Shown here: piece by piece, positions 1-22,016 of the stretch | Position numbering within the stretch: the first letter of the stretch is position 1 | Layout: the number at the start of each line of letters is the position of its first letter | Source: a virus | Taxonomy: Duplodnaviria; Heunggongvirae; Uroviricota; Caudoviricetes | Reading direction: 5' to 3' (one strand) | Virus record (IMG/VR): IMGVR_UViG_2548876856_000003 | Location: 1 to 22,016 of that record | Length of the DNA: 22,016 nt | The notes under the pieces: generated by a model | Told to the model about the DNA's origin: nothing | Seen by the model: the letters and a program-made list of their open reading frames with translations, nothing else | Databases searched by the model: none | Program-made: the position numbers and the translations under genes

Positions 1-819
1 CTGCATTACTTTATCATTATATATATGATAATAAAAATAGGTTTCTTTACTAAGAGACTTGAAAGTTGAAGCTAATCCCATTGACTCAACTCCAGCAATG
101 ATGCCCAATGATTGCATCTCAGATAAAAAATTATAGTTTAGCTCATTATCTAAGTATTCGTTGCTGAAGTTCGAACCAACTTTCTCCCCCTTGATAATCC
201 TATCAAGAAAGAGAAAAGAGAACAGTTTTTGTATTTTATTTGCTTCTTTTTGTGTCAGATTTTTGATGAAATCAACAGTTCTTAATGAATACGAACCTGG
301 GCTTTTTAATTCACCTGCAAGTATTCTTCCCCATAAATCCTGTAACTTCTCTGAACTACTTGTTGCAGCACTATCTCTCCACCTTAGCAACCAATCATTT
401 TCTATATTTTCGGCAGTAGGCTCAGACTGATCAATTGAAAGTATTTCTTCGGCAACAAATAATGACTTGGCGATATTTATTTCTTTCTGGACTTCATTTG
501 CAATAAGTTGAGTGCTTACTGCATTTTTTAAATTATCGAAATTTATGTAAGGCTCCATTGAACCTGAATTATCATACTCTTGTTTACTTTCTAATGAAAT
601 CAGTTTGGGGTTGTTTAGATCATTTAACGAAACGATTGCTTTTCCACTTTTTATGTTCTCAACATCCATCTCTGTTTGAGCCAAAACTAACATTTTTTTC
701 CTTTCCATTTCTAAACTGGCAACTCCCTCCCTACGCATTTGCCAGGGCTTACATAAAGCGCCAATACCTTTTTCTGCTGTGGTTTCCCACAGTTTAGTTA
801 CAAGCTTTGAACCAAACAT
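1..819 (-). CDS. Hypothetical protein, partial (3' end lies beyond the window start); AT-rich accessory ORF
   Basis: Minus-strand frame is open from the ATG at 819-817 to position 1: I checked every plus-strand triplet in frame 1 and found no TTA/CTA/TCA. AGGAG lies 10 nt upstream of the ATG and an in-frame stop sits just upstream at 844-846. Absent from the ORF track because it has no stop in the window. Composition is much more AT-rich than the phage genes. No recognisable catalytic motif in the visible 273 aa. Confidence 0.6.
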   Translation of the reverse strand, partial: MFGSKLVTKLWETTAEKGIGALCKPWQMRREGVASLEMERKKMLVLAQTEMDVENIKSGKAIVSLNDLNNPKLISLESKQEYDNSGSMEPYINFDNLKNAVSTQLIANEVQKEINIAKSLFVAEEILSIDQSEPTAENIENDWLLRWRDSAATSSSEKLQDLWGRILAGELKSPGSYSLRTVDFIKNLTQKEANKIQKLFSFLFLDRIIKGEKVGSNFSNEYLDNELNYNFLSEMQSLGIIAGVESMGLASTFKSLSKETYFYYHIYNDKVMQ

Positions 820-822
820 TCT

Positions 823-834
823 AGGAGATCTCCT
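823..834. promoter_or_regulatory. 12-bp perfect palindrome AGGAGATCTCCT overlapping the ribosome-binding site of the 1-819 ORF
   Basis: The sequence is identical to its reverse complement. It contains the Shine-Dalgarno-like AGGAG and the complementary CTCCT immediately upstream of the minus-strand start codon. Confidence 0.3.
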
Positions 835-969
835 GCACCAATTTTAGGTAATAATATAATGCAAAAAATATAACGCACTGATTTTATAATGGAAAGATAT
901 CAGAGATCACTGGCATGAGTCTAGACAGAGCAATTTGGGCATAAATGATGACTCAAACGGGAGATATTC

Positions 970-1239
970 TCACGCTACAGTTGTGGCTTTCAGTAAATCC
1001 AGTGCCATCTGTTTTTGAGACGGTGACATGTTGTTAAGTAGGGCTTGAACAATCACATCACCCGTTTTCGCACTGGGGCTGAGAGTGTGGGAGAACGTCA
1101 GATTCATCACAAACGTATGGCCACACTCGACATCTGAACAGGCGCAGTAAATATCCGCAATCTGCCGGTGCTTCCGGTTTGTTTTACGAATAACAGCCTT
1201 TGAGCCGCATTCCGGGCATTCGATTTTCAGAACTCGCAT
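970..1239 (-). CDS. Ogr/Delta-family zinc-finger protein (phage late-gene transcription activator-like)
   Basis: Translation MRVLKIECPECGSKAVIRKTNRKHRQIADIYCACSDVECGHTFV has the CPxC...R.T.R...YCxC....CGHTF arrangement typical of P2 Ogr / P4 Delta zinc fingers. GGAG lies 8 nt upstream of the ATG at 1239. An alternative upstream start at 1293 overlaps the portal stop as ATGA. Confidence 0.65.
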   Translation of the reverse strand: MRVLKIECPECGSKAVIRKTNRKHRQIADIYCACSDVECGHTFVMNLTFSHTLSPSAKTGDVIVQALLNNMSPSQKQMALDLLKATTVA

Positions 1240-1289
1240 ATTCCATGCTCCAGCTGTTAAATGATGCCTGGATTTTAGCCTTTTTCGCC

Positions 1290-2351
1290 TCATGCCGCAT
1301 CCTTATCCGTTGATTCTGTGTAACTTAAATCAAAGTTAAGGCGCAGTCTTTCCGGTATTTCGGGATCGTTGTTAACAGCGGTCATAAACCTGCGCTGAAT
1401 GGGCGCTATCTCGCTTTTCTTGTAAATCCTTTCCGCCTTTTCAACATCCCCCAGACCGGCAGTGTTCTGCGGGACAATTCCTGCCAGTCCTGCCGGAAAG
1501 CGGTGCGCGTTGAGAATGTCCTGCGCACTGATGTTTTTGATGTTGGCAAATTCATCTTTTGCGGAGATATCCCCCATTTCAATGAACTTGATCGCATCCC
1601 CATCCCCGCCAGGAATGTTCACCAGAATAGTGGAGAAGTTACCGATACCTTTGCTGTCACGCAGTTGCTGTTCAATCTCTTCTTCCATTTCATCCGTCAT
1701 ACTGGGATCACGCGTGTAGAGAATGCCGCCAGTATGAGCGCCGTTGTGGTAGTAGCGGCGGCGAAAAATTACGGCTTCGCTGTTAAGCAATGCCGAGTGT
1801 ACGCCGCCGATATAGTCGGGCAGTCCGTAAATATGCTGTTGCGGGTCGTACATCTTGATAAAAATGATATCTTCCTGTGGCCATACCTGCGGTTCGCCGT
1901 CCTGCAATACCACATAATCGCCGGGCTGGTCTGTGGCGTTGTCCCTGACTTTACGCCGGCGAATATACAAGCCGGGTAAAGGTTCCAGGGCAATCACATC
2001 CCCCCATCCGTTGCGGATTTTGCCAATCGCAATATCCCCGAAGGTTGTATAGTCAAACGCTGCGGCTTCCAGCTGGTCGTAAGTCAGGCCACCGCCCAGA
2101 TAATCAGACACAATCATATTTTTCCGGGCGTGGATGATGCCGCCATGCTGACCGTTCAGATTGATGAGCTGTGCCAGTGCCAGCCGGTCAATCGGCTGGG
2201 TAAAGTGATCGGCGGCATTGTCGTACCAGATGTCGCGGTAATCCGTACCGGTGGTCAGCACGGGTTCCGGTTTGCCGAATGTAATGATGCTCATTTTTTT
2301 GGACTTATCGCCGCGCGGGTTGCGCTTAACGAAGCGGTTTTTTTTACTCAT
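1290..2351 (-). CDS. Phage portal protein (P2 gpQ-like)
   Basis: 353-aa ORF immediately downstream of, and overlapping by 4 nt, the large terminase gene. Size and position match the P2 Q/P arrangement, divergent from the capsid operon. Confidence 0.75.
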   Translation of the reverse strand: MSKKNRFVKRNPRGDKSKKMSIITFGKPEPVLTTGTDYRDIWYDNAADHFTQPIDRLALAQLINLNGQHGGIIHARKNMIVSDYLGGGLTYDQLEAAAFDYTTFGDIAIGKIRNGWGDVIALEPLPGLYIRRRKVRDNATDQPGDYVVLQDGEPQVWPQEDIIFIKMYDPQQHIYGLPDYIGGVHSALLNSEAVIFRRRYYHNGAHTGGILYTRDPSMTDEMEEEIEQQLRDSKGIGNFSTILVNIPGGDGDAIKFIEMGDISAKDEFANIKNISAQDILNAHRFPAGLAGIVPQNTAGLGDVEKAERIYKKSEIAPIQRRFMTAVNNDPEIPERLRLNFDLSYTESTDKDAA

Positions 2352-4123
2352 GCAGCCTCTTTCCTTACACCCCAGCGGGATTTCGGTTTGTTTTCGTAGT
2401 TGAGTGGTTCGTTATGCAGGGCGTGGGTAATTGCCCAGAACGCCTCCGCGTGGCCAGTGTCCTGGCTGCGGTCAGCGACAAATGTCATGGCGTTACCGCT
2501 TTGCGTGGTGGTGCGGCGTACAGCCATAAAGCTGGCCGGGATCTCTTTCAGGTTCTTGTCCCATTCAATACGCTGACTTTCCACCACGTCCGCCGCTTTC
2601 AGTACCAGCTGATTTTTCGTGTTCATGTCGTAACGAATGGCGACGGCCACGCGCATGGCAAAATGCTGGATGTTGTCAAAAACACCCTGGCCAATACCGG
2701 TAACGTCCACTCCCAGATAGGTGAAGTTGTATTTTTTAAACAGGAGTTCGATCTGCCTGGCCTGATAGCGGAAGTTCATGCCCTTCCAGTTAATAACCTT
2801 CAGAACGCGGAATTTCTCTGCGGCATACATCGGCGGGGCAATAATCACAAAACACGACAAATCGCCGCTGCGTGCCGGGTCAAAGCCTCCCCATACTGGC
2901 CTGTCACCAAATGGCCGCGCAGCGTCCGGGTTGTGATCCTGCCAGGTGTCCACTTCCACGCCACAGGCTTCCAGATCTGAAAAACTGAATACGGAATCCT
3001 TGCTGTCCACGAACACGCACATATAGAGCATGTTGAAGGTGGCCGTGTTGTAGCGGTTGCGCAGCTTCTCGATGTTGGCCAGGTTGAAGCCACCTGCAAT
3101 GGCATCTTCCATCGTGATGACATAGCGCCACTGCCCATCCGGGCAAAGCCGTCCGCCGTTGCGCATTTCATCAAAGGACGGGAACTGAGCGGCCGCGCGT
3201 TTTTTGCTGCCCTGTTTCCATTCTTCCCCCGTCCAGAACGGGTAAGCCTGGTGCGTTTTGGCCGATGGCGTTGAAAAGTAGGTGGTGCGCCATTTGTCAT
3301 GGGTGGCCATTGCGCTGGCCACTTCGTTAAGCCTGGCGAAGTTAGGCACCCAGAAATATTCGTCACAGTACAGGTGGCCACTGTAGGACTGTGCTGTGTT
3401 TTTGTTGGTTGAGAGAAAACGCAGTTCAGCGCCGTTGCTGAGGCGGATCGGGTTGCCGGTCAGCGTGATGCCAAAATACTGTTCTGCAATGTTGACGATG
3501 TAAGACCTGAAGTATTCCGCCTGGACTTTGGAGGCAGACAGGAAGATTTGCGGATCGCCTGTCATGACCGCGTTTTCAAAGGCTTCAAACGCAAAGTACC
3601 AGGTGGCACCGATCTGGCGACTTTTAAGGATGTTCCTGACCTGCTGGCCGATGTTTCTGCGCAGGTGTTTCTGGTATTCAAAAAGATGTTCTTCCGCCCA
3701 GGAGTCAAAATCTGCCTGGGTCAGAGAAGAAATATCGTTTTTCCTGTTTTTGCGTTTGGGGCGCGGTTCATCGCTGTTGCTGTCCCGCGCAGCTGCCTGA
3801 CCGTTACTCTGGCCGCTGGCCATCTTTTCTTTATGCTTATTGCTTTGAGCACGCAGCTTTGTGGCGTGGGCAATCAGCATGTCCATTTCTTTCAGGTCGA
3901 GATCGGTTTTATTATCGCGGCTGGCCAGCAGCTGGTAGCGGCGTTCAATTGCCTCCTCTGTACTTTCAAAGCTGAGTAAATCCGCCCAGCTGTATTTCTC
4001 AGCCCAGTAGTAAACGATCCGCGCATTCGGCAGATTTAATTCTGATGCAATTTCTTTGGGCGTATAGCGGCGCAAATAAAGTGCGCGGACAACGCCTTTT
4101 AGTTCTTCTGAGTATTTAGCCAT
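2348..4123 (-). CDS. Terminase large (ATPase) subunit (P2 gpP-like)
   Basis: 591 aa. Contains the terminase-type deviant Walker A segment KSRQIGATW and a C-terminal nuclease-like region. Divergent from the scaffold/capsid genes as in P2. Confidence 0.85.
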   Translation of the reverse strand: MAKYSEELKGVVRALYLRRYTPKEIASELNLPNARIVYYWAEKYSWADLLSFESTEEAIERRYQLLASRDNKTDLDLKEMDMLIAHATKLRAQSNKHKEKMASGQSNGQAAARDSNSDEPRPKRKNRKNDISSLTQADFDSWAEEHLFEYQKHLRRNIGQQVRNILKSRQIGATWYFAFEAFENAVMTGDPQIFLSASKVQAEYFRSYIVNIAEQYFGITLTGNPIRLSNGAELRFLSTNKNTAQSYSGHLYCDEYFWVPNFARLNEVASAMATHDKWRTTYFSTPSAKTHQAYPFWTGEEWKQGSKKRAAAQFPSFDEMRNGGRLCPDGQWRYVITMEDAIAGGFNLANIEKLRNRYNTATFNMLYMCVFVDSKDSVFSFSDLEACGVEVDTWQDHNPDAARPFGDRPVWGGFDPARSGDLSCFVIIAPPMYAAEKFRVLKVINWKGMNFRYQARQIELLFKKYNFTYLGVDVTGIGQGVFDNIQHFAMRVAVAIRYDMNTKNQLVLKAADVVESQRIEWDKNLKEIPASFMAVRRTTTQSGNAMTFVADRSQDTGHAEAFWAITHALHNEPLNYENKPKSRWGVRKEAA

Positions 4124-4284
4124 GCGGATAATTATGCCGTGGCTGTTATGAAAAAACGGCGGTGTTAATTCGCGTCTGTTCGGTAATACGTGATAACCGA
4201 ACTGTTCAGAATAAAGCGTGATGCGGTGGTGGTTTTATTAGGCAATAATTGATTTGCAGCGTCGGTGAATAAATCAGGGGGGAT
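4124..4284. promoter_or_regulatory. Divergent intergenic region between the terminase/portal operon and the capsid operon; contains a 7-bp inverted repeat GTTCGGT-N11-ACCGAAC (4178-4202)
   Basis: 161-bp non-coding gap between divergently transcribed late operons. The inverted repeat was read directly from the sequence. It is not an exact P2-type TGT-N12-ACA site. Confidence 0.4.
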
Positions 4285-5088
4285 ATGTCGCATTTAAAAA
4301 CTGACTGGCTGTGTGTTGCTACCGAGGGGGATACTGTTGACGGCAGAGATATTAAACGTCAGTGGATTATCGATATGGGGGAAACCTATGACTATAACCA
4401 CTATGTCGCTTTAATCTGGCCAGAACATGAGGATGATTGCGGTAATTTTGGGGAGGTACTGGAAGCCACCTGGCATGATGGTGAGGATGGACTGGCGCGG
4501 CTTTACGTCAGCCTTTGCCCGAATATGCGTCTGATATTCGCCAACCATGAAGATCAGCTCCTGTTCTTCTCGATTGAACCGGAAGAAAACTGGCGCGGTA
4601 GTGGGCGTACATACCTCAAGGGGCTGGCGGTGACAGATACTCCCGCCAGTGTTGGCACCACACGGCTGCGCTTTAGTAGTCGGCGCAAAAAATTATCTAA
4701 GCAGGGATATTACAGTTGTGTGATTTCCCGTGATGGAAAAATAAAACAGGAAATTCGAATGAAGAACTGGCAAAAATTGTTTGGTATTAAACCGAAGTTT
4801 GAAGATGAAACGCCGCCTGATGATACCGCACAGGGTGATGATAAGTTACAGGTGCTGGCCAACGCGGTAAACGAACTGGAAGGCCGTGTGGCCAAAATTG
4901 AAAATCAGCTGAATGATGTTCAGGGTGATGTAGATACCATTGCGGAAGTGGTCGATACCGAAGAATTTGCGGCTATTCGTGATAATGCAAAAGATATCGT
5001 TCAACGTTTTAACGATCTGGGTAATAAATCAACCCGTACACCAGGGCGCAAGATTTCAGAAAAAGCGGGTAAGTTTAATTTCCTGTAA
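4285..5088 (+). CDS. Capsid scaffolding protein (P2 gpO-like)
   Basis: The motifs EGDTVDGR and YLKGLAVTDTPASVGT match my recollection of conserved gpO segments. First gene of the rightward capsid operon; C-terminal region is charged and coiled-coil-like. Confidence 0.8.
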   Translation: MSHLKTDWLCVATEGDTVDGRDIKRQWIIDMGETYDYNHYVALIWPEHEDDCGNFGEVLEATWHDGEDGLARLYVSLCPNMRLIFANHEDQLLFFSIEPEENWRGSGRTYLKGLAVTDTPASVGTTRLRFSSRRKKLSKQGYYSCVISRDGKIKQEIRMKNWQKLFGIKPKFEDETPPDDTAQGDDKLQVLANAVNELEGRVAKIENQLNDVQGDVDTIAEVVDTEEFAAIRDNAKDIVQRFNDLGNKSTRTPGRKISEKAGKFNFL

Positions 5089-5149
5089 TACGTTCTGACG
5101 TTAATTAGTACAAAACATTTTTATTATCGCTTAATAGCGAGGGAGTTTT

Positions 5150-6172
5150 ATGCACCTTAATAATCGTGCACGGGATTTACTGGATAAATATTCGAGTGGT
5201 ATGGCGCAGCAGTTTGGCGCACGTGATACCAGTCGTTATTTCTCCCTGAATGACCCGCAGGAAAATGCGCTGCGTCTGGCGCTTCTGGAGTCCGTGGAGT
5301 TCCTGAACATGATCACCTGTCTGGACGTTGACCAGCTGAGTGGCCAGGTGATTTCTGTTGGTTCCTCCGTGCTGCATACCGGCCGCAGTGAAAATGGCCG
5401 TTTTGTTCGTCAGGTCGGCGTGGACGGCAATGACTATTCACTGGTTGAAACGGACAGCTGCGCGGCACTGCGCTGGGATCTGCTTTCGGTCTGGGCCAAT
5501 GCCGGTAAGGACGAAAACGAGTTTTACAACCTGGTCCAGACGTTCACCACGCAGGCATTTGCGCTGGATATGCTGCGTATTGGTTTTAACGGTAAGAGCC
5601 GTGCCAAAACGACGAATCCAACGGATAACCCGAACGGCGAAGATGTCAACATCGGCTGGCATGAGCGTATGAAAACGCTGCTGGGGGGTAATCAGATTAT
5701 GACCGATCCGGTCGTACTGGATGAAGCCGGGGATTACAAATCACTGGATGCAATGGCTTCAGACCTGATTAACGCCAAGATTCCGGCACAATTCCGCAAT
5801 GACCCGCGTCTGGTGGTTCTGGTCGGTGCTGATCTGGTTGCTGCTGAACAATACCGACTGTATCAGGCCGCAGACCGCCCGACTGAGAAAATTGCGGCGC
5901 AGATGCTGGGCAGCACCATTGCTGGCCGTCCTGCTGTTATCCCGCCGTTTATGCCGGGTAAACGTATGGTCGTTACGCCGCTTTCTAATCTGCATATCTA
6001 TACCCAGCGCAACACCCGTATGCGTAAAGCGGAATTTGTTGAAGACCGTAAACAGTTCGAAAACAAATACCTGCGCAATGAAGGGTATGCGGTTGAGGTG
6101 CCGGAACTGTATGCGGCCATTGATGAATCTGCCGTAACCATCGGCAAGGTTTCCGAACCAGCAGAGGGCTGA
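5150..6172 (+). CDS. Major capsid protein (P2 gpN-like)
   Basis: 340 aa, directly after the scaffold gene. The segments GFNGKSRAKTT and GDYKSLDA resemble remembered gpN motifs. GAGGGAG RBS upstream. Confidence 0.85.
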   Translation: MHLNNRARDLLDKYSSGMAQQFGARDTSRYFSLNDPQENALRLALLESVEFLNMITCLDVDQLSGQVISVGSSVLHTGRSENGRFVRQVGVDGNDYSLVETDSCAALRWDLLSVWANAGKDENEFYNLVQTFTTQAFALDMLRIGFNGKSRAKTTNPTDNPNGEDVNIGWHERMKTLLGGNQIMTDPVVLDEAGDYKSLDAMASDLINAKIPAQFRNDPRLVVLVGADLVAAEQYRLYQAADRPTEKIAAQMLGSTIAGRPAVIPPFMPGKRMVVTPLSNLHIYTQRNTRMRKAEFVEDRKQFENKYLRNEGYAVEVPELYAAIDESAVTIGKVSEPAEG

Positions 6173-6175
6173 TAA

Positions 6176-6877
6176 ATGGCTCTTTCTCCCGCGCAGCGTC
6201 ACAGCCAGCGCATTGCGATGGAACAAAAGCTGAAACGCAGTCAGGCACTGGAAACCACAGAAAGCATGCACCTGTTGATTAACGCGCTGGAAACGGATGT
6301 GGAGCATGCCCGTAACCTGCCGACAATCGCGGATCGCGTTGAGTTTAAGCGGGATGTGTTGCTGCCGCGCTGGACACCGACTGTGGAAGCGTATCTGGAA
6401 AGCGGGCAGGTGTACGCCAACCCGGTGTTTGCCTGGTGTGTTATCTGGCTGTTTGACGTGGGCGATCTGGATAAGGCGCTGGACTGGGCTGACATTGCAA
6501 TCAGCCAGCAGCAGGCAACCCCGGATCGGTTGCGCAGCAATTTTCCCACGTTCGTGGCCGATACGATGCTGGCCTGGGCGCAGGAAACATCAGGGCGCGG
6601 GGAAAGTGTTGAGCCGTATTTTTCCCGCACATTTGAGCGTGTCGCCAGTACCTGGCGGCTGCATGAACAAGTTACGGCCAAGTGGTTCAAGTTTGCCGGG
6701 CTGGAGCTGCTGCGCGGCGAAGATGGCCAGACAACGGCCGCGAGTGTGGACGACATTGAAACGCTGGAGAAAGCCGATCAACTGCTGGCCACCGCAGGAA
6801 AATACTATTTAAAAATCGGCGTCAGAACGGCACGGCAGACGATTGCCGCCCGTATCCGAAAACTGACGCAGGGGTAA
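6176..6877 (+). CDS. Terminase small / endonuclease subunit (P2 gpM-like)
   Basis: N-terminus MALSPAQRHSQRI resembles the gpM N-terminus as I recall it. Position after the major capsid gene as in P2. Confidence 0.8.
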   Translation: MALSPAQRHSQRIAMEQKLKRSQALETTESMHLLINALETDVEHARNLPTIADRVEFKRDVLLPRWTPTVEAYLESGQVYANPVFAWCVIWLFDVGDLDKALDWADIAISQQQATPDRLRSNFPTFVADTMLAWAQETSGRGESVEPYFSRTFERVASTWRLHEQVTAKWFKFAGLELLRGEDGQTTAASVDDIETLEKADQLLATAGKYYLKIGVRTARQTIAARIRKLTQG

Positions 6878-6973
6878 AGACTACCGCAAGCCAGGCGGAC
6901 GCGGTGGAGGGCAGAACACTCCGTGTGTCACTGTGCCGTGGAAACCGGTCAGTCCGCCTTTTTCGGGGGAATT

Positions 6974-7426
6974 ATGTTTAGCGGAAAACCGCTGGATTAT
7001 CAGGATGAGCCGCTGACGAATAACGGGTTCTGGCCAGATCTGAATCTGAAGGACTTTCAGGCGCAGCGGTCACTGCCAGCCGATATCGACGCGGACACCA
7101 TCAGTCAGGCGCTGCTGGCCGCAGTCGCGGAGGTGAATGCCGAGCTGGAAAACGTGGAGGCCAGCTGGAAAGCAAAAGGCCACACGCTGGCAGCAGATGT
7201 TCCGGGCGTAAAAATGGGTGGGCTTAACAGTCTGTGTGCCCAGTACATGAAAGCGGTATTTGCCAGGGCAAAAGCGGATCTGCTGGGGGAGTTCGCCACT
7301 GTCGGGCGACGTGATACCCATCCGGGGCAGGAGAGCATGGAAACCCGCGCCGGGCTACTGGCTGAGGCTTCAGTGGTTATCCGTCGCATGAAGGGACTTA
7401 AACGGGCAACGGTGAAAAAAGTATGA
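6974..7426 (+). CDS. Head completion / stabilisation protein (P2 gpL-like)
   Basis: Follows the small terminase gene as in P2. Start chosen at the ATG at 6974, preceded by GGGGGA; the ORF-track start at 6923 lies inside a structured intergenic region. Contains an AEVNAEL segment. Confidence 0.7.
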   Translation: MFSGKPLDYQDEPLTNNGFWPDLNLKDFQAQRSLPADIDADTISQALLAAVAEVNAELENVEASWKAKGHTLAADVPGVKMGGLNSLCAQYMKAVFARAKADLLGEFATVGRRDTHPGQESMETRAGLLAEASVVIRRMKGLKRATVKKV

Positions 7427-7929
7427 GCCAGACACAGCTTGAGAGCCTGACCGCATTTTTTCAGCAAAACGTACCGCTGCGCGCCATGCAGTCATTTGAC
7501 AGTGTGCTGGATGAAATGAAGTTCATCCCAGCCGCGAAGGACTACGGGCTGGGACAGTACCGCCAGGCGGTGATTCGCTATGACGCGGTAATCAGCTGGC
7601 AGCGTTTCCCGTACCGCCTGTGTCCGCCGCAGTTGCTTATGTCGCTGCTGGCCGCGTGGCTGGATGAGGCTGACAGGGAATTACTGGATGAAGTCGGCCT
7701 GACTGAAGCTGAACCGGACTGGGATGTGTCAGTGGAGGATGAGGAAACCGCCACCATTGTACTGACCGTACCAATGGCGGAAGAACTGGTGATCAGGGAG
7801 GACGAAAACGGGGCGATCCCGTGGCAGGGGAAACGCTGGTCGCTGGTTAACCCTGAGGTCTGGATAGCGATCACCGCCAATATTTATGGCGTGGATGAAA
7901 CCGGTGCGCCGGTAGGCGGTAACGAATGA
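7423..7929 (+). CDS. Putative tail completion protein (gpR-like)
   Basis: 168 aa, start overlaps the upstream stop as ATGA. Position between head completion and sheath genes. The segment LLMSLLAAWLDEADRE is reminiscent of gpR-type proteins. Assignment is tentative. Confidence 0.5.
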   Translation: MSQTQLESLTAFFQQNVPLRAMQSFDSVLDEMKFIPAAKDYGLGQYRQAVIRYDAVISWQRFPYRLCPPQLLMSLLAAWLDEADRELLDEVGLTEAEPDWDVSVEDEETATIVLTVPMAEELVIREDENGAIPWQGKRWSLVNPEVWIAITANIYGVDETGAPVGGNE

Positions 7930-8633
7930 TTGCCGGTGGTGAGCTGAATAAAAAGCAGCTTGCAGAGTTGCGTAAATCACTGGCCAGCATGGAGCTGCCG
8001 CCCAAAAAGCGCCAGCGCCTTATCTGGAGGCTGGCCAAATACGGCGTGATTGCCGCCGTAAAACGGCACGTTCGCAATCAGGAAGCGCCGGATGGTCAGA
8101 AGTGGCCGGGGCGTAAAACGAAGCGCAAAGGAAAGATGCTGCGGAACCTGCCAAAACTGCTGCATATCCGTGAAATGCCAGAGATTCAGGCGGTGCGGAT
8201 TTATTTGCAGGGCGGTGGCTACCGGAACGGGGAAACGCCGGTACCGGCCGGGACAGTCGGATATGCGCAACAAAACGGGATGCGTGTCAGTGTCAGCCGT
8301 CGCAGCCAGCCACGGAAGGCGGAGGCCGGAAAAATGGCCACGCCAGCCCAGGCCAAAAAACTGCGGGCGCTGGGGTACCGGGTACGTACCGGTAAACGCT
8401 GGAAAAAGCCCACGCTGGGCGAGTTAACCCAAACGATGCCATACAGCCGGGCGGGGTTACTGATTCGAAAACTCAGCGGTAAAGCGGTGAAAACCAGCTG
8501 GACAGTGGATCTTCCTGCCCGTGTCTTTCTGGGCATGAGTGACGATGAATTTGATAACGCGCTGGCGCGTCAGCTTCAGGCCATCGGCTTTGGCTGGGAT
8601 GTTAAGGCGCAGGATATTAAGGGGAAAACATGA
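7926..8633 (+). CDS. Putative virion morphogenesis / tail completion protein (gpS-like), very basic
   Basis: 235 aa, ATGA overlap with the upstream gene, rich in Arg/Lys. Contains a PDGQKWPGRK segment and a YAQQNG motif consistent with the virion morphogenesis family. Confidence 0.5.
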   Translation: MIAGGELNKKQLAELRKSLASMELPPKKRQRLIWRLAKYGVIAAVKRHVRNQEAPDGQKWPGRKTKRKGKMLRNLPKLLHIREMPEIQAVRIYLQGGGYRNGETPVPAGTVGYAQQNGMRVSVSRRSQPRKAEAGKMATPAQAKKLRALGYRVRTGKRWKKPTLGELTQTMPYSRAGLLIRKLSGKAVKTSWTVDLPARVFLGMSDDEFDNALARQLQAIGFGWDVKAQDIKGKT

Positions 8634-9757
8634 CCTGGCCAAACGTGACCGTGAACCAGGTAAACCAGCTGCTGGGTGAAACCAATGAAGTGGAGCGCAC
8701 GCTGCTGTTTATCGGTACGGGTACCAAAAATGTGGGGAAAACGCTGGCGGTGAATGCCCAGAGTGACTTTGATGCACTGCTGGGAGAGGGGGAAAGCCCG
8801 CTGAAAAACGATGTTCTGGCGGCACTGGCAAACGCCGGTCAGAACTGGTGGGGATTTATTCATGTGCTGTCCGCAGATGCTGAGGACGATGCCTGGGTGA
8901 AAGCGGTTCTGGCCGCACAGGTAGTGTGTTCGGTGGAAGGTGTGGTGCTGTCCAGTGATGTGACGGCAAAAGCCCAGGTGAATCAGGCAGTGACGTTACG
9001 ATCCACGCTGATTTCCAAATATGGGCGCTGGGTGTGGTTCATCCTGGCCGTGCAGGGAATACAGGAAGAAGAAGCCCAGGCGGATTACCTGACCCGTGTG
9101 TCTGCCATCCAGGACGGTATTGCAGAGAAGGCTGTGCAGCTGGTCCCGCGTCTGTGGGGAAATGAGCCGGGTGTGCTGGCTGGCCGTCTGTGCAGCCGTG
9201 CCGTGACTATCGCGGACAGTCCCGCCCGTGTGAAAACTGGGGCGCTGTTGAATCTGGGCAGTGATGAAATGCCGGTTGATGGTACCGGAGCGGTACTGGA
9301 GCTGGCCACGCTTCAGGCACTGGAATCGCAGCGCTTTAGTGTGCCGATGTGGTACCCGGATTATGACGGTTTTTACTGGGCTGACGGGCGAACGCTGGAT
9401 GTGGAAGGCGGCGATTACCAGTCGATTGAAACCCTGCGAGTTGCCGATAAAGCAGCGCGTCGTGTACGTCTGCTGGCTATCAGCAAAATTGCGGATCGTT
9501 CACTCAACAGCACACCGGGCAGCATTGCTGCACACCAGACGCTGTTTGCACGTCCACTGCGTGAAATGTCCACAGCGGCCAGTATCAATGGCGTGTCATT
9601 TCCGGGGGAAGTGAAGCCGCCGCAGGAGGGTGATGTGACCATTGTCTGGAAGAACAAAAAGACGGTGGATATTTATCTTGTGGTACGCACCTGGGAAGTT
9701 CCGCTGCAAATCACCATCAGTCTGTTACTGGATGCCAGTCTGGAGGGCGCTGCATGA
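8630..9757 (+). CDS. Putative tail sheath protein
   Basis: 375 aa, sits immediately before a roughly 150-aa gene in the usual sheath-then-tube order of contractile tails. ATGA-coupled on both sides. Assigned by context only. Confidence 0.5.
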   Translation: MTWPNVTVNQVNQLLGETNEVERTLLFIGTGTKNVGKTLAVNAQSDFDALLGEGESPLKNDVLAALANAGQNWWGFIHVLSADAEDDAWVKAVLAAQVVCSVEGVVLSSDVTAKAQVNQAVTLRSTLISKYGRWVWFILAVQGIQEEEAQADYLTRVSAIQDGIAEKAVQLVPRLWGNEPGVLAGRLCSRAVTIADSPARVKTGALLNLGSDEMPVDGTGAVLELATLQALESQRFSVPMWYPDYDGFYWADGRTLDVEGGDYQSIETLRVADKAARRVRLLAISKIADRSLNSTPGSIAAHQTLFARPLREMSTAASINGVSFPGEVKPPQEGDVTIVWKNKKTVDIYLVVRTWEVPLQITISLLLDASLEGAA

Positions 9758-10209
9758 GTAAACGTATTTCGGGTATGTCGTTTGATACCTATCTTGATGG
9801 CGATCTGATCCATATCGAGAAAATCACACTCGATATCACGGATAACAGCGCCGCCGCCCAGACCCGTGGTGTGCCGGATGGCCATGTCGATGGTGATGTA
9901 GCCGCAGAGGGAGAAATTGAAGTCAGCTCCAAGGTGCTGGGCGTACTGACGGCCAAAGCCCGCGCCGCAGGTTCGTGGCGTGGTATTCCGCCGCTGGATT
10001 TTCTTTTCTATGCCAAAGCGGGCAGCGAAGAAATGAAAGTGGAATCGTTCGGTAACAAACTCCAGCTGAGTAATCTGCTGGATATCGATCCAAAGGGCGG
10101 CGGTGTGGCGACGCACAAAATCAAATATTTTGTGACCAGTCCCAAGTTCGTGAACATCAACGGTGTGCCGTATCTGGAAACGGAAGCCACGGAAAACCTG
10201 ATCGGATAA
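9754..10209 (+). CDS. Putative tail tube protein
   Basis: 151 aa, directly downstream of the putative sheath gene. Size and position are typical of myovirus tube proteins. Confidence 0.5.
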   Translation: MSKRISGMSFDTYLDGDLIHIEKITLDITDNSAAAQTRGVPDGHVDGDVAAEGEIEVSSKVLGVLTAKARAAGSWRGIPPLDFLFYAKAGSEEMKVESFGNKLQLSNLLDIDPKGGGVATHKIKYFVTSPKFVNINGVPYLETEATENLIG

Positions 10210-10219
10210 GGAAGCCGGA

Positions 10220-10522
10220 ATGCAGGAACATGAAAAGAGCCTTTATTCACTGCTGATTATGGGGGCGCTCATTGCTGTTGCGAAGGTGCTGGCCAGTGAT
10301 GATCCCATTACACCGCGCCTGTTTATCAGCCGTGTGATCCTGGGCAGTTTTGTTTCAGTCATCGCTGGCGCGGTGCTGATTCAAATCCCGGAGGCCAGCC
10401 CGCTGGCAATTCAGGGACTGGGGGCAGCGCTGGGTATTGCAGGTTATCAGGCTGTTGAAATGTGGCTGCGCAGACGTGCAGCGGGAAAGAAGAACGGGAG
10501 CGTGACAAATGACCCTGAGTGA
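10220..10522 (+). CDS. Holin (three predicted transmembrane segments)
   Basis: 100 aa with three hydrophobic stretches and a charged C-terminal tail (RRRAAGKKNGSVTNDPE). Immediately upstream of the endolysin. AGGAAG RBS. Confidence 0.7.
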   Translation: MQEHEKSLYSLLIMGALIAVAKVLASDDPITPRLFISRVILGSFVSVIAGAVLIQIPEASPLAIQGLGAALGIAGYQAVEMWLRRRAAGKKNGSVTNDPE

Positions 10523-10850
10523 AAAGCAGCAGCTGTTTACCGTCATGGTGGCCAACCTGATCCACTGGGCAGAAGAACGCGGCTACCGGCTGACGTTTGG
10601 TGAAGCGTACCGCACCCCGGAACAGGCGGCGCTGAACGCGAAGAAGGGCAGCGGCATTTCGAACAGTCTGCACACCCAGCGTCTGGCCGTGGATTTTAAT
10701 CTGTTTGTGAATGGCCAGTACCAGACCCGTACAGAGGACTATCTGCCGTTGGGTGAATACTGGGAATCACTGGGCGGAAGCTGGGGCGGGCGCTTCAAAT
10801 CCAGACCGGATGGTAATCATTTCAGCCTGGAACATAACGGGGTGCGCTGA
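10509..10850 (+). CDS. Endolysin, peptidase M15 family (zinc D,D- or L-Ala-D-Glu peptidase type)
   Basis: 113 aa with the H-x6-D arrangement (SLHTQRLAVDF) and a downstream His pair (DGNHFSLEH), consistent with M15 zinc ligands. Overlaps the holin end. Confidence 0.75.
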   Translation: MTLSEKQQLFTVMVANLIHWAEERGYRLTFGEAYRTPEQAALNAKKGSGISNSLHTQRLAVDFNLFVNGQYQTRTEDYLPLGEYWESLGGSWGGRFKSRPDGNHFSLEHNGVR

Positions 10851-11230
10851 TGACTCACGCGCAATGGCTGGTTGTGGTGGCGCTGGCGTTTGTCTGGGGC
10901 TGGCTGACCGCTGACTGGCGGCGCGACAGCCTGGAGCTGGTAATCAACACGGCGGCGCAGGTGGCGGGTAATGAATCGCGAAAGGTGATGCAGGGCATTG
11001 CCAGTGATTCCGCCAGGTCGCTGGAAGATAAACTGGAGGCGCTAAGAAATGCGCAACCGCGAGAGATCCGCACGGAAGTGCTTAAGCCGGTTTTTACTAA
11101 CAGTTGCCTGTCTGATGAGTTTGTCAGCATGTACAACAGCGCCGTCGCCGGTACCGAACGTGCGTTATCAGGAAAACCTGAAAACACGATGCGCCACGCA
11201 GCTGCCGCGCCTGAACGGGGCAACAGGTAA
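10850..11230 (+). CDS. i-spanin (Rz-like)
   Basis: 126 aa with an N-terminal transmembrane segment (WLVVVALAFVWGWL) and a charged periplasmic region. Directly after the endolysin and containing an embedded out-of-frame lipoprotein ORF. Confidence 0.65.
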   Translation: MTHAQWLVVVALAFVWGWLTADWRRDSLELVINTAAQVAGNESRKVMQGIASDSARSLEDKLEALRNAQPREIRTEVLKPVFTNSCLSDEFVSMYNSAVAGTERALSGKPENTMRHAAAAPERGNR

Positions 11231-11348
11231 AGATGCAGCGGAACTGCTGACTGTTTACCTTGAAATATATGGCCAGTGTGCGGCGCGTCATAATCAGTTA
11301 GTCGATGATATTAATTTAAGAGAGCGTGTTATTTATGGAACAAATTAA
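11049..11348 (+). CDS. o-spanin (Rz1-like outer-membrane lipoprotein)
   Basis: Starts inside the Rz-like gene in the +1 frame. Signal peptide followed by the lipobox LSAC, then a Pro-rich mature region. Extends past the Rz stop (overlapping rather than fully embedded). Confidence 0.6.
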   Translation: MRNRERSARKCLSRFLLTVACLMSLSACTTAPSPVPNVRYQENLKTRCATQLPRLNGATGKDAAELLTVYLEIYGQCAARHNQLVDDINLRERVIYGTN

Positions 11349-11592
11349 ACTGAGTGTTTGTGGTGCAGATATTGTTTTTGAACCTAATCAGACTGCTTAC
11401 AATAAACTGATTAATGAAATGGCAATGGATAATAAAGTTGCACCTGCAAATAATTATCTGATGCGTATTGTTACCCCTGAAACGAAAGAAGCTCTGATTG
11501 ACGTATTAAAACGTCCGGGTGCAGCGTTGCAACTGGTCAGTAAGGTTAATGATATTTACGCGCCGGAACTGGAGATTGAAGTAAAAAACTGA
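11335..11592 (+). CDS. Tail assembly chaperone (lambda G / P2 E analogue), zero-frame product
   Basis: About 85 aa, immediately upstream of the tape measure gene. Start chosen at the ATG at 11335 with AGAGAG upstream; the ORF-track start at 11326 is a GTG. Ends in a slippery heptamer. Confidence 0.65.
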   Translation: MEQIKLSVCGADIVFEPNQTAYNKLINEMAMDNKVAPANNYLMRIVTPETKEALIDVLKRPGAALQLVSKVNDIYAPELEIEVKN

Positions 11593-11783
11593 CAAAGCGA
11601 GTCCATGATATTGAACGAAATGGACTCGAACAGTATTTAATTCTTCGCCGTCATTATTTACCACATGGTCAGGATTCTGTTGACGATATTGCCGCCGCTA
11701 TATGGCTGGATAACCGTCACTGGGAATATACGGGAATAGCCGTGGCTAATGGCGTGGCTAAAGCATTTAAAGGCACTGAATGA
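11335..11783 (+). CDS. Tail assembly chaperone, predicted -1 frameshift fusion product (lambda GT / P2 E+E' analogue)
   Basis: The -1 frame is closed by a TGA at 11577-11579, then stays open for 64 codons from the slippery site to a TGA at 11781-11783 that overlaps the tape measure ATG. There is no in-frame ATG inside the extension. Confidence 0.5.
11583..11589 (+). other. Slippery heptanucleotide A_AAA_AAC (candidate -1 programmed ribosomal frameshift site)
   Basis: An X_XXY_YYZ heptamer in the correct phase with the chaperone reading frame (codons AAA AAC, then TGA). Confidence 0.5.
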
Positions 11784-13747
11784 AACAGTTAGATTTTACA
11801 TTAAGCCTTATTGATAAATTGTCCCTCCCGTTAAAACAGGCGCAGGGCAACGTAACGGGCTTTGCTGAAAAATCAAAAGAAGCCTTTATGCAGACTGGTG
11901 GCGGTGTTCTGGCGCTGGCGGGTACAGGGATGGCCATTAAAGGTGCGCTGATGCCCGCTATTGAAATGTATGACGCGCTGAATGATGCGGCCGCAAAAGG
12001 GATCGATGATTCTGCTCTTAAGGCCGTTCAGCGTGATGCGCTGCGCTTCAGTACAACCTACGGCGCCAGTGCGGTGGAGTTTGTCCAGTCCACGGAAAGT
12101 ATAAACGCCTCCATTGCCGGGCTGACCGGGAATGAGCTGCCGAAAGTGACGAAAGTCGCCAATACCCTGGCGTTTGCGCTCAAATCCACCGCAGCGGAAA
12201 CCGCTGAGTTTATGGGGCAGATGTTCGGTAACTTTTCCGCCGATGCCAACCGGCTGGGAAAGGTTGAGTTTGCTGAACAACTGGCCGGAAAAATGGTGTA
12301 CATGCGCAAAACCTTTGGCACGGAAATGGCTGCTATCAAGGATTTGATGGAAGGGGCGCGCGGCGTGGGTACTAACTACGGCGTGGGACTGGATGAACAG
12401 CTGGCCGTGCTGGGACAGCTTCAGCGGACACTGGGCACGGAAGCCAGCAGCGCTTATGAAGGCTTCATGACCGGAGCCATTGAGGGCGGTAAAAAGCTGG
12501 GACTGTCCTTCACGGATTCCACCGGCAAAATGCTGTCCATGCCTGAAATGCTGATCAAGTTACAGGGCAAGTATGGCAAAAGTCTGGAAGGGAATCTGAA
12601 AGCCCAGGCTGAACTGGATGCGGCATTTGGTGACAGTTCTGCGGTGGTGAAACACCTTTATGGCAATGTGGCGCTGCTTCAGCGCAATATCACAGAACTG
12701 GGCGGTGCAGATGGTCTGAAGCGTACCCAGGAAATGGCGCAGAAAATGGTGAAGCCGTGGGATCGCTTTGTCGCAATCCTGAAGGCTATCCAAACCGTGA
12801 TTGGCCTGACGCTGATCCCGGTGCTCTATCCAGTTCTGAACCGCCTGGCTGATATGGGGCAGACTTTTGCCCGCTGGATGCAGCTGTTTCCCAACATTGC
12901 GCGTGTTGTCGGGTATGCGGCAATGGCCTTGCTCAGCTTTGCGGCTGTGGGTGCTGTCGCCAATATTGTTATGGGTGCCTCTAAATTCATCATGATGGGG
13001 TTGCGCGGGATCTGGGTGGCGCTGATGGCCGTCACGAAAATTTACACTGCCACTGTCTGGCTGGGAAACATTGCCGTTGTTGCCTGGAACGCCACGCTGA
13101 AATTTCTGCGCGGTACGTTGCTGGCGGTTCGTATGGCGGCAATGATGGCCGGGATAGGTATCAATCTGATGAGCTGGCCGATCCTGCTGGTGATTGGTGC
13201 CGTCGCCTTACTTGCTGCCGGTTGCTGGCTGCTGATTAAGCACTGGGACACGGTAAAGAACGCGGTCATGGATACCGCTGCATTTCAGGCATGCGCCAGT
13301 GTAGTGGAATGGCTGGCCGGGGTGTTTACTTCAGCCTGGCAGTTTATCAGCGAAGGATGGAACAGTTTTATTTCCATGCTGACCGGGTTTTCTCCTTCAC
13401 AGGCATTAAGCGGTCTGGCCACGGGTATTGTTTCGTTGTTTGATAATGTCTGGCTATCCGTTAAAAACGGTTTTCTGAAGTCGTGGAACTGGATTGTTGA
13501 GAAACTGAATAAAATCCCCGGTGTGGATATATCAATGGCCAGTACCACTTCACCACCATTAACTGGAAATACGTTGTCAACGGGTGGAGAGATAAAAGGA
13601 ATTGATAAGGGCGGGATAAATAAAACAATCAGTAGCAATTCTAAATCAGTCACTGATAACAGCAAAAAAATAGGGGAGGTTCATTTCCATACCAAAGAAG
13701 CGATGTCCCCTGGTCAGTTAATGGAATGGCAGGAGCTAAATGCGTGA
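11780..13747 (+). CDS. Tail tape measure protein
   Basis: 655 aa. Alpha-helical, Ala/Leu-rich N-terminal half, a central block of hydrophobic segments and a C-terminal Ser/Thr-rich region. Located directly after the chaperone frameshift pair. Confidence 0.85.
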   Translation: MKQLDFTLSLIDKLSLPLKQAQGNVTGFAEKSKEAFMQTGGGVLALAGTGMAIKGALMPAIEMYDALNDAAAKGIDDSALKAVQRDALRFSTTYGASAVEFVQSTESINASIAGLTGNELPKVTKVANTLAFALKSTAAETAEFMGQMFGNFSADANRLGKVEFAEQLAGKMVYMRKTFGTEMAAIKDLMEGARGVGTNYGVGLDEQLAVLGQLQRTLGTEASSAYEGFMTGAIEGGKKLGLSFTDSTGKMLSMPEMLIKLQGKYGKSLEGNLKAQAELDAAFGDSSAVVKHLYGNVALLQRNITELGGADGLKRTQEMAQKMVKPWDRFVAILKAIQTVIGLTLIPVLYPVLNRLADMGQTFARWMQLFPNIARVVGYAAMALLSFAAVGAVANIVMGASKFIMMGLRGIWVALMAVTKIYTATVWLGNIAVVAWNATLKFLRGTLLAVRMAAMMAGIGINLMSWPILLVIGAVALLAAGCWLLIKHWDTVKNAVMDTAAFQACASVVEWLAGVFTSAWQFISEGWNSFISMLTGFSPSQALSGLATGIVSLFDNVWLSVKNGFLKSWNWIVEKLNKIPGVDISMASTTSPPLTGNTLSTGGEIKGIDKGGINKTISSNSKSVTDNSKKIGEVHFHTKEAMSPGQLMEWQELNA

Positions 13748-14073
13748 ATGAACCACTTTATATAGATTTGCTGATCCTGAAGGGTGATTTTGTTCTGAAT
13801 ACCGGATATGAACCTGAACTGTGTAATAACCGTAAAAGTATCGGGCAGGACATTATTCACGCCATTATTGAGAGCGGACTGGCAACCGAACTGATTGCTG
13901 AACGCAGCCCAACAATGCGGGCGGATATTTTTACCCGTATGGAATTATTGATTGAAGATGATGAACGGATTATTCCGGGAACTGTAGAAATCAGTGAGGA
14001 AAGCCAGAAACGTTTATGGATAACTGCCAGCACCTATGACTTTGGCGGAATTTCTGCGCAGGTGGATTTATGA
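13744..14073 (+). CDS. Putative baseplate protein (gpW / gp25-like size class)
   Basis: About 110 aa between the tape measure and a gpJ-like gene. Start chosen at the GTG at 13744 (AGGAG 8 nt upstream, overlapping the tape measure stop as GTGA); the ORF-track ATG is at 13726. Assigned by context. Confidence 0.45.
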   Translation: MNEPLYIDLLILKGDFVLNTGYEPELCNNRKSIGQDIIHAIIESGLATELIAERSPTMRADIFTRMELLIEDDERIIPGTVEISEESQKRLWITASTYDFGGISAQVDL

Positions 14074-15254
14074 CGGAAAAACCGCAGGTTGATTTTGAGG
14101 AAGTGGTGAAGGCCAGCGGGATGCCGGTGACGGAATCTGAAGTGCGGGATCGCTTTAATGCGATTGCGGCTGAGGAAGGAATGATCACCAACACATCCCG
14201 CATGTCACCGTTCTGGCGGTTAGTCACGGCCATTGTGACTGCGCCGGTGATGTGGCTGAAAGAGGTTCTGGTGTCCACAGTGCTGGCTAATATGTTTGTG
14301 GCCACGGCCAGCGGGAGCATGTTGCGTCTGCTGGCCTGGGCGGTGAACGTGACGGCGAAACCCGCCAGCGCTGCGCAGGGTGTGATCCGTTTCTTTAAGG
14401 AAGATGCCAAAGCTGTTGTGACGGTGAAGGCCGGGACGGTTATCCAGACTGAACGCATTAACGGCAGGGTTTACGAACTGGCGACCACAGGCGATGTGGT
14501 GATCCCTTCCGGCACGGTCAGCGCATTGCTGCCGGTGAAAGCCACCGGAACCGGGGGAGCCTATAACCTTGCGCCAGGGTATTACCGCATTTTGCCTGTG
14601 GCCGTGGATGGTATCAGCCATGTGGCCAGTGAGGAAAACTGGCTGACAGTGCCGGGTGCTGATGAAGAAAGTGATGATGAACTGCGTGAACGCTGCCGGA
14701 ACCAGTTTAACCTGGTGGGTAATTACCACACGGATGCGGTTTACCGTTCAATGATTGCCGGTGTTGCCGGGCTGAGTATTGACCGGATTTTCTTTGAGCA
14801 TGAAGCGCCGAGGGGGCCAGGTACCGCAAACGCGTATTTGTTGCTGGACAGCGGGGTAGCTTCTGCGCCGTTTGTGAATGCGGTGAATGATTACATCAAC
14901 ACGCAGGGGCATCACGGCCACGGCGATGATATGCAGTGTTACGCCATGCCGGAAACCCTTCACGATCTGGCCGTGACGGTGTACGTCAGAAATCTGACCA
15001 ACCTGACAGACGACGAACAGAACAGCCTGAAGAACGGGATTGAAAACCTGATCCGCTGTGCTTTTCGTGAGAATGCGGATTTTGACGTCAGAAAGACGTG
15101 GCCATATTCGCGCTTCTCATTTTCTCAGCTGGGACGCGAGATCCACAAAACCTTTTCACTGGCGGATTCGCTGGCTTTTTCACTGGGTGACATTACCAGT
15201 GAGCTGAATGTGCCGCGCCTGAAATCACTGGTAGTGAGTCTTGAAAATGAATGA
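14070..15254 (+). CDS. Baseplate J-like protein (gpJ / gp6-like wedge)
   Basis: 394 aa, ATGA-coupled to the upstream gene and followed by a gpI-like gene, as in the P2 W-J-I block. Confidence 0.65.
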   Translation: MTEKPQVDFEEVVKASGMPVTESEVRDRFNAIAAEEGMITNTSRMSPFWRLVTAIVTAPVMWLKEVLVSTVLANMFVATASGSMLRLLAWAVNVTAKPASAAQGVIRFFKEDAKAVVTVKAGTVIQTERINGRVYELATTGDVVIPSGTVSALLPVKATGTGGAYNLAPGYYRILPVAVDGISHVASEENWLTVPGADEESDDELRERCRNQFNLVGNYHTDAVYRSMIAGVAGLSIDRIFFEHEAPRGPGTANAYLLLDSGVASAPFVNAVNDYINTQGHHGHGDDMQCYAMPETLHDLAVTVYVRNLTNLTDDEQNSLKNGIENLIRCAFRENADFDVRKTWPYSRFSFSQLGREIHKTFSLADSLAFSLGDITSELNVPRLKSLVVSLENE

Positions 15255-15834
15255 GTTCATGAAAAAGCTGGCCGGAATGGTGCTTCCTTCCTGGATGAAC
15301 CAGGGGGAGCCGAAAAAACTGCGGAATACAGCGCGGCGATTCTGGGCGGAGGTTTACGGCTGGATAACTTGGCCGATGAATCAGTTTGATCCGCTGACCT
15401 GCACACCGGCATTGCTGAACCTGCTGGCCTATGACCGCGATATTACCCGTTTTGACGGGGAGCCATTAAACCTCTTTCGCAAGCGCGTGGCGTACGCCTT
15501 TATTAATGCGCGTGATGCCGGTTCGGTAGCGGGATTTATCAATATTTTTGAACGGCTTGGTATTGGGTATGTGGAGCTGCTGGAGCGCCAGCCAGACATT
15601 GACTGGGATGTGATTCTGGTTCGCGTCACTGACAGTCAGATCGCGGACAACACGCAGTTGCTTATCCAGATAATCCGCCAGTACGGGCGAACCTGTCGCC
15701 GCTATCAGTTTGAAGTGATCACATCTGAAAAGCTGGCCATCCGGGCTGGATGGGATCAGGGGGAATACGTGGTTTATCCGGCAACGTTAAGCGGTATGGA
15801 AACCCACAGCGCGACATTCAGCGCGGGTTTGTAA
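15247..15834 (+). CDS. Tail protein I-like (gpI family baseplate wedge)
   Basis: About 195 aa directly after the J-like gene and before the tail fibre. Start chosen at the ATG at 15247, overlapping the J stop; the ORF-track start at 15241 is a TTG. Confidence 0.6.
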
Positions 15835-15844
15835 GGAGTTTTAT

Positions 15845-17419
15845 ATGTCACAGACAGCTATCACGCTGGCATTTGAACACTGGAAAGCGCAGCAGGGTGC
15901 TACTGGCGAACCAGTGGTGCTTGATGAATTTGTGTTTGCCAGTGTGCCCGGACTGAACCCTGATGCCCCCATTGACCGAAATGAAAAACTGCCACCGGCT
16001 GCACAGATTGTTTACCGGCAGCCCGTTACCCGCACCGGTGTGGTGAATGAAAACGGAGTGGTGTACTCCGCCGTACTGGGGGCAGATGTGGGGGATTTCA
16101 GTTTTAACTGGATCGGTCTGCTGAATAAAGCCAGCGGAACGCTGGCGATGATTGTTTATGCACCGGTGCAGCAAAAGCTGAAAACAAAAGAAGGCCAGCA
16201 GGGTAACGTCCTTACCCGCTCATTCCTGATGGAATACAACGGCGCCCAGACCGAAACCGGAATTACTACACCGGCTGAGACGTGGCAGATCGATTTCACT
16301 GCGCGTATGGCCGGAATGGATGAACGCCAGCGCCTGGAAAACGTGGACATTTACGGCACAGCGGCGTTTTTCGGTGATGGCTGGCTGGTCAGCAAAACCG
16401 GTAATCAGTTTTTCTTGACTAAAGGCACCGGCTATGTGGCGGGGTTACGTGCGTCACTGGCGGCAAACCAGAATATTGCTGTTACCGCAAAGCCGGTAAA
16501 AGTCTGGCTGGATGTGTGCTGGGCGGGAGCGCTGACCAGTGTCTGGAATGTTCAGAGCAAGATTACCGTAGCGGAAAACCTGGCTGATTATGTGCAGAAC
16601 GGCGTAAAGCATTACGTGTTTGCGGTGGCCAGCATTGATGCGAATGGAAATATCAACGATTTGCGGCCAAAAGGGACGCTGAATGAGCAACAGGCAAGCA
16701 ACGATTATCTGCGTAAAGATGCCAGTCTTGCTGATGTAAAAGACAAACCAAAAGCGCGAAAAAACCTTGCGCTTGGAGAGCTGGCGACCCTCGACAGAAA
16801 TGATGTGTTGCCGGTGGGGATACCGGTACCCTGGCCAACGGATACGCCACCAACCGGATGGACATTGATGCAAGGACAGGCTTTTGATAAATCGGCTTAT
16901 CCATTGCTCGCGGGTGCGTATCCTTCCGGGATCATACCTGATATGCGTGGCTGGATAATTAAAGGGAAACCGGCCAGCGGCCGTGCAGTGCTTTCACAGG
17001 AACTGGATGGCATCAAGTCACATACTCACAGCGCAAGTGCATCAAATACGGACTTAGGCACTAAATCAAGCAGTGCCTTTGATTACGGTACTAAAACGGT
17101 CAGCACATTTGACTATGGCACTAAAACCACTAACAGCACCGGAGAGCATGCGCACGGTATAGCTGTTGGTAACACTGGTGCAGGTAATGGCGTTTCAGCG
17201 GGTTATAACTCAGGACTGGGCAATGGAAAGACGGGGAGTGCAGGAGCGCACGCCCATACGGTTGGTATTGGCGCTCATAACCACACCGTCGGAATTGGTG
17301 CTCACAGTCACACGGTGGCAATTGGTGCTCATGGGCACACCATTACTGTGAACGCTGCTGGTAACGCAGAAAACACTGTTAAAAACATTGCTTATAACTA
17401 CATTGTGAGGCTTGCCTGA
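15845..17419 (+). CDS. Tail fibre protein with C-terminal His-x-His repeats
   Basis: 524 aa, AAGGAG RBS. C-terminal region has repeated GAH-x-HTVGI units and ends [11 protein letters not shown], a C-terminus I recognise from enterobacterial phage tail fibres. Followed by a fibre assembly gene. Confidence 0.85.
17246..17350 (+). repeat. Tandem 27-bp (9-codon) imperfect repeats, 3.9 copies, encoding AH-x-HTVGIG units
   Basis: Read directly: GCGCACGCCCATACGGTTGGTATTGGC / GCTCATAACCACACCGTCGGAATTGGT / GCTCACAGTCACACGGTGGCAATTGGT / GCTCATGGGCACACCATTACTGTG, in frame with the fibre gene. Confidence 0.7.
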
Positions 17420-18006
17420 TGACTTTCAAAATGACCGACCAGGATCGGATTATCACTGTTTACAACCTGCTGGAGAGCACCCGGGAATTTATTGGCAAAG
17501 GTGATGCGTTCATTCCTGCCTATACCGGCTTACCAGCCAATTGCACCACGATAGAACCTCCGAAAGCAAAAGCCGGGTTTACTGCCGTTTTTGATGCTGA
17601 GAATCAGGAATGGATTCTCAGTGAAGACCATCGCGGTGAGGTGGTTTTTAGCACCGAAACGGGGCTTGAAGTTACGATCACGGAGCCAGGTACTTATCCG
17701 GACGGAACGACCACTATTGCCCCGGAAAATCCGTGTCAGAAATGGGACGGTGGCGCATGGGTCGATGATGAAGATGCGGCGCGTGAAGCGCAGGTTAATG
17801 AAGCGGAAGCACATAAGAAAACCCTGCTTAATCTGGCAAACGGGGCTATTGCGACATTACAGGATGCCGTTGATCTTGATATGGCAACGGACGACGAAAA
17901 ACAGAGCCTGGTTGAGTTCAAAAAATTCCGTGTGCTGTTAAGTCGTATTAACCCGGAAGATGCACCAGATATTGTCTGGCCGGAGGTACCGGGTAATGTG
18001 GCGTGA
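17419..18006 (+). CDS. Tail fibre assembly protein (Tfa / P2 gpG-like chaperone)
   Basis: 195 aa immediately after the fibre gene, start overlapping the fibre stop by 1 nt. C-terminus has the KKFRVLLSRINPEDAPDIVWPEVP pattern typical of tail fibre assembly proteins. Confidence 0.8.
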   Translation: MTFKMTDQDRIITVYNLLESTREFIGKGDAFIPAYTGLPANCTTIEPPKAKAGFTAVFDAENQEWILSEDHRGEVVFSTETGLEVTITEPGTYPDGTTTIAPENPCQKWDGGAWVDDEDAAREAQVNEAEAHKKTLLNLANGAIATLQDAVDLDMATDDEKQSLVEFKKFRVLLSRINPEDAPDIVWPEVPGNVA

Positions 18007-18721
18007 TGCTCGTCTGGCCTTCACGGATTCGCTGGCTGCGTTAAGTTGTTCCATTGTTCCTGCGCATCCGTGGATCCACGGACTGGGGCAGCAGACAGAA
18101 AATGGGGCATATCTCAGTCCGGTGAATGCTGTCAGATACCTAGCGGAAAGGCTGGCCGGATCCGCTGGTCATGCTGACGTGGTGATCATGATGGTCACTG
18201 GCCAGACGCAGGAGAATTTTATGACCCGCCTTAACGGTCTGGTTGATGTTTTCCCGGCACCGGCATTCACTCAGGTCAGGCGTCTGGCGCAATCCGCTGC
18301 GGCGCTGGCCATCGAAAAAATGCAGATTCCCGCGAAAAGCGGGGCAGGGTTGCCGGTTGCCATTCCGCTGTCTGTGCCAACCACCAGGGAGGCATTGTCC
18401 GCAGCAGCTGTCAGTCAGGCACAAAAAACGGCCAGTGCAGGATTCAGCCTGGACGGGTTAAAGCAGCAACTGGGTGAGTTTGCGCAACTGCGTGACAAAC
18501 TTATCAGTGATGTGTCCAGCGGGCTGGATGATTTACGGGGGAAAAGCGCCAGAGCCTGGGTGTTTACGGGCAACGGCGACACAGCCACCACGTTGCTGGA
18601 GCTGGTAAAAGATATTCCGCAGCCGTCAGCCGTTTATACGGCGGCGGTGATGCTGGTTGGCGATAATCTGGATGGAATAAAAGGAATGATTCATGACTTC
18701 GATCCCAACGCTGGCGCTTAA
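17996..18721 (+). CDS. Hypothetical phage protein (possible baseplate or tail component)
   Basis: 241 aa. GGAGG lies 8 nt upstream of the ATG at 17996, and the gene overlaps the Tfa stop. Same composition as, and tightly coupled to, the neighbouring tail genes. No motif recognised. Confidence 0.4.
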   Translation: MWRDARLAFTDSLAALSCSIVPAHPWIHGLGQQTENGAYLSPVNAVRYLAERLAGSAGHADVVIMMVTGQTQENFMTRLNGLVDVFPAPAFTQVRRLAQSAAALAIEKMQIPAKSGAGLPVAIPLSVPTTREALSAAAVSQAQKTASAGFSLDGLKQQLGEFAQLRDKLISDVSSGLDDLRGKSARAWVFTGNGDTATTLLELVKDIPQPSAVYTAAVMLVGDNLDGIKGMIHDFDPNAGA

Positions 18722-19238
18722 TGGTGAAGCCATACCGCTGAAGAATATTCGTGTGACTGTCTCGCAGCAGTTTCAGGATAAAGACCAGTCCGGGCAGACC
18801 AGCGCCACGACCAAATCAGAGCAGGGTGCAAAGGGAAAAGAGCTGCGTATCAGTGGCGAAATACCATTTAAAAAGCCGGAGATCCTGAAGCGTATTTTTG
18901 AGCTGGCCAGCGCCACCGATACCGGAGGCAATCGCCAGAAATACCGTGTTGCCCACGAGGTGGCCAGAGCCGTTAATTTTCGTGAGGCAACGTTCAGCGG
19001 AACGCTGGATGCCCCACAGCAGGACGGGAAAATGGCCTGGCTGGTCACGTTTACGCTAGCAGAGCATATCAGCGTGCAGGAAAAGCGGGAAGCCCGGGCA
19101 ATAGGCAAAACGTCTGCCCAAAAACAGACTGCCGGTAATGCGGGACAGCCTGGCAGTAAGAGTGCCGGGGAAGATGAAGAAAAACTGACGTGGTTTGAAA
19201 AACGAGTGCTGAAACCCGTCAATGATGCTTTGGGTTAA
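18693..19238 (+). CDS. Hypothetical phage protein (possible baseplate or tail component)
   Basis: 181 aa. AAGGAA RBS 6 nt upstream. Overlaps both neighbours. No motif recognised. Confidence 0.4.
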   Translation: MTSIPTLALNGEAIPLKNIRVTVSQQFQDKDQSGQTSATTKSEQGAKGKELRISGEIPFKKPEILKRIFELASATDTGGNRQKYRVAHEVARAVNFREATFSGTLDAPQQDGKMAWLVTFTLAEHISVQEKREARAIGKTSAQKQTAGNAGQPGSKSAGEDEEKLTWFEKRVLKPVNDALG

Positions 19239-20941
19239 TGATGAAACCAGTTAAACGCCTGTACCTTTCAACGGATGAAGTTCACCTGGCTGAGGCCAGC
19301 CTAGTGCTGGAGCTGAACAGCTGCGGCCGGGGATTTATCACTGCACAGACAGCCACGGATTACACCGGGAAACTGGTACGGCTGGATGTGGGATATTCCG
19401 ATCTGCTTTTGCGCTGGTTTACAGGTTATGTGGAACGCTCACAACCTGCCGAAAACGGTTTTCATCGTCTGTTTGTGCGCGAGCTGGTCGGCGTATTTGA
19501 AAGGATGTGGCCATGTTCATTTCAGCATCCCACTTTGCGCAAGGTAGCCAGCTGGCTGGAGGAAAACAGCGGAATTGCTGTCAGTGTGCCGGATGCCCCA
19601 TACAGCGATAAACCGATCCCCCATTTCACCCACAATGGCACTGGCTATCAGTTGCTGAATAATCTGGGCAGAGCATTCAGTATCCCGGATTACATCTGGT
19701 ACCAGTTGCCGGATGGTTCTCTGTATGTGGGCGGCGCGGAAAAAGCGCTGTTTGCCGGTCGTCCGGTCGATATCCCGGCAGAGTTCAGCCAGGGGGCGGC
19801 TGGCGGTAATTCCATGACGCTGCCGGTGATCCAGAGTCTGCGGCCGGGTGTGGAGCTGAACGGGGAGCGCGTGACCAAAGTTCATCTGACCAATGACACC
19901 ATGGCCATCACCTGGACACCCAGAAACCGCGCAACAGGTCAGCCATTACAGAAAACACCTGCACAGCGCCAGATTGAAAGCCATTACCCGGAACTGGCTT
20001 CCGGGCTGCATCTGCCAAAACTGGCCAGAGTGGTGGCACCCAGCGAGGAGGTGAAAAGCGGTAATTTTGCCGACCCGTTCCGGCCGCGCTATGCCGTTGA
20101 TGTGCAGCTGCTTGATGCAGACGGCAACCCGGACAACCAGACGCCGGTTTATTCTGCGGTGCCGCTGCCGGTACCTATGGCCGGGAATGACTCTGGCATG
20201 TTCCAGTTCCCACCAGAAGGGACGCTGGTTGAAGTTGCGTTTACCGGAGGCCGCCCGGATAAACCGTTTATCAGGCAGACACTGCCGGATGGTACCAGCC
20301 TGCCGGATGTTAAGCCCGGTGAGCAGCTGCAACAGCAGCGGGCTGAAGTGTCGCAGCGTGTTACCCAGGCTGGCGACTGGGTGAGGCAGACCGATCAGAC
20401 CATCAGCGAAACATCGATGGCGCGGACGGTTAAAGCCGATACGGAACAGCGTGATCTGGTCACTCGTGAAACCACGGTTAAAGCCACTGATAAGACTACG
20501 GTGCTGGGTACCTCCACCCTGATGGCGGGAGCCATTCAACAGGTGAGTGCCGGTGATTTTAGCCAGGCCGTGAAGGGTAACAGACTGGCCAGTATTGAAG
20601 GCAATGACGAAACCGATATTTCCGGGAAACAGTCCACTAAGGTGGCCGGAACCGTGGATGTTGATGTGGGGGGAACCCTGACTGAAAAGATTGCTGCATT
20701 ACGCAAATCTGTGGCATCGGGCGGTCAGCAGATTATGGGGCCAACCGTCCATATTGGCAGTGAGAGCGTCAACACCCTGACCATGATGCTGGACACCATT
20801 GATTTACTGGCAGAGCTGGCGCAGCAGTGTGCGAGCCATTCACACCCCAGCGTGGGTACGCCAACCAATGCCGGCGCATTTACCCAGACAGCAGAGAAGG
20901 CCGGACAGACCCGGAGTAAGTACCAGAAAATAATCGCCTGA
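19238..20941 (+). CDS. Baseplate central spike protein, gpV-like, with roughly 280-aa N-terminal extension
   Basis: 567 aa. The mid-protein segment FPPEGTLVEVAFTGGRPDKPFI fits the gpV/gp5 OB-fold signature. C-terminal region is Thr/Val-rich (beta-helix-like) and ends with SHSHP, an HxH motif like the metal-binding spike apex. Followed by an intrinsic terminator. Confidence 0.6.
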   Translation: MMKPVKRLYLSTDEVHLAEASLVLELNSCGRGFITAQTATDYTGKLVRLDVGYSDLLLRWFTGYVERSQPAENGFHRLFVRELVGVFERMWPCSFQHPTLRKVASWLEENSGIAVSVPDAPYSDKPIPHFTHNGTGYQLLNNLGRAFSIPDYIWYQLPDGSLYVGGAEKALFAGRPVDIPAEFSQGAAGGNSMTLPVIQSLRPGVELNGERVTKVHLTNDTMAITWTPRNRATGQPLQKTPAQRQIESHYPELASGLHLPKLARVVAPSEEVKSGNFADPFRPRYAVDVQLLDADGNPDNQTPVYSAVPLPVPMAGNDSGMFQFPPEGTLVEVAFTGGRPDKPFIRQTLPDGTSLPDVKPGEQLQQQRAEVSQRVTQAGDWVRQTDQTISETSMARTVKADTEQRDLVTRETTVKATDKTTVLGTSTLMAGAIQQVSAGDFSQAVKGNRLASIEGNDETDISGKQSTKVAGTVDVDVGGTLTEKIAALRKSVASGGQQIMGPTVHIGSESVNTLTMMLDTIDLLAELAQQCASHSHPSVGTPTNAGAFTQTAEKAGQTRSKYQKIIA

Positions 20942-20952
20942 TCATCCCATCG

Positions 20953-20978
20953 GCCCGCGCATGTTACGGGCTTTTTTG
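20953..20978 (+). terminator. Rho-independent terminator closing the rightward late operon
   Basis: GCCCG (20953-20957), a 9-nt loop, CGGGC (20967-20971), then TTTTTT (20972-20977), 12 nt after the spike stop codon. Confidence 0.65.
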
Positions 20979-21208
20979 TACCCATCCCCAGACCCCACAA
21001 GACGCATTCTAAGCGCTTCTTTCATCTGACCACTACCGCGCAAGACCACAAAAGGATCTGTGCTGTCACGCTACGCTGACGGCGTTACACGCTGACAAAA
21101 TAAATCTTTCGGAGACAAAAACGGCACTACACCGCACCCGCCTGCGGTTTCTGGATCGATAAAATTTTTCAGTTTTCTTTTTCTACAAACCCGAGCACCA
21201 GACAGCGC

Positions 21209-21241
21209 CAGTTCTGGCAGCTTTGCGGAAAACCAGAACTG
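21209..21241. repeat. 9-bp perfect inverted repeat CAGTTCTGG / CCAGAACTG with a 15-nt spacer
   Basis: Read directly from the sequence. The right arm overlaps an 11-bp motif, CAGAACTGAAA, that recurs at 21439-21449. Confidence 0.5.
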
Positions 21242-21491
21242 AAAAGTATGAAAGGAATTTCAGTATTTTTCAGTGAAAAAGATTAGTGAAGGAGCACTTA
21301 TTGGTTGTAACCAACAGATAAACAAGAAAAAATGATTTTTTTGTGAGTTTTGTAAATTGATAGCTTGTGATAATAGGTTATCGAAGGAAGCCCACATCTG
21401 AGAGTTGGTGCGGGCTGGTTAGAAGTTTACATAATCAACAGAACTGAAATTTTCTAAAATTTAAAGTGCACTGTTCCGATTTTAGGTTTTA

Positions 21492-22001
21492 TTAATTCAT
21501 CAGTTTCTTTTGCTTTGCAGCAGACGTAATTACCTTTTTATTTATAGTAAATACATTTATTTCTGGCACGGATGTATAATCACCATCATCAGTGATGATA
21601 TTCGTAATGCCATGGTTTAACATAGTTTCATGAATCATGAGGTCATAACCATCTAAGGTATTTCCAGTCATTTTTGATGCACAAGCATCTGTTAATTTTT
21701 GGCATATTGTTAAGTCAACTTGCGGTGCAATCTGTTTTACTTGAGCCCACGAAACCTCAACTTCTTTCATTGCAAGTTGCCTTTCCTTTGCATATTTATG
21801 CCTGAATTCCTTAGTCCTAATATTTGATTTTATTGTTGCCTCGTGTATTTCTCTTTCAGTGGACTCAATTATATGTGCGAGTTCGGCTAAAGATAAGCCA
21901 GAGTGAAACAGTTGTGAGTTGTTAGAAATACAATCGCTAATAAAATTAACGTAGGTATTTAGATACTGTCTGTTAGACGGTATGCCTTTTGTATAAGTCA
22001 T
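21492..22001 (-). CDS. Hypothetical protein, AT-rich; weak PIN-like nuclease pattern in the C-terminal half; may extend beyond the window end
   Basis: 169-aa ORF from the track. The frame is still open for the 15 nt between the ATG and the window end, so the true start may lie outside. The segment DLMIHETMLNHGITNIITDDGDY resembles the C-terminal strand-helix-strand of PIN-domain nucleases. AT-rich, unlike the phage genes. Confidence 0.45.
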   Translation of the reverse strand: MTYTKGIPSNRQYLNTYVNFISDCISNNSQLFHSGLSLAELAHIIESTEREIHEATIKSNIRTKEFRHKYAKERQLAMKEVEVSWAQVKQIAPQVDLTICQKLTDACASKMTGNTLDGYDLMIHETMLNHGITNIITDDGDYTSVPEINVFTINKKVITSAAKQKKLMN

Positions 22002-22016
22002 CCAATACCAAACATT

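Follow-up and report, generated by a model that had tools for sequence, protein, structure and literature searches.

A DUF2806-family gene in the gpA–portal hotspot of a P2/186-like prophage is a candidate single-protein abortive-infection defence

The window, that is, the whole analysed stretch of 22,016 nucleotides from a virus of the Caudoviricetes (IMG/VR record IMGVR_UViG_2548876856_000003), opens inside a gene. Translation of the minus strand over positions 1–819 yields 273 codons without a stop, starting from an ATG at 819. The start is preceded on the same strand by AGGAG (834–830), 10 nt upstream. The features of the locus are the following, with the evidence for each in parentheses.

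1–819, minus strand: 5' part (273 codons) of a DUF2806-family gene (open frame and Pfam match)
310–396, minus strand: family signature DWLLRWRDSAATSSSEKLQDLWGRILAGE, codons 142–170, at the start of the conserved helical core, residues 141–200 (column conservation)
820–985, minus strand: part of the insert upstream of the gene, with the ribosome-binding site AGGAG and two candidate sigma-70 promoters (sequence and BLAST boundary)
910–883, minus strand: candidate promoter 1, GTGATC (910–905), 16 nt, TATAAA (888–883) (fixed spacing in alleles)
895–867, minus strand: candidate promoter 2, TTTCCA (895–890), 17 nt, TATATT (872–867) (promoter scan)
970–1293, minus strand: Ogr/Delta-like zinc-finger gene, the conserved right flank of the slot (Pfam Ogr_Delta, 9e-20; phrog_603)

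The 1–819 frame is missing from the ORF list because the list omits ORFs that run off an end; at this locus the tool gives only two ORFs on the opposite strand (161–430 and 558–797, both plus). The frame is coding: the window fragment alone matches the Pfam family DUF2806 (79.9 bits, E 3e-22), and the full-length protein has 324 homologs. The GC content is 0.33–0.36 over positions 1–800 and 0.47–0.57 over most of 1000–4000; for the complete gene it is 33.6%, versus 51.3% for the prophage. To the right of the frame are the Ogr/Delta zinc-finger gene, the portal gene (1290–2351, minus) and the large terminase gene (2348–4123, minus). Thus the preliminary description was right in reporting an unlisted open frame that reaches the window edge, with the two listed ORFs as its shadows, a composition much richer in AT than that of the phage genes, and a position just beyond the portal and zinc-finger genes.

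The ogr-like gene is 90–94% identical in relatives, whether the insert is present or absent, and is context, not cargo. Its start overlaps the portal stop codon (1290–1293), so that this gene, of the late-activator type, apparently shares a transcript with the packaging genes. In P2 the ogr gene is situated near att.

The complete gene was recovered from E. coli. Positions 1–1300 of the window match two of the 5,426 complete E. coli genomes at 99.8%, and the window is identical to one genome, NZ_CM132658.1 (locus L001), over positions 1–1080. In L001 the frame goes on for 72 codons to a stop 219 bp past the left window edge, so that the gene (L001:13782–14819, minus) encodes 345 aa, WP_000468061.1, annotated as "DUF2806 domain-containing protein". 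Hence the extension to the left, proposed in the preliminary description, produced an intact frame, and the stops just beyond the window that would have spoken against it do not occur. WP_000468061.1 is 100% identical to P0135, a protein found in identical form on 161 contigs from several genera, mostly Salmonella enterica. The near-identical block shared by the window and L001 reaches about position 3100, and a recent exchange of the cargo alone between the window phage and its twin therefore cannot be claimed.

The L001 prophage is integrated between mntS and mntR. Its P2-family head genes were confirmed by Pfam, and its early region is phage 186-like (CI, CII, Fil). To the left of the DUF2806 gene there is a 60-aa ORF on the opposite strand and then the replication endonuclease gene gpA, the gene order being gpA (11293–13308), small ORF, DUF2806, ogr-like gene, portal. 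No match to the P2/186 cohesive-end consensus was found in L001 at up to three mismatches. The small ORF (13428–13610) belongs to phrog_698, shows only a faint DinI-like match and runs towards the DUF2806 gene in convergent orientation. The insert breakpoint is situated some 18 codons ahead of the stop of this ORF, which therefore has different C-termini in filled and in empty slots. A LexA box, TACTGTATGCATATACAGTT, is located 23 bp upstream of this ORF (L001:13386–13405); it has one mismatch to the searched pattern, with zero such sites expected by chance. Box and ORF together are some 400–600 bp past the left window edge. The position and the SOS control of the small ORF recall the Tum antirepressor of phage 186.

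At the other end, the alignment with the E. coli twin (positions 1–21284 of the window, 90.65%) breaks off, leaving ~730 bp of unrelated sequence. This end (21285–22016) contains a 169-aa ORF (21492–22001, minus) with a sub-threshold PIN match (4e-4); the corresponding interval of the twin, from the last tail gene to mntR, has a hypothetical gene and a 470-aa PIN-domain gene. The segment has the look of another slot for variable cargo, the second one, situated at attR. A third variable position is next to the integrase gene in related prophages: a 594-aa P-loop NTPase is encoded between int and CI in L003 (1096–2880), a bPH_3/SHOCT protein between CI and int in L011 (15348–15908) and L012, and a KAP-NTPase-like gene is found beyond int in L016 (16636–17038). 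In L001 nothing is present there.

The region upstream of the DUF2806 gene is a 150-bp AT-rich spacer in which promoter hexamers are no more frequent than in shuffled sequence, and candidate promoter 2 is not above chance. The spacing of GTGATC-16 nt-TATAAA is kept in five diverged alleles, the surrounding spacer being only 52% conserved, which gives a slight hint that the gene may have an independent promoter at 910–883. Directly 3' of the gene, outside the window (L001 13734–13762), there is a hairpin, CCCTCACT-N13-AGTGAGGG, with a long loop and a short T-run; the terminator scan detected none.

The gene occupies a known site of variable cargo. The defence hotspot of P2 is the cos-proximal region between gpA and the portal gene gpQ, which in P2 itself carries old and tin (Rousset et al. 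2022, PMC9122126), and a survey of 2026 confirmed gpA–gpQ as the main P2 hotspot (PMC13586616). The window gene sits between gpA and portal. BLAST comparison with empty-slot relatives delimits the insert as L001 13556–14985 (1,430 bp), that is, up to about window position 985; its right boundary (14985/14986) cuts into the ogr-like gene, about 15 bp from the 3' end. The flanks of the slot show 85–92% nucleotide identity among related prophages, and the content between them varies. The DUF2806 gene is present in two of the 5,426 complete E. coli genomes. In fifteen E. coli genomes the BLAST flanks are just 123–129 bp apart, L003 and L004 have 68 bp of unrelated sequence in the slot, and two E. 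coli genomes (Br_190_kylling, locus L002, and NZ_AP044767.1) have putAbiC there instead, on an insert of about 1 kb in L002 (7999–9001). Such variation between conserved flanks, from the 1,430-bp insert through 68 bp to the putAbiC insert, is the pattern of the hotspot. The gene in L002 (8259–8990) encodes a 243-aa "putative phage abortive infection protein" (putAbiC 1.6e-12, PADLOC AbiP 1.5e-4, phrog_38218).

When the slot is filled with a DUF2806 gene, the allele itself varies. Alleles 53–96% identical hold the same slot in related prophages, some from other samples and some from IMG/VR. When L001 is compared with L011, identity reaches 99% for the portal, terminase and capsid proteins and 95% for gpA, versus 70% for the DUF2806 protein; this contrast with the head genes points to fast divergence or allele swapping of the DUF2806 gene. 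L108 has the gene beyond the small ORF, on its opposite side, which implies an independent insertion. Three very distant P2-like phages, with portal proteins 34–36% identical, have a 28–45%-identical relative beside the portal gene; in L120 and L123 this relative is flanked by gpA on the opposite side. In other temperate phages a DUF2806 relative is found beside a CI-type repressor gene, a setting in which genes are active in the lysogen, or beside replication genes. In 21 of 23 viral loci the GC content of the gene is 8–23 points under that of its surroundings.

The comparison of loci bears out the suggestion that this is a slot for variable cargo like old and tin of P2: the position is that between gpA and portal, the content varies and the flanks are conserved. 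It also shows that the gene is not a core phage gene shared by all relatives, being absent from most related prophages. Like old and tin, it is small, AT-rich, swappable cargo between gene A and portal; its product has no sequence relation to Old or Tin. Unlike in P2, an ogr-like gene is present here between the slot and the portal gene, and the slot is empty in most E. coli relatives. Thus the window gene is an intact, full-length DUF2806 gene of foreign composition in a slot that varies both by presence or absence and by allele.

The full protein matches DUF2806 (PF10987) with 90.6 bits (E 1.8e-25), far above the gathering cutoff of 24.5 bits, residues 109–313 corresponding to positions 11–220 of the 221-position profile. 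All 28 aligned relatives match the family too. The conserved N-terminal 100 residues of the window protein are outside the Pfam domain. Conservation is highest in residues 1–60 and 141–200, the latter having the lowest column entropy, and lowest in 61–93, 201–228 and 301–345. Residues D142, W143, W147, W163, L167, G169 and E170 are invariant among 96 sequences. The Trp-rich segment pointed out in the preliminary description is real and coincides with residues 142–170, the most conserved part of the family. No motif could be assigned there, but this very segment is the DUF2806 signature.

Searches of other libraries yielded little. PADLOC-DB 2.0, a library of 2023 that predates Belisama (see below), gave no match to the full protein at E≤5 or to the fragment at E≤1, so that of the profile searches proposed for the frame Pfam identified a full-length DUF2806 match and PADLOC returned none. 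PHROGs and NCBIfam gave no assignment, with only a sub-threshold NCBIfam-type match, TIGR03899. The search of PDB sequences with the family profile produced no match, the BFVD viral library a single one, and no enzymatic motif was found in the protein. It has no membrane segment (maximum Kyte-Doolittle value over 19 residues, 1.1), its pI is 5.3, and it is predicted to be soluble.

The AlphaFold2 model was built for P0001, which is 90% identical to the window protein, from 96 sequences (mean pLDDT 78.7, pTM 0.71). Residues 100–345 are modelled with high confidence. From the N-terminus on, the model consists of three helices (5–57), a low-confidence variable linker, a long helix (94–128), a four-helix core (141–200) and an alpha/beta C-terminal part.

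The family is large: clustering at 50% identity leaves 8,245 representatives at E≤1e-3, of which 1,216 remain at E≤1e-30, and its members are spread over Proteobacteria and several other phyla. The best 150 of the 8,245 representatives are mostly 320–370 aa long and align end to end, none with a fused extra domain. Among the relatives that we collected, 82 of 103 have the long form (median 344 aa), and forms of 283–320 aa with unrelated N-termini are found in Bacteroidota and on IncX4 plasmids. Apart from phages, the family occurs on plasmids, in integron-like arrays and in chromosomes with no phage nearby. P0103, a full-length relative from Vibrio integron-like cassette arrays, is 37% identical to the window protein. 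The full-length V. cholerae protein P0171 (L100–L102:4001–5017; 39% identity) is encoded on the border of a Zot-type filamentous prophage, adjacent to matP and lon, and the small gene ahead of it matches GIY-YIG weakly. This adds a third type of mobile element to the contexts of the family. The V. cholerae clusters found, also by the search seeded with the Vibrio integron copy, are P0154 and P0171, both rare, and probably neither is the gene of the pandemic strain.

A paralog of 283 aa, WP_000052343.1, is encoded in the IncX4 backbone (L130:2821–3672, pSH146_32) and present on more than 300 similar conjugative plasmids. It resembles the window protein in having the DUF2806 domain (30% identity over residues 98–317) and in residing on a mobile element, and differs in being short, with an unrelated N-terminus. 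In widespread mcr-1 IncX4 plasmids the IncX4 DUF2806 gene is disrupted by the mcr-1.1-pap2 cassette (PMC8221240), and thus the colistin-resistance insertion may have inactivated a putative abortive-infection gene.

Clustering of neighbours revealed no conserved partner gene: the commonest neighbour family occurs in five of the 80 loci, and the reading with a partner gene was rejected on that ground. The small convergent ORF was rejected as a partner as well, since it is phage backbone, assigned to phrog_698 and present in empty-slot relatives. Five distant short-form relatives from Bacteroidota (e.g. L091:5211–5813, plus) share an upstream co-directional gene about 170 bp away, whose product of ~200 aa has a hydrophobic N-terminus and no Pfam match; its resemblance to putAbiC, seen by eye, was discarded on the same lack of a match. 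This short-form subfamily may be a two-gene variant.

Two relatives of the window protein have been studied experimentally. Darracq et al. tested cassettes of the chromosomal integron of V. cholerae N16961, and one of them, Belisama, a single DUF2806 gene, proved to be anti-phage (bioRxiv 10.1101/2024.07.02.601686). At high multiplicity of infection it caused strong unrecoverable lysis of the culture with no phage amplification; its over-expression was toxic, so that induction had to be reduced; and 70 genera of Pseudomonadota were found to contain homologs when blastp hits with E<1e-5 and a query coverage of 50% or more were accepted (same source). The window gene is like Belisama in its DUF2806 domain, its stand-alone layout with no obligatory partner, its location on mobile DNA and the wide spread of its family over Pseudomonadota, a likeness by shared Pfam domain and layout. 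Unlike Belisama, an integron cassette, it resides in the hotspot of a P2-like prophage. DefenseFinder calls of Belisama have been reported on a Desulfovibrio prophage (PMC12724379) and in Oceanimonas, the latter spanning only 819 bp, ~272 aa (PMC12874462). Hence Belisama proper may be a short form, as compared with the 345 aa of the window protein.

The second is AbiAlpha, the 272-aa product of ef2833 from prophage 6 of E. faecalis V583, which belongs to Pfam Abi_alpha (PF14337, formerly DUF4393). It brings the lysis of infected cells forward by some 10 min, and a similarity to PF10987 was noted by the authors (PMC6356687). Weak Abi_alpha matches were observed in four of the 28 relatives. The 70%-identical allele P0003 scores 29.4 bits (9.6e-7; residues 150–301 against profile positions 38–196 of 196), which barely clears the gathering cutoff (29.0 bits), and P0004 stays below it with 25.7 bits. 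The window protein itself has no match to PF14337 at E≤5, and hence it is related to Abi_alpha, not a member of it. Alignment by hhalign of the family profile with the Abi_alpha protein of Rousset arrangement 141, from E. coli P2 hotspots, gave no match (probability 0.2), which says little as the target was a single sequence. The window gene is like AbiAlpha in being single and prophage-encoded, and by this analogy premature lysis of infected cells would be the expected phenotype; AbiAlpha differs in its length, in coming from Firmicutes and in having no N-terminal module.

The preliminary description regarded the frame as the strongest candidate for accessory or defence cargo in the window. 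Hotspot, variation, GC content and DUF2806 membership all support this, the anti-phage function being drawn from homology and context. We consider it probable that the window gene is stand-alone 345-aa DUF2806 cargo in the gpA–portal hotspot of a P2/186-like prophage, acting as an abortive-infection defence made of a single protein, to the benefit of the lysogen population when other phages attack. The gene would have been inserted into the hotspot together with its own upstream region, and, by analogy with Belisama and AbiAlpha, the DUF2806 protein would be made in the lysogen. Infection by a sensitive phage would then, by the same analogy, make the cell lyse early or beyond recovery, or die, while the progeny are still incomplete. 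Conceivable routes by which a soluble protein of 39 kDa might cause lysis include an effect on the timing of the holin and a direct one on the membrane. More loosely, going by conservation, the N-terminal helices (1–60) and the helical core (141–200) may form the constant, effector-type part, and the variable linker, the 201–228 insert and the winged-helix-like alpha/beta C-terminus (~229–345) may recognise the phage trigger.

A broader proposal is that the long-form DUF2806 proteins (~345 aa; at least 1,216 representatives) constitute a distinct class of one-protein abortive-infection systems, going beyond Belisama and AbiAlpha, with a fold unlike the solved structures, the N-terminal module and the DWxxRWR...LWGxxLAGE core being a new killing or lysis effector and the winged-helix-like C-terminus a sensor. 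We put it forward as a speculation that is more doubtful than the defence role itself.

The gene could instead be a prophage moron with a role other than defence, for example a regulator of the phage's own lysis timing or a host-fitness factor. It is downstream of the terminase–portal–ogr-like operon and has the same direction, which makes late read-through possible; the phenotypes of AbiAlpha and Belisama both involve lysis, so that the family may act on the lysis machinery; and not all hotspot genes assayed by Rousset et al. were protective (PMC9122126). Against this, the gene is absent from most close relatives with an otherwise complete gene order and thus is dispensable for the phage cycle, members of the family are found away from phages, as described above, and two independent members of the superfamily block foreign phages (bioRxiv 10.1101/2024.07.02.601686; PMC6356687). 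We find such a role unlikely.

The toxicity of Belisama, for which induction was reduced in the work cited above (bioRxiv 10.1101/2024.07.02.601686), and the AT-rich, mobile character of the gene, shared with many toxin genes, would also fit an addiction or toxin-type module, that is, an intrinsically toxic protein stabilising the prophage with no sensing of infection. However, the 80 loci contain no conserved adjacent antitoxin-like gene, the sole close neighbour of the window gene being the convergent backbone ORF, and a toxin on its own could not have persisted in 161 contigs; this explanation seems to us distinctly improbable.

A further alternative is a nucleic-acid-binding regulator, such as a winged-helix transcription factor for host or prophage genes, a role to which we assign very little weight next to that of a defence protein. 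Finally, a non-functional or silenced AT-rich relic, for which one could cite the very low GC content, which may attract silencing of the H-NS type, and the lack of a promoter above chance, is hardly credible given a frame intact at 345 aa, an identical protein in 161 contigs of several genera, 8,245 family cluster representatives with many invariant residues, and protein-level conservation across same-slot alleles that are only 53–70% identical.

Single-protein defence of the lysogen thus remains the preferred reading. It will not surprise a specialist, as DUF2806 is already catalogued in the P2 hotspot: Table S5 of the hotspot study contains the arrangements "RVT_1 + hypothetical + DUF2806" and one of DUF6358 with Abi_alpha, neither of them assayed there (PMC9122126).

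The window gene is an entry point to a large family. DUF2806 comprises more than 8,000 clusters at the 50% level, its members reside on prophages, in integron-like arrays and on plasmids, the disrupted IncX4 backbone gene included, and two relatives have proved positive in experiments. A member from E. coli and Salmonella in a well-understood hotspot, with natural alleles and empty-slot controls at hand, is a convenient system for the study of phage sensing and killing. If the proposed role is true, the prophage provides its Salmonella or E. coli host with a suicide defence of one gene, which bears on phage therapy and on the competition between prophages.

Follow-up and report, generated by a model that had tools for sequence, protein, structure and literature searches.

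The minus-strand open reading frame 970..1293, which lies in a 22,016-nt stretch of viral DNA (the window), encodes a protein of 107 aa and is probably the gene of an Ogr/Delta late activator with two routes of expression, its own promoter and read-through from the late genes upstream, and with a single TTCGG-N13-CCGAA dyad as its site of action. Family membership, synteny, sequence conservation and promoter geometry were the observations on which this model was built; promoter activity, translation of an N-terminal extension, DNA binding and activation are its predictions. The kind of gene, its annotation in RefSeq and the placement of ogr beside the portal gene are already known.

A Pfam profile search matched residues 25-71 of the protein (1081..1221, minus strand) to profile positions 1-47 of 47 of PF04606, Ogr_Delta, with an E-value of 9.1e-20 and 70.8 bits, the curated cut-off of this profile being 26.3 bits; the HMM comparison proposed in the preliminary description covered the whole profile. 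PHROG 603, "transcriptional regulator", was also matched (E 1.7e-43). The Ogr/Delta cysteine pattern had been recognized correctly in that description: C26, C29, C52 and C57 (codons 1218-1216, 1209-1207, 1140-1138 and 1125-1123) are spaced C-X2-C-X22-C-X4-C and are invariant in an alignment with P2 Ogr and K139 orf13, and P27, Y49, T60 and F61 are shared with P2 Ogr in addition to the four cysteines. This is the sole ORF with a CX2C-X20-24-CX4C pattern in the 36-kb prophage, which also carries P2/HP1-type terL, portal, scaffold, capsid and HP1_ORF34 baseplate genes. The protein is small (89 or 107 aa, depending on the start), encoded by a P2-like phage and present once per genome. Judged from its sequence, it is the product of the single Ogr/Delta-family zinc-finger gene of an ESSI-2/K139/HP1-type P2-like E. 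coli prophage, and it is predicted to bind zinc and the dyad and to activate late transcription via the alpha subunit of RNA polymerase, the subunit through which P2 Ogr acts. A homologue was not found by a sequence search of the PDB, and an AlphaFold model calculated from a 38-sequence alignment was of low confidence (mean pLDDT 55, pTM 0.24) and therefore too poor for a fold search.

The same protein subfamily includes gp26 of Escherichia phage ESSI2_ev040 / Cronobacter phage ESSI-2, with 90% identity in the case of ESSI2_ev040, and orf13 of Vibrio phage K139, with 55% identity, together with the homologues of Smhb1 and Kappa. P2 Ogr (72 aa) shares the Pfam family and the cysteine spacing at approximately 25% identity. 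Zinc-finger proteins of this family that activate P2-type late promoters are also known from phage 186 (B), satellite P4 (Delta, a tandem duplication) and phiR73 (Delta). The gene of 186 B is directly repressed by CI, and neither this gene nor that of P4 Delta is attached to a portal gene.

The portal gene (1290..2351, minus strand, 353 aa, PF04860) is located directly upstream of ogr in the same direction and is preceded by the large terminase gene terL (2348..4123, minus strand), with which the leftward late unit begins. The order terL-portal-ogr was observed in all 36 close loci examined and in phages K139 (orf13) and ESSI2_ev040. In both phages and in 34 of the 34 closest genome loci, as in the window and its source genome, these genes converge with a replication gene, which ogr faces. 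An unannotated ogr remnant was detected at the corresponding place behind the portal gene of HP1. The placement of ogr, regarded in the preliminary description as a departure from the norm, is shown by these comparisons to be the usual arrangement in the K139/HP1/ESSI-2 branch of Peduoviridae, and the location of the homologue between the portal and replication genes has been stated in print for K139 and Smhb1 (PMC8537503). The description of ogr as the last gene of the leftward terminase-portal transcript held in one part: the gene does follow the portal gene directly, but it is not clearly the last, since a DUF2806 gene on the same strand starts at 819, 150 bp beyond ogr, and no terminator between the two was found in a scan of 700-4400. 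The folding of this spacer was no better than that of shuffled sequence (z -0.34).

Within the ORF, a second in-frame ATG at 1239 (Met19) defines a short form of 89 aa (970..1239, minus strand), which is the annotated start in ESSI2_ev040 and the one used by the Vibrio/K139 homologues; the long form of 107 aa is that of RefSeq (WP_032246131.1). The internal start is preceded at a distance of 8 nt by a GGAG Shine-Dalgarno sequence (1248..1251, minus strand). Of the 36 loci, 34 retain this ATG and two have GTG instead, and GGAG or GGA is kept 7-9 nt upstream. A hexamer TAAAAT, the putative -10 of ogr's own promoter, is situated 32 nt before the internal ATG (1272..1277, minus strand), in codons 6-8 of the extension that distinguishes the two forms. 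It is invariant at the nucleotide level in 35/36 loci, while the codons that overlap it change amino acid. The codon providing its first two letters is CTA (14 loci), GTA (13), TTA (5) or ATA (3), encoding L, V or I, whereas just 21% of the L/I/V codons of the core end in A; the second codon is AAA in 34/36 loci, and the following one always begins with T, encoding S, F or Y. The heptamer TTAAAAT is also kept in homologues that have no adjoining portal gene (L039 and L044). In addition, synonymous sites have diverged less in the extension than in the core (pS 0.38 versus 0.71). The conservation of TAAAAT points to an internal promoter that would yield the 89-aa protein.

Promoter prediction in the 3' end of the portal gene, which the preliminary description had suggested, gave a divided answer: a scan of 700-4400 found no sigma-70 consensus promoter on the minus strand in this region, and the sequence 17 bp upstream of TAAAAT, TGCGGC, is a poor -35, but the hexamer itself is conserved in the proportion given above. 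A 5-bp hairpin over the internal Shine-Dalgarno sequence was not conserved. For an activator dyad upstream of ogr's own promoter there was a single candidate, the small palindrome TAACTT-N6-AAGTTA near 1331, which was rejected, being confined to the closest relatives. A comparison of the CI/early control region with the region upstream of ogr for common operators gave nothing meaningful, and a LexA box, present in the Vibrio relatives, is absent at ogr here.

The upstream start of the long form overlaps the portal stop as ATGA, as had been noted from the sequence: tcat at 1290-1293 of the plus strand reads ATGA on the minus strand (1290..1293), with the ogr ATG at 1293..1291 and the portal TGA at 1292..1290. 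A Shine-Dalgarno-like AAGGA (1300..1304, minus strand) is located in the 3' end of the portal gene, 6 nt before this ATG, and all relatives have a GG(G/A)TG-type element at its position. In 30 of 33 relatives an A precedes the portal TGA, and this is so across six different last portal codons (GCA, GAA, AAA, TTA, GTA and CAA). The in-frame ATG 54 nt upstream of the core start is kept in 33/36 loci as ATGA, as TAATG or as an in-frame ATG, even in loci with a displaced portal stop: TAATG occurs in L008, L009 and L032, and in L033 and L034 the ATG lies 16 nt inside the portal gene. In the two loci with an internal GTG (L008 and L009) the upstream ATG is retained. The 36 loci are phylogenetically related, and therefore the counts over them do not represent independent events.

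The 18-codon extension is open in 36/36 loci; because one alternative frame across it is likewise open in 28/36, the open frame alone is weak evidence for its translation. Its pN/pS is 0.2-0.5, which is below 1, and its basic character is kept (MRRKRLKSR / MSKKMVKSRK). Nevertheless, it changes far more quickly than the core, with a pN/pS of 0.52 versus 0.05 in the E. coli-like clade. The portal/ogr junction folded no better than shuffled sequence (z -1.09). The conservation of the ATG at the portal stop suggests that the 107-aa form is translated from the late transcript by coupling to the portal gene, and such coupling would therefore create positive feedback. The preliminary description had offered positive feedback or an internal promoter as alternatives; the comparison of the loci supports both together, with TAAAAT and the upstream in-frame ATG each conserved.

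A search of the divergent promoter region for binding-site dyads, likewise suggested beforehand, detected TTCGGTAATACGTGATAACCGAA (TTCGG-N13-CCGAA) at 4179..4201, the sole perfect copy in the window and a candidate activator site that is conserved across the relatives. The dyad lies midway between the divergent promoters of terL and scaffold, and -10-like hexamers are found 54-54.5 bp from its centre on both sides. The putative -10 of the leftward late promoter, CATAAT (4131..4136, minus strand), is 54 bp from the centre, with its end 7 nt upstream of the terL ATG, and that of the rightward (scaffold) promoter, AATAAT (4244..4249, plus strand), is also 54 bp away; both are without a -35, and the implied centre of the dyad is near -66 relative to each promoter. 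In 613 kb of loci, 30 perfect TTCGG-N13/14-CCGAA dyads were counted against approximately 1.2 expected; 27 of them are in the terL/scaffold gap and one (L039) is between ogr and divergent tail genes. This prophage, K139 and ESSI2_ev040 have one dyad per genome, located in the two phages in the same divergent late control region. The dyad at 4179-4201 is likely to be the target of the Ogr-like protein, common to the divergent terL and scaffold late promoters.

The P2 late-promoter motif TGT-N12-ACA was rejected as the operator, since its two matches in the window, below the chance expectation, are both inside genes and the intergenic regions of the window have none. The difference between TTCGG-N13-CCGAA and TGT-N12-ACA suggests that DNA specificity varies within the Ogr/Delta family and does not speak against membership by fold. 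It was also observed that co-occurrence is the only tie between the dyad and the Ogr-like protein.

Three other explanations were weighed against the two-route model. One holds that only the 89-aa protein matters, made from its own promoter and ribosome-binding site, and treats the ATGA overlap and the open frame of 18 codons as side effects of an ogr promoter region abutting the portal stop, with the extended protein a functionless minor product. The Vibrio/K139 homologues, which begin at the equivalent Met, have in-frame stops just upstream and a gap of 57-260 nt behind the portal gene, and the short start annotated in ESSI2_ev040 also agrees with this explanation, as do the variable sequence and high pN/pS (0.52) of the extension and the second open frame; moreover, the constant 50-nt spacing could stem from promoter geometry and not from coding. 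This explanation has to contend, however, with the in-frame ATG at -54 nt, kept even where the portal stop is displaced, with the third-position A before TGA behind six different last codons, with the conserved GG(G/A)TG element and the basic extension, and with the upstream ATG of the two loci whose internal codon is GTG, and it was considered rather unlikely. The opposite explanation, that there is no internal promoter, was judged very unlikely. In this case Ogr would be made solely as the last cistron of the terL-portal late transcript, by basal leakage and then feedback, and TAAAAT would be kept for another reason, e.g., as a binding site, an RNA element or a protein motif. The sigma-70 consensus promoter that was not detected and the lack of a recognizable -35 favor it, and so do the ATGA overlap and the absence of a terminator, from which read-through into ogr must therefore occur. 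But TAAAAT is conserved as nucleotides while the amino acids change on both sides, the hexamer and its spacing match the annotated ogr -10 of P2, and TTAAAAT persists in homologues with no upstream portal gene; the internal Shine-Dalgarno sequence and ATG are conserved as well, promoter-like elements are present in a separate upstream region of K139, and an activator whose synthesis depended solely on the promoter it activates would have no defined trigger.

Finally, the zinc finger of the Ogr fold could have a different job, for example repression or the control of cargo genes, with late transcription switched on by other means. The identity to P2 Ogr of only about 25%, a late-promoter dyad unlike the P2 motif and the fact that no experimental test of any member of the subfamily was found in the literature searched leave room for such a role. 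Against it are the uniqueness of this Ogr-like gene in the prophage, a conserved synteny with late genes that extends from E. coli to Vibrio and Haemophilus, late promoters that lack a -35 and have an upstream dyad arranged as in P2, and the position of the L039 dyad between ogr and tail genes. This explanation appears highly improbable, more so than the other two.

The two-route model is closely paralleled by P2. There, too, ogr comes last after a late operon (FETUD), with a promoter of its own in the gap between D and ogr, and the terminator is annotated "for ogr transcript and F operon"; therefore, the regulatory topology here is probably the same and only the attached operon differs. The annotated ogr -10 of P2 is TAAAAT, 34 nt from the ATG, compared with 32 nt from the internal ATG here, and a single "activator binding site; pO, pP promoters" is annotated in P2 between divergent start sites. 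On the other hand, P2 ogr is behind the tail gene D and next to attP, not the portal gene, and it has an 81-bp intergenic promoter region, no upstream overlap and its own terminator. Its site is of the TGT-N12-ACA type with the centre at -55/-56, compared with TTCGG-N13-CCGAA and an implied centre near -66 here.

According to the two-route model, a weak sigma-70 promoter of ogr, with TAAAAT (1277-1272) as its -10 and without a good -35, would start an mRNA approximately 25 nt upstream of the internal ATG at 1239. Translated from its own GGAG, this mRNA would give the 89-aa protein that triggers late transcription. The protein would bind the single dyad, about 66 bp upstream of each divergent promoter, and recruit RNA polymerase in the manner of P2 Ogr, so that terL-portal-ogr would be driven leftward and the scaffold, capsid and tail genes rightward. 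After the late onset, the terL-portal transcript would read into ogr, because there is neither a gap nor a terminator between them. Ribosomes ending at the portal TGA could then re-initiate at the overlapping ATG and produce the 107-aa form with its basic N-terminal extension of 18 residues; internal initiation on the late transcript may occur too. The outcome would be positive feedback, as in P2, where the late F operon upstream also reads ogr.

K139 differs from this arrangement: orf13 is set apart from the portal gene by the small ORF orf14 and a gap of 260 nt, it has no N-terminal extension, and its upstream region has a LexA-box-like CTGT-N8-ACAG. In the Enterobacterales clade, unlike in K139, ogr abuts the portal stop with the 18-codon extension in frame. 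More tentatively, the ogr promoter region of the ESSI-2-like phages of Enterobacterales may have been turned into a portal-coupled in-frame extension, giving a short isoform as a trigger and later a long, basic-tailed isoform for feedback, and the K139/HP1/ESSI-2 subfamily, together with P4-like satellites that carry a close homologue, may form a second DNA-specificity class of the Ogr/Delta family, recognizing TTCGG-N13-CCGAA and not TGT-N12-ACA.

The importance of these results beyond the biology of P2-like phages is small, the gene being annotated in RefSeq, the family well studied and the position already in print. They do provide testable predictions for an experimentally unexplored branch, namely the exact -10 of the activator promoter and a pair of synonymous mutations that would separate the two expression routes, as well as a candidate operator, TTCGG-N13-CCGAA, by which all of the late genes would be controlled from a single bidirectional region. 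The predictions could also aid the annotation of late promoters in HP1/K139-like prophages and the forecasting of satellite-helper pairing. Satellites carry their own copy of the activator to use the late genes of the helper. In P4-like satellite loci, a search of the 4 kb around the homologous gene detected no dyad. The homologues encoded by a separate set of P4-like satellites (L040-L057) are approximately 55% identical to the protein described here and resemble it far more than P2 Ogr and P4 Delta do.

The minus-strand ORF at 970..1293 encodes a product of 107 aa, of which residues 25-71 matched all 47 positions of the Pfam Ogr_Delta profile (E 9e-20, 70.8 bits, with a cut-off of 26.3 bits). 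The cysteines, spaced C-X2-C-X22-C-X4-C, aligned with those of P2 Ogr and of K139 orf13, and this was the only ORF with the Ogr Cys pattern in the 36 kb spanning the prophage. The Ogr/Delta assignment made in the preliminary description was thus confirmed by profile match and spacing; the protein, which RefSeq names "Ogr/Delta-like zinc finger protein", is an unremarkable representative of this known family. The overlap of its upstream start with the portal stop, reported as ATGA, was also found, as the first ogr ATG (1293-1291) lies over the portal TGA (1292-1290), with AAGGA 6 nt 5' of this ATG. A second in-frame ATG, preceded by GGAG 8 nt upstream, is located at 1239.

The first 2.4 kb of the window showed 99.8% identity to E. 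coli strain mip270_05, and the window is part of a prophage that adjoins mntS in that strain. In the order of the mip270_05 prophage, integrase and CI on one strand are followed by a rightward early operon (cox-like gene, CII, fil, others, replication endonuclease and a 60-aa ORF), by DUF2806, Ogr-like, portal and large terminase genes on the strand opposite to the early operon, and by the rightward scaffold, capsid, small terminase, head completion, tail, lysis, tape measure, baseplate and fibre genes. Since the nearest sequenced phages are of the ESSI-2 type (Escherichia ESSI2_ev040, ev015 and ev129 and Cronobacter ESSI-2; Peduoviridae, Quadragintavirus; 80-88% DNA identity), Vibrio phage K139 is a more distant relative and one baseplate protein matches Pfam HP1_ORF34, the prophage belongs to the HP1/K139/ESSI-2 branch of P2-like phages and not to the P2/186 branch. 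Behind the last tail/baseplate gene (end 20941), a hairpin and a T-run (about 20955-20985) are followed by low-GC DNA, which holds a minus-strand ORF of 169 aa (21492-22001) with a weak, sub-threshold PIN-domain match; the segment 20990-22016 is probably the prophage end plus neighbouring cargo or host DNA.

The placement behind the portal gene, which had been contrasted with P2, proved to be the rule among relatives. In tblastn searches of phage records, the homologue adjoins the portal gene in the ESSI2_ev phages, ESSI-2 and Yersinia phage vB_YenM_324 and likewise in Salmonella phages SW3, SW5 and SI7, and the K139/Kappa homologue near the portal is orf13, a "zinc-finger protein". Sampling one genome per species gave 80 loci. 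The 34 nearest, which have 59-92% identity and range from Raoultella to Xenorhabdus, Serratia, Pragia and Buttiauxella, all carry a portal homologue, or the 3' part of one, directly 5' of ogr, with terL ahead of it; the replication gene downstream of ogr is usually convergent. The same terL-portal-ogr order was observed in several Vibrio and Photobacterium loci. In HP1, the 337-bp gap 3' of the portal gene holds an unannotated, apparently frameshifted Ogr-like reading frame (about 10417-10709 of the HP1 record; 3418-3710 of our locus L087), with CTVC in one frame and YCACKNPLCGHRFVMNMEFSHT in the other, a split explained either by a frameshift in a pseudogene or by an error in the old sequencing. 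Other papers describe wide variation in the position of ogr among P2-like phages, and the position behind the portal is standard, and already published, for the HP1/K139/ESSI-2 group.

The 90 nt 5' of the internal start were aligned for 36 loci (34 distinct sequences). The hexamer TAAAAT (1277-1272 in the window) was found in 35 of them, where it covers three codons of the N-terminal extension. The codon supplying TA is CTA in 14 loci, GTA in 13, TTA in five and ATA in three, so that Leu, Val or Ile is encoded but the ending is always TA; among the L/I/V codons of the zinc-finger core in these genes, A is the last base in only 21%. AAA follows in 34/36 loci (it makes up 73% of Lys codons in the core), and the third codon always begins with T and encodes Ser, Phe or Tyr. 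Because the bases stay while the encoded residues change, this conservation reflects a constraint on the DNA and not on the protein. In the E. coli-like clade, synonymous divergence was 0.38 in the extension versus 0.71 in the core. Moreover, the annotated -10 of P2 ogr is the same hexamer, 34 nt from the ATG in P2 versus 32 nt here, and TTAAAAT is kept in two homologues no longer behind a portal gene (L039 and L044). The internal start is ATG in 34 loci and GTG in two, and the GGAG/GGA upstream is also kept. An internal promoter, one of the options proposed earlier, is backed by the conserved TAAAAT but not by the consensus promoter scan, which reported none here; since the -35, 17 bp upstream, is also a poor match, the candidate promoter, if real, would be weak or factor-dependent. 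No CI-operator-like or LexA-like site was found at this promoter in the window.

In all 36 loci no stop codon interrupts the 18-codon stretch from the portal stop to the internal start, which alone is weak evidence because one alternative frame is also open in 28/36. In 33/36 loci an in-frame ATG is found 54 nt before the internal start; where the portal stop is TAA the overlap becomes TAATG (L008, L009, L032), and in L033 and L034 the portal gene is 16 nt longer and the position of the ATG is unchanged. The first base of ATGA comes from the third position of the final portal codon and is A in 30/33 loci, across six codons (GCA, GAA, AAA, TTA, GTA, CAA). The extension is basic (e.g., MRRKRLKSRHH, MSKKMVKSRK) and fast-evolving, with pN/pS of 0.52 (E. 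coli-like clade) and 0.21 (Xenorhabdus) compared with 0.05-0.075 for the core, and it is missing from the Vibrio homologues. Judging from these patterns, there is a good chance that the 107-aa form is translated.

The P2 motif TGT-N12-ACA was absent from the intergenic regions of the window. Within the 161-bp terL/scaffold gap, a perfect TTCGG-N13-CCGAA dyad was found at 4179-4201, the only copy in the window. Its counterparts in relatives, E. coli to Vibrio, occupy the equivalent gap and have a spacer of N13 or N14. In 613 kb of loci, 30 perfect dyads were observed versus about 1.2 expected, 27 of them inside this gap, two 5' of ogr in Photobacterium and one in L039 (3746-3768), between the ogr homologue and divergent tail genes. 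K139, ESSI2_ev040 and this prophage have exactly one dyad each. Every Enterobacterales locus has a -10-like CATAAT on the terL side, exactly 54-54.5 bp from the dyad centre, and many have a mirror AATAAT at 54 bp on the scaffold side; no credible -35 was found for either. The design in P2 is the same, with a single site annotated "activator binding site; pO, pP promoters" halfway between divergent starts, 55-56 bp from each. The dyad centre here would be near -66, farther out by one helical turn. We infer that the Ogr-like protein binds the dyad because the two occur together and because there is precedent in the family. L039, an Enterobacteriaceae MAG locus with sheath, tube and M15 peptidase tail genes and no head genes within 4 kb, may represent a tailocin-like or rearranged derivative in which activator and operator were retained together.

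The inferred leftward -10 (CATAAT, 4136-4131, minus strand) ends 7 nt short of the terL ATG, and the interval lacks a Shine-Dalgarno sequence (4124-4136), and in K139 a TATGAT (L002, about 1860-1874) ends 6 nt before the annotated terL ATG. Given these distances, the late terL mRNA of the E. coli and Vibrio clades may lack a leader; in Xenorhabdus relatives, terL has one of 30-40 nt with a Shine-Dalgarno sequence.

In P2, a gap of 81 bp separates ogr from tail gene D; the -35 and -10 of the ogr promoter are annotated within this gap, and the terminator behind ogr is annotated "rho-independent terminator for ogr transcript and F operon". From this annotation, ogr of P2 likewise comes last behind a late operon and has an internal promoter. 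Birkeland, Lindqvist and Christie reportedly found in 1991 two sources of ogr transcripts, the ogr promoter and, at late times of infection, P_F. The contrast previously drawn with P2 does not extend to the topology, which is the same here; only the operon attached to ogr differs. In the proposed mechanism, an 89-aa activator would be made from the weak promoter of ogr and would bind the single dyad, switching on both late units; the leftward unit would then read through portal into ogr, and coupled re-initiation, possibly with internal initiation, would yield more activator, a positive feedback as in P2. The observation itself stands, and the preliminary interpretation is partly supported. 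What the analysis adds is modest but testable: the nucleotide-level TAAAAT signature of a candidate promoter, the coupled start retained across loci and the TTCGG dyad.

Additionally, K139-like Vibrio phages conserve a LexA-box-like CTGT-N8-ACAG (e.g., AACTGTACAAAAACACAGC) about 50-65 nt 5' of the ogr-like start (L002 4938-4953, about 12354-12369 of the K139 record; also L061, L072-L075, L078 and L079). It overlaps promoter elements annotated as P13 and suggests that the late activator gene is directly SOS-controlled in these phages; it is absent upstream of ogr in the clade of the window. In the source genome (L003), a near-consensus LexA box, CTGTATGCATATACAG (13388-13403), lies about 600 bp left of the window start, directly before the 60-aa ORF (13428-13610) that ends the early operon after the replication gene, an arrangement shared with phage 186, where the Tum antirepressor is under LexA control. 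Another LexA-box-like site, CTGTATTGCCGTACAG (9143-9158), lies in the CI/cox control region.

The AT-rich block at 1-969 (32-39% GC, versus about 50-55% in phage genes) holds the minus-strand DUF2806 gene, which starts at 819, continues beyond the left edge of the window (its product has 345 aa in the source genome) and lies between ogr and the replication module. A promoter-like TTTCCA-17-TATATT is present at 895-867 (minus strand), and no PADLOC match was obtained in this block. Similarity to relatives ends inside the 3' end of ogr, at about 1045, and the content of the ogr-rep interval differs among relatives, as in a cargo hotspot. Homologues with about 55% identity to the Ogr-like protein of the window also occur in P4-like satellites (L040-L043, L045-L057), in the order Ash-family protein, DUF5375, alpha-type primase (Zn_Ribbon_Prim, Toprim, DUF927), ogr-like gene, variable defence-type gene (retron-like reverse transcriptase in L048, GmrSD/HNH in L041) and integrase. 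No TTCGG dyad was found within 4 kb in these satellite loci; three TGTTACC direct repeats precede their ogr-like gene. These satellites may be adapted to ESSI-2/HP1-type helpers.

What the first reader, a model, noticed from the sequence alone, without database searches (positions are those of the whole stretch)
11577..11783. Apparent programmed -1 ribosomal frameshift in the tail assembly chaperone
The chaperone ORF ends with the in-phase slippery heptamer A_AAA_AAC (11583-11589) directly before its stop. The -1 frame is closed by a TGA at 11577-11579, then stays open for 64 codons until a TGA at 11781-11783 that overlaps the tape measure ATG, with no in-frame ATG in the extension. This is the conserved chaperone/frameshift-extension arrangement of tailed phages (lambda G/GT, P2 E/E'), with predicted products of about 85 aa and about 149 aa.
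Basis: partly seen in the sequence, partly recalled or inferred. Interest (0 to 1): 0.5.

Follow-up and report, generated by a model that had tools for sequence, protein, structure and literature searches.

The report
Tail chaperone −1 frameshift, HP1-type prophage
This is the well-known "two proteins from one gene" ribosome slip that tailed phages use when building their tails, found here in an HP1/ESSI-2-like prophage; it looks real and conserved, but public annotation misses it and labels the slipped-frame part as a separate protein of unknown function.

Summary
An 85-aa tail assembly chaperone gene (11335-11592, Pfam Phage_TAC_10) ends in the in-phase heptamer A_AAA_AAC (11583-11589) directly before its TGA. 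The -1 frame is open for 64 codons to a TGA that overlaps the tape-measure ATG (ATGA), giving a predicted 149-aa fusion.

The heptamer alone is not significant: the window holds 8 copies against about 5.5 expected. The comparative evidence is strong:
- About 140 related loci, plus HP1, K139, phiO18P, F108 and Pseudomonas phi3, keep A_AAA_AAN at this position.
- The heptamer codons show no synonymous variation, although such variation is common elsewhere in the gene.
- The extension evolves as coding sequence in the -1 frame and matches Pfam DUF6890.
- No conserved start codon exists, and no in-frame fusion appears among 1.84 billion representative proteins.
- The chaperone model matches all three solved tail assembly chaperones.

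- An 8-9 bp hairpin lies 8 nt downstream, with compensatory A-U/G-C switches needing at least 4 events. It is specific to the Enterobacteriaceae clade.
- RefSeq's "DUF6890 family protein" calls (ATT, CTG and similar starts) are this extension annotated as a separate gene.

Verdict: a new member of a known kind (lambda G/GT, P2 E/E+E'), of modest interest. No experiment was available.

The parts
11335..11592 (+). Short product: tail assembly chaperone ORF (85 aa, 9.5 kDa), frame 0, ending GTA AAA AAC TGA
11583..11589 (+). Slippery heptamer A_AAA_AAC, in phase with frame 0 (X_XXY_YYZ)
   Evidence: Sequence read. Invariant in 87/87 loci and in 52/53 species-level loci, the remaining one being A_AAA_AAA. 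Codons 83-85 show no synonymous variation in 72/72 distinct sequences.
11590..11592 (+). Frame-0 stop codon (TGA) immediately 3' of the heptamer
   Evidence: A stop directly follows the heptamer in all 140 close and medium relatives, but its identity varies: TAA 39, TGA 11, TAG 3. The exceptions are Pseudomonas phi3 and Pseudoalteromonas ACA2, where the stop lies 7-8 codons downstream.
11577..11579 (+). Last stop (TGA) in the -1 frame upstream. It limits any productive shift to 11580-11589.
11589..11783 (+). -1 frame extension: 64 codons (LTKRVHDIERNGLEQYLILRRHYLP...KAFKGTE) plus TGA, the C-terminal domain of the 149-aa fusion
   Evidence: Pfam DUF6890 at E 3.7e-24. Variability at codon positions 1/2/3 is 0.070/0.056/0.235, with 0 stops in this frame against 206 and 488 in the other two, over 72 sequences. 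The AF2 model is a two-helix hairpin with pLDDT 82.
11598..11628 (+). Predicted stimulatory RNA hairpin: CGAGUCCAU (11598-11606), a 13-nt loop, then AUGGACUCG (11620-11628). It begins 8 nt after the heptamer.
   Evidence: MFE -15.7 kcal/mol, z -2.4, and the stem is retained when folded in a 161-nt context. RNAalifold predicts the same 8 bp. Of all pair cells, 92.3% are paired against 10-40% when the partners are slid, and 0/500 shuffles reach the observed covariation score. Pair 23-39 is A-U in 41 sequences and G-C in 30, with 0 mismatches and at least 4 independent switches on a tree. The helix is intact in the Enterobacteriaceae-type clade only.
11780..13747 (+). Tape measure protein gene. 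Its ATG overlaps the extension's TGA (ATGA).
   Evidence: Pfam PhageMin_Tail at E 8.9e-23. The ATGA or TAATG overlap is conserved in relatives.
8630..10209 (+). Context: tail sheath (8630-9757, DUF2586) and tail tube (9754-10209, Phage_HP1_Orf24) upstream
10220..11348 (+). Context: lysis cassette inserted between the tube and chaperone genes: holin, M15 endolysin, i-spanin and overlapping o-spanin

Best explanation
The window is the late-gene region of an HP1/ESSI-2-like P2-family (Peduoviridae) prophage. Gene 11335-11592 encodes an 85-aa tail assembly chaperone.

Most ribosomes terminate at TGA 11590-11592. A minority slip one base backward on A_AAA_AAC: tRNA-Lys moves from AAA to AAA and tRNA-Asn from AAC to AAA. 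They then read CTG ACA AAG ... in the -1 frame for 64 more codons and terminate at the TGA that overlaps the tape-measure ATG.

This gives two proteins with the same N-terminus: the chaperone (85 aa) and chaperone plus DUF6890 domain (149 aa, junction ...EIEVKN-LTKRV...). The slip is probably promoted by two features. One is the stop codon directly after the heptamer, which is universal in the family. The other, in the Enterobacteriaceae clade to which this window belongs, is an 8-9 bp hairpin that starts 8 nt downstream.

By analogy with lambda gpG/gpGT and P2 E/E+E', the shared chaperone domain would coat the tape measure protein. The rarer DUF6890 domain would recruit the tail tube protein, so that the tube polymerises around the tape measure, and neither product would end up in the virion.

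Shown here:
- the anatomy of the site
- family membership of both halves
- the chaperone fold
- conservation of the site and of the frame relation
- the coding signature of the extension
- absence of a conserved start codon
- covariation in the hairpin

Inferred, not shown:
- that slippage occurs, and at what rate
- that the stop and the hairpin stimulate it
- what the DUF6890 domain binds
For: 1. Anatomy is exact.
2. Pfam gives Phage_TAC_10 for frame 0 and DUF6890 for frame -1. The same frame split is seen in ACA2, HP1, phi3, K139 and PV94.
3. The gene lies between sheath/tube and the tape measure gene.
4. Heptamer plus stop is conserved in 87/87 loci and 53/53 loci, with A_AAA_AAN at the same place in distant phages down to about 33% identity.
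5. Synonymous sites of GTA AAA AAC are frozen in 72/72 sequences, although GTA is the minority Val codon elsewhere and Asn and Lys codons vary freely.
6. The extension is under purifying selection in the -1 frame only.
7. No conserved initiation codon exists. Database 'DUF6890' proteins are 26-81 aa and start at scattered positions, including ATT and CTG.
8. No in-frame fusion is found in 5.8 billion clustered or 1.84 billion representative proteins.
9. The chaperone fold matches 3fgx, 2ob9 and 3klu.
10. The hairpin has compensatory changes.
11. ACA2 is deposited with a joined frameshift CDS.
12. The G-T type frameshift is established as widely conserved (PMC5009743), and P2 E/E+E' has sizes of 91/142 aa (PMC3091744).
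Against: - There is no experimental evidence (protein, ribosome profiling or genetics) for this lineage in anything I could access.
- In E. coli, A_AAA_AAC is reported as much less shift-prone than A_AAA_AAG (PMC5009743), so efficiency may be low. That would still fit the low ratio that lambda needs.
- The hairpin is not conserved outside the Enterobacteriaceae-type clade. It lies within conserved coding sequence, so part of its conservation reflects protein constraint.
- An upstream Shine-Dalgarno-like GGAG is present in only 18/149 loci.
- No sequence homology to P2 E or E' was detectable, and the extension's fold search was uninformative. The proposed tube-binding role of DUF6890 therefore rests on analogy alone.
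Confidence: 0.9

Rival explanations
1. The extension is an independent small gene, as RefSeq/PGAP annotates it ('DUF6890 family protein', 47 aa from window 11640), translated from its own start codon rather than by frameshifting.
For: PGAP and several phage records annotate a separate CDS here. Pfam treats DUF6890 as a free-standing family.
Against: - The PGAP start is an ATT codon.
- The window has no ATG in the extension, and its only GTGs leave 13 or fewer codons.
- Candidate canonical starts are not conserved in position across 79 distinct sequences, and most lie about 140 nt in, downstream of the most conserved residues.
- Database entries start at many different positions, from profile position 2 to 36.
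- The 21 residues upstream of the PGAP 'start' (LTKRVxxIExNGLEQYLI) are conserved and show a coding signature.
Confidence: 0.03
2. Termination-reinitiation: ribosomes terminate at UGA 11590-11592 and restart at the overlapping CUG (11589-11591), producing a separate 64-aa protein.
For: The window has the overlap C-UGA/CUG-A. Some database entries are 64-aa 'MTKRV...' calls that use this codon.
Against: In 42 of 53 species-level loci the stop is TAA or TAG, so the -1 codon is CTA, which is not an initiation codon. The arrangement is conserved regardless. This mechanism would not need the heptamer to be frozen at synonymous sites.
Confidence: 0.02
3. Transcriptional slippage: RNA polymerase adds one A in the A6 run, producing a subpopulation of mRNAs in which the two ORFs are in frame. 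The same long protein results, but with junction VKK-L.
For: The site is a homopolymeric A run. A few relatives have A7: PV94, yong1 and the Providencia rustigianii locus.
Against: - From my own knowledge, not a tool result: A6 is shorter than the runs of about 9 or more that bacterial RNA polymerase slips on efficiently.
- The seventh base C is fixed in 139 of 140 close relatives although AAT is synonymous. The run keeps a fixed register with frame 0, which RNA polymerase slippage would not require.
- A covarying hairpin at an 8-nt spacing and an adjacent stop codon are features of ribosomal stimulation.
Confidence: 0.04
4. Coincidence: a chance heptamer and a chance open off-frame with no functional product.
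For: The heptamer is not over-represented in the window, and other in-phase heptamers exist there.
Against: The arrangement is conserved over about 150 loci and multiple bacterial orders. The extension has a coding signature and matches a Pfam family.
Confidence: 0.01

Closest known systems
Phage P2 E / E+E' (FETUD tail operon; Christie et al. 2002, cited in PMC3091744 and PMC5009743)
   Same: - Same virus family (Peduoviridae) and the same position immediately upstream of the tape measure gene.
- A -1 shift near the 3' end of a ~90-aa chaperone ORF, with near-identical product sizes: 91/142 aa in P2 against 85/149 aa here.
- The extension's stop overlaps the tape-measure start.
- The same two-family Pfam layout, with the second family at residues ~104-140 of the fusion: Phage_TAC_7 + Phage_P2_GpE in P2 against Phage_TAC_10 + DUF6890 here.
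   Different: - No detectable sequence homology in either half (hhalign probability below 1%).
- The slip site is T_TTT_TTG in P2, 6 codons before the stop, against A_AAA_AAC abutting the stop here.
- P2 is reported to have no downstream structure (PMC3091744), whereas this clade has a covarying hairpin.
- In P2 the chaperone gene directly follows the tube gene. Here a lysis cassette intervenes.
Phage lambda gpG / gpGT (Levin et al. 1993; Xu, Hendrix & Duda 2004, 2013, 2014, as summarised in PMC5009743)
   Same: A low-level -1 frameshift makes a chaperone and a C-terminally extended chaperone from the ORF pair upstream of the tape measure gene. This provides the functional model: the shared domain binds the tape measure protein, and the extension recruits the tube protein.
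   Different: Lambda is a siphovirus, its slip site is G_GGA_AAG, and its proteins are larger and unrelated in sequence. The function of the extension here is inferred, not tested.
Pseudoalteromonas phage ACA2 gp36/gp36a (GenBank OR438929), and HP1 orf26, K139 orf30, phi3 gp25/26
   Same: Same Pfam pair, with Phage_TAC_10 in frame 0 and DUF6890 in frame -1. ACA2 is explicitly annotated as 'tail assembly chaperone with programmed frameshift'. These are true homologues of the window's gene pair.
   Different: ACA2 and phi3 use A_AAA_AAA and A_AAA_AAG with the frame-0 stop 7-8 codons downstream. They share only 32-46% identity with the window and lack the homologous hairpin. HP1, K139 and the ESSI-2-like phages are not annotated with the frameshift.
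E. coli dnaX and IS-element -1 recoding cassettes (heptamer plus 3' hairpin, with or without a 5' Shine-Dalgarno element)
   Same: An A-rich X_XXY_YYZ heptamer followed by a stem-loop at a short (8-nt) spacing. From my own knowledge, A6C is also the heptamer of IS1.
   Different: No conserved 5' Shine-Dalgarno stimulator (18/149 loci). The last base is C, not G. The biological role is unrelated.

Membership tests
G/GT-type tail assembly chaperone programmed -1 frameshift (Xu, Hendrix & Duda 2004) | A pair of overlapping ORFs between the major tail/tube gene and the tape measure gene | tested here: met
   Tube at 9754-10209, chaperone at 11335-11592, extension to 11783, tape measure from 11780. 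A lysis cassette lies between the tube and chaperone genes, as in HP1.
G/GT-type tail assembly chaperone programmed -1 frameshift (Xu, Hendrix & Duda 2004) | The downstream ORF is in the -1 frame and lacks its own start signal | tested here: met
   No ATG. The only GTGs are 13 or fewer codons from the end. No start is conserved in relatives, and the PGAP start is ATT.
G/GT-type tail assembly chaperone programmed -1 frameshift (Xu, Hendrix & Duda 2004) | An in-phase slippery sequence within the overlap, conserved among relatives | tested here: met
   A_AAA_AAC lies in the 13-nt overlap. It is present in 87/87 and 53/53 loci, and its synonymous sites are frozen.
G/GT-type tail assembly chaperone programmed -1 frameshift (Xu, Hendrix & Duda 2004) | The upstream product has the tail assembly chaperone (spiral) fold | tested here: met
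G/GT-type tail assembly chaperone programmed -1 frameshift (Xu, Hendrix & Duda 2004) | Two proteins sharing an N-terminus are made in a fixed low ratio | not testable with these tools
   Requires expression, Western blotting, mass spectrometry or ribosome profiling.
G/GT-type tail assembly chaperone programmed -1 frameshift (Xu, Hendrix & Duda 2004) | Both products are required for tail assembly and are absent from virions | not testable with these tools
   Requires genetics and virion proteomics.
Pfam Phage_TAC_10 (PF10963) | hmmscan score above the gathering threshold (25.7 bits) over the full model | tested here: met
   116.8 bits, model positions 1-82 of 82.
Pfam DUF6890 (PF21830) | hmmscan score above the gathering threshold (23.6 bits) | tested here: met
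   84.6 bits, model positions 1-44 of 44, in the -1 frame translation.
P2 E/E+E' family (Phage_TAC_7 + Phage_P2_GpE) | Sequence homology to P2 E and E' | tested here: not met
   hhalign probabilities of 0.1% and 0.3%. The window fusion hits neither Pfam family.
P2 E/E+E' family (Phage_TAC_7 + Phage_P2_GpE) | T_TTT_TTG slip site | tested here: not met
   The site here is A_AAA_AAC.
dnaX/IS-type three-part -1 cassette | A 3' stem-loop at a short (8-nt) spacing after the heptamer, supported by covariation | tested here: met
   8-nt spacer and 8-9 bp stem. The A-U/G-C switch needs at least 4 events, and slid and shuffled controls are far lower. This holds for the Enterobacteriaceae-type clade only.
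dnaX/IS-type three-part -1 cassette | A 5' Shine-Dalgarno-like stimulator upstream of the heptamer | tested here: not met
   GGAG lies 8 nt upstream in the window, but in only 18/149 loci. The majority have GGAA.

The most novel reading that the evidence does not exclude
The HP1/ESSI-2 lineage may use a distinct recoding cassette in which the frame-0 stop codon directly abutting A_AAA_AAC is itself the main stimulator. In that reading the slip occurs while the stop occupies the A site, and the Enterobacteriaceae clade has added a covarying hairpin to tune the ratio. Pfam DUF6890 would then be the lineage's 'T domain', binding the HP1-Orf24-type tail tube. If so, all RefSeq 'DUF6890 family protein' entries are mis-called fragments of a frameshift product. 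The system would also offer a natural series (stop-adjacent with hairpin, stop-adjacent without hairpin, stop-distal A_AAA_AAG) for dissecting how frameshift ratios are set.
Probability: 0.35. Interest if true: 0.4.

Novelty: new member of a known kind. Interest (0 to 1): 0.27.

Why it matters
**Annotation**
- The frameshift product is missing from RefSeq for this prophage group. In its place, PGAP propagates truncated 'DUF6890 family protein' entries with non-canonical starts.
- Pfam lists DUF6890 as of unknown function. Recognising it as the -1 extension of Phage_TAC_10 chaperones assigns a role to that family and corrects an essential tail gene in a prophage type widespread in Enterobacterales.

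**Mechanism**
- The lineage offers a clean comparative series for studying how low-level frameshift ratios are tuned. The heptamer plus adjacent stop is universal, the covarying hairpin occurs in one clade, and the A_AAA_AAG variant with a distal stop occurs in Pseudomonas and Pseudoalteromonas phages.

The underlying biology, a G/GT-type tail chaperone frameshift, has been textbook knowledge since 1993-2004.

Tried and rejected
- Heptamer frequency as evidence. Rejected: 8 observed against 5.5 expected, and other in-phase heptamers exist in the window.
- Sequence homology to P2 E and E' by profile comparison. None found.
- PDB sequence search with the fusion protein. No hits at E up to 10.
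- Foldseek of the extension model against viral predicted structures. Nothing at E below 1; a two-helix hairpin is too simple to be informative.
- Rfam scan of 11400-11900. No family matched.
- Promoter and terminator scan of 11200-11900. No terminator, and no promoter in the gap, so the hairpin is not an intrinsic terminator.
- Upstream Shine-Dalgarno stimulator. Present in the window's subclade only, 18/149 loci.
- A homologous hairpin in distant relatives. Not conserved: yong1, PV94, F108 and HP1 have other hairpins at other spacings, and K139 and YenM324 have none that is convincing.
- Literature search for a description of this frameshift in HP1, K139 or ESSI-2 phages, and for DUF6890. 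Nothing in the held library. Christie et al. 2002 and Xu et al. 2004 themselves could not be read, so I cannot say whether HP1 appears in their tables.
- In-frame natural fusions of the two domains. None found.
Full report
**1. The observation**

- The chaperone ORF runs from ATG 11335 to TGA 11590-11592 and encodes 85 aa.
- In frame 0 it ends GTA AAA AAC TGA, so A_AAA_AAC (11583-11589) is an in-phase X_XXY_YYZ heptamer directly before the stop.
- The -1 frame has a TGA at 11577-11579. From CTG at 11589 it is open for 64 codons to TGA 11781-11783, which overlaps the ATG (11780) of a 655-aa ORF.
- The extension contains no ATG. The only GTG codons (11742, 11754) lie within 13 codons of its end.
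- The predicted products are 85 aa (9.5 kDa) and 149 aa (16.8 kDa).

**2. Is it more than chance?**

The heptamer alone is not.
- AAAAAAC occurs 8 times in the window against 5.5 +/- 2.3 expected.
- Ten in-phase X_XXY_YYZ heptamers occur across the 21 plus-strand genes.
- A 64-codon open run in a -1 frame has a probability of about 0.01-0.02 in these genes.

The signal comes from three things together. The heptamer sits in the 13-nt window where a shift is productive, the open frame exactly fills the gap to the next gene, and the arrangement is conserved.

**3. What the element is**

- Pfam assigns the flanking genes as follows: tail sheath (DUF2586), tail tube (Phage_HP1_Orf24), holin, M15 endolysin, Rz1-like LysC, tape measure (PhageMin_Tail), DUF2590 and Baseplate_J.
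- Further out lie Ogr/Delta, portal, terminase, GpO scaffold, P2-type capsid, GpM, GpL, GpR, tail fibre and HP1_ORF34.
- The DNA is 97.7% identical to prophages in five E. coli chromosomes and 75-87% identical to ESSI-2-like phages of the Peduoviridae.
- The window is therefore the late region of an HP1/ESSI-2-type P2-family prophage.

**4. The two halves are both real protein domains**

- The short ORF matches Phage_TAC_10 over the whole model (E 5e-34). The -1 translation matches DUF6890 over the whole model (E 3.7e-24).
- PMC9603447, citing Pell et al. 2013, identifies exactly these three as the solved phage tail assembly chaperones.
- The extension models as two long helices with pLDDT 82. 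Its fold search gave nothing significant.

**5. Comparative tests of the frameshift**

(a) Conservation of the site.
- In 87 loci (phage records, E. coli prophages, IMG/VR contigs; 55-100% protein identity), all have GTAAAAAAC followed by a stop and a 63-64 codon -1 extension.
- In a one-genome-per-species scan, 53 of 53 complete loci (54-86% identity; from Kluyvera and Salmonella to Xenorhabdus, Photorhabdus, Providencia and Morganella) have A_AAA_AAC (52) or A_AAA_AAA (1) directly followed by a stop.
- The stop codon itself varies in that scan (TAA 39, TGA 11, TAG 3) while the heptamer does not.

(b) Distant relatives.
- At 32-58% identity the same two-frame match persists in 65 phage records.
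- HP1, phiO18P, F108 and K139 have A_AAA_AAC plus a stop. PV94 and yong1 have A_AAA_AAA plus TAG. Pseudomonas phi3 has A_AAA_AAG with the stop 7 codons later.
- ACA2, HP1, phi3, K139 and PV94 all carry Phage_TAC_10 in frame 0 and DUF6890 in frame -1.

(c) Synonymous-site test (72 distinct DNA sequences, 75-100% nucleotide identity).
- 38 of 41 invariant-residue degenerate codon columns use two or more codons.
- Codons 83-85 are GTA AAA AAC in 72/72, although GTA is the minority Val codon at the other Val columns and every other invariant Asn or Lys column uses both codons.

(d) Coding signature of the extension.
- Variability at -1-frame codon positions 1/2/3 is 0.070/0.056/0.235, the same pattern as in the chaperone gene (0.074/0.039/0.267).
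- There are 0 stops in the -1 frame, against 206 and 488 in the other two frames over the 72 sequences.

(e) No start codon.
- Candidate ATG/GTG/TTG codons are not conserved in position, and most lie about 140 nt into the extension.
- RefSeq's 'DUF6890 family protein' begins at an ATT.
- Database members are 45-71 aa and begin at the slip-site CTG, at ATT, or elsewhere.
- Among 1.84 billion representative proteins, 68 of 69 hits are 26-81 aa orphans whose match begins anywhere from profile position 2 to 36. The 69th is a 1582-aa repeat protein matching only profile positions 14-27.

(f) No in-frame fusion was found.
- No homologue of the fused query covers more than its first 57%.
- No DUF6890 hit carries a chaperone domain.

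(g) Prior recognition.
- Pseudoalteromonas phage ACA2 is deposited with a joined CDS 'tail assembly chaperone with programmed frameshift'.

**6.

- CGAGUCCAU (11598-11606) pairs with AUGGACUCG (11620-11628) across a 13-nt loop, starting 8 nt after the heptamer. MFE is -15.7 kcal/mol with z -2.4, and the stem persists in a 161-nt fold.
- On 42 distinct 66-nt sequences, RNAalifold predicts the same 8 pairs.
- 92.3% of pair cells are standard pairs, against 10-40% when the 3' partners are slid by 1-3 columns. No shuffle out of 500 reaches the observed covariation score.
- The pair at alignment columns 23-39 links the second base of a His/Gln/Arg codon to the synonymous third base of an Asn codon. 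It is A-U in 41 sequences and G-C in 30, with no mismatch. It needs at least 4 switches on a tree built without the stem columns.
- Two other pairs also show double changes.
- The helix is intact (8/8 pairs) in the Enterobacteriaceae-type clade and decays in Brenneria, Serratia, Morganella and Providencia relatives.
- More distant phages have different hairpins at other spacings, or none.
- The hairpin is therefore a probable clade-specific stimulator. It is not part of the universal core, which is the heptamer plus the adjacent stop.
- It is not a terminator and matches no Rfam family.
- An upstream Shine-Dalgarno-like GGAG exists in the window but in only 18/149 loci.

**7. Mechanism**

The best-supported reading is as follows.
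- Most ribosomes terminate at the TGA and yield the 85-aa chaperone.
- A minority slip -1 on A_AAA_AAC and continue for 64 codons, yielding the 149-aa fusion with junction ...EIEVKN-LTKRV....
- A_AAA_AAC is a recognised -1 heptamer but is less shift-prone in E. coli than A_AAA_AAG (PMC5009743). That fits the low long-to-short ratio needed in lambda, about 1:30, which is 2- to 3-fold higher in P2 (PMC5009743).
- I infer that the adjacent stop and the hairpin raise or set the rate. This is based on their conservation and on general knowledge of bacterial recoding sites, and it is not shown.
- The functional model is taken from lambda (PMC5009743): the chaperone domain coats the tape measure protein, and the extension recruits the tube protein. 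For DUF6890 this is analogy only.

**8. Rivals**

- An independent DUF6890 gene is contradicted by the absence of any conserved start and by conservation of the residues upstream of the annotated starts.
- Reinitiation at the CUG that overlaps UGA is contradicted because 42/53 species-level loci have CTA there.
- Transcriptional slippage on A6 cannot be excluded computationally but is unlikely. The run is short, its register and its seventh base are fixed, and the flanking signals are of the ribosomal kind.
- Chance is excluded by the comparative data.

**9. Comparison with known systems**

- The architecture is that of P2 E/E+E' (91/142 aa; Phage_TAC_7 + Phage_P2_GpE, with the second family at residues 104-139). 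Here it is 85/149 aa, Phage_TAC_10 + DUF6890 at residues 104-147.
- There is no detectable sequence homology, the slip site differs (T_TTT_TTG against A_AAA_AAC), and P2 is reported to lack a downstream structure (PMC3091744).
- The site works like P2 E/E+E' and lambda G/GT, and it is a member of the Phage_TAC_10/DUF6890 lineage (HP1, K139, ACA2 and others).

**10. Verdict**

- This is a new, unannotated member of a long-known kind.
- The useful by-products are the reinterpretation of DUF6890 and of RefSeq's 'DUF6890 family protein' calls as the orphaned -1 extension, and the covarying hairpin.
- Interest is modest.
- Christie et al. 2002 and Xu et al. 2004 were not readable here. Whether HP1 was already listed there is unknown to me.

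Noticed in passing
window 11049-11348 (+), overlapping 10850-11230 (+): The o-spanin (Rz1/LysC-like) ORF from ATG 11049 carries a signal peptide and the lipobox ...LMSLSAC. It overlaps the i-spanin gene by 182 nt in another frame. PGAP in the near-identical E. coli prophages calls only a 63-aa version starting at GTG (window 11160), which drops the lipobox.
   Followed up: partly
window 10220-11348: A complete lysis cassette (holin, M15 endolysin, i- and o-spanin) sits between the tail tube gene and the tail assembly chaperone gene. HP1 has a lysis cassette (endolysin, spanin) at the same place upstream of its chaperone gene. In P2 the chaperone gene directly follows the tube gene.
   Followed up: partly
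window 15825-15831: A second in-phase slippery-type heptamer (G_GGT_TTG) lies 3 nt before the stop of the Tail_P2_I-like gene 15241-15834. The -1 frame is open for 41 codons but runs out of frame into the tail-fibre gene. There is no evidence of function.
   Followed up: no
window 17960-18721 (+): A 253-aa ORF with no Pfam match overlaps the end of the tail-fibre assembly gene (17419-18006) by 47 nt and precedes the HP1_ORF34-like baseplate gene. Its identity is unknown.
   Followed up: no
window 21492-22001 (-): An ORF on the opposite strand, beyond the last tail gene, has a weak PIN-domain match (E 4e-4, below the Pfam threshold). It may be cargo or a toxin-like gene at the edge of the late region.
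   Followed up: no
L091 (Vibrio phage yong1) 949-1000; L089 (PV94) 952-982; L090 (F108) about 975-1010: Distant Phage_TAC_10 relatives have their own strong downstream hairpins at non-homologous positions. yong1 has 14 bp with a 7-nt spacer, PV94 has 9 bp with a 2-nt spacer, and F108 and HP1 have one about 20 nt away. This suggests repeated independent gain of stimulators.
   Followed up: partly
Pfam PF21830 / RefSeq 'DUF6890 family protein' entries (e.g. L001 2141-2284): The whole DUF6890 family appears to be built from gene calls on the -1 extension that use arbitrary non-canonical starts (ATT, CTG and others). Lengths range from 26 to 81 aa across databases.
   Followed up: yes

Follow-up and report, generated by a model that had tools for sequence, protein, structure and literature searches.

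The last late gene of the 22 016 nt stretch of viral DNA analysed here (the window) encodes an orthologue of HP1 orf35, and its product is in all likelihood the central puncturing device of an HP1/ESSI-2-type contractile tail, with hub, spike and tip carried in one polypeptide chain. This device is split in P2 between gpD (hub) and gpV (spike and apex), and in T4 among gp27, gp5 and gp5.4. That HP1 carries its gpD and gpV homologues as a fusion has been stated by the authors of the ACA1/ACA2 study (PMC10612066), so that the hub–spike fusion is correct but not new; what the present analysis contributes is confirmation at the level of the fold, the domain boundaries, a counted distribution of split and fused forms, and a predicted helical tip carrying an HxH motif.

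The window comprises the late region of a temperate myovirus of HP1/ESSI-2 type, a member of the family Peduoviridae, the genus of HP1 itself being Hpunavirus. It opens with an Ogr/Delta zinc-finger regulator, portal and large terminase (minus strand) and continues with scaffold, capsid, small terminase, gpL, gpR and a gpS-like gene; sheath (DUF2586) and tube (HP1_Orf24) are followed by holin, M15 endolysin and spanins, then by tail assembly chaperone and tape measure, and then by DUF2590, Baseplate_J, Tail_P2_I, tail fibre and fibre assembly genes. Homologues of HP1 orf33, orf34 and orf35 complete the late genes (Table 1), and this order at the end of the late operon is common to HP2, Kappa, phiO18P and the window. 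The open reading frame of the orf35 orthologue lies where the preliminary description of this DNA had placed it, as the ORF listing bears out. Its start codon, ATG, shares nucleotides with the TAA that ends the upstream gene (TAATGATG), with another ATG at 19241, and this overlap of the orf34-like stop with the orf35 start makes translational coupling of the two genes probable. The orf34-like product is probably a component of the hub complex and a partner of the orf35 product, perhaps a gpU-like one; its ACA2 homologue is annotated as 'putative P2 gpU-like', an assignment flagged as uncertain by the ACA2 authors.

Table 1. Positions in the window of the orf35 orthologue, its parts and the two genes upstream
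Feature	Position (nt)	Residues	Strand	Remarks
HP1 orf33-like gene	17996..18721		+	241 aa from internal ATG; PHROG 1677, function unknown
HP1 orf34-like gene, upstream partner	18693..19238		+	Pfam PF25759 HP1_ORF34 'baseplate complex protein', E 1e-54
Whole gene: HP1 orf35 orthologue, fused hub–spike–tip	19238..20941 (including stop codon)		+	567 aa; ORF listing, PHROG 2258
Baseplate hub domain, compact, gp27/P2 gpD/Mu gp44 fold	19238..19915	1–226	+	
Linker at fusion junction	19916..19957	227–240	+	Low conservation, gaps in alignment; pLDDT ~80
Spike N-terminal helix, conserved FPEL..G.HLPK	19958..20011	241–258	+	Model helices 241–249 and 251–255
Central spike OB-fold	20012..20293	259–352	+	
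Triple-stranded beta-helix	20294..20767	353–510	+	Residues 414–508 (nt 20477–20761) T4 gp5-like
C-terminal tip	20768..20938	511–567	+	Model: helix (513–533), HxH turn, helix (545–563)
HxH motif, putative metal-binding histidine cage in trimer	20837..20845	H534-S535-H536	+	Conservation

Sequence comparison assigns the 19238..20941 product to the HP1 orf35 family. The PHROG 2258 profile 'baseplate protein' covers it at full length (E 1e-278, residues 2–567 against profile positions 1–544 of 544), and it has 1278 homologues at E<=1e-5, the closest being a Citrobacter portucalensis protein that is 97% identical; the family profile in turn recovers 929 clusters (50% identity) at E<=1e-3. Full-length orthologues with 35–93% identity include orf35 of HP1/HP2 (P51739), kp45 of Kappa/K139, gp46 of phiO18P and the ESSI-2 protein, identity being 91–93% to Salmonella and Escherichia ESSI-2-type phages, 78% to ESSI-2 of Cronobacter, 41–42% to HP2 orf35, and about 35–40% to Kappa kp45 and phiO18P gp46. 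All of these share the fused architecture, the HxH motif and the position after orf33 and orf34, although the beta-helix of the window protein is about 24–32 residues longer than theirs and the added stretch is more similar to T4 gp5. Nearly all of the source names displayed for the family read 'hypothetical protein'. A sequence search of the PDB found no solved structure for any member.

We therefore turn to a predicted structure for the hub, since no search ties residues 1–226 to Phage_GPD, gpD or solved hubs at the sequence level and the assignment of this domain rests on the fold. Phage_GPD gives no match to the orf35 protein at E<=10 in Pfam searches, nor to any of 86 relatives at E<=0.01; hhalign comparison of three orf35-family profiles with the single sequences of P2 gpD and gpV yields a probability below 1% for gpD, with no similarity; and a hub-only profile has no significant match among PDB sequences. 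Sequence-level kinship with Phage_GPD or gpD was rejected on these grounds. The AlphaFold2 monomer model, built from an alignment of 86 sequences (enterics, Pasteurellaceae, Aeromonas, Vibrio and others), has a mean pLDDT of 85.3, with residues 1–230 mostly above 90. Ranked first among its Foldseek matches in the PDB are full-length VgrG and eCIS spikes (9jg9_G, 4.6e-18; AlgoCIS 7aef_q, 6.8e-18; also the Streptomyces and Anabaena CIS, Pvc8, Afp8 and VgrG1), which are the best whole-chain structural matches. A second group consists of hub-only proteins (PhiTE, Mu gp44, P1 gp6, MuSo2, E217, Pa193 and the pyocin R2 hub) and a third of spike-only proteins (Mu gp45, P2 gpV, the R2 spike and SN Orf41). 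Residues 1–226 are thus modelled with the hub fold of gp27, P2 gpD and Mu gp44, and ranks 1–9 in BFVD are short stand-alone proteins of hub size, several of them called 'Tail protein'.

Compared with Mu gp44 or gpD, the hub of the orf35 protein falls short by about 100 residues (219 of 325 align) and so lacks the equivalent of one hub sub-domain. This small size, the lack of sequence similarity to Phage_GPD or gpD, and the presence of an orf33-like structural protein (241 aa) that could hold the missing hub function would be accommodated if the N-terminal 226 residues were an accessory domain, such as an adaptor or a receptor- or cell-wall-interacting module, with the hub encoded elsewhere. 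We regard this as very unlikely. Hubs of 229–287 aa have already been solved (Pam3 gp19 and E217 gp41), and a 226-residue hub is therefore not anomalous; moreover, no second hub or spike gene was found among the late ORFs of the window, all of which are assigned except the orf33-like one. The latter has homologues of 241 aa, and its ACA1 homologue, gp46, was found in virions by mass spectrometry (PMC10612066). Its candidacy as a second hub found no support: an AlphaFold2 model from 40 homologues was unusable (pLDDT 36) and there was no Pfam, NCBIfam or PDB signal, and we leave the orf33-like protein without a function.

The structural matches also raise the question of whether the locus might be a phage-tail-like bacteriocin, an eCIS or a T6SS-related element, and the protein a true effector-delivering VgrG. 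VgrG and eCIS spikes are the best structural matches, and the spike profile is nearer in sequence to VgrG than to gpV. The assigned genes that accompany it are, however, all for phage morphogenesis or lysis, with portal, large and small terminases, scaffold, capsid, head completion and lysis functions in the same operon set, and its close relatives are isolated infectious phages. No T6SS or PAAR family (PAAR, Hcp, TssK/F/G or effector genes) was matched among the window's genes, and the VgrG models TIGR01646 and TIGR03361 reach only 17.7 bits (cutoff 121.8) and 14.7 bits (cutoff 186.35), respectively. An effector-delivering VgrG is consequently an extremely improbable identity for this protein, and the phage hub–spike reading is retained.

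The modular construction of the protein is illustrated by phages in which the same sequence is divided between two genes. In Canoevirus 1.202.O it is present as two overlapping genes, gp40 (229 aa) and gp41 (231 aa), and in Pseudomonas phage phi3 as an unannotated 232-aa ORF and a 'Gp5 domain' CDS, the modules being those of the single window gene cut at the linker. Pseudoalteromonas phage ACA2 is likewise split, into gp48 ('P2 gpD-like') and gp49 ('cell puncturing device'); these ACA1/ACA2 proteins, described as a gpD-like cell puncturing device mounting domain and a tail spike, correspond to the same modules in the same order. Both ACA1 gp48 and gp49 have been found in virions by mass spectrometry, and Supplementary Table S1 of the ACA1/ACA2 paper (2023) aligns gp48 with the N-terminal part of HP1 P51739 and P2 gpD, and gp49 with the C-terminal part of P51739 and gpV (3QR8) (PMC10612066). 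In split phages the break, as located by a local hmmsearch, falls within profile positions ~225–237 and coincides with the linker that the model predicts. The hub half lacks annotation in several phage records, including those of phi3 and C5a. The proposal in the preliminary description that a hub-like domain is fused to the spike, as a VgrG-like architecture within a phage tail, is upheld both by the Foldseek matches and by these homologues cut at the linker; hub-only proteins including Mu gp44 are among the matches to the monomer model, and of the domain families named there Phage_base_V was matched, below its cutoff, and Phage_GPD was not.

Among the loci fetched, hub (profile 1–225) and spike (profile 236–540) are encoded by two overlapping genes in 41, and a single fused ORF is kept in 83. 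The ratio of these numbers is biased by sampling, since a first scan of viral contigs returned close fused relatives only and a second, with the Canoevirus hub gene, was chosen to reach split loci. An unbiased view is given by the best 150 of the 929 representatives at 50% identity, which comprise 14 full-length fused proteins, 14 fragments that span the junction, 36 hub-only proteins (median length 231 aa) and 86 spike-only proteins (median 318 aa), which shows that diversity is far greater in the split state. A neighbour-joining tree with parsimony, which is rough (156 columns, midpoint root), reconstructs 'split' at the root, with fusion in a few clades (enteric, HP1/HP2 and Kappa/phiO18P), and hints that the split state may be ancestral. 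Of 40 split loci, 39 have the spike gene in the –1 frame with respect to the hub gene, so that an indel of one base would be enough for fusion. A programmed –1 frameshift in the split phages was considered and rejected, as no slippery heptamer was present in the split loci examined (n=40), and the split-locus sequences displayed have a purine-rich GAGG/GGAGG-like stretch, resembling a Shine–Dalgarno sequence, just upstream of the spike start.

The ease with which such an indel would join two genes, together with the greater diversity of the separate state, might suggest that the single ORF is an artefact or a recent accident, namely a frameshift or sequencing error, possibly in a defective prophage gene. 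The comparative data already contradict this. One ORF is maintained not only across the fetched fused loci but in 14 distinct clusters at 50% identity, and the fusion is present in isolated phages of four genera (HP1/HP2, Kappa/K139, phiO18P and ESSI-2); the linker is in frame, with conserved sequence flanking it on both sides. The probability that the fusion is spurious is, in our view, next to nil, and we treat the hub and spike as genuinely joined.

The spike half of the protein begins after the linker with residues 241–258, which correspond to the start of the stand-alone spike proteins. Its OB-fold, as in the gpV, gp45 and gp5 spikes, is indicated by a Pfam Phage_base_V match to residues 309–345 (E 1e-4), just below the gathering cutoff, and by the profile of stand-alone spike homologues, which matches the OB-fold and beta-helix of VgrG (E 1.8e-8) and also Afp8 and Pvc8; the presence of a gpV/gp5-type OB-fold in the C-terminal part, as originally described, is thus corroborated. 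P2 gpV itself has no detectable sequence similarity to the family profiles by hhalign. The triple-stranded beta-helix is recognizable from T4 gp5, residues 482–576 of which match residues 414–508 of the orf35 protein in phmmer searches of PDB sequences (E 5e-11 to 8e-11), with about 39% identity over 88 residues as counted from the alignment; intertwining of the strands is not visible in a monomer model. Pfam Gp5_C and Gp5_trimer_C also match, below their cutoffs. The length of the beta-helix differs among orthologues, that of HP2 being about 32 aa shorter.

At the C-terminal end the SHSHP sequence, previously noted as an apex motif, proves to be well founded: it occupies residues 533–537 (nt 20834–20848), H534 and H536 are each conserved in 95% of 86 aligned sequences, and the HxH lies 31 residues from the C-terminus. 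An HxH is found within the last 60 aa in 71 of 86 spike-only and 11 of 14 fused representatives. Leiman and colleagues take an HxH near the C-terminus as the mark of a spike that has a built-in apex, where an Fe ion is caged by three copies of the motif, and that requires no PAAR tip. The orf35 protein has its HxH in such a position, and by analogy the three motifs of a trimer would be expected to cage a metal ion.

The form of the tip is a separate matter. In the AlphaFold2 monomer it is a helical hairpin with a pLDDT of 84–93 and the HxH at the turn. Across the 86 sequences a heptad-like pattern is conserved, in which helix 1 has hydrophobic pairs every 3–4 residues, implying two buried faces, and helix 2 has one hydrophobic stripe; this periodicity would fit a trimeric six-helix bundle with helix 1 on the inside and helix 2 on the outside. 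The solutions known for the tips of contractile-tail spikes are the gpV-type apex and the separate PAAR cap. We suggest tentatively, at somewhat less than an even chance, that the orf35 beta-helix ends in a trimeric six-helix bundle, made of an inner coiled coil (513–532) and an outer helix (545–566), with the HxH metal cage at its point, which would be a third solution. The broader proposition, confined to the tip, that residues 511–567 are not a gpV-type iron-loaded apex, whether because they form a six-helix-bundle cap, with an HxH that may or may not bind metal, or because AlphaFold has mis-modelled them as helical, falls only just short of even. The predicted helix–turn–helix and its conserved pattern argue for a different tip, as does the Pfam Apex family (PF18946), which does not match the orf35 protein and matches one of the 86 relatives (E 0.0026). 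So too does the variability of the region: relatives P0334, P0365 and P0383 keep the hairpin and have lost the HxH, while the helical HxH tip gives way to a Cys/His-rich 'C-x-C...G(K/T)PH' tail in some fused proteins and in spikes of the Canoevirus type, and to judge from these sequences the tip is an exchangeable module within the family. Set against this are the resemblance of SHSHP, or H-[ST]-H-x(0-2)-P, to the HTHKHP of gpV, the standing of a C-terminal HxH as an accepted sign of a built-in apex, and the fact that a trimeric beta apex cannot show in a monomer model.

A mechanism can be proposed for the fused device as a whole. By analogy with every solved homologue the orf35 product would be trimeric, and its three hub domains would be expected to form a gp27-like ring at the tube end, at the centre of the baseplate, adapting the threefold spike to the sixfold tube. 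This ring would cap the tube and nucleate assembly of the wedges from the DUF2590/gp25-like, Baseplate_J and Tail_P2_I proteins of the same operon. The short linker would lead into the N-terminal helix, OB-fold, intertwined beta-helix and tapered tip, which together would make a rigid needle, and contraction of the sheath would push the tube and with it the needle through the outer membrane. P2 gpV ends up in the periplasm, according to the literature on contractile-tail spikes. In the orf35 protein the spike cannot leave the hub, as the two are covalently joined, so that the entire unit would have to come off the tube end, opening the channel as a whole in the manner of VgrG.

The same folds, with the same inferred roles, are found in P2 gpD and gpV, Mu gp44 and gp45, and the R2 pyocin proteins PA0628 and PA0616, although these are encoded by separate genes, the P2 pair even in different operons, and the predicted helical tip of the orf35 protein is unlike the apex described for gpV. 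In the gp27–gp5–gp5.4 complex of T4 the C-terminal beta-helix of gp5 is homologous to that of orf35, but the orf35 protein lacks both a lysozyme domain and a separate PAAR tip and has its hub fused. VgrG shares the fused architecture of hub, OB-fold and beta-helix; the orf35 hub is about 100–150 residues smaller than those of VgrG and the eCIS spikes, its context is that of a phage, and it has its own HxH tip where they carry a separate PAAR cap.

In summary, the product of orf35 can now be named as a fusion of baseplate hub and central spike, and that of orf34 as its probable partner. The fusion does not overturn current understanding; on the phage side the orf35 family parallels the VgrG fusion of T6SS and eCIS, and the helical HxH tip, if true, adds a variant to the known spike tips. 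Closely related phages carry the device in fused and in split form, and so offer a natural experiment on whether infection requires the spike to part from the hub.

The beta-helix of the spike retains a recognizable relationship to that of T4 gp5, with residues 414-508 of the protein (20477-20761) aligning to gp5 residues 482-576 at about 39% identity (E 5e-11); the match is far weaker when a family-wide profile is used (E 2e-3). This same stretch differs among relatives, with HP2 orf35 lacking about 32 of its residues and Kappa kp45 about 24, and it is possible that the difference reflects variation in helix length through gain and loss of repeats, or mosaic exchange.

The gene corresponding to HP1 orf33 probably begins at the ATG at 17996 rather than at the start of the mechanical ORF, because its homologues are 241 aa long throughout. 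Its AF2 model, built from 40 homologues, has a pLDDT of only 36; the homologue in phage ACA1, gp46, is a virion protein that has no P2 equivalent (PMC10612066). The tail fibre gene ends in a His-rich repeat run made up of several HxH motifs in succession. Consecutive motifs of this type have been published as Fe-ion binders in trimeric phage fibres, and the run described here is of the same kind. In Pseudoalteromonas phage ACA2 a diversity-generating retroelement lies between the antireceptor gene and the equivalents of orf33, orf34 and orf35, and no counterpart of it is present within the window.

Features of the window and of related phages (L003, Canoevirus; L004, phage ACA2; L005, phage phi3)
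Feature	Source	Coordinates	Strand	Remarks
Ogr/Delta-type zinc-finger late-gene activator	Window	970-1293	-	Pfam E 9e-20; adjoins portal gene
Tail fibre gene	Window	15845-17419	+	His-rich C-terminus at 16900-17419
orf33-like gene, mechanical ORF	Window	17960-18721	+	PHROG 1677
Terminator-like hairpin	Window	21135-21121	-	
ORF, 169 aa	Window	21492-22001	-	Sub-threshold PIN-domain match, E 4e-4
Canoevirus-type spike gene	L003	4666-5361		Cys/His-rich tail
ORF, 65 aa	L003	5364-5561		Directly after spike gene
Diversity-generating retroelement	L004	930-2545		Reverse transcriptase and accessory variability determinant
Hub gene, 232 aa	L005 (KT887559.1)	3004-3702		Absent from deposited annotation

GC content falls from about 57% to 37.5% immediately 3' of the final tail gene (20942-22016), and a PHROG search with the 169-aa ORF in this segment returned zero matches. 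The segment is probably either a moron or a prophage/host boundary. The opening 1 kb or so of the window is likewise low in GC (35%).

Among relatives with separate hub and spike genes, the hub is missing from the annotation of some: in Pseudomonas phage phi3 the spike half alone is annotated, as 'Gp5 domain-containing protein', and the hub half of phage C5a is reported to be likewise omitted (PMC10612066). The split spikes of the Canoevirus type are without the helical HxH tip, and end instead in a Cys/His-rich tail (…CTGASICPFMGKPHVDVSTTVYAGK). Such a tail is also carried by two fused representatives (the homologous proteins P0246 and P0247), so the type of tip is independent of whether hub and spike are fused or split.

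Follow-up and report, generated by a model that had tools for sequence, protein, structure and literature searches.

What does a truncated, AT-rich open reading frame (ORF) at the extreme end of a tailed-phage sequence encode? This question is raised by the right end of the 22,016-nucleotide stretch of viral DNA analysed here (hereafter, the window), where the initial annotation described a minus-strand, AT-rich ORF facing the tail operon. The description holds, as the ORF occupies positions 21492-22016, has a GC content of 34.5% as opposed to 52.3% in window 1-20941, and is convergent with the plus-strand tail genes, which end with the gene at 19238-20941. Our reading, to which we assign a probability of about 0.92, is that the edge ORF is vapC, encoding the PIN-nuclease toxin of the VapKSC system, and that the operon to which it belongs is AT-rich cargo of a prophage. 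The features on which the argument relies are the following:

19238..20941, plus strand: last structural gene, 567 aa, used as an anchor; its homolog in phage ESSI2_ev129 is annotated as 'baseplate protein'
20942..21491, no strand: non-coding spacer from the last tail/baseplate gene to the vapC stop codon; GC 42%, no internal ORF of 50 aa or more
20953..20977, plus strand: the tail operon's likely intrinsic terminator; a 9-nt loop between the stem arms GCCCG and CGGGC, followed by TTTTTT
21492..22016, minus strand: 3' part of vapC (codons 30-203 and the stop codon), from the window translation and the identity with contig L004

On the minus strand, vapC terminates with TAA at 21494-21492, and from there to base 22016 its frame is uninterrupted, for a total of 174 codons. 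The peptide DLMIHETMLNHGITNIITDDGDYTSVPEINVF, from which a "weak PIN-like signature" had originally been proposed, is found in the translation. Against the Pfam PIN profile PF01850, whose gathering threshold is 23.6 bits, the in-window fragment reaches 21.5 bits (E 4e-4) and thus falls short, while searches of the same fragment in PADLOC, NCBIfam and PHROGs returned chance-level matches only. Two of its matches, to BrxF (E 0.0075) and to a ParB-like family (E 0.018), were discarded as noise. The window by itself therefore gives weak evidence for a PIN toxin, the PIN match being below threshold and the catalytic Asp28 lying outside, and the cautious wording of the initial annotation was a fair one for the window alone. 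The sole in-window ATG of the edge ORF, at 22001, would give a 169-aa ORF; it was rejected as the vapC start, since the crystallised VapC has 203 aa and since neither strand 1 nor Asp28 would be present in the shorter product. The truncated 169-aa form is used in at least one database entry, that of MetaClust member P0004.

Extension of the sequence rightwards, which had been suggested as a check, was made possible by contig L004, a valid extension of the window since the two are identical base for base across window positions 20942-22016. In L004 the full vapC gene lies at 12255-12866 on the minus strand and encodes 203 aa, followed further to the right by vapS, vapK and mntR. The ORF had rightly been suspected of being cut by the window edge: 29 N-terminal codons are missing (MAYSGIILANVFDIGKYSPTKDDKFLVDT; virtual coordinates 22017-22103), so that the window portion of VapC starts at N30. 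The catalytic Asp28 is thus encoded two codons past the window end, and the whole canonical PIN strand-1 motif, KFLVD28TN, is within the 29 absent codons. The full-length protein passes the Pfam PIN threshold (29.7 bits, E 1e-6) and is identical at 183 of 203 residues (90%, E 4e-122; 20 substitutions) to the crystallised chain C of PDB 9z7o, "Escherichia VapC". The acidic residues are conserved as well, as D28, E74, T171, D172, D173 and D175 are invariant even with respect to a 28%-identical homolog from Bacteroidia, and the PIN assignment is borne out. At 90% clustering, VapC and VapS from this locus group with WP_135559718.1 and WP_135559717.1, which are the accessions given in the paper describing the system.

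The same arrangement recurs elsewhere. The last 817 bases of the window are 100% identical to two complete Escherichia coli chromosomes, one of which is JNE25-001 (L001), where vapC is annotated as a 'PIN domain-containing protein' of 203 aa. The exact 567-aa tail protein (19238-20941) used as an anchor is present in 113 blocks of the collection and, among the matches listed, it is followed to the right in 6/6 by genes for a PIN protein (203 aa), a DUF4325 protein (116 aa) and a 297-aa protein, and then by mntR. For VapC, 84 contigs are on record with precisely this sequence. In six independent contigs with the K-S-C-mntR arrangement, VapC and VapS are 100% identical and VapK is 99.7-100% identical.

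The two partner genes are located just outside the window, where an antitoxin or a sensor had been anticipated, and both kinds of protein are indeed found there. On the minus strand the gene order is vapK, vapS, vapC; one nucleotide is shared by the vapS stop and the vapC start (TAATG), vapK and vapS are separated by 4 nt, and the three genes are translationally coupled. VapS is a 116-aa STAS/DUF4325 protein (profile search, E 3e-17) matching no DNA-binding family, and is ~96% identical to both 9z7o chain A and VapS of Escherichia sp. E4736. VapK, of 297 or 302 aa, is a kinase of the STAS+GHKL type, 92% identical to E4736 VapK, although with 23.4 bits it does not reach the Pfam HATPase_c cut-off of 26.4. 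Upstream of vapK a TTGAAA-16-TG-GATAGT site came up in a promoter scan, but sites of this kind were no more numerous than in shuffled sequence. As for profile searches, which had also been suggested, the PIN profile is passed by the full-length protein, whereas the defence-system profiles gave nothing: PADLOC v2 (2023) and NCBIfam yielded no meaningful match to full-length VapK, VapS or VapC. These collections predate or omit VapKSC, and, as they are blind to it, the annotation of its loci still goes no further than 'PIN domain-containing protein'.

VapKSC is a three-gene kinase/antitoxin/toxin anti-phage system from Escherichia sp. E4736 (Chambers, Rani, Min, Villa and Corbett, EMBO J 2026, PMC13373217), also available as a bioRxiv preprint of February 2026, with the structure PDB 9z7o. 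Expression of E4736 VapC on its own is toxic, and toxicity is lost in the D28A mutant (PMC13373217). VapS and VapC form a 2:2 complex via the VapS STAS domain, in which the C-terminal helix of VapS (residues 94-116) comes to ~6 Å from the Mg2+ active site of VapC (PMC13373217). VapS neutralises VapC toxicity, but its phosphomimetic S48E mutant and a C-terminal deletion do not, and with S48E co-purification with VapC is lost (PMC13373217). The E4736 operon confers ~100-fold (about 2 logs) protection against the T5-like phage Bas42, which is abolished by VapC D28A, VapS S48A or VapK F54A (PMC13373217). The activation of VapK by single-stranded DNA (ssDNA) is, in the published system, an AlphaFold 3 prediction only, since VapK is insoluble (PMC13373217). 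The locus studied here carries an allele of this system, characterised structurally and genetically in 2026 and thus already known; the three-gene architecture and each of VapC, VapS and VapK were found.

According to the published model, VapS would keep VapC inactive in the 2:2 complex until ssDNA, arising from infection or DNA damage and predicted to activate the STAS+GHKL kinase VapK, triggers phosphorylation of VapS at Ser48, a step that the authors infer. Phosphorylation of VapS would free VapC, which would then cleave rRNA or tRNA (again the authors' inference), leading to growth arrest and to phage protection of the abortive-infection type. The residues required in E4736 are conserved here: VapC D28, VapS S48, the VapS C-terminal helix (residues 94-116 are identical to those of E4736 VapS) and the VapK phenylalanines, Phe49 and Phe57 in the 297-aa numbering, the former becoming Phe54 in the 302-aa numbering. 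The function of the window's own allele as a toxin and defence effector, as the initial annotation had guessed, is thus to be expected by homology to the E4736 ortholog, as E4736 VapC is toxic and is neutralised by VapS, and as the E4736 operon, whose VapC, VapS and VapK are 90-96% identical to those here, is worth ~2 logs against Bas42.

One detail of the published numbering deserves a comment. The residue called 'F54' in VapK is an alanine in the 297-aa sequence of the paper's appendix (start MFNTKTG), in which phenylalanines are found at 49 and 57, while 'F54' agrees with translation from an in-frame ATG located five codons further upstream, which gives 302 aa (start MAGRNMF). The start region is at L004:14114-14129 and L010:8738-8753, and the protein cluster of VapK includes a JGI/IMG gene call of 302 aa. 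The mismatch, together with this gene call, leaves the true start of vapK uncertain.

Among the known systems close to VapKSC are the CapK/CapS regulators of immune operons, from which it has been described as a derived toxin-antitoxin system (PMC13373217). Both couple a GHKL+STAS kinase to a STAS substrate phosphorylated at a conserved Ser/Thr, with ssDNA as the proposed trigger. However, CapS is a wHTH DNA-binding repressor, CapK has an N-terminal HTH and the output is transcription, whereas VapS has no DNA-binding domain and inhibits a nuclease directly. In the SpoIIAB/SpoIIAA and RsbW/RsbV modules a GHKL serine kinase of the anti-sigma type phosphorylates a conserved Ser of its STAS partner, altering the binding of the latter. 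This comparison was drawn by Chambers et al. (PMC13373217). VapKSC differs from these modules in that a nuclease toxin, rather than a sigma factor, is freed and in that the operon has no phosphatase gene. A further likeness, by context and not by profile, is to PIN.4, which shares the DUF4325 context (Matelska et al. 2017, NAR 45:6995, PMC5499597). PIN.4 was defined as a PIN subgroup coupled to DUF4325 genes and set apart from the PIN groups of toxin-antitoxin type, with no function assigned and no kinase partner noted (PMC5499597).

Of the other readings of the locus, the one that survives best, although we consider it very improbable, is a classical type II VapBC pair, whose main role would be to stabilise the prophage by addiction and whose upstream gene would encode a DNA-binding VapB. 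Classical VapBC has in common with VapKSC a PIN toxin with acidic Mg2+ residues, held by an antitoxin encoded immediately upstream; the PIN/VapC-like fold, the toxicity of the ortholog and the location in a mobile element agree with such a pair, and stabilisation of the carrier could come as a by-product of any toxin-antitoxin module. However, classical VapBC antitoxins belong to the AbrB, RHH, HTH or PhD types, whereas VapS has a STAS fold, and the upstream gene here, itself preceded by a kinase gene, matches only DUF4325/STAS-like families and encodes no DNA-binding domain. It is this combination of a kinase gene and a STAS antitoxin devoid of a DNA-binding domain that excludes the classical architecture. 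Moreover, VapB displaces Mg2+ while VapS leaves it in place (PMC13373217), the release of the toxin is proposed to occur via phosphorylation and not via proteolysis, and a third gene, the kinase, is present. The separation of the DUF4325-coupled PIN.4 from the toxin-antitoxin PIN groups by Matelska et al. (2017) also speaks against a VapBC pair, as does the fact that the related ESSI2 phages manage without the module. Thus, the idea of an antitoxin partner for the edge ORF stands as far as the existence of an upstream antitoxin is concerned, but has to be refined as to its type, since VapS is not of the classical DNA-binding VapB kind.

The second part of the VapKSC reading, that the operon is prophage cargo, depends on the genomic context. 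The element carrying vapKSC is a P2-like prophage (Peduoviridae, Quadragintavirus-like) of ~32 kb, located between mntS and mntR and spanning from the integrase to attR, with a backbone ~85% identical to the Peduoviridae (Quadragintavirus) phages ESSI2_ev129, ev015 and ev040. By comparing an empty mntS-mntR site (L012) with both junctions of JNE25-001, the att sites were mapped to an 11-bp core, GCTATATTATA, which is present at both attL and attR and in a single copy in the empty site; on the upstream side of mntR, homology to the E. coli core genome starts again at a distance of only about 120 nt. Since neither the Rfam nor the tRNA scan of the window gave a hit, the integration site is not a tRNA. 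The operon lies between the last tail gene and attR. Its placement at a phage boundary by the initial annotation is therefore right in that it is at the prophage end, near attR, but it is inside the att boundaries rather than in the adjacent host DNA.

Different members of this prophage family carry different cargo in the slot that separates attR from the last tail gene (window 20942-21491; L010:10613-11922; NC_049394.1 29934-30927 and 1-231). In ESSI2_ev129, the only ESSI2 phage checked for slot content, it holds a hexapeptide 'serine acetyltransferase' and a small ORF, and vapKSC is absent from the ESSI2 phages. In E4736 the slot contains a 198-aa hexapeptide acyltransferase, a 67-aa ORF and vapKSC, while in the window it contains vapKSC only, plus the 550-nt degraded spacer. 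The E4736 locus thus resembles the present one in the K-S-C order, the site next to mntR and the prophage tail genes alongside, and differs from it by the acyltransferase gene and the 67-aa ORF, additional cargo that separates vapC from the tail gene. Given the slot of E4736 and the prophage tail genes beside mntR, the published type system is likewise carried by a prophage of this family at this site. The main text of Chambers et al. makes no mention of this prophage context; the word 'prophage' occurs once in the text, in a different connection, and not at all in the supplements.

Parts of the spacer in the window are 72-78% identical to the backbone flanking the ESSI2_ev129 acetyltransferase and to the sequence adjoining vapC in E4736; judged by these identities, the spacer is a degraded backbone remnant of the variable cargo slot. 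The likely terminator at 20953..20977 had been missed by the terminator scan because its 9-nt loop is above the 8-nt limit of the scan. The state of the spacer is also an argument for considering the edge ORF itself as a decaying remnant or pseudogene, non-functional today, that dates from an old insertion at the end of the prophage, and the database entry calling only a 169-aa product (P0004) could be read in the same way. Decay is nonetheless excluded by the three intact ORFs, the near-identity of the genes over six contigs and the occurrence of the exact VapC on 84 contigs; translational coupling and the conservation of all the residues functionally required in the ortholog point in the same direction, and we regard this reading as extremely improbable.

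When the locus (by megablast) and VapC (by tblastn) were searched against 50,697 phage records, no match was obtained. The weakest reading, to which we give practically no credence, is a phage housekeeping nuclease, such as an RNase H/FEN-like PIN enzyme serving prophage replication or host takeover: PIN-like nucleases are known in phage replication modules and the gene is within the prophage boundaries, but its 90% identity to a characterised toxin, its GC content 18 points under the phage backbone and its absence from the closest sequenced phages and from all the phage records just mentioned exclude it, and the gene moreover converges on the late operon and is always linked to VapS and VapK.

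A scan of the GTDB species-representative genomes returned a single distant relative, in Bacteroidia bacterium PG1894_40 (L003:7643-8528), where a VapS-like gene (118 aa) overlaps a VapC-like gene (188 aa) as in VapKSC. The VapS homolog has a Thr at the position of S48, and no VapK homolog was found in the 16.5-kb locus; the pair may represent a kinase-less VapSC variant. The genes upstream of the pair apparently encode 2-oxoacid:ferredoxin oxidoreductase subunits, as judged by eye from their translations. The IMG/VR scan, in turn, identified six viral contigs (L015-L020) with VapC relatives of 31-46% identity, and a collinear K-S-C triad was present in 6/6. In the two contigs examined, L015 and L018, the triad is beside integrase, terminase, DnaB, RecT or anti-repressor genes, and the phages are unrelated to the prophage of the window. 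The attR slot shared by this locus and the type strain, the six complete viral triads and the unrelated-phage neighbours in L015 and L018 together raise the idea that VapKSC is mainly a cargo ('moron') system of temperate phages, a generalisation that we offer tentatively and hold to be doubtful in this broad form.

As the system was already characterised in 2026, no new biology can be claimed for the edge ORF, and the sole point that goes beyond the published account is that VapKSC is prophage cargo. The occurrence of the type system and of this allele in the same slot of one prophage family, along with triads in unrelated (pro)viral contigs, would frame VapKSC as a phage-borne system of inter-phage defence. 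P2-like phages replicate by the rolling-circle mode with ssDNA intermediates. With ssDNA as the proposed trigger and a rolling-circle phage as the carrier, the carrier would need, in its lytic growth, to avoid the system that it encodes, to time it or to turn it to its own use, which raises the question of how an ssDNA-sensing system and such a phage coexist.

In the prophage of JNE25-001 a 594-aa KAP-family P-loop NTPase is encoded between the integrase and the CI repressor (L002:18445-20229) and matches the PADLOC candidate family PDC-S49 with an E of 1e-128; it is a probable second defence cargo, at the other end of that prophage. Finally, three stretches of the window (10276-10505, 13531-13592 and 16690-17976) have no alignment to the JNE25-001 prophage (blastn, E ≤ 1e-10) and are flanked by sequences 89-97% identical. 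The biggest of them takes in the tail-fibre assembly gene together with the portion of the tail-fibre gene that encodes the C-terminal part, which suggests a mosaic exchange of the host-range module.
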